Below, in pieces: positions 1 to 40,992 of a DNA stretch of 40,992 bases (its first letter is position 1; each line of letters opens with the position of its first letter). Below the pieces are notes generated by a model that did not search any database, was not told the DNA's origin, and was given only the letters and a program-made list of their open reading frames with translations. Made by a program: the position numbers and the translations under genes. The DNA comes from Phoronis australis. Its lineage: Eukaryota; Animalia; Phoronida. The DNA is taken from positions 271,397-312,388 of the forward strand of contig NMRA01000513.1 in assembly GCA_002633005.1 (NCBI GenBank), read 5' to 3'.

Positions 1-950
1 GATATCCCACTTATACCCAGGGAAGTGGTGAAATGGCGAGGGATTGGTTTGGGTTTGAGGGATCATTAGAATCGAAAGAAATCGACCATTAGAAAAGCCA
101 TCTGTGGCTACAAATAATAAATAAGGGAAGTATCGTTTGTCCAGGACAATTAACGAAGAACGGGAAGGAGTCTACTAGGTATAAACTTGTCTAATCAGGA
201 AAACTGAGTGAATGTACTGTTGCTTGAGGCTGGGCCAACAGGAAGCTGGAGAGAAAGAACAAACAGCGCAACCATCGGACTTGGTAGGAACTAACCAGCA
301 GTTGGATATGAAGCATGAAGGGCTCTATAATGGTATTTGCCCAAATAATAGGATTTATGTCAGAGTGCCATAAATCTCATTATTTTCTAACGACTGTGGA
401 TTCCAAAAATGACAGTCAGCTTTTGATTTATTACTTAAACCACGATAAAAATTTAAGGTTAACTTTGAAATCGAAATCTATATTTCAATTGACAACCTTT
501 CCCGATTGTTTGAGCAAAGGTCTGCACGTCATCGCTGCTGGTTGCTATTTCGAATGTGGCGCGTTTGTACCCCCGGCAAATTGCCTGACAGTGACGTGAT
601 ACGGTAACGAAAGTGACGGTCGGCGAGGAATAGTTCGACGCCGATAAGATGAGAGTGAGAGGCCTTTTTCGATTTCCATTCTAACCAAACAAACGACGCG
701 ATATGCAACTTCAATAAACCTGATGTTTGAGTTTTAAAATGAGGGAGAAATTTGTTAGAAATATTTGTCCTTTATTCAGCATTCCGTTCATTGTTTACCG
801 TAACGCTTCGCCATCTAGTGGCACTTGATTGAAACTTGGATTCTAAGAGATGGCGGAATAACAGAAAGTGTTGTTTGTAACCTTTGTCGTTGTTTCAATT
901 AAGGAACAGAATTTGTGTAATGTTGACTAGCATCACATTACTACACTTGT

Positions 951-974
951 TTTCTTTTCTTTTCTTTTCTTTTT
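951..974. repeat. (TTTTC)n simple repeat
   Basis: tttcttttcttttcttttcttttt. Confidence 0.75.
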
Positions 975-1167
975 AATGGTGTTCTTTGGGCTGATGACTA
1001 TGTGTCCATGTACGTGTAAAGTGTGACGATGCCAGTAGAAAAGCAAGCACAGAACAAAATGTTAAATGTGATGTAGATAACTTCAGGTAAAACATTTCCA
1101 GGTATAAGATACACAAATTATGATTGCTTGACAATATAGCGGGGTTGTAAAACATTGTGTTTTTAAA

Positions 1168-1448
1168 CAGGGCTCTGTTTCATGAACTTAAGACTTAAGG
1201 CAGACAATTGTTTTTTTCTCGTCTACTTGTAACCGAAAGAAAAGTTAGCCAAATGCTTAAGAGCACATTGCCTTGCTGATCTAACTACATGTATCTCAGT
1301 AACTTGAAATTTTGTATATATCATTCTCAGAGAATTTACTCTTTTTCTCAAACGATATTTTGTTATTTTTTATAAATAATTTGTGGAGTGTGGAGAGCAA
1401 ATTTCGGACTTAAGTCTAAAGCCACGTTTCATGAAACAGAAAGCCCTG
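1168..1448. mobile_element. MITE, probably PIF/Harbinger-like
   Basis: TIRs cagggctctgtttcatgaa and ttcatgaaacagaaagccctg, with inner agacttaag/cttaagtct symmetry. CWG trinucleotides flank the ends. No coding capacity. Confidence 0.65.
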
Positions 1449-1959
1449 GGTCGGATCTCCCATCTCAGTTTCTAACACCATGTAGCTGCATACCTGCCTT
1501 TAACTAAAATTTGATCCAGGCTTGGCGATCCGTGGAATCGGAGGCTTTTGAAGCATAAGTTTCTAACCCGGCGTGCGTTCAGTAAGGCTATGGCCTACGC
1601 TATGACCTAGCTAAAATCTAGCCAAAGTCACGTGTTCTAATTTAAAATACATGCCATATCTCGCGTAATCTCACAAAATCTTGCTTTTTAGCTAGATCCT
1701 AGCGTTATTTCAGTATTGCATTCCCTTAAAATGAATTTATTTATTTTCATTCGTGTAATACTAGCAGGCCAACTTGTGTAAAAGGGATCCTGGGATTTTA
1801 GCGGATCATTCTTAAGTTACGTTTCAGTATATGCAGTTTACATCCTGAGCTAAAAGCGATTGTTCCACAGTGTTTACCTTGCGTCGATAAATACAGTATT
1901 CTGGAAGAGTGATGAAGAGATCATAATTAATGCACGCTATATACTTTATTTGCTAAACA

Positions 1960-2397
1960 GTGAATGATATTACAAAACAAAATCCAACGAAAGAAAATTC
2001 ATCAACAGGCATGGCAATCAAAATGACTCCTCTTCTACGTGAATCCGCAGAGGGAATTTTAATTTTCCTTTGCATAGCAGCAGCTGCAGTTAACAACTCA
2101 GGACCATGCTTCAAAAAACGTGAGATTGTTGTAAAGTTCCGTGCAAATCGTGCGTCTGCAATCCTGCTCAAGTTTTCCTTGACCAAATCTTACATCTTGC
2201 CATGTCCAATGTCAGATGTAGATTCCTACTTTTCAAACAATGTGGTCAATAATTCCAAAAGCATTTGCGAATGGGCAGTAACTGTTGTTGCTGTCACAGT
2301 ACGCGATAGATGTCACTCACGACCATAAGGAAATCCTCTGCTTGAACACATTATGTTGATTTCAATAAACTTTCGTAGCTGTCGTCCTTCGCACCCT
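1960..2397 (-). pseudogene. Possible Myb/SANT-like (Harbinger accessory protein) relic
   Basis: A stop-interrupted frame reads LLELLTTLFEK*...KM*DLVKENLSRIADARFARNFTTI, after an acceptor-like ttttcacag. A Harbinger-like end (ggcgtgcgttcag) is at about 1571. Similarity is weak. Confidence 0.25.
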
Positions 2398-3763
2398 GTG
2401 AAAATTCAATTATTTTTGTTCATAAACAGTTTCTTACGTAGTCCACGCTGTTAACACAGTATCTCGACGGCGTAATTATACGCATTTGCCATCCTTTGAT
2501 AAACAAAAAAATCAAAAGTAGTGAGGCTCTGGTCACCCGCTTCCGCCGCCCTTGAATGGACACAAGTTTCGCCTCCTCGTCTAGTTAACATGCACCACGA
2601 TTACAAACGGAAGTTCATCTCAAATTGGTTGGATTATTCGCAAAAAGGTAAGACGGCTGAGAGGTTAGGGGCATATCAGCAAGTGAATGATCAAAAGAAT
2701 ATTGAGGTAACATGTTTTTGTTCCTAGCCAATCAGTGGGTAAAATGTGTTCCCTCAATATGACTATCTTGCTAGTGGTGACACAATTGCGTTAAATGGAT
2801 TGCTAAAGACCCATTTGGAGCTATCTTTTAAAAGAATCGTCTTGGTTCATGAGACAGAACCATTTTGAATACGGTGAATTAGTGGTTTTATCATCAAGTT
2901 TAAGCCGTGTGATTTCTCACCTAACACGACACGAGTCTTTAGGAGTTGGTACGTTTTTCCATTGGATAGTTAAAAGCATATGCTCTTTCGACAACGGCAC
3001 TGGGCGAATCTATTGACACAAAGTGGCTGCCCTGAGTATGAATTGTGTTCAGAATACGTTCTCGAAAAACTGATGCAAAGTGAATCACGAAAGGCTATCA
3101 ATTATTAAAGTTACACACAGATTTTCGCCAGATTTCCACATTATATGACCATGCGCCTGAATCCAATAATAATAGGTTTTGTCATGCAACAATTATTTTG
3201 CTCAAGTGTTTACAAATAAGCGTACGTGGCAAATATCAACTTAAATGGAAACTGAAGGCGACCAACCTTTGATTTGAATTGTGTGTGTCCTTTGTTTTAT
3301 GATAGTGCTTTCAGCTTTTACAGATGACCTTTAATAGGATGACACGTCCAATACTTGTCGTTTTGTAAGGATTAGCTACCCGGAATAAGCCATTGTTCAG
3401 CGTGTTCTTTTAGGATTTTTTCCTTGTCAACTACTCAAAAAAGTTCCAAAAACTGTGAGCTTAACTGCAAATTTGCGTGTAGGATCACATGGCCCTAAAT
3501 ACGTGCATGCAAAACGTTGATCGTGAGAAGTCCTCCTGATCATAACTCTTTTATAAAGCTGGCTATTTTCTTACACCAACTGCGTATGAATATGGAAATC
3601 TTCAAAGGAAGTGGAAATATGGATCACAAACAGGGTTACGTCTGGTCAGCACGACACCTAGGTTTTGATGTGGCCAACAGGTGACGTGCAGACCAAACTT
3701 AAACCTAATTGCGAACTATCTGAGAACTTACGCTGTTGCTTCATTCCCGACGGTATCAGTCAT

Positions 3764-3824
3764 CTAGCTTGACTCTTCCTTCTCAATCTCTTTCTCTTCT
3801 TCTTTCGCCTCTTTATCTTCTTCC
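3764..3824 (-). CDS. Coding exon 10: C-terminal EEDKEAKEEEKEIEKEESS-stop
   Basis: Acceptor ttctgcttag. Head nearly identical to the head of exon 8. In-frame TAG at 3766-3764. Confidence 0.82.
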
Positions 3825-6800
3825 CTAAGCAGAAAATATGGAATTGTGTATTTCCTCGATCGTGTCATAAACACAGATGTGGATTTTGTCTTGTATCACT
3901 TTCTTGATTATTGAACAGAACAATTTGGTTTTCTGCAGTTGCTGAACGAATGCAGTCTTTCAAGAATTTATAAGTGTCGAGGACAGCACAATATTTCTCA
4001 AAATTCTTTTTGGTGTTCGGACAAATTTACACTCACTTGGTGGTTTCCTTTACCCTGATAGATATTTTCGCTTGTAATGTAGCGTATGAGAAAACAACAC
4101 AGAATATCCAACAGCCAAGTTCACACTTTAAGACTCACACATTTTACTTGCAGTACTGACGTTCAAGAGTGAAAGTAGGTGAAATGTTTAACAAAGCATC
4201 AAATCTTATTCAAATTTGCAGTCCATATGCGATGCAAAAAGAGTCATACAAGACTCAAACTATTGAAAACGTGATAACTTACGTGATTTGTTTGTCTTCG
4301 TCAGCCTCAAACGTTTTCTTGTTGATGCTTCCACCCTTCAAGATTTGTTTAACTAGTTCATGGGCTGCATTTCCACCCATACCTTGAGCCTTAAGACTGG
4401 CAACTACCTCATCGGTTGAGACTTTTCCGTCTTTGTTGGTATCGAGAACATCGAAAGTTTCGTCCTCTTCCACAGCTTCGTCTTCTTTTTTGTCTCCCCT
4501 GGAATAATGTAAAGGGGTTTTCTTACATTTGACTCGTAAACATTATTGATGAACCTTTTCCAACAATAAAATGAGGTTCATGAAAAGTTACCTCTGATGT
4601 GTGTTTTCCAAAAACTAGTTAAAATTGTAAAAACTTACTTTTCCAACTTGGCTTCAACAGCCTCAAACTCTGCCTTGTCAATACTCCCGTCTTTGTTGGC
4701 GTCGTAAGCCTTCATTGATTCTGTAACGGCTTTGTCGCCTCCTGATGGGTTTGCTGCTTTTATTTCATCACCTGTAATTTTTCCGTCTTTGTTGGTGTCA
4801 ATGGACTCAAAGGTCTTATCTTCGTCCTTGGCTACATCTTTTTCTTCCTCAGCCTCTTCGCTGGCCAAGTCTCTCTTCGCTTTTTCTTCCTTCTCAATCT
4901 CTTTCTCTTCTTCTTTCGCCTCTTTGTCTTCTTCCCTAAACGGAAACTAATTTTCATCCAATTGTGTATTTCCTCCATCGTGTCATCAATACAGATAGGT
5001 ATTTTGTCTCGCAGAATTTTCTTGAGTACGGAACGGAACCCTTTGGTTTTCTGCGGTTGCTGAGTGAACGCAGTGTTTCAAGAATTTAAACTTGTCGAGG
5101 GCAGTATAACATTTCTCAAACTTTTTTTTTGGTTTTCGGACAAACTTACACTGACTTAGTGGTTTCCTATACCCTGACAGATTTTTTGCTTGTTATCAAT
5201 CAACGGCTTGAAATTTAGCGTATGAAAAAACAGCACGAAATCTCAACCAGTCAGTTCACACTTTAACACTCACACATTTTACTTGCAGTACCGACGTTCA
5301 AGAGTGAAAGTACGTGAAATGTTTAACACAGCATCTAATCTTATTCAAATTTGCAGTCCATAGGCGAAGCAAAATGTATCATCCAAGACTCAAACTATTG
5401 AAAACGTGAGAACTTACGTGATTTGTTTGTCTTCGTCAGCCTCAAACGTTTTCTTGTCGATGCTTCCACCCTTCAAGATTTGTTTAACTAGTTCATGGGC
5501 TGCATTTCCACCGATACCTTGAGCCTTAAGGCTGGCAACTACCTCATCGGTTGAGACTTTTCCGTCTTTGTTGGTATCGAGAACGTCGAAAGTTTCGTCC
5601 TCTTCCACAGCTTCGTCTTCTTTTTTGTCTCCTCTGGAATAATGTAAAGGGGTTTTCTTACATTTGACTAGTAACCATTATTGATGAACATTTTCCAACA
5701 ATAAAAATGAGGTTCATGAAAAGTTACCTCTGATGTGTGTTTTCCAACAACTAGTTAACATTGTAAAAACTTACTTTTCCAACTTGGCTTCAACAGCCTC
5801 AAACTCTGCCTTGTCAATACTCCCGTCTTTGTTGGCGTCGTAAGCCTTCATTGATTCTGTAACGGCTTTGTCGCCTCCTGAAGGGTTTGCTGCTTTTATT
5901 TCATCACCTGTAATTTTTCCGTCTTTGTTGGTGTCAATGGACTCGAAGGTCTTATCTTCGTCCTTGGCTACATCTTTTTCTTCCTCGGCCTCTTCACTAG
6001 CCAAGTCTCTTTTGGATTCTTCTTCCTTCTTAATCTCATCCTCCTCTTTTTTCTCCTGTTTCTCAACACCCCTAAAAAGAAAAAATGGCTACATGCGATT
6101 CTATGTTTCCTGGAGGGTGTCTCAAACAGAAATGTGAACTTTGTATTGCCCCTGTTAACACAAATATTGAACAGAATTGTTCCGTCTTCTGCAACACCTG
6201 TAATCGTTACATCGTGCAGTTTTTCTAGAATTTCGAAGTGTCGAGGACAGCCGCTTCACTGAATAGGTTATGTTGGTACAAGAGTTTTTGTCTTTCCTCT
6301 AGACTGTCTCAAATTCGGAAAGAAAAATTACTGTACTATGTGTTTGCACTTCCTTGGACTGTTCAACATGAGGCTTCATCCCGTGAAACTAAGACCTTGG
6401 TTTTGCATTCTTTCAGAGAATGAAACAAAAGTTTTTGCAAGATTTACAAAAGCATTAGAGCACACAATTAAAGCTCTACTGTTGACTTGAGGTGAAAGCA
6501 TTTATTCACGAGATACAATCATTGTGTCAGCAAAACAAATATTGACCTTTGGGCATATGTGACCTTGTCTTTGGGATTCATCCCTATTACTATATTATTA
6601 GTTGAAAATGAGATCTAAAATGAATGTTAAGAAATGTGCCTCTTGGAATCGAAGGCAGGCAGTTATACGTTCTTTAAGTACATTTGGTTTATAAACAGTA
6701 TCAAAACTGAAACTCCATGAGATCTTGTTTGAACATGGGGGGTAGGCAAAACATTATTACGAGACAAAGGCAGACTTAAGAGCTTACTCATATACTTTGT

Positions 6801-9800
6801 CTTCATCTGCTTCAAACTCTTCCTTGGTAACAGCGCCGTCTTTGTTGGTGTCATAGAAGTCCATGCTTTCTTTAGTCTCCTTGGCAGCTTCGTCTTTATC
6901 AAGACCACTAGCTAAGAGAGCGGCATTTATTTCAGCGGATGAGATCTTTCCGTCCTTGTCAGTATCGAGAGAATCGAAATTTTCCGTTTCGTCCAAAGCA
7001 ACATCTTCCTTTTCGTCTCCACTGAAATTGACACAATGGAGTATTATCGAAATTTCCCCAAAGTAGTTGACGACACTTGGTTTTTGCTTAGGAAAAATTT
7101 TACAATGGTTTTAAAATATTTATTCGGTGCGTATATGTACATGTCATCAGTAGATAAAACTCACAATGAACGAAATTTTCTCCGTCTTTTCGCTTGGTTT
7201 CGAAACAAAACTATTCAAATTTAGAAGGCATTTGGACTGTTACTTAAGGGCGCTAGGCAACTACAGGTAAGTAATAAAAGATGCGTGATGAGTGGTGCAT
7301 ACACCCATATGTTTTCTTGTTTCCATATGTCCGTAAAAACGATGAAGCGCGCTTTTCTAAATACGGCTCTACAGGTAAAAAGTCCACAGCCAAACTTTGT
7401 TATGAATGAAGCAAATATTGAGAAATCTGGCAAATTTTATTTCCGGTCGGCCGACAGCACTTGCTGGACGTGTGTGACACTGCAAGAACGCTGCAATTGA
7501 CGTTTGATATTTTAAGAAAGCACGAACTCCTCCCTTACCAATGGAAGAGAGTAGGTATTTGCCACTGTGATTTCCAATTTGTTAAACGATATTGTAGTGT
7601 GTTTCTTAGCAGTTTTACTTGAGACACCCCATTGCTGACGTCATCGAAACAAAATCCTCTCTATTTATGCGTATTCAATCGATAGCGTTTCTAATAAAAA
7701 CTGCACAGGTTATGGACAAACGAAAACAGCACTTATATATTATCGCTAAAGCAGTTTAAGCACACGCACCACATTTTATGCAATGTATAAATTGAAACAG
7801 GCCTTTGAAGGACAAAGGTATTTCCGAACATGGGACATTGGGGGGATAAGGGTTCCACGTGACTTGGGCCACGTTAGGTAAAGCTAGATGCTCGCCAGAG
7901 TAAGCAAGTGGTGTCACGTGTTTCACTTGTTATTCATATAGATATTTGGCCAAACCCGAAAAAGTAGTCCAGCAGAACACAGCTTTGAATAAGTGCACTT
8001 CCACCAGTCTAACCCTTGTTTCCATTTCATCACCAAGGAATTTAAGGGTTTTTTCATTACAAAGCATTTGACGTGCGCTGGGTGCTTAGCTAGTTTTGGT
8101 ATATCAGTGTTTCACATCAAGTTTTTCAATCTGGCCAGATGTCGTAACGTCCTATCAGGTTTACTGTGCATACATCACGCTTTTGGCTCTTCCGCGTTCG
8201 TCACGTGGGTTAATTCTATATCTATATCAGGTTAATATACGGGTTCTTTTACTAGTGTACTTACTCTTCCTCTTCTTTAGTGACGGCGTCAAACTCTTTC
8301 TTGGTAACTGCTCCGTCTTTGTCTGCGTCATAGTCGTCCAAGAACTCTTTTGCTGTCAGTTTGGCTGCAGCATCATCGGCATCTCCCTGGTCTTTGGCAG
8401 CAGCCTCGATCTCAGCGGCTGTGATTTTTCCGTCACCGTCAGCGTCGATTTCATCAAAAGTTGCAATGTCTGCTAGAGCCACCTGTTCGTTTTTGTCTCC
8501 CCTTCGAGAAATATTGTAAGCTCAACAGTACAAGTAAGAAAAATCACAATGTTATATTTAAGGGTTATTTATTTTGTAATACATGAAATACTTTATAATT
8601 TGACGAAAGTTTCCAGTAATCGAATATATCTGAGATATAAAATGGTGTGAATTAAAACAAGTGATGCTATGTCAGTTAATAATTGTTGAAGATATTAATT
8701 GAAGAAACAATTTTATATATCTTTTGTTTTCGCGATTTCTGTATTCGCTCGATCAGCAATTCTACGCATTTTGATTTCAAATGCAATTTTATTATATTGG
8801 CAAACTACATGTACATGTATTTGCAGTCTCAATATGCGTTATATACTTACTTTTCTTCTTTGTCCAGAACAGCTTCAAACTCTTTCTTGTCAACTCCACC
8901 GCTCTTGTCGGTATCGAACGCGTCCATGACTTCTTTAACCGTCTTCTTGATTGCAGCTGAAAGCATTGATTTGAGCTCAGTGGGAGTAACTTTTCCATCA
9001 CCGTTGGCATCGATTCGGTCAAAGGTGTCATCTTCTTCCTTATTGTACTCTTTTTCTTCTTTCTTTGCATCTGCTTCTTCTTCTTTCTCCGTCTTTTTCA
9101 GTTCTGGTCCGTCTTCCTTTTCCTCCTCTTTCTCAACCTCTTTCATCTCTTTTTCCTCTTCCTTCTCTTCTGCCTTGATCTCCTTCAGTTCTTTTCCCAT
9201 TCCTTCTTTTTTCATTTGGCCTTCCATTTGTTGTTCCTCGGTCTCCATGCCTTTTTTGCTCTCGGATTCTCTGTAAGAATAAATGCAGTAAGTTAGGAAT
9301 TGCCACACTTTTTTGTAACCGTCTGAGACACCTTCTTTGAATCTTGAAATAAAGTCTTCGGTTTCTTCTACTCCGAGTTTCGACTGCCATTTATCCTTAT
9401 TCGCGACAAAATTTCCATCCTCTTCCGCATCGAATACCACAGCTGATATTATACAATTATCAACAAATGAGCAAACATGGCATCTTTCTATAACACAAAA
9501 CGCATTGTTGATACGTAAGGTCTGCTGCCATATGTTTACAGGAACGGTTGCGAGCACATTGAACGAGGTGGAATCTGTGTTTCATGTAGTGTCTGATGGA
9601 GATTTTGAAAATTCTAGGTTTTCACACTTTCCTATTTGTACGTGTTCAAGACAGTTTCAGATTATTTTCCTTCGAGGACATCGCAATTTCTCGATCAAAG
9701 ACCCAGCAACAAATGTCAATTACATGTAAAAGTATACACATGTATTTTCTCTAAGTGTTGCAATGAGCATTGGTCATGTATTGAATATAGCGTCAGTACG

Positions 9801-10646
9801 TGAGCTTGTGTTGTTCCAAGCTGATGAGGAGAGTCCATGGGCGTTAGTGTTGATAGAAATAAGCGTTGTGTTCAATTGAACTTGTTCTAGTTTTCAACTC
9901 TTACTCTTCTACTGCTTGTTGCTAATAATTGCCAGTATACAAAGCAGTTGCAATTTTATCAAATGGCCGTTACGATTTATTAGTACATTTGGCACACTCC
10001 AATTTTGAAAATGTGCATTCAATCACGAAACCATGAAAGTAAACCACTTACTTGCGAACTGCGTCGAACTCCGTCTTTGAAACACTGCCGTCTTTGTTAG
10101 TGTCATAGGTGAGCATGAACTCTTCGACTACTGATTCAGCAGCCTTTGAAAGGATTCCCTCGAGTTCATCGGCCGTAACTTTTCCATCCTTGTTTGTGTC
10201 GAGTTGTTCAAATTCCTTCCCTTCACTCTTTTTGAGCTCTGCCTGCTCTTTCGCGCCTTCCTTTTTCATCTCTGCTTCTTCTTCCTTGATGGCATTCCTT
10301 CGCAATACCCCGGCGCTAAAAAGAAGACAGTTTAGACGTCAGGCACAGCAGCACGCACAGAAGCTGACACAAAAACTTTGAATTGTATAAGCAAATGGGT
10401 TTCTTGCTTACACAAATAATCGTGTTATTATCGGGCTGTTCCCATTGTGCCGCTCTACAATATTACTTATTCACTGATCGCGTCTCTTACAGGATTTTTA
10501 CAGCGAATGTGCACGGATTGATAAAACCCTGGCCTAATAAATAGCGACTAAAAATACCACAGAAACTTCATTTGCTCTAAAGTTTGAAACAAATTTACTC
10601 ACCTGCACAGGGCAACCAACAGACATGCGGCGATCAAGTACTTCAT
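3764..10646 (-). CDS. Spliced gene for a secreted multi-EF-hand Ca2+-binding protein (10 coding exons, 2286 nt, 761 aa): join(complement 10603-10646, 10052-10315, 8851-9270, 8265-8501, 6788-7021, 5775-6071, 5418-5633, 4639-4935, 4283-4498, 3764-3824)
   Basis: Every junction has a GTRAG donor and a pyrimidine-rich AG acceptor. All introns are phase 2, all internal exons are multiples of 3, and the joined frame is open from ATG (10646) to TAG (3766-3764). The N-terminus MKYLIAACLLVALCSAG is signal-peptide-like, and there are 14 canonical DxDxDG/DxNxDG-type 12-residue EF loops ending in E. Confidence 0.9.
4283..4498 (-). CDS. Coding exon 9 (module B, copy 2)
   Basis: Acceptor attccag, donor GTAAGT, 216 nt. 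Near-identical to exon 7 (I/M and D/N changes). Confidence 0.9.
4639..4935 (-). CDS. Coding exon 8 (module A, copy 2): linker with KR site and EF-hand pair 7
   Basis: Acceptor ttccgtttag, donor GTAAGT, 297 nt. EF region identical in protein to exon 6. Confidence 0.92.
5418..5633 (-). CDS. Coding exon 7 (module B, copy 1): one canonical and one degenerate EF-hand
   Basis: Acceptor attccag, donor GTAAGT, 216 nt. Loop DTNKDGKVSTDE; second loop shortened to ILKGGSIDKKTF. Confidence 0.9.
5775..6071 (-). CDS. Coding exon 6 (module A, copy 1): linker with KR site and EF-hand pair 5
   Basis: Acceptor ttctttttag, donor GTAAGT, 297 nt. Loops DTNKDGKITGDE and DANKDGSIDKAE. Confidence 0.92.
6788..7021 (-). 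CDS. Coding exon 5: EF-hand pair 4
   Basis: Acceptor aatttcag, donor GTAAGC, 234 nt. Loops DTDKDGKISSAE and DTNKDGAVTKEE. Confidence 0.92.
8265..8501 (-). CDS. Coding exon 4: EF-hand pair 3
   Basis: Acceptor tttctcgaag, donor GTAAGT, 237 nt. Loops DADGDGKITAAE and DADKDGAVTKKE. Confidence 0.9.
8851..9270 (-). CDS. Coding exon 3: long E/K-rich linker and EF-hand pair 2
   Basis: Acceptor ttcttacag, donor GTAAGT, 420 nt. Loops DANGDGKVTPTE and DTDKSGGVDKKE. Confidence 0.92.
10052..10315 (-). CDS. Coding exon 2: end of signal peptide, RR site, EF-hand pair 1
   Basis: Acceptor tttttag, donor GTAAGT, 264 nt. Loops DTNKDGKVTADE and DTNKDGSVSKTE. Confidence 0.92.
10603..10646 (-). CDS. Coding exon 1: signal peptide MKYLIAACLLVALC
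   Basis: Acceptor ttttgttacag directly precedes the ATG. Basic residue then hydrophobic core. Donor AG|GTGAGT. Phase 2 matches the next exon (AG+C = Ser). Confidence 0.88.
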
Positions 10647-11769
10647 CTGTAACAAAAGAATGTAAACTCTGAAGTAATTTATGAAAGCTTGTGTCACGGC
10701 TACACCTCTGTGTTTATATGTAGGTCGTTAATCACAAAGCTGCCTTGCAAATGCTACGGTAAAAGGCAGCCCATTCATTACAAAATTCAATTTTCAGTTG
10801 ACGTGCATTACGCAATTTCCATACGCTATGGCAACAAAATTATTCTATTCAAATTTCCATTTTAGCGTAAATCCTAATTCTGAACTTAATTATCTTATAT
10901 TGCTTGGAGAAATTTGCTTGTGAAAAAAGTGAAATTATCAAAGCCAAGATTGTTCGTATGCAACTCCATGACTATTATCAATGTTGGGTTGAAAATTAAG
11001 TGCAAAAACGGAATTCTGGGACATGTGATCACGTCCTACGCATCTTTTGTTACGATTAATTTTGCTGGTTGTTACTACATGTATTCCGCCATTACTCTGA
11101 AGCTGGAGTTTGGTTTCTTTGTCAAATTTTATTCCTCTGCTTGCAGACAGGAAGAATGCAGTTTCGACAATCGATGAAGTCTTAAGCGCAATCCCAAGAT
11201 TTTGATACGGTACCAAAAGCTCATAAGTAAGAGCCCTGTATGAGTGTTCGTAATAAATCATTTTTTATTTGATTTATAAACCTAAGCCTAATGCTTCGGG
11301 GAATGAAAATGGAACTTAAACATCAATTCTTGATGATGTTCAAGTAGCATTGTCGTTTAGTTCCTGCTATACAGTATTACAGTTAGGAGAATGCAAATGG
11401 TTTTTAATATTGGCGAACGACTTGCAGTTGAAAATTAAAAATATAAATTCGTCAGTGAGTTCAGGCTTTGTCGAAAAGATGACGTTGATTTTGAATAGAT
11501 TATTTTGTGTTGATTTTAGTTATTGTTTAGATTAAAAATCAAATTAAAGAGTATTGTTAAGCCACGCGATAGCAATTTTCATTGACCGCGAGATTACGAT
11601 AATTTAAATTTGTCTCCAGTTACAAACGTTAACTACACCTGCGCAATATACTGCTCAGGCAGGTCCCTTTCACTGACAACGGACCAAATCGTGCCACCTG
11701 GATTTTCCAAACAGAGCCCCTGGATTTTAAAAAACAAACAAACAATGATAACGAAGTAATGTTACTTAC

Positions 11770-11819
11770 TTTGTCTTCTGAATCCGTAGAAGTGTTTTGG
11801 AACTTTCGATGGATGAAGT
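11770..11819 (-). other. Probable non-coding first exon (5' UTR) of the EF-hand gene
   Basis: Starts at Inr-like TCACTTC (A at 11819) and ends at donor AAA|GTAAGT (11769). Splicing to the acceptor at 10647 gives ACAAA|ATG, a typical invertebrate start context. Confidence 0.7.
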
Positions 11820-11850
11820 GAAGTCTTGAATCTTGCACCTCTTTATATAT
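11815..11850 (-). promoter_or_regulatory. Core promoter: TATA box and initiator
   Basis: TATATAAAG begins at 11849, 30 nt upstream of a YYANWYY initiator (TCACTTC, +1 at 11819), and is followed by a splice donor 50 nt later. Confidence 0.7.
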
Positions 11851-14800
11851 CTTAGATCGGGACGATTACAGCATCTGCCTCCTGCTCCGCTAATTTTGAG
11901 CCCTGTTCTATTAATTAACCATAATCATTTTCCTTTCAAGAGAATTTACAGTTTAATTTGCGCTCGTAATTATTGAAATTTGTTTCGGCAACATCTACTG
12001 GTATACCTACCAGAAAAGTTGTGAAAGTTATTCTGCTGCCCGCGATTACATTTGTACGAAACGGCCTTAATGGGAAGCATAATTGCTTTATTGCTTCCCT
12101 GTTGGCAATGAGGGCTGTCAAGTACGGCATCTGCATTCTTAAATTAACACCTACGAGCACTAAAGAATAAGTGTAATTTTAATACGAAACCGTATGTAGT
12201 AACTACTTTTAAAAAAGTCCATTATATATGTCATTGAAGTAATACGGTGAGTTCGATTCTGTTTTTTTGTTTTTAACGTTTCATGAAAGTTTTTAAACTT
12301 TAAAACTTGTTTCCATGGTTGAAATGTGGACCATGCTTGGTCCATGAAGACGTCTGCAACAACATTTGCGACGGTGACTTTCTCTTAAAACAAGAAAAGG
12401 AGATAACATGAATATTCTTGTAGTAGAACTTTGGGATTTCATGCATTTATATCAAGCTGCGGAATGTCCAGTCCGCGCGTCATCTTTTCAATTTTTTAGT
12501 TGTTTTAAAGCCAATCTATACTTTCACTTTCAATACTTGTTTTAAAGTATATGATGACGTACGTCGGTGTCATAGTTTAAACACAAAGTTTCGACCAGAT
12601 GTGGAATACTAACAGTATAAGGGATGTCATGAGACCGAGTATCGTTTTTAGCCGCCTAAACTGGGCTAAATGTACATGTAGCTTTTAATTGCCAAAAGAT
12701 GATCATTCCGAAAATAACACACCCTTCAAATATTAATGGACAAGTGAGAGATGAACGATGACAACAGAAGTTGCAACATGCGACTGAACTTTTTTCAAGC
12801 CTTTTTAAACTTCGTCTGTGGGAGGGGTAGGTGACGCTTGCTCTAATGCCCGCTGATACAGTTATTATCTACGCCTACGGGTAGGGTACCCATTGACCTC
12901 AGAAGCTAACACTAGCGTGTATTAAACTTACTCATAGCCGGTCAGAGTTGCCTTTTTTCATACGAAAAGTTAATGATATATTGTAACATAAAATATTAAA
13001 AGCAATCCCAGGTACTCGTCAACGCTTTAGTGATAACTGGGCTTCATTTCTGCTGCTACCTTTTTTTAAATTTGTCAATCTAGTTTGAGCGAACTCGTGA
13101 AATTTCGTCCATTACCACGACGTGTTATTTGACAATTGTACTCGAGTCGCCTGGTAGACGAGATGGTATCGCCACCTTGAGACTTGGTGCCAACTTGTCT
13201 GGATCTCGCGACCAATGAATGCAGTCCTACAGCGACACGTGCGTAATCGTGGGTCAGGGCTCAATGGCAGAACATGAAAATTCAGTCTGTGATGCCAGAT
13301 GAACAGAGGTCTCGTCCCGTGTTGCGGTACATCGAAAAATTGATCTGACCTGGATTGTTGTTTCCGCTCAAACTTATCAAAGTCCTTCGGGTTTCGATCT
13401 CAATTTAATGACGCTTCTTCGAAATTCTATTGACCACATGGTTTTTCAAATACAAAGTTAGCCCATTCAGCAAAATATTACGCTGGCTGTGAAAATTTTG
13501 AAACCAGAGTAGTGCTGCCTTTGCTGATACCCTCAGAGTTGCAGCGTCGGAACAGAACACACTGCATAGTGGCTGTCTTTTTGAGGTTACATGTACTTAT
13601 ACTAAACAATGAATCCGTCGAAAACATAATTACAATGCCACCTGTGTGTATATTATTATTTTTGAGTCTGAGTTTACAAGTGGCTGTTTAAATTCTACTG
13701 AAATGTCTGCACTAAGAATCAAACGAAATTTTCATTATTACACAGCAAACTTGTTTATCGATGTTTTTTGGTGCCCGCTGACAGCGAGTCTGGACTCGTG
13801 AGTAAAAATATCGAAGAAGTCTACGCAGATCTAGTCTCTCTTCCTTCCTAAGGCCCTTTTCTTTGGCCATGACCGAAAAGTCTTCGGCTGTTTGGACATT
13901 TTTCCTTGGATAACAATGGTCCAAATCCGCTTTACGACTTTCTAGATGCTTTTGTGGTTTGCTTGTATTTCGAAATCGCAAGGAACAAGTTATGCACTAA
14001 GGTCAAGGACACACATACATATGTATGCCTTAAGCAGACTCGAACATTGTATTGGAATGGAAAGCTGCGAAAGTTTTGTATGAAATGTCCTCATTCTTTC
14101 ACAATACTTTCAAGACCCATCGGCCTCCTTCATAAAACGAATTGCGCCGCCCTCATTCAAATAAAGCTTTTCCAAATGACCGTTGTTTCATCAAAACAAA
14201 ACTTTTTTACTATAATTTAATGTCTGCATGTGGTGAACCAACAATAGCTGCAATGGGGTTTTATCACAAACCTACGTTTTAGAAACATAATAAGTGTATC
14301 GTTAACACCCCAATGGACAACAAGCCCTTAATTTACTAAATGATCCTGTAAAGTTATATCTTTGAAAAGTTATTTTGTGTTTTAAAGAGGTGAGAACTGA
14401 GAAAAGGGTATTTTTAAGATTAAATTGTTTCTTTCTGGTGCGCCACAGGATGGCTTAGTAAGTCAAAGTAAATTTTACACGCTTCGAAAACCGAAAAAAT
14501 CACAAGTAAATACACTTGTAAAAACCTCTCATTTACAAAATTTTACCATTTTAATTAATGCACTTCGTCCATGGGTGAGCTTTTTAATCAAAGTCTTCAC
14601 CATTTCCGTCATTGTGCAGAGAGTACATAAATGTTCTTGGATAACTTTCGTCAATTTTCTCTTGCACTCAAACCAGGCTGTAATTACGCCTGGCAATTTC
14701 TGGGTATATATATATATATATTAATAATTCATGTAATTATCATTCATCAGAAGGTTAAATCTGTGTGACACTATATGCAGGTTGGTGCTCTGAACAAACT

Positions 14801-16554
14801 ATATGTAGACGGAAATTATGCGGACAAAATTTAGTCTCTATATAAAAGTGATGCGATTTGGTGGATACACCGTATGACGGTAAACTTTGTTTTTTCTAAT
14901 AGGAATGTGATTAATATCTAAGTACAGAAAAATACAAGCAATGTATTGAAACATTTTGGTGCTACAGGCAGAAGCGTGATCTTCACAACACATGCGTCAT
15001 GACAGTGTTTCTCTCATCGCAAATTACGAATTGAGGTGTTCGTGTAATGAATGTATCCAGTCTCTTTGGTTCTTTTTATTTCATTGGATAAATCGGAACT
15101 ATAAGTCTTTACATTATGGCATTGAGGACTCTTCTACAAATTGACAGGACCAAAAAGTTTGAATCAATTAATAACTTTAGATAAGTGTCACATATACTGC
15201 CAGAGAATTGTCAAATGACTGTCATATTTCAATTTACAATAGACAAAATTGAGATATTAATTTTCCAGAAAATTGCTAATCGCAAATTTTCAACAGTCAA
15301 TGGACACACGTGGTTCTTCTGTTTACAGAAGACTACAAATATAATGCTACCCAAGGTGGGTATGAGTGACTGGGAAAGCAGATAATGTTACATTATTGTT
15401 CGTATTTGTCCCAGTCAAGTTTACAGCTTGTTTATTTTTTCCTTGACAACACGTTGTCTTCTTCGTGGGTCTAAGTCACGTTGTTTATTTGTCCCGTCCT
15501 CGATAAACTCTTCTCTTTCGCGGAGGTACTGTAAACTATGCGTTGAATGAGGGTCCAATTCTTCATGATGGCACTCCTGGGGAAACAACACTCTTTGAAC
15601 TGTCGCGCTTTTAGCGAGAACTTCGATCAACGGCGACTATTATATTTGCGCGTGCAGATGAAGCAGGACAAATGCTTGACGTGCGTTGCATTGTGGCTAA
15701 ACTCCCTGGAATGGGAATGGTGTTGTGCTCTTTCAGTCAGGACGGCTCTAAGCCGGGCAGTATTACATCTACTGTGGTAACGTTGAGTGCAGTGAAATGT
15801 ATTTCTTTTTCTCGTTATCGAAAGTGGTAAGGCAGCATTTCACGAATTCAAATTGTCTCCTTTTTTCTCATTTCGTGTATTTCTTTTAGACAAATATTTA
15901 TTCAGTTGCTGCCAATTTCAATTTCACATTGTTCTTTCTTTGATGACCATTACGATATACGTACATGAGAGGCAACTTAAAGTTGTACATAGTAGTTACA
16001 CATGTTGCACAAATTTCTACAATTGATCGTTGGACTTAAACCGCACGCTGTTGTAGAGTGATTGGCCACAAATTTGCCCAGGGATTAGCGATCCAGGCAT
16101 ATTGTTAAAATTTGCGATGCAGGCTCGATTAAACCCACGTTTTCTGCTGGCTGAAACAGGAAATCCGAATTAAGCTTTTTACCCATTTTCTCGAAAGACG
16201 TCGCTCTAGACAAGCTAGAGTTGACTTACGTTCTAAACGCCTTTTACTCTCGGTGAAATCGGTCTCGTGCTTGATATTTCTTACCGTGCCCGCAACCTTG
16301 AAACCAGACCGACGAAAGAAAACGCTTCAAAGCTAACCTTAAAATTCGGATGGGCGCTTGCAGTTTCTTGTCTGACTTGACAGCTAACGCACGTGGAATC
16401 ATTTTACAATGAAAAATAGTACGAGATCGATTTTGATGAAGGTACTAAGTGGCCCAGTTTGGCGGTTTTTAGCGACCTCTAACAGAAAAATTGAAACTTG
16501 AAGCGTGTTCTCATGCGCGCGATCATAGTGGTTTCAACTCACAATTAAATTAAA

Positions 16555-17360
16555 GTAGTATTAGTTATAGTAGTAGTTGTAGTAGTAGTAATATTTTTAT
16601 TTCATGCAAAATAAAATACAAAGTATAAATACAATGTTGAATTAGGGAAGGCCACGTGAAAGACTTTACAATACGGTGACCACAGGGCCAGCCCCATCAA
16701 TTACAAAAAGGCAATAATGAACAAATAAGACATACAGTAAACATGGTGACAATGAAAAGTTCATTCGTTAACAATTTAATGTTAATAACAAGACATTAAA
16801 TAACAAAACCGGAATATTACCGTAATTGGATGACTTAAATAAATTCTTACACAGTGTTACAAACATAGAAGAGGCAATCGTACTGGAAAGACAAAACTCA
16901 TCTAAGCAACGATTTCTAAAATAAGTTATTACACTAAGGAGAATGTGTATAAATCTTATCAAGTAGGCAACATGGAAAACTGTGAGGTAAGGTAAATTTT
17001 TACGTAGAGAATTGAAAAATGTTTAGAACAGCAGTTAGTTTGTGATAGATCTCTTTTCATAGTGTAATAATGATGATGATTGCTAGATCCGAGTCTAATA
17101 TTGAAAGTAAAGAAACAGTTCTGTTTCGTGTTGATAAATTATTTATGAAAGATAGCGGGAGCCATATATAAATCTTGAATTGGATACATGACGTCATGAA
17201 CAAGACATTAGAGAGAGCATTACAGTTATAAAAATTTATGATTCTAAAAGCTTAATTCTTCAAACCAAATAATTGCTTATGTTCGCTTTCACATTCCAGT
17301 ATACCATACATGTAATTTTAATGGGGCAATATCAATATAAAGTATTTATTCTCAATACTG
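16555..17360 (-). mobile_element. 5'-truncated non-LTR retrotransposon (CR1/L2-group) 3' end
   Basis: Minus frame ILPH*NY.YGILEC...LFGLKN*AFRIINFYNCNALSNVLF resembles the CR1/L2/Crack RT C-terminus (LPHLNY...LQKKAIRII...YNAH..PLF). Ends in AATAAA plus a (TAC)n tail at 16555-16590. Confidence 0.6.
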
Positions 17361-17416
17361 GATGTGGGATGCAGTGCTTAATACACCAGCAAGCTTACAT
17401 ATTTTACGAACTAAAC

Positions 17417-17560
17417 CAGGGACAGATCCAGGATTTTTAAAAGGGGGAGTTGGATCAAGAATATTTTTTGAAAAGAGAGTCCAAGTTTACAATTTGAAAA
17501 TTCTAGATTTGATATAACTATAATCAAAGGAAAAGGGGGTCCGGAGCCCCTTGACCCCCA
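17417..17560. mobile_element. Short CAGGG..GGATCCAG-type MITE remnant
   Basis: Starts cagggacagatccaggattttt and ends gggggtccggagccccttgacccc, a layout common in short invertebrate MITEs. Confidence 0.4.
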
Positions 17561-18224
17561 GCGTCTATTTTAACTATCGATGACATTTTTTCAAGACAAT
17601 TTTTCTTGGATAAATAATCCTGAAAATTGACCTAGATCAATTCAAGAGGTAACCGTATAATATTGGATGCAAAATATTCTACATACACTGTGACCCCATA
17701 TGTAATGAATGAACATTGCCAGGCAAATCCAGTGGTGGGTTAATCCCGCCAGACAGGCCCAGACCTCAGAGTTGAGCTAGATCAGCCATCCAGGTAACCA
17801 GTGGAAGCCAACATTTGTGATGAATTTTAGACAGTGAAAATAAAATTCTCAATGGGAATTCATCAAAAAAACTATGACTTGGCAGATGCTTCTAGGATAT
17901 ATTTCAATAACTTTGTCAAAATGATAACGACAAGTTCGACGAGTTTCGACTCGAACATGTTGGTTCAACGGTGGGGTCACCAAATGCGAACTTGGGCTAG
18001 ACTTTCCGTCCACGTTATCCATAACAATCACAGTTATAGAGTCATTAGTTACATGTGCCTCGTAATGATTTTCTTACTTAAAAACACAAAATATCAAAAA
18101 TTTAGTTTGAGTATGACTGTTTGGAGATTACACTTCATTCTCAGATATAACAGCCACGTTATTCTTGTAAAATCATGAGAATGGTCGAACCCTAGCCATT
18201 TATTTTCTTTATTTAAAAATGTGC

Positions 18225-20421
18225 ATGTTAGAGACATTTTTTAGTAAAAGTGGAGAATCTATCATTTTGGCATAATTATGGTGTGCTGTTTTTTGATTAT
18301 ACCAGTTCCCAGGCTGGATTTTGAGTTTTTGACCATTTAATTTGCATAAACAAAATGGCCGCCAAACCTACAAGATAAGAAACATTCGTGGAACCAGGAG
18401 TACAATATGTGACGAATAATTAGGACATTTTTGTTACAAAAACATAGTATAAGTGTGTTTAGATCACTTAATTTGGAGAACATATTACTGAACGTCATTA
18501 AATTCCCCAGTTATGCTAATTAGCTTCCGCCATTACCGAAAAATTCAAAATTTTGGTGCAACTTTATCAATTTGCAGGCAAATATGACAAATAAGGTGTC
18601 TATACATGTACATGTACATGTACCTATGTTTTGAAATTCTAGAAAAATCATTATGACACATGTGAAGCTTTTTATTTCATCTTCACTAAGTTACAAATAC
18701 TCATTAATAAAGCCTGAAAATTAAATTAGAAATCATAATTATCAATGCTTTTTTGCGAACGTCTCGCTATTTAGATAAGACATCAAAGTATTGTAAACAT
18801 AACAACATGACTTTTAGATATTGTTGTAAAGAGATGCATGGCCATATCGTCCTATTTTGGACAGGAACATACCGTCCTCACAGTCTACCAAGCACTCTGT
18901 TGCAGATTAATGGAGCTTATGGCAGTGGTCGGTCACAGAATACCAAAATATATTCTTCACGTATCAATGAACTTCATCAAGGCCCTAATAGAATATCACA
19001 TGAAATAGCTGAGGTGTGTATAGAGAGTGCAGTACTTGGTCAAGGCCTATAGAACTTTTCCTCAGTGGAAAGTCGTACAGCAAAGCTACAGTATGAGGGC
19101 ACACAAACTGTCTTTGCAAGTCCGGAGTTGATAACATTTCTCAATCAGAATAAGTTTAGGAAACTTCTGGGCATTTTGGCAACAGTAGGTCTGACGATGT
19201 GAATTTCAGCTTCTGCTAGAGTTACATGAACATGGTCCCAATATTGTTAAAGTGCACATGCTCTCAACGGGATGTCATTTTGGAACTGCATCTCTATTCA
19301 TTTACTCTCATGCTGCCTCACCGAATTATGCCCGAGTGGCGTGCGGTCTTTTTACCCGAGATGCATCAGCTTTCGCAGTCTGTTTGGTCAGAGTTTCAAG
19401 CAGGAAATTTTGTAGTCAAGCGCTCTCCTCATATGTTCTGTCAGGTAGATTCTGACCTATGGGTAAATGGGGCAGGCAAAACGGAGGTGGCATCATCAAA
19501 ACCACGTCAGCTCTATGAAGTTGGACACACTTATTGCATCTGACATCTCACATAGCTGAACAAACTTAGCGCTATGGGAGTACATAGTTTTACACAAAGC
19601 CACGAAAGCCAAGAACCTGAGCGAAAATAATGTAGAGAGTTCCCTTCTTTACACTTTCAATGGATTGAAGGTCTTCTCGTCCGCAGGGCCTGAGCTGCTA
19701 CAAGGCCTTGCAAAAAAGACCTAACAACAGCACCATTTCAAGAGCCACTTTTGCATGCCAAGGAACTTGGACACGAACAAATTAAGAAATTTGTTCAAGA
19801 CAGATTATCACAGAGCAGTGCTAGTCAATTCATGCGCCTATGCGCAAACATAATGTCCCAACATTTGCCAATTTATATTATGTGGTGAAATAAACCGAAG
19901 ACAAAGACAAGGGGTGTACTTCGGTGTCTAGCTACGGCTTATGAGGCAGGTCAGCCAGTTGATTTGCCGTCTGTGCTCAAACGCAAGCTTCTTCCCGTCC
20001 ATGTTTTCTTGCAGAAACGAGTGGCACATTGCGCACTGGAGATAAATCTTCAATTGCCGAAGTATTAATAGTTAACACATCGACTGTCCTGAAACAATTT
20101 AACTTCATGACACGTCCGTTTGCTTCATTTTTGTTGGCGAAGCATTGCTTGTAGTTCTTGGGAAGCCTGGTGGTGATGTGACCTTCGAAAACCTGGCTGG
20201 TACATTGTGATTTCTATCACAAAAATACATCTGAACTTGACAATTTGGCCGCCATTTTGTTTATGCTAACTAGATGGTCAAAAACGCAAAATTCGGCTTG
20301 GGAGCAGGATTAGTTCAATTTGCCATACTTTGATTGTGTGAAAAATTCTTGTTCCCAACTTAAACTAAAAATGCTTCTAGAACCTTATACAAGGTTCTTT
20401 TCACGAAATGCGTCTAGACTA
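18225..20421 (+). mobile_element. Degenerate Academ DNA transposon
   Basis: Frameshifted transposase pieces EVCIESAVLGQG..LFLSGKSYSKA, HAASPNYAR and EFQAGNFVVKRSPHMFCQVDSD..WVNGAGK match motifs I recall for Academ. About 140-bp inverted repeats at 18225-18363 and 20248-20385. Right end ...tctagacta. The left terminus may extend to about 17741. Confidence 0.7.
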
Positions 20422-21912
20422 TTGACGTATATGAAGATCGACCTCAGGATAGACGTACCATACACATCAAGAATGGCGACTGAATTTTCCTTTAACCACT
20501 TTTTGCGGTGTTCAAGACACCGCATAGGTCATTATGGACATAAATCCATCTACAAAGTTGTACCACATACGCTCTGTTAGAGAACGTCTTCGTATTGCAG
20601 CTTTGCTTATGGGATTTCTCTTTTTGTTCACCTTTATTAGAAACATGACGTGTGGCTTGGATACAATCCGGTACCTGCTGCCATGCAGACAGAGTGTATG
20701 CGGGACGTGCCGCCATGATGAGTGACTTCACAAACAGGTTTTTGGTGGAAGGTCACCTTTTCTGATGCATTTCCGTTGGAAAGTTCAACTGTTTTGGGGT
20801 TGCAGATCTACAAAACTCTTGTTGCAACCGTTTACAGGATTATAAAACTTTGCAGGAGCTGTAGGCCCTACAAAGACAATTTCCAATTGCTCGTATCTTT
20901 TGACAGAACATTTTAGCATTCATTACACAAGCAATGCGTCAAACAAGAGCCTTCAAAATGTAAATAAACGAGGCGCCGCAGAAAACCCAGTTCAAAATGA
21001 CCTTTCACCATTGCACCGTTGCATCTTATGCGCGCGCACTCATAAGGGGTAAGATTAACTCCATATTCTCCTTAGTGGAATGTCAGAAGAAATTAATGCT
21101 TTTCATCTCCTTGTCAATGGAAGACAAAATTGTTGTCTAACTATTGTAATTTTTTAATCATTTTGTTTAACACAGTTAACGCTAAACTTGTACTGTGTCA
21201 AAATGTCTAAGTGAGAGCGCAAAAAAGTTTAATAAAGTGCAAAATTTTCGATGCGGTCTGCTTTTTGACGCAAATGCCCTTCAATGAATGTGCTGCCATC
21301 TGTTAGCAGGATAAAATGCAGCGAGACTAATCTCATTGGCCGCCAACTATATTGTTTCATGGACTGTAGCGTCACCTAGCAAGTGCGTGCTTTGAGGAAG
21401 TTCGGCCGATTTTATTTTGTCAAAATCAAAATTGTGAAGTGGTATCTTATGTATAAAATTATATGTTGAGAAAATGAAATATGAGTGATATGTTGGAAAA
21501 GTAAACATATAGGCAAAAAATCGAGTAAATCAAGAAAAAATTATTGCAGCGGAGCTCATGTTAATTACAGAAAATACATCATAAACAGGGGTGACTAATT
21601 AGTGGTGACCAGGTGGAAGTAGGCGATTGGTGGGTGGTCAGGTACAGATCCTACAGGATTTTGCCCAGGGCGTCTGGGAAGTAATAAACCTAGGATAGGT
21701 CTGCTGAACGCAGCTGCGAAAATGCTACATTTAGTTCCACATAGGCTTAAGAACCAGGGGGATGGCGGGGGACTTATTTCTCTCTGTTAAAAATCTGGAG
21801 TCTATAGCACCATCTGACGTACAGTGCTGTGTATTGCTGAGTGTTTTTAATCATGCCATACATTATAGACTGCAGATTCGCAACTATGACGTTTTCTTCC
21901 GCAATATCCTAG

Positions 21913-22078
21913 AGGAGGAGCCACCCTCTAAACATAGCAAACTCCGCTTCAGGTTTGTATATTGTGATGGTAAATTCTTCCATGTATTTTACTGCCTAGT
22001 AAAAAGGAAAAAATCGGCATTGAAACGCTGTTCAAGGTCTTCCAATAGTAGAGTCCAGAAATTTTGAGCGTCACCGAC
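21913..22078 (-). pseudogene. Myb/SANT-like DNA-binding domain relic (Harbinger-type accessory ORF)
   Basis: Frame NFWTLLLEDLEQRFNADFFLFTRQ*NTWKNLPSQYTNLKR...GG has the W...WKNL..QY..LK pattern of Myb/SANT-like domains, with one stop. Confidence 0.45.
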
Positions 22079-24063
22079 GTGCAGTCGAGCTTAAAATGAA
22101 ACGCACCATGATCGAGTGTAAACCTGTTTTGAAGTGCGAGACTGGTTTTTGATTAAGCTCGCTGGTTATTCCTGGAGTATTAATATGAGCTTTGTTTAAG
22201 AAGGTAACAGGTTCAATTTATTTAATATATGTGAGTTGAGCAAAACATGATGGGCGGCTCACAATAGGGAGATTGGGGGTCTTTTTTCATTGCTCCGGCT
22301 CTCATGGTCTATGGATGGTGCACCACAGGGGGGCTATAGTCCCTCACTTTTTCAGTGGTTCACCGCCCACGCAAAATCCAGACGAAATGACCACGATTAG
22401 CAGATTAGTACTTGCCGGGAGTAAAGCGTATTATGTCTGCTAGCTGTCGCTACTGAATAATGACGTCACGGCTTATCCGTAAGATCTCAGATTTCCTCCA
22501 TTGAAAATATTCGGATTTGGCGGTCTATTTAGGCCTACTATCGTTTATGGATATACCAATGGTAAGTTATTCTTATATGTGGCTTTCTGTGTACCTTATC
22601 ATGTTTGCAACAGACGGGCATTTTTTCAGGTTTTGATTTACAAGTTCATTGTAGACCTCGTGGTAAAACAAATTACCGTTGATTTCAGATGGTTTGGTTG
22701 GCTGTGTCGGCGTGCAAAAGTCTATCGGTGTTGTGCATGCATTCTTCGACCCCACAATGGTAACTGCTTCAGTGAGAGTACCACTCAGTTGTGGAGAGTA
22801 TCCAAAATGCTAAATTCCCCAAACAATGAAAAATATTCTCACTTGGGGGAGGTTTTAAAAAGCCATCGACTTTATTATGTTGAACAGTAAACTCGATTAG
22901 CGATGACCTCACGCCTTTCACAAGTTCCTGCATGAGTCAAACGCCAGACATGTCTGTTGGTGATTACTAACTGGTTCAGATCAGGTTGATGGTAGTGCCT
23001 TAAGGTCATCTCAAATCTTTATTAGTGTCCTCTTTTCTAACTCGTGTATCAAAAACTAGCATTTGTCAACTATTAAAAGAACATATTTCCTGCAAGAAAC
23101 AAAGAGGGATTAAAATATATGTTTTATAATAACGTGTCATTGCTATTATTACGCTAACGACTTTTAAGTCAAAATTTCATTTCTAAGAAAGGTACATTGC
23201 AACCAAATTAACCCCTGGCCGATTTTAATGAAACGTTTTTAAATGAAAACTTTCACCAATTACCTCAAATCACTGTAAGGAATTTATATTAGTCTTTTAA
23301 TTCGCCTTCTATGACAAATTAACTAGCAAAAATAAGCAGTCATATTTGTCTTGACGCAAAAAAATGCCCTTTATACCGAACAGCGTTTTTGAGATTGATA
23401 GATAAATATTAAGTTTGCAAAGTTTCAGCGAAATCCACTAGCCGTTTTCAAGAACTCGTATTGCTAAGTTAAGTCGATTTGCCGAAGCCGAGAAAAAGAC
23501 CATTAAGTTTTGAGAAGTGAAAATCTCAAGGCCTTCGGTTGATTATTCGGTGAAAACTTGTTTTTGGTCAATGTATCCTATACGTGCCTTAACCTTGTTC
23601 GTTATTTCAACATCCACTTGCAATGTTAACTGAATTTGCAGTGCGTAATTAACTTAATTGTGTATATAAATCACAAGGCGGAGCCAGTTGTAAGTAGGCC
23701 AACAGTAGACTAAGGAAATCGAGTCGTGAACACGATATCGAAACAGGGAAATGTTAAAAGGCTGATCAAATTAATGAATTTTGGGGGAGGATTTGTGTTT
23801 ATTAACAACTTGTTCTGTTAGTGAGAAGTAGGTCACAGAGGAGGTTCAGCGAATCGGACCTGGTGCATTCGTTATCACCGGTCATACATAATTGCATGCA
23901 GACGCACTTCGGTGGTATCTTTTTGTGCTATGTACACGTCGTTGACTAGATATTATGGCAGCTCGGTGAATGAAAGGACTGAGGATATATATGGAACTGC
24001 TTCATACCAGTCTCCGGGAGATTCGAATTGAGTGACCTCAACAAATTTCTACTCTATTGAAAG

Positions 24064-24173
24064 GGCAACAGTCTGATATAACTTGCCCGTATTTTGAGAA
24101 CCAGTTTATGGCAGTCCGTGGAGACTAAAAAACTGGTTCTCAAAATTCGGGCACGTTATATCAGACCATTGCC
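24064..24173. mobile_element. 110-bp fold-back MITE, Merlin-like
   Basis: 44-bp inverted arms (24064-24107 and 24130-24173) beginning GGCAA. Flanking direct repeats ATTGAAAG/GTTGAAAG (7/8 match). Confidence 0.7.
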
Positions 24174-24367
24174 GTTGAAAGTGGCTACAGGGTGTATATT
24201 CGCCATTTGTGATTCCCGAGAGTGAAGATAAGGTGTTTTGCTAGCTCTATGTGAAATTTTCTAAAAACGGTCAATTTTCGTGAATAAAGTTTTTTGTGCT
24301 CTATCGCGTGTCAATAATTTCCGTATTCAGGGTGTTCCATGGAAACAGAAAACCCAGATGTAAAGCA

Positions 24368-25187
24368 GATATCCCGGAGTCAAAAATGTTCCTGCAGCTT
24401 CAAATCATTTAACCAACCTAAAAACTCGAACTTTGACCTTTAAAACAGGAACCCCGGGGATCCGACAGAACACTCGGGGACCGAAACACCACTCTAGCAC
24501 TTTCTGTCAAACATTGTTTGATGAAAAATATGCAACCATCTGCCTACTTTAAATAGTTGTGTATCTAAATAGTTGTGTATCTTAGAATTTAACACAACTT
24601 AAACGGATTTGTATTCTATGTTATTCTGCTGCTGTGGTGCGATCTTTTGCGTCGGCTTTTGGCACCATGGAATTTTGCTTCACCTAGTGGCCATTTTCCA
24701 CAAATCGTAAGTCAACTGTTTTTCTTCCAATAGGTTGCGTACATGTCACAGCAAATTAATCAAAAAGGCACTCATAAGTCGAAATAATATTTTTGTTTTT
24801 TATTTTTAAAATATTTTGGAGAAACTATACTTTAATATAAAATTAATTAATTATTCACCAAGATAACAGCGTGTTGAGAGTATAGATTATGTTGATATCT
24901 TCCCACAGACAAGTTGCACGAAATTTACCGATAAAGTCAATTTGTGCAAGTTCCGTTTTATTACCGACAATTTTTAACAAGTGAGGAAAATAAATGGAAA
25001 GTACTCGAAGACGCTTTAACACAAAGTTTGAGGCTACTGAACACGGTCTGAGAAAATTTGAAAAATTGTCCGGGGTTTAATTCCGGTCCGATCCCAGGGG
25101 TTCCTGTTTTAAAGGTCAACGTTCGTGTTCTTCGAGCTGGTTAGGGGTTTTGACCATGCGGGAGTCTGTTTCCGACTCCGGGATATC
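24368..25187. mobile_element. Non-autonomous DNA transposon with diverged ~100-bp inverted repeats
   Basis: gatatcccggagtc...ttgacctttaaaacaggaacccc (24368-24460) is the reverse complement of ggggttcctgttttaaaggtcaa...gactccgggatatc (25097-25187). The true termini are uncertain. Confidence 0.6.
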
Positions 25188-26174
25188 AGTTCAGTGTTCA
25201 CGACGGGCTTCACCGTCTTTTGTCGTTCAGATCGAGAACCGTCAGGGAGGGGTCGAAATGTGACATCCCCCATCCATAGATATTTATCCTGCTTATCCCA
25301 CTTCCTTGAATCGGCATTTCAGCTCACTGCACAGAAGTAATACTCCCTCGCATGACTTAAATATGATAGAAAATATAAATTATTCAGACGACAGATGTTA
25401 ACACATGAATGTCCAAAGCGAGGCTGCTGACCTGTTTGACGTATCTGCCATACCTCACGGTCTGGGAGAGCGATCAATGCAGAAGGCGGGAATAGGACCG
25501 TCCCGGATTACACGGCGTTAGAACTCTCTTTTGTTTTCGAAGATACGAAATCGCGTGACCTCATTTTGGAAATTAGGCACATTTTCGTGTCCCTCACTAG
25601 TGTCGGGAAGGCAAAGAATTTCACATCACGCATCCACGGGTATTTGTTCAGTATCAAACTTTTCCATGTCGGATTTGCAGCCCACAGCACTTGACAGCAG
25701 TAATACTTTACCATTGGAAGGACGAATAGAGTAATGCAACCGAGAAAATTTGTGAAGAATCAGACCAACAATTAAATTCTGTGAATCCAACTTCACAAAA
25801 ACGAGGCAGCAAATGTGCCTGGCGGATGTTTACGGCATTGTGGGAAAATACATCCATCTTTTATTACATGATACAACAGTTGTTTTACCCAATTTCACTG
25901 ATCTCAGTTTGGAAATCGACTAATTCTTAATATATGAACTCACCAATTGAATGTCTTTCTGAAACGAGGTATTGTTTTCAGTCCAAAAGGGAAATTCGTA
26001 CACCAGATTAGCTGGTCAAAAACACATTTCCGATGTGATATAATTTTAACAAGATCTGTAGTGTGCTTCTGGTCAATTTTCTGTCTAAAATCATCTGAGG
26101 AAGACAGTCGCAACATTCACTGGTGCACGTTGATGATCAAGAATCGTGATGTTACACGTCTTTTGTTTTACAAT

Positions 26175-26428
26175 ACCCAGCCTTGAAAATGGAGGTGCTC
26201 GAATTTCTGTTGTTGTGGACCTTTTTCTGACAAAAAGTTGGGAGGACTAAAAAAATAAAAAAACGGGTGCCACCCTTCAGAACTGTTACCTGTGCGTCTG
26301 CGTCTTTTTAGTGGACTTTTGTCTCGTTTTCTCGGACTTTTTTGTTTCTCCGAGGCGGACCTTTTTGCCCACTTCGTCAAATGGGGGGCTCGTTCGAGCC
26401 CCCCGACCCTCCCCCCGTGGGTGCTCAT
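26175..26428. mobile_element. MITE (copy 1 of a family also present at 29314-29952)
   Basis: gtggacttttgtctcgttttctcggacttttt...ttttgcccactt matches the reverse complement of 29745-29945. Ends ...gggtgctcatg. Confidence 0.7.
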
Positions 26429-27400
26429 GGAATAAGAAATGTAACGGGTTCAAGCATGTGGAACCCAAATAGCCAGCTACCTATTGCATAGTTGACTGCG
26501 GGAGCTGTAAACTAGGAATTACTCTTCACAGCAATGCTCGTTCAGTCCACTAAAATTCAATAAACGACCTTTCGGGCATTGGAATGTCATCCTGCATAAA
26601 TTTTGATAAGTGAATTATAGCATTTTACTCCGTGATTAAGATGAAGCACAGTGCTACTAATAGCTAGACAGGTCTTACACTGTCGGTCCAGCGCTTCTGG
26701 CTATATACAAGCATTTTTGCCATAGGACTGGACCTATAGCGACACAGGAAGTGAGATTCGTCTTCATGTGAACGGTTATAAAATTTTCAATCCCTGAAAC
26801 TCGAGCATGAGAAACTTTTATATGATTAGCACCGTTCCATGTATGTTTACATACCTATCTATGATCATAAATAAGAGTTTTAAATACAGTGCGAATATAC
26901 ATTGATATGAAATGAGAATGTATGTATGAATGTACGTATGCATGTGCGTCGTATGTATCAATGAACATATGTGTATATGTATGGTATATGCGTGTATGTG
27001 TGCATGTGTGTATGTAACCTGTTTATGCTGCCTCAAATACAGATTTTTACGAGTGTTTACGGATCGCGAAATCGTAAGCAATGGCAAGCATCTGTAAAAA
27101 CTCGTCACAAAACGCAACAGCTCGCACACACTCGCACTGAGTCGTAAAAGGATGAGAAAAGCTTCTGACATGTCAAGAGTCCTCTAGCGATCGTTCAAGG
27201 ATGGGATTGTCCGTAAATAACACGATATGGATTGCAAACCGCTCTCAACAACACGTAACCATTAGAAAACTGTTCGTAACAATTCGCAAATAGCTCGCAG
27301 CAATTGTATTTTATGATATCTATATGTACTTGCACACTCGCGCCATTTTTTAAAGACCTGAATCGAAAACGAGGCTCGACGTCCCAGCTCGTCTGCGAGC

Positions 27401-28464
27401 GTGGTGTTTTGCTGTATGTTACTGTGTGACAACTCGACCAAAAGGAAGGAAAGGAAGGGCCCTGTTTCTTTTTATACGCTTCCCAGCGATGCTGAACTGA
27501 GTAAGGAATGGATTTGTGCTATTAGAAGACATCCTGGACGCAAATTTAATGTAAGAACTTGTAATTAAAGTATCGCACACTCTGGCTAATTTATGTCTGA
27601 AGTCGACTCCATTTGTCGGCGACCTGGCTCAGTTGCTTTGGCGAACACAACGTAAAAATGAATTGCAACTAGCAGCCCAGACAATTATACATTTCATCTC
27701 TTTGTCTTAGTGTTTCCTATTATGGCCATTTCCGATCCCAAATCGCATTTTATTCCGACATTTTTACGACTACATTTGCCAATCACAACGACGTGTTGCT
27801 CGCACGTCTTACAGTTACGGTTCTCATTTGCACCGTATGTGTGTGCGTTTGTGGTCGCTCGCCAACGAAGTCACCACCGGTGAAGGCTAGCAGGATTCGT
27901 CACTGAAATATCAGTCAGTCGTCCAATCTGGCGAACCCTTCCCTGAATTGTGTAGTTAAAATGCCATGTGGCCGTCGTAATCAGGTGACAACTGTACATT
28001 TTTATATGTCAATTAATTGTATGTCAGTGACTCGGTGAGCTGTATAGTGCAGGGGGTTAGGCGTAAATGTTAAATCAAAATCCAAAACGGCCAGAAAAAA
28101 TTCTTATGCGCGCCTAGCAACCAGGCTACTCGACATTAGTGTGCTACATTGTTTAGTAAATGTGCTAAAACGTTAACAATCTGAATAAATCGTAATCACT
28201 GTCGTCGAAAATGGGAAGGGTTCCGCATGGGGACCTAGTCGTATAACTATTTTGCAGCAAATATTATCATTGGATTTCACTGTCATCTGTCGGTGTATAA
28301 TATTATATTTTATTTAACCTTGTGTTCTGTTTATTTTTCAGTTGAATAAAAGAACTTCTTTGTGTTCCGTCCATTTCGTGAAAGAAGACTAAGTGTTTAA
28401 GGGCTACACAAGTGTCAGACGTTCATGTACTAAACCATCCGCTGTGCCAAGTTTGTTCCCTGGA
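27401..28464 (+). pseudogene. Spliced THAP zinc-finger coding relic (exons 27401-27550 and 28342-28464), transposon-derived
   Basis: VVFCCMLLCDN...SFYTLPSDAELSKEWICAIRR|LNKRTSLCSVHF..ED*...KPSAVPSLF contains the full C2CH, P, W, F and AVP box. Phase-0 GT-AG intron 27551-28341. The start is GTG and there is one TAA. Confidence 0.8.
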
Positions 28465-29313
28465 AGGTGCACAAAACTCGTAAACCTCCATGAAATACAC
28501 GTAAGCGGAGGCTATATCCCCCCACCCCCTATGGTACGTCGCCCACGGACCCACGCCCCAGATGTTGTACCTCTATGCTTGAGAGTGAGTTGTGAGCACG
28601 CAATCAGAGTAGTGAACTGTCAGACTTCTGGTTTTGGAATTGGGGAAATTCGAAATCGTGAATTTTCGCTGGTAGCGAACTTTCGGAGTCGTAGTAAGCC
28701 TTCGGAGCAGTGAACCTTCTGCACACATGTAAATGTAGTAACATGTAACCTTGGAAATCTCTCCATCAAGTTTGTTGCTCGCATGAAGTCTGCGGAACTA
28801 TGCACCATAGACACTGATTGACAAGAGAAGAATGACTTTCTTCATCTATCAAATTTGAAGTCTAGGCCTTCTTTTCCCTAATGAAGTGAAAATGCTTGAC
28901 GGAGTTTTGTCAGTGCAAAAAACACACTATGGTAGTTGAATGTCTGGTTTTTGAGCACTGCGGAAGGCTGCTTATAGTAAATTTACAGTCTGCGTGTACT
29001 GAATTTGAAAGAACGGGAACGCACACACGTGTACACGCATCCATGTCACAATCCACAATCAAAGTGGACACTGGATGACAACATATTTGCATATTTGAGG
29101 ATCACTTTCAATTCCAAATTTGAAAATGCCTACACTTTACCGTACTCAGCTACCAATTGAACCAAAATAGCAGACTAACAAATCTCAAATTACGGCTGTT
29201 TTATTCCTTGGCCGATTTTAAGGCATTCACATCGCACTACATTTTGGAAGGTCTCTCGTTGCTATGTAACTTTCATGTACTTAGGTCATAGGGCTGGACA
29301 TCTATGCCTACAG

Positions 29314-29952
29314 TATGCGCGCACCCAGGGAGGGGCTCGGGGTAGGCAACACGTAGCCTTTCGGTTGGCAAAGGCTAACACGAGACTGAGCGAACCGCGT
29401 GACGCTGTCGCAACACTTGCAAAATAATATGGGAAGATATCAGGTCAAATTTGTAAGATTTGTGTCCCCTGGACTTTTTATTCGCCAACATGCGTGATTT
29501 CACGTAACTTCCTACAAATGCCACCCGGTAAGAGAAATTCGAGCAAACCGCGACAGATTTTCATCGATTTGTTCAAACTATCTTGACTTAATCGTCTCCA
29601 GACTTATGGCATGTGTTAATTATAACTCCATGTGCATATATGCATGTTTCGTTTGACTTTATTTCCTGTAACTTTTCGTAACATTTGTGGAGATGTGCCC
29701 CTTTATGCCTGCGGCATCCAGGGCGATGTGATTGCTTACGCTCGGGAGAGCCCCCATCAGAAGAAGTGGGCAAAAATGTCCGCCTCAGAGAAACAAAAAG
29801 TCTGAGAAAACGAGACAAAAGTCCACAGGAATTCGGCGCAAACGCATAATTCATAGGTCTGAAAGTAGTGCCCCGTTTTTTTTTTCGGTAAAAAGTCCAC
29901 ATACTGAGAAATTTGAGCCCCCCCCCCTATATTTTAGGCTGGGTGCGCGCAT
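29314..29952. mobile_element. MITE copy 2 interrupted by a nested element
   Basis: TIRs atgcgcgcacccag and ctgggtgcgcgcat. Homology to copy 1 is interrupted between about 29342 and 29739. Confidence 0.7.
29342..29739. mobile_element. About 400-bp nested non-autonomous TIR element
   Basis: Ends gtaggcaacacgtagcc and ggcgatgtgattgcttac are imperfect inverted repeats. GCTCGGG lies on both flanks. Confidence 0.55.
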
Positions 29953-30348
29953 GTACAGGTATAGACATTCACTTTTGGATTCACTTGTTTCCCTTTGTTG
30001 TTTCCACCGCGCACGTTCAATGCTGACCAAGCCTCTTTTTATCGTCTGCATGATCCCCTGTTACCTAAACAAACACCACTCGGGCGAAGTTGGCCGGTAC
30101 GGCCCGATGCCAATCAGAAGCAATTCCAAATTATTAATAACTTAGTTATCATTGTAGTTAGTAGTACCAGTAGCTGCTACATTTTTGTTGTTGTTCATCT
30201 AGTATATCCTTATATAAAATATCTCTAACGCACATGCTGAGACTGAACCTTTTCCGCGGAGGTTCGATCGAACCTCCCAAACACCCCTCCCCCCGGGCTA
30301 CGGGCCTGATGAAGGTGTTTCTGTGGAGAGGTATGCCAAGAATTCGTA

Positions 30349-30569
30349 GTGGATGTCCACCCAGTACGATTCATCATAAATCCCACAGCTCCCTAGCCCT
30401 AAAAGGCGCGTCTTTGATCCTGACAAAACACCATCTTGGGGTCTGCTGGAAGTAAAGTGCAGCACGAAAAATAGTTTGGATGAATTGGCTTATCTGCTCC
30501 AGAATGATGATGGATACAGTTTAAAAGAAACCCACATGGACTATGATCAAGTGATGGTCCATCTGGGCA
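30349..30569 (+). pseudogene. YqaJ/lambda-exonuclease-like fragment of an ISL2EU transposon
   Basis: FIINPTAP...RVFDPDKTPSWGLLEVKC...SLKETHMDYDQVMVHLG matches YqaJ motifs (EVKC; H.YY.QV..Q). Frameshifted. Confidence 0.75.
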
Positions 30570-30649
30570 CTGAAGACGGAGTCAAATCTCACACACACGT
30601 CTGTACTACAGTAGCAAGCTGAAGGACCTACTTAGTGTACTGCTTCAGC

Positions 30650-31700
30650 AATTCTTGAAAATCTGTTAGCAAACAGCAAACACCACATCTGATTCACTGA
30701 ACCAGTCAAGGACAGTGGTACTACCGAACTGAAAATATTAAACATTTGACTCGGTTAATTGCCCGTTCAACATCATTGCACACGGAGTCTGGCAATCTGA
30801 TTTCCTGGGTTTCAGTGACTTCGTGTTTCTCAAACTCATCGACTTGCAATAACAAAGAGGGGAATGACCCCCTCTCAGCCAGTAAGTCATCAATGGCAAA
30901 CCCTTTGTCGACCATAACCTCATCCCCTGCCTCAACGGGTCCAGAATGCCAGAGACCTGACAAATGGCCTTATCTCAGACGGACTAGCCAGTGAACAGCT
31001 TTGACACAAATTTTCCCGGGGCCAGACGGGGCCACAGCAACTAAACATTTTCAGTGGTGTATTTCTGCCTTTGTAGTGCGAATAAAATTCAGAATTTAGC
31101 ACCATACTTGACGGTTTTTGGACCCACATTTCTGTACAGTCCAAGATCACTCGCAGTTTGGATACTTATCCAAGAACGCAGCAGGCATGTATTTCTTAAC
31201 CTTTTTCCTACTTGGCCAAATAGAAACCGAGCCAAAAACACTGTAAAGGTAATTCACCCAAGTAAGAACAATTCTGCATAATAGCTGATTCGTGAACGTT
31301 GTATATGTCTGCTAGTTCTCGCTCTTTAGTACCAACTCTCGGGCGAAGCACAGTGTAATGTTAATGAAGTCTGCATGGTCAACCAGTGTAATCTTTGAAA
31401 ACGACAACATGACAAACGAGTGGTTTTACACTCTCCGTCTCTGGGATTACGTAATCATGCTCTCAGCTGTAGGTACAATGCACTGGAAGAAGACCACGAG
31501 GAGGGCTTATGTACGAAATCCTGCGTAGTGTAGCACTAAAGAATTGTCATCTTTGGCGATAGTTGAGTATAAATGTAAATGTGCATTTTCCCGCAGCTTG
31601 CCATTGCCTATTTGCAGACTACATGTATGTCTCTGTTATCGCAGCTGCCAGTCTCTTGTCAGCCGTGTCACCGGGGGTACGCAATAGTCGTGGTCGCAAC
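30650..31700 (-). mobile_element. Degenerate ISL2EU (IS5/Harbinger-related DDE_Tnp_4) transposase
   Basis: ILDCTEMWVQKPSS...YSHYKGRNT, GDEVMVDKGF and VERAINRVK give the D-D-E triad. An upstream HTH-like segment reads ELADIYNVHES...WVNYLY. It is convergent with YqaJ, as in ISL2EU, and is cut off at the N at 31719. Confidence 0.85.
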
Positions 31701-32238
31701 CACGGGGGGGGGGGGGGGNAAAAATGATTCCTATAGGGATATTAGTGTTGAATAACGCTTCAGTTCAGTTACGCATTGACTGTGTCGTTATTAATCAGCA
31801 TTTGATGAGTACCCCACATAAAGCATTAGTGACAGTCAGTAACTGACAATAGGCGAAAATGGGTTCAGACAAATACACTAAGATTGTAATAGAGAACACA
31901 ATTAGTAGCTCAGAGGATGTGCTACTGTCCAGCCTATCATTACAAAGACACTGGTCATATAAATTAGAAGATAGTTCATCCCGGAGCTATGGCTGGCAAC
32001 ACTTTTTTTAAGTCGTAATGGTAAGAATATGAAAAATTGACACTAATGCACTGATTAAGAACAACCGTTACAGCCCCCCAACCCCACTAATAGAATCCTT
32101 TATACGATGATATAATTGCCAATGTGCTATGAGTTCAAAAATCAACAATAAATGTTTATAAGTTAAAATAACCAAATATCCAACTCAAATAAGCACAAAT
32201 TGCTTGTTCATCGATCGTCCAGCTGACTTGAGTCGAGA

Positions 32239-32306
32239 CCAGACACACACACAACCACACGGGCGCACACACACGCACACACACGCACACACGCGCACAC
32301 ACACAC
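32239..32306. repeat. Imperfect (CA)n microsatellite
   Basis: cacacacacaaccacacgggcgcacacacacgcacac... It may lie within a Helentron-like element. Confidence 0.85.
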
Positions 32307-33039
32307 AGGGTGAATGTTACGGTCAGTTTATAAAAAATTGTAAACTAGTAAATTCACTAAAAAGTTTCAATTCCAGTTGTATAAATGTTATACGCCGTGG
32401 GCCCAGTTGCATAAATGTAATACGCCGTATAGAAACAATGACCTCGCATTATAAGGCGTCAAGTTGTTATTGTTGAACAATGCACCTGACGTCATACAAC
32501 AATCAAATTTATCCAGCGGATAACTTGAAGCTTTATGCAACTCAGCAATATTCGTGTTGACATAAAATTCTGTTATTTCACTTCGTAAAAGTCTTCAGAT
32601 TTCGATAAACCCACGCCAAGTGTTAAGTAATCACTAACACCAGTCACCAGTGCCTAGGCAATCCAACAACAACATGCAACTTGCCTTCAACATCCTTCAC
32701 ATAAGCGCCCCAGAAAAACTTGTACAGTGTAGCCTTTCTGCGGGGAATGTTTTGAGCTTCGCAATCTTTTCCACGTCAGAAAGGGGTTGAACGTGTTAGT
32801 ATTGCCAGGTTTTTACAGCACAATGTGCTCGCAGGCCTACTGCATTCGGCCATGACGACACAAGTGGGACGTCCAGACTCGGTTTGGCGAGCTTGCGACG
32901 CTAGCGACACACTTCCGTGCAAGTAGTCAATAGGATAAATACACAGTGTATATATAAAAAGTTCGTTGAAAATACAACTAAACTTTTTGTTTGATATTTT
33001 GATACAGAGTCGTTCGTAATGTTGATGTGCAGCGTGATA

Positions 33040-33410
33040 TTCCATATATCTTTTTAGCAGCTATGGCTAAATTACGTTGCTCCAACCACAACTTGATGAT
33101 AGAGAAAGGTAGACATGCTCTCGTGGACCAAAAATACCGTGTGTGTTGTTTCTGTGTGTCCCTAATCGAAGATGAATACCATTTTATATGTGTTTGTAAA
33201 ATGTACTGCTCTCTGAGAACTGCATTTATACCTGAGTGGTGCTGGCGTGAACCAAATAAATATAAATTTGTAAAACTATTGCTCAGATTAATCTAATGAA
33301 ATTTGTATTTCACGCCACTGCTCTCAGGGAAAAGCTGCTCAGCGTTATCCTGTAAATTTTATGTAACATGTGGGCCAAGGCCTTAAATGTTGAAATACAT
33401 GAATTTGAAT
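33040..33410 (+). mobile_element. 5'-truncated non-LTR retrotransposon 3' end (RTE-X-like)
   Basis: KLRCSNHNLMIEKGRH...RVCCFC..IEDEYHFICVCKMY..LR is a C-terminal CCHC finger typical of RTE-X-type ORF2. A short 3' UTR ends aaatacatgaatttgaat. Confidence 0.75.
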
Positions 33411-33679
33411 GTTCAGCTATGTAACTGAGAGATATAACAAACGAACACACGAATATAGACCGAAGCTCGTCCACTTTGAACTCAGTCGTTCAACCCAAGC
33501 TTGAGGAGCAACGTACCGATTCGCTAGTATTGCCAACTCGCGTACGCCAAGTAATCTCAAGCAACATTGTTTTGACTCTGCGACCGACTCTTTGAAACAA
33601 AAATTTAGTCGCGTGTATTGACATGTATTTGTGTATGTATCTGTATTTTGGTAGAAGACGTTCTTTCACACACGTTTCA

Positions 33680-33724
33680 TGCATGTATGTGTGTCTGTGT
33701 GTGTGTGTGTGCGTGTGCATGTAT
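33680..33724. repeat. Imperfect (TG)n microsatellite
   Basis: tgtatgtgtgtctgtgtgtgtgtgtgtgcgtgtgcatgt. Confidence 0.75.
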
Positions 33725-34545
33725 ATGAATATATGGGTTATCCACCTACAGTACATAGGAATATTACTGTCATATCCTATCGAGAATTTTTTTCATCCGG
33801 GAATGTCCCAACGAGGCCGAAGGTGGACTTACTTTTCTGCAATATCTTCAATGTTAACTAATTTACGTCCTGTATCTCATAGCCATTCATGGAATGTTGC
33901 CTCACCATTCTTGTTTTTTTATCATTCCTTTTATAAACGACAAAATCCATAACAGTAAATTCTGAAAACTTATTGCATTATGGTTGGCCCCCAAACCCCG
34001 TGGGGTGTCCCATCTTCCACGTTCTACCCAGTTGCTCATTGAGAGTCTTCGAGCCTGTCCTCGGGCATTGCTTCTTTTGTTTTGATAAACAACGAATTTG
34101 TTGGTTTTTTACTTACACGGTAATGCTTCTACAAACTCGACTGTTTTTTGACAGTTCTTGTAAAATATGACGATGCTGCAGTGAACTTAGCAGCAGGCTA
34201 ATATTGGAAAAAAATCGATTTATCATCCGATCTCCAAATACAAAAGAGAACTGTGATGGGACGTTCGTAACTTTGCGCTTATTGTTATTCTTATTTAGTT
34301 GCAAATGTTCAGTTATTCTTATGCTAATGTCTTTGTTGCGTCTCAGTGCGCCTTTGTTACGTGGGCATGTGGGCGCGACTGTATGTGTCGGGCACTTCGC
34401 TAGCGACAGGCTTAGGAGAAGGGTGTTTCCTTCTTTTGCTTTCATGGAAAGTTGATCGTTATCATGTGCAAATTGAACTGAAACGAATGCCTGATGAGAG
34501 AAAATACATATTTTGAGGTTCAGTGGAGACTTGCTCTGTTACATT

Positions 34546-34558
34546 TGGCGCCCAACGT
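34546..34558 (+). promoter_or_regulatory. Primer-binding site complementary to tRNA-Lys(CUU)
   Basis: TGGCGCCCAACGT, 2 nt after the LTR-terminal CA, equals the first 13 nt of the known Lys1,2 PBS TGGCGCCCAACGTGGGGC. Confidence 0.85.
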
Positions 34559-35387
34559 AAATGGAACAAACCAGAACTTTTCTCTGACGACGTCTGTAAA
34601 ATTATGACCGTCCTACGGCCTTGCATGGAAAGTTGAACTGCTTGCTGACTTTACAAGATTTATGTCGCGACTCGGGTAAGGATTTTCTGGAAAGGACAAT
34701 GTCTTAATTTGCTACTGTGGTCACAAGTTCGTGGTGGTGTCTGGAACGGATCCTCGTGCTCGCCAAGAACGGAACTTTCTGGACTATGTGTCTGACGACG
34801 CCCTATCCTGCAGGAAACTGGACTCAGTTGCATTTTGTGTCATTGAAAATGTTTTGTGTTACTGTTGTTTGACATAAGTTCACTTGATGTGCCGGGTATT
34901 GAGAGTTCTTTAATTTCTTAAGCTAGTGTATGTTCATGCTGTAGGTCAAGTTATCTCACATTATTGGGGTGATTCTAAGTTTGTTCATGTTCCGTATATT
35001 TCATCCTTTGTCATGGATTCGCTGTTTGACAAATGTGTGATTGTTGGTGACGTACCAGAGTGTGAGGATGGTGAGTTGTTGAATTTTCTGCTCGCTGAAA
35101 TTCGCAATGGCGTTAAGCATGCTTGGCGAGTTAACTTGTCCTTTTATATAGTCTTTGATTCTGAAAAANTACAAAAAATGAAGTTGTTTTAAATTTTGAC
35201 GTATAGACTGATTTTTGAAAATCTACTGGTTTTTATATGGACTGTTTCTTAACAAGTGTTTTAATTTTGTACGTAAGAACCATTTCAAGGATTTCAAATT
35301 GAAAATTTCAAAAGCCTCTTTTACTGATGAGTTATTTCTACGTGAATGAGCCGATAAAAAAATGAAAATGTGTCATCGTTGTTTTAA

Positions 35388-36655
35388 TTGATAGGGGAGC
35401 TGTCTCCTGTTCAAAAGAAAATTGTGTCATCTGTTGTTGGGTTCGGCGATCCTAGCAGTGTTAAGAGTAAACATGCGTTTTCAAATGTGAACTCGTGGGG
35501 TAATGTTTTTCATAGTGACCTTGTTCGCTTACCCGCATTTTCAGGTAGTGAGAGCTCGGGTATTTCCTTTCAACAGTGGTTAGGTGAAGTTCAGGGTATG
35601 CAGGTTACGTTGCAAAACGATGGTTTTCTGAAACAAGCGATCAGACGCTCGTTGAGGGGCAGTGCGGCTCATTTGCTTGAATGTGATTTGTCTGTAAACG
35701 AATTGCTTAGTAAGTTAAAGTCTAGATACGGTGATGTGTTAGCTGTTGGAAAATTGTTGAAAAATTCTACAGACAGGATAAAAATGAAAGCGTTACCCAA
35801 TGGGCTGGGCGCTTAGAGAAATTAGTAGTTCAAATGAAAATGTCTGAATCATGCCCCATTCCGAATAAGGCACTGCCATCTGTGCTAAAATCACATTTTG
35901 TGTCTGGTTTGCTGTCAAATGACGTCAGACTTGGTCTAAAGCATTTTGTGGAACACAATAGTGAAGAATCATTTGACGAGCTACTGATTTGTGCCCGTCG
36001 TTTAGACACTGAGTTCATCAGAAAACCGCAGTCACATCACTCTCTTGATAGTGTCACTGTTGGAGTACCCGATACCGATGAGTCAATTGATGTTTTGTTT
36101 TTATACAAGGGTTACGTTAGTGTCACTGTTGGAGTACCCGATACCGATGAGTCAATTGATGTTTTGTTTTTGGTTGTTCTAAACACTTATAATTTCCATG
36201 TTCCTGTTATGGTAGGTACTAATGCTTTGCGTGTTTTGATCGATCTCGTTGATAATGACAATCGCTCGGACTGGTTGCTGTTGTTGAAAAATGTCATGTT
36301 TAATCGTGAAACCTCTCTTCCAGGCGTAGTTATGACTGACAAACCTGTTACCATTCCGTCTGGGATGTCCCAAATAATCGATGCTTGTATTTGTGTTAAC
36401 CCATGTACATCTTGTAGTTTACAGGTTGTCACCGAAGAGTATGGTTCACTGTCACTTCCTAGTAACTTGCAGGTGTGGCCCGCATTGCATGAGATTAACC
36501 CTGGGGATCATATGATTCCTGTTAGAGTCACGAATGCGGGTTGTAGGTCTGTTACTGTTCCTGCTGGTTCAAGCATCTGCAGCTTGGCACCGGTGGATCA
36601 GACGGCAGCTGAAATTCCGTGTTCTGATTCAGCTGAGAATTCAAACCAGAATTAA
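35388..36655 (+). pseudogene. gag: Gypsy gag (PNMA-like capsid) plus protease remnant, frameshifted and internally deleted
   Basis: RLPAFSG...SFQQWLGEV...KQAIRRSLRGSAA...LKSRYG is a PNMA/Gypsy gag motif set. FLVV...PVMVGTNAL is a protease C-terminus; the D[ST]G active site is missing. Confidence 0.8.
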
Positions 36656-36854
36656 GTATTGAGCAGCGCGCCCGAGCCTCAAGTTTACTCAATGAATATC
36701 AAGATATTTTTGCGCAGAATGATTTGGATCTTGGTCATGTTACTCAGGTTCAACAAGATCAGACGGCAGCTGAAATTCCGTGTTCTGATTCAGCTGAGAA
36801 TTCTGAGGAGTTCATAATAAACCCAGAATTAATATAAGTATTAAGCAGCGAACT

Positions 36855-37333
36855 GTGTATTTGGGTCACGTGATTTCTCAACAAGGGGTCGAATGTGATC
36901 CCGATAAGATAGCGGTTGTGTTGGATTGGCCTGTTCCAAAGTGTGTGAAAGTCTTGCAAAGTTTTTTAGGTTTCGTGGGGTTTTACCTTCTCTTTATTCA
37001 AGACTTTGCATCAATTGCTCAGCCTCTTCATGCACTTACAAAGGGAGTAATGGGTCGTAAACGTAATTCTTCTGATACCTCAAATGGACTTTTTGTTTGG
37101 GGATAAAGAACAGTATGCTTTTCAAGAACTTAAACGCAGGTGCACGAGTAGCCCTGTACTGGCATTTGCTGATTTTACGCTGCCATTTTCTGTGCACATT
37201 GACGCCAGCATGACGTCGTTAGGTGCGGTATTACACTGTATATCAGGAGTCAGGGGGATTGAATAGACCCATTGCCTTTGGGAGTCGTTGTTTGAGTGAA
37301 GCCGAGAAACGCTATCCTGTACATAAACTTGAG
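36855..37333 (+). pseudogene. pol: Gypsy pol fragment (RT C-terminus and RNase H N-terminus)
   Basis: YLGHVIS..GVECDPDKI...WPVP...LQSFLGFVGFY; AFQELK...SPVLAFADFTLPF.VHIDAS..LGAVL; RPIAFGSRCLSEAEKRYPVHKLE. Frameshifted. Confidence 0.9.
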
Positions 37334-37762
37334 AGTTCTTTAATTTCTTAGGCTAGTGTATTTTCATGCTGTAGGTCAAGTTATCTCACATTATTGTGGT
37401 GATTCTAAGTTTGTTCATGTTCCTTATATTTCATCCTTTGTCATGGATTCGCTGTCTGACAAATGTGTGATTGTTGGTGACGTATTAGAGTGTGAGGATG
37501 GTGAGTTGTTGAATTTTCTGCCCGCTGAAATTCGCAATGGCGTTAAGCATGCATGGCGAGTTAATTGATTCTGGCAAAATAGTTAACAAGTGTGTTAATT
37601 TTGTACGTAAGAACCATTTCAAGGATTTCAAATTGAAAATTTCAAAAGCTACTGGTACTGATGAGTCATTTCTCCGTGAATGTGCCGGTAAAAGTGATGA
37701 AAATATGTCATCGTTGATTTCATTGATAGGGGAGCTGTCTCCTGTTCAAAAGAAAATTGTCA
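37329..37762 (+). repeat. Direct repeat of the Gypsy leader/gag start (34899-35430)
   Basis: ttgagagttctttaatttctta.gctagtgta... through ...gttcaaaagaaaattgt occurs at both loci. The first copy has an extra ~100 bp containing an N at 35169. Confidence 0.9.
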
Positions 37763-38035
37763 TCTGTTTCCACTTAAAAATCCATGAGCTAGTGACATGC
37801 CGCCATCTATTGGCTGATTTGTATGTATGGTGTGAAAGTAAAGGAATCAATACCTTTAATGTCGTCTGTAAAAGGCACATAGGAGAGATTCTTGTCAAAA
37901 ATATTGAATTTTCGATAGATATTGCTATGAGACGTCGCAAACTGATCCATTTCATGGCAAATAGCACAGTCAAGCACTTTTTTGCCACTTCGATCCTCAG
38001 GATAGGGCCTTGCACGTCACAGTCGAACGTCGATG

Positions 38036-39323
38036 TTTACCCATAATGTCACGGGCAGCGTCCGTCCGGCGTCCGGCGTCCGCTGCTCTATCTCCAAAAC
38101 CCTTCGACATACGTTCATGAAATTTGGCACATGTGTTCCATTCATGAATGGAACGGCATGTGCGAACTTTCGGACGGATCCGACTACCGGTGTGCCCCCT
38201 AGTGGCAATTTTAGTTTTTTACCCTTACCTTTGTATCTTCAAAAGTCCTGAACGGATTTTCATGAAATTTGGTATGTAGGCTCCTATTAGTTAGATGACG
38301 CTATGCTCCCATTTTCAGATGGATTCGACATAGTTTGCGCCACCTAGTGGCCATTTTTACTGTTTTCGAGTCTGTATTTTTGCGTCCACCCCTCTATCAA
38401 CCAAACCGCTCAAAGGATGATTGTGAAAATTGGCATGTATGTGCTTACTATAAAGAGGACAACTGACAATGATTGTCAGACGATTTGGACTACTGTGCGC
38501 CTCCTAGTGGCAGTTTTGTTTTTTTTTGCGCCTATGGCTGTATCTCCTAAGCCGTTCGCAGGATCTTTACAAAATTTAATAAGTGTATTTATATGGTTCG
38601 ACCTAGTTTGCGACACCCACTGGCCATTTTTACTGTTTTTGAGTCTGTTTTTTGGCGTCCACCTCTCTATCAACCAAACTGCTCTAAGTATGATTGTGAA
38701 AATTGTCATGTATGTTCTTACTATGAGGAGGACGGTTGACGCTGAATTTGCCATAACTTTGATTACTGTGGCGCCTCCTAGTGGCAGTTTTTTGCGCCCA
38801 TGGCTGTATCTCCCAAACCGCTTGCAGGATCTTTACTAAATTTAGCAAGTGTATTTGTGTGATGTTGACAACGGACGATGATGGCTTTAGGATGATTTTG
38901 ACTACCGGTATGCCTTTAGTGGCAATTTAAGTATTTTACATTGACCTCTGTATTTTCATAGGTCTTCAGGTGTATACTTTGTGTTACTTCGTGACTATGA
39001 AGGAAAAGTTCCAAGTAGAAATTTGTTTCTGGCATTCTAATGCTGTGCTAATCTCGTATGTTGGTAAATTTGTTTTTATTTCTATGTTTCTGTGGTGCTT
39101 TAAGCAACTGATGTATAGGATGTGATTGTATTGTGAAGATCACTCACATTTTGCCCCTAGCCTATTGAGGAGACAATGGCCATGCCTTTCCATTTTGCAA
39201 AATACAACATACTACATATATGCCCTCTACTGACCACTTTATGGTACCAATAAACAACCCTAGAAGGATACCGTATACAGTGCATATTGTGGGCGCATTT
39301 CAACGCTCTGCGTTGGTCTTGTT
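38036..39323 (+). mobile_element. Non-autonomous Helentron-like element (HINE/DINE-type) with internal tandem repeats
   Basis: 5' TTT plus subTIR acccataatgtcac, then a GTCC-type microsatellite (cgtccgtccggcgtccggcgtcc) and internal repeats of ~273-bp period. The 3' end has subTIR gtgcatattgtgggc, hairpin CAACGC-tct-GCGTTG (39301-39315) and terminal CTTGTT. Confidence 0.7.
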
Positions 39324-40992
39324 AGCTTTCCAGTCATCAGTCAAAGAGGTTGCATCGTCGTCAGCGCGGCCATCGTTATTATCCCCAATGTTTTCGTTGC
39401 CGCCGTTTGCAGCTTAATTGACGTATCGCAAGCTCCGCCCCCTTGCGTAATGTCGAGTAACAAACAATAAGTTTTACCCAGCAACATGTTGTTTGTCGGG
39501 TAAAATGGCGGCTTGGAAACGAAGGTGTGTCAATAATGATGCGTTCTAAATGGTCAGTTAAGCCGTCACTCAAAATCCTGGCGATAGGTCAATTGGGGTC
39601 GTTGTTGCATTGTCATTGGCGCTCCTTCCGTAAATGTCACCGGCGTTTTGATGTTCCATTCAATATCTCCCAAACGCCACTGCTCTAAGTGTTACTTATT
39701 TCATATTTTTCAGGTTTCGTCGTACATTTTGTTACCCATGATCAGGTGTTACTTACGGGCTGCTTTGGCTACCGTCGCTGCTGAACTGGGACAAAACACG
39801 TTGAAGTATTTTAGCTTGATCCAAGAGTTATCCCTTGTATTACTAGCGATTCCATCATTTGTTTGCATCGGCGTGCTGAAGCTGGTGACCGATATTCCTC
39901 AGTGTCAGTAGCAGAAATCAGGAACAGCATGTTTTCAAACTAGATATAGTCTAGAGATTTTACCCACATATACCGAGTAGTAAGATTTGACTGACTGTCC
40001 ATTTAGTGTTTGTGTCTCTTTTGACCGTGACTCGCGATTTCTGACACACTACGTCTTTTGACACATTGTTTCTCCATCGATACATTACGCCAAAATGGTA
40101 CTGTGGGTTGACAGTCCTTATAAATTGTCCGTTTTTGCCAATGCTGTCGCTATCGTGAACAATGTTGACACAGTGACATTAAAGTGGCGTAACGTGATAG
40201 AAGTAACATATAGTCGGTGGGCCAGATTTTGTAGGGCCTCTAGAAAATGGTTTTTGTGAGTACTTTAGGGGGGGCAATTTTATTTTGGTGTTTTTTAATT
40301 CATTTATTAGAGTGTTTTCAAAATCTAAAAAGTTCCCACATATAAAGTTGCACATTTTTGAGAAATTTGAGTTTGAAGTTTCATAATAATCACCAAAGAG
40401 CTTAGTAAACTTATATTTGTAAAAACAACAGTTTTGGTGACTTTTTGTAAAACAAGTAATATGGTCCCATCAGTGCCATTGTATTGAACAATATTACACT
40501 CACATTACACGTTTTACTATTGTAAATTAATTGTAAACAGTGAAATTTAAAAAACGTAAAGAGACACCTAGAGGCAAAAATGCAAACTAAGTCTGAATGT
40601 TACTAGGAAGTTATTCTGGCATTGTCAGGCAACAAAAATAACACAAAACACTTGAGACTGGGCAAAATTTGTGCCTCAATGACTAAAACATTGACTAGTG
40701 GTGTAAAATACAGCTTGTTTGCATAATACACCAGAAATACGTTATAGTACAAAAACAATATACCGGTAGTTGAATGATCTCTGTGAATGTGCACAAAGAC
40801 TGTATGAAAATAATAGATTATTCTGACGGCGTTTATCAAGCAGTATGAGACAAACACATGACAATGATCAAAGTATGTACTTTCTATGACTTAATCAACA
40901 AATAAAATTAACTTCTTAATACAAAAAAGGAAATAACGGGGTTGGAGGTCTATTTAGGGTTGACTTGTCAAAGAACTATCCAATGTTATGCA

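What the first reader, a model, noticed from the sequence alone, without database searches (positions are those of the whole stretch)
3764..11850. Secreted 16-EF-hand 'beads on a string' protein with no ER-retention signal
Seen: manual splicing gives 761 aa, with a signal peptide, 8 EF-hand-pair modules and E/K-rich linkers. The mature chain has no Cys, Trp or N-glycosylation sequon, and ends ...EESS rather than HDEL/KDEL. Known: most EF-hand proteins are cytosolic, and secretory-pathway ones (CREC family, MCFD2, SPARC, nucleobindin) have far fewer hands and other architectures. Inference: this is a lineage-specific, high-capacity extracellular Ca2+-binding protein that I cannot assign to a named family. 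It could be a biomineral matrix, adhesive, mucus or gland-secretion component. The sharp TATA+Inr promoter fits strong tissue-specific expression. The ORF track splits the gene into fragments and misses the signal exon.
Basis: partly seen in the sequence, partly recalled or inferred. Interest (0 to 1): 0.85.

Follow-up and report, generated by a model that had tools for sequence, protein, structure and literature searches.

The report
Secreted eight-module calcium-binding protein
An animal gene, shown by RNA reads to be spliced and active in only some samples, encodes a very acidic protein of eight repeated EF-hand modules behind a predicted signal peptide; it likely loads calcium into a secreted matrix, and no close relative turned up in the searches made.

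Summary
The gene is real. Ten minus-strand coding exons join to 761 aa, and stranded RNA reads support all 10 predicted introns, including both sides of the signal exon. Expression is about 28-42 RPKM-like in two runs and 0.2 in a third. There are three corrections: (1) 14 loops are canonical and 2 are degenerate, so it is not 16; (2) a further 3'-UTR exon lies at about 1945-2395; (3) the linkers are not enriched in single-alpha-helix salt pairs. Each EF-hand pair sits on its own phase-2 exon. Modules 7-8 are a recent 1136-nt tandem duplicate of 5-6, present in other animals' RNA and apparently homogenised. No orthologue was found (best 55% over 50 or more residues among 385 fetched proteins). 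Signal-plus-many-EF-hand proteins exist elsewhere, and oyster larval shells hold acidic EF-hand proteins of similar composition. It is not a CREC member. Best reading (inferred, 0.5): a lineage-specific secreted Ca2+ store and polyanionic scaffold for an extracellular matrix, mineral or mucous. Convertase cutting into modules is a live rival (5 of 6 Arg in dibasic sites). Taxon and tissue are unknown. Verdict: new variant of a known kind, interest 0.45.

The parts
11842..11849 (-). TATA box (TATATAAA)
   Evidence: sequence; 30 nt from the Inr A; RNA 5' ends just downstream
11770..11819 (-). Exon 1, 5' UTR, starting at the predicted Inr +1 (11819)
   Evidence: junction 11770/10646 in 15 (X6), 29 (X7) and 1 (X8) reads and an X5 contig; read ends at 11798 and 11803, contig to 11813
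10603..10646 (-). Exon 2: ATG and predicted signal peptide (MKYLIAACLLVALCS, last codon completed by exon 3)
   Evidence: both junctions in RNA (39 and 56 reads for 10603/10315); the only strongly hydrophobic stretch, 3.12 against 1.22 best elsewhere
10052..10315 (-). Exon 3: signal end, RR site, module 1 (two canonical loops)
   Evidence: AlphaFold2 model is an EF-hand pair
8851..9270 (-). Exon 4: 84-residue E/K-rich linker + module 2
8265..8501 (-). Exon 5: module 3
6788..7021 (-). Exon 6: module 4
5775..6071 (-). Exon 7: E/K linker with KR site + module 5
5418..5633 (-). Exon 8: module 6 (one canonical loop, one degenerate)
4639..4935 (-). Exon 9: module 7; a chimera whose first 60 nt match exon 11 (56 of 60) and whose last 237 nt match exon 7 (231 of 237)
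4283..4498 (-). Exon 10: module 8, copy of exon 8 (211 of 216 nt; one canonical loop, one degenerate)
3732..3824 (-). Exon 11: acidic tail, stop TAG at 3766-3764, 32 nt of 3' UTR, then a GT donor
1945..2395 (-).
   Evidence: joint 2394/3731 CT..AC in 6 X6 reads; variant form of the joint in 22 (X6) and 58 (X7) reads and an X5 contig covering 1954-2398; located

Best explanation
This is a spliced, sample-restricted animal gene whose very acidic product carries 14 canonical EF-hand loops in eight exon-encoded modules, is predicted to be secreted, and likely works as a high-capacity calcium store and polyanionic scaffold for an extracellular matrix (mineralising or mucous). Shown: gene structure, expression, composition, loop sequences, and growth by duplication of phase-2 exons. 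Inferred: (1) the N-terminal hydrophobic stretch sends it into the ER; (2) with no retention tetrapeptide or membrane anchor it follows the secretory route; (3) at luminal and extracellular Ca2+ levels canonical loops would be permanently filled, so it is a store or scaffold and not a switch; (4) bound Ca2+ folds each pair, and further weakly bound Ca2+ screens the net charge of about -113, letting the protein condense in vesicles and carry Ca2+ to where it is released; (5) module number is raised by unequal crossing-over seeded in the similar E/K-rich linker DNA.
For: All 10 predicted introns are in stranded RNA. Expression is 27.9 and 42.4 RPKM-like in X6 and X7 against 0.2 in X8, where the organism's repeat RNA is still present. 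There is one strongly hydrophobic segment, at the N-terminus, and no transmembrane segment; the end is EESS. 14 loops keep D1, D/N3, G6 and E12. Six of 8 modules pass Pfam's EF-hand-pair cut-off, and module 1 models as an EF-hand pair (pTM 0.52, best Z 9.1, rmsd 2.6 over 59 residues). Alleles: 15 synonymous and 20 non-synonymous codons among the 40 listed sites, pN/pS about 0.32, p=0.001 against neutral. Composition matches an oyster larval-shell EF-hand protein (Asp 12.2%, Glu 18.5%, pI 4.4; PMC6231486 passages), and EF-hands were found in the shell proteomes of all seven lophotrochozoan lineages compared (PMC13425148 passages).
Against: There is no direct evidence of secretion, localisation or Ca2+ binding, and SignalP was not available. 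The taxon and the tissues of X5-X8 are unknown, so it is not known whether the animal mineralises. About 30-40 RPKM-like is moderate, not the extreme level expected of a bulk secretion in its own gland (whole-body dilution could explain this). Avoidance of loop ligands by amino-acid changes is not significant (0 observed, 2.0 expected, p=0.11), and the variant list is truncated (40 of 208 rows). The entering helix of each first hand has few hydrophobic residues and is low-confidence in the model (pLDDT under 50 at 22-32), and module 2 folded alone gave no clear pair (pTM 0.29). The oyster proteins have one pair plus an acidic tail, a different architecture.
Confidence: 0.5

Rival explanations
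1. A polyprotein precursor: proprotein convertases would cut at the dibasic sites (RR20-21, RK102-103, KR420-421, KR591-592) and release separate one- to three-module EF-hand proteins plus a short propeptide. This is compatible with a later matrix role for the pieces.
For: 5 of the 6 Arg residues sit in dibasic sites (p=0.015 by shuffling; 4 of 5 and p=0.034 without the duplicated unit). RR follows the predicted signal peptide by 4 residues. The sites lie in linkers, not in hands.
Against: The test was chosen after seeing the pattern. Lys is 16% and there are 15 KK pairs. No basic residue at P4 (no furin-type R-x-x-R). Modules 2-4 have no such site between them.
Confidence: 0.2
2. A luminal Ca2+ buffer of Golgi or secretory granules (chromogranin- or Cab45-like in role) that condenses cargo and has no job once outside.
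For: Acidic, Cys-free, unglycosylated, E/K-rich with dibasic sites. These are traits of granins (recalled). Cab45 is a Golgi-lumen EF-hand protein that binds cargo Ca2+-dependently (PMC12516920 passages).
Against: No HEEF/HDEF/HDEL-type end. Expression differs about 150-200-fold between samples, whereas CREC proteins are described as ubiquitous. No conserved orthologue was found.
Confidence: 0.15
3. A Ca2+-chelating component of a saliva or defensive secretion, released onto another organism to damp its Ca2+-dependent responses, like leafhopper NcSP84.
For: [quoted passage not shown] The gene is polymorphic and sample-restricted.
Against: No homology was shown. The related leafhopper RdCBP is described with a single EF-hand domain (PMC8897447 passages). 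pN/pS about 0.3 gives no sign of positive selection. In seawater-like Ca2+ the loops would already be filled (inference).
Confidence: 0.07
4. A divergent CREC-family ER chaperone.
For: Signal peptide, multiple EF-hands, acidic.
Against: 14+2 hands against six; 761 aa against 315-362; no retention tetrapeptide; one-module-per-exon build with 42-57% identity between non-duplicate modules.
Confidence: 0.03
5. The eight-module form is an assembly artefact (false tandem duplication) or a pseudogene with a premature stop.
For: Modules 5-6 and 7-8 are 97-98% identical in DNA, and many reads map across the copies (3823/5417: 40 and 27 reads, against 3823/4282: 5 and 19). The stop codon was not displayed in the read tables, and a phase-2 donor follows it by 32 nt.
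Against: Collapsed-contig depth is 2.05 times the single-copy depth in X5 and 2.4-2.5 times in X6 and X7. The chimeric exon 9 is present as its own X5 contig. Read-through of the stop gives only a short unrelated tail, and alleles differ by 1 nt in length after the stop.
Confidence: 0.04

Closest known systems
Acidic EF-hand shell-matrix proteins of oyster larvae (pfu_aug2.0_3796.1_22455, CGI_10012241; PMC6231486, passages and supplement rows seen)
   Same: EF-hand pair with an Asp/Glu-rich chain, pI 4.3-4.4, no database relatives; CGI_10012241 has a signal peptide; the Asp and Glu shares of the Pinctada protein are nearly the same as here
   Different: One pair followed by an S/D/E-rich tail (39 and 54 kDa), against eight interspersed pairs with E/K linkers (84 kDa); they were found in shell by mass spectrometry, this one has no such evidence; no alignment was made
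Abalone Hdh-SMP5 (PMC10741955, abstract seen) and pearl-oyster extracellular EF-hand protein (Huang 2007, seen only as a reference title)
   Same: Secreted EF-hand proteins linked to shell formation; Hdh-SMP5 is Asp-rich
   Different: 134 aa with three EF-hand regions; no modular amplification
CREC family (Cab45, reticulocalbins, calumenin; PMC12516920, passages seen)
   Same: Signal sequence, multiple EF-hands, secretory pathway, acidic
   Different: Six hands, 315-362 aa, C-terminal HDEL/HDEF/HEEF, broadly expressed and conserved; here 14+2 hands, 761 aa, ends EESS, sample-restricted, no orthologue found
Leafhopper salivary NcSP84 / RdCBP (PMC4409333, PMC8897447, passages seen)
   Same: About 80-84 kDa, gland-specific, secreted, EF-hand motifs, lineage-restricted
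   Different: RdCBP is described with a single EF-hand domain and acts in plant phloem; no sequence comparison was made
Unnamed multi-EF-hand proteins with signal-like N-termini in metagenome collections (P0076, 732 aa; P0019, 677 aa; P0016, 1150 aa ending HDEM)
   Same: Hydrophobic N-terminus and 15-27 EF loops; P0076 has no Cys, no Trp and no HDEL-type end, and P0019 has no Cys
   Different: P0019 and P0016 are about 24% identical over the length; P0076 matches the module profile at only 30% over 54 columns; D+E 17-22% against 32%; no long E/K linkers. Read as convergence; all are single-member, unnamed clusters

Membership tests
EF-hand superfamily | 12-residue loop with ligands at 1, 3, 5, Gly6, hydrophobic 8, Glu12, in helix-loop-helix pairs | tested here: met
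   14 of 16 loops canonical; 6 of 8 modules above the PF13499 cut-off; module 1 model matches EF-hand pairs, Z up to 9.1
EF-hand superfamily | Measured Ca2+ binding | not testable with these tools
   needs ITC, CD or 45Ca overlay
CREC family | N-terminal signal sequence | tested here: met
   hydropathy 3.12 over 11 residues at the N-terminus only, exon in RNA; no dedicated predictor available
CREC family | Six EF-hands in a chain of about 315-362 aa (PMC12516920) | tested here: not met
   14+2 hands, 761 aa
CREC family | C-terminal HDEL/HDEF/HEEF-type tetrapeptide | tested here: not met
   ends EESS in the window; the stop codon itself was not displayed in the read tables
CREC family | Phylogenetic placement of the hands with CREC members | not tested
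   no tree built; no CREC sequences were fetched
SPARC/osteonectin | Cys-rich follistatin-like domain and disulfide-bonded EC domain (recalled) | tested here: not met
   no Cys in the mature chain; the PF10591 match of module 1 (38.3 bits) overlies the EF-hands
Acidic EF-hand shell/skeletal matrix proteins (functional class) | Signal peptide, EF-hand pair, high Asp/Glu, pI about 4.3-4.4 | tested here: met
   against PMC6231486
Acidic EF-hand shell/skeletal matrix proteins (functional class) | Present in the mineral proteome or expressed in calcifying tissue | not testable with these tools
   tissue and taxon of the runs not given
Calmodulin-like cytosolic sensors | No signal peptide; four hands in about 150 aa | tested here: not met
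   signal exon expressed; PDB hits to calmodulin and CDPK are loop-level, best E 4.8e-17
Single-alpha-helix (ER/K) linkers | Enrichment of i+3/i+4 acid-base pairs | tested here: not met
   0 of 5 linker segments enriched against shuffles, p 0.17-0.90, all net negative
Convertase-processed polyproteins | Dibasic sites between repeated units | tested here: inconclusive
   5 of 6 Arg in dibasic sites, p 0.015-0.034, post hoc; absent between modules 2, 3 and 4

The most novel reading that the evidence does not exclude
An animal-made EF-hand polyprotein: a secreted precursor built by ongoing exon-module amplification and concerted evolution, condensed by Ca2+ in secretory vesicles and cut at dibasic sites into calcium-loaded modules that build or set an extracellular material. 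It would define a lineage-specific secreted family with no counterpart among CREC, SPARC or one-pair shell proteins.
Probability: 0.15. Interest if true: 0.7.

Novelty: new variant of a known kind. Interest (0 to 1): 0.45.

Why it matters
Secreted acidic EF-hand proteins recur in shell and gland proteomes but are usually small, with one pair. A validated gene with eight exon-encoded pairs shows how such a protein can be scaled up by symmetric-phase exon duplication, with the latest step still readable (chimeric exon 9, 1136-nt unit, homogenised copies). It gives a ready test protein for what canonical EF-hands do outside cells, where Ca2+ is saturating. It is unlikely to be in current protein collections, because ORF-based callers split it. 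It does not, on present evidence, imply new chemistry.

Tried and rejected
No whole genome is held for this window, so paralogues elsewhere in the genome were not searched. Within the window, no EF loop or tblastn hit lies outside the gene. Exon 4 against longer proteins: 0 of 7987 candidates at E<=0.001. Module profile: 558 of 7990 longer and 956 of 7991 similar-length candidates hit, all generic EF-hand proteins among the 120+120 listed. phmmer over 1.84 billion representatives: 4716 hits, the best 150 at 28-47% identity. Metagenome contigs: 595 pattern matches, none confirmed. ESM Atlas: best scores 0.85, leads only. Foldseek PDB: no match at E<=0.001, top rows are EF-hand domains. Rfam: 0 hits. 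Earlier scan notes: nothing. The 244-aa stop-to-stop ORF 8847-9581 extends upstream of exon 4, but RNA joins at 9270, so the extension is intronic. Read-through into exon 12 as coding was rejected: the three frames give short or unrelated tails, and alleles differ in length after the stop. SAH linkers were rejected by the salt-pair test. Horizontal transfer from bacteria was considered because the best profile hits are bacterial-looking secreted EF-hand proteins, but identity is at loop-consensus level and the collections are mostly microbial, so it is not supported. Literature searches listed no paper describing an animal secreted protein with 14-16 EF-hands; only listings and selected passages were read (40 of 165 listed, 20 of 107, 15 of 23), and subscription journals are mostly missing. 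Passages of PMC11685980 and bioRxiv 10.64898/2026.10.05.756843 were not relevant.
Full report
1. The observation. The region holds a minus-strand gene with spliceosomal introns. Joining ten exons (10646-10603, 10315-10052, 9270-8851, 8501-8265, 7021-6788, 6071-5775, 5633-5418, 4935-4639, 4498-4283, 3824-3764) gives an open frame of 761 aa. All nine coding introns are GT-AG and phase 2, and exons 3-10 are multiples of three. The protein is 84 kDa, pI 4.37, net charge about -113, D 12.2%, E 19.3%, K 15.9%. Cys occurs only at 8 and 14, with no Trp and no sequon, and the chain ends EKEESS. The only strongly hydrophobic stretch is at residues 4-14 (3.12 over 11 residues; best elsewhere 1.22). That reads as a signal peptide, probably cut after A16 or G17 (inference; no SignalP here).

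2. RNA evidence. Four runs labelled as the same organism were laid on 3000-12200. X6 and X7 are stranded, with first mates on +, so the RNA is the minus strand. Junction reads in X6/X7: 11770-10646 15/29; 10603-10315 39/56; 10052-9270 43/54; 8851-8501 19/53; 8265-7021 29/33; 6788-6071 47/59; 5775-5633 24/33; 5418-4935 29/33; 4639-4498 16/29; 4283-3824 5/19. A further 40/27 reads join exon 11 to the near-identical exon 8, which I read as cross-mapping between copies. 5' ends pile at 11798 and 11803 and a contig reaches 11813, just inside the Inr (+1 at 11819, 30 nt from the TATA box at 11849). That motif pair occurs at four places in the window, so the RNA ends, not the motif, carry the claim. 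Rough expression from bin depth is 27.9 (X6), 42.4 (X7) and 0.2 (X8) RPKM-like. X8 still shows the organism's repeat RNA, so the gene is close to silent there; what distinguishes the samples is not given.

3. Corrections. (a) Fourteen loops are canonical (13 match the PROSITE-type pattern and one has Gly at position 7). The second hands of modules 6 and 8 have lost six residues and ligands 1, 3, 5 and 12, and these modules fall below Pfam's pair cut-off (21.5 and 21.3 against 30 bits) while the other six pass (34.6-45.8). (b) The transcript continues past the stop: a donor at 3731 joins an exon starting at 2395 (6 exact reads in X6; a variant form in 22 and 58 reads and an X5 contig), which runs to about 1954, with AATAAA at 1950-1945. 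The intron lies 32 nt after the stop. Alleles differ by one base in length after the stop, and read-through gives only short unrelated tails, so I take the exon as 3' UTR. Neither read table displayed the stop codon itself, because the lists were truncated (40 of 208 and 40 of 197 rows). No indel was listed in 3740-3824, and the X5 contig differs there at four bases, two of them listed and neither in the stop. (c) The E/K linkers show no enrichment of i+3/i+4 salt pairs (0 of 5 segments), so they are not typical single-alpha-helix spacers by that test.

4. How the gene grew. Each EF-hand pair lies on one symmetric phase-2 exon. Non-duplicate modules are 42-57% identical. Modules 7-8 repeat modules 5-6 at a spacing of 1135-1136 nt: exon 10 against exon 8, 211 of 216 nt; intron 9 against intron 7, 96%; intron 10 against intron 8, 86%. 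Exon 9 matches exon 11 over its first 60 nt (56 of 60) and exon 7 over its last 237 nt (231 of 237). That is what an unequal crossover between the similar E/K-coding starts of exons 7 and 11 would leave (77% alike; inference). The duplicate is not an assembly error: collapsed depth is 2.05 times single-copy depth in X5 and 2.4-2.5 times in X6 and X7, so more than two copies in some alleles is not excluded. At 4723, 4731, 4732 and 4768, nearly all reads differ from the window at double depth (for example 94 of 96 and 140 of 140), while both window copies share the window base. Both copies thus carry the same variants within a haplotype, which suggests concerted evolution; homogenisation by the assembler is an alternative. 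Among the 40 listed variant sites, 15 codons change synonymously and 20 non-synonymously (pN/pS about 0.32, p=0.001 against neutral). None hits loop positions 1, 3, 5, 6 or 12, but only 2.0 were expected (p=0.11).

5. Structure. AlphaFold2 on module 1, with the eight-module alignment, gives a helix-loop-helix pair with the short two-strand pairing (mean pLDDT 71.9, pTM 0.52). It aligns to many EF-hand domains (best Z 9.1, rmsd 2.6 A over 59 residues; 7 of 48161 chains at Z>=8). Foldseek gave no match at E<=0.001 but ranked EF-hand domains first. Exon 4 folded alone gave a poor model (pTM 0.29). Whether modules are independent beads or pack together is untested.

6. Relatives. None is close. 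See (counts under Tried and rejected). Among all 385 fetched proteins, the best identity to any of modules 1-6 over 50 or more residues is 55%, and none reaches 28% D+E, against 32% here. The 40 best full-length alignments to the first 120 are 21-32% identical. An orthologue would be expected to top the phmmer list (inference), so it is probably absent from that library, which may simply lack this animal group. The architecture recurs by apparent convergence: 143 of 262 hits start with Met and a hydrophobic stretch. P0076 (732 aa, 15 pattern loops, no Cys or Trp, ends SSSEED) is the nearest in plan, but matches the module profile at only 30% over 54 columns and is unnamed.

7. Context. No other host gene was recognised in the window. 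Of 159 ORFs scanned outside the gene's exons, the credible Pfam hits are transposon relics: THAP at 27362-27565, DDE_Tnp_4 at 30724-31165 and RT-RNaseH at 37051-37263. GC is 39.6%, and TACATGTA occurs 12 times against 1.2 expected. DNA run X1, possibly the source sample and so not independent, holds haplotypes identical to the window and others 5-8% different in non-coding pieces. This fits a highly polymorphic invertebrate, probably marine (recalled association, not tested). The taxon was not determined, which limits any claim about mineral.

8. Mechanism. Shown: structure, expression, composition, loops, duplication history. Inferred: entry to the ER through the signal peptide; onward secretion because there is no retention signal or anchor; permanent filling of canonical loops at luminal and extracellular Ca2+ (established EF-hand affinity range, recalled), which makes a sensor role unlikely; and additional weak Ca2+ binding by the acidic linkers, condensing the chain. 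I therefore favour a secreted Ca2+ store and scaffold for an extracellular matrix (0.5), without being able to choose between mineral and mucous or adhesive material. Rivals are a convertase-cut polyprotein (0.2; 5 of 6 Arg in dibasic sites, p=0.015, post hoc), a purely luminal granule buffer (0.15), a salivary or defensive chelator (0.07), an artefact or pseudogene (0.04) and a CREC chaperone (0.03).

9. Comparison with what is known. CREC proteins have a signal sequence, six hands, 315-362 aa and an HDEL/HDEF/HEEF end (PMC12516920, passages); two of these features are tested and not met, so it is not filed there. Oyster larval shells contain acidic EF-hand proteins of almost the same composition (Asp 12.2%, Glu 18.5%, pI 4.4) but with a single pair and an acidic tail (PMC6231486, passages and supplement rows). 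EF-hands occur in all seven lophotrochozoan shell proteomes compared (PMC13425148, passages). Abalone Hdh-SMP5 is a 134-aa secreted EF-hand protein (PMC10741955, abstract). [quoted passage not shown] So it probably works like the acidic secreted EF-hand proteins, but it is a member of no named family that I could test. Unseen supplements of shell, skeleton or mucus proteomes could hold a relative.

10. Verdict. A real, well-supported orphan gene: a new variant of a known kind (secreted acidic EF-hand protein), notable for eight exon-encoded modules and a readable, recent amplification. Interest 0.45.

Noticed in passing
window 10665/11769: Minor alternative joint about 19-20 nt upstream of the main exon-2 acceptor (3 and 5 reads in X6 and X7), in the 5' UTR; the main acceptor falls directly on the ATG.
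   Followed up: no
window 1600-1750: Very high-copy repeat (X1 depth about 1.8e5 against about 100 for flanks), transcribed on both strands.
   Followed up: no
window 3666-3703 and 11332-11373: Short interspersed repeats inside introns 11 and 1, with many loose-ended reads on both strands in all RNA runs.
   Followed up: no
window 27362-27565 (+), 30724-31165 (-), 35388-37263 (+): Transposon relics: THAP domain, DDE_Tnp_4 fragments, and a broken LTR-retrotransposon-like stretch with an RT-RNaseH match.
   Followed up: partly
window 1984-3405: DNA run X1 holds two haplotypes, one identical to the window and one 5-8% different in non-coding pieces; the second shares alleles with RNA runs X5-X7. 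This is very high polymorphism.
   Followed up: partly
window 2099-2281: A 180-181 nt deletion allele within the 3'-UTR exon, in X1 contigs and 2 X6 reads.
   Followed up: no
P0076: Unnamed 732-aa protein from a 2305-nt contig: signal-like N-terminus, repeated EF-hand units, no Cys or Trp, no HDEL. Apparently an independent origin of the same plan.
   Followed up: partly
whole window: TACATGTA occurs 12 times against 1.2 expected from base composition.
   Followed up: no
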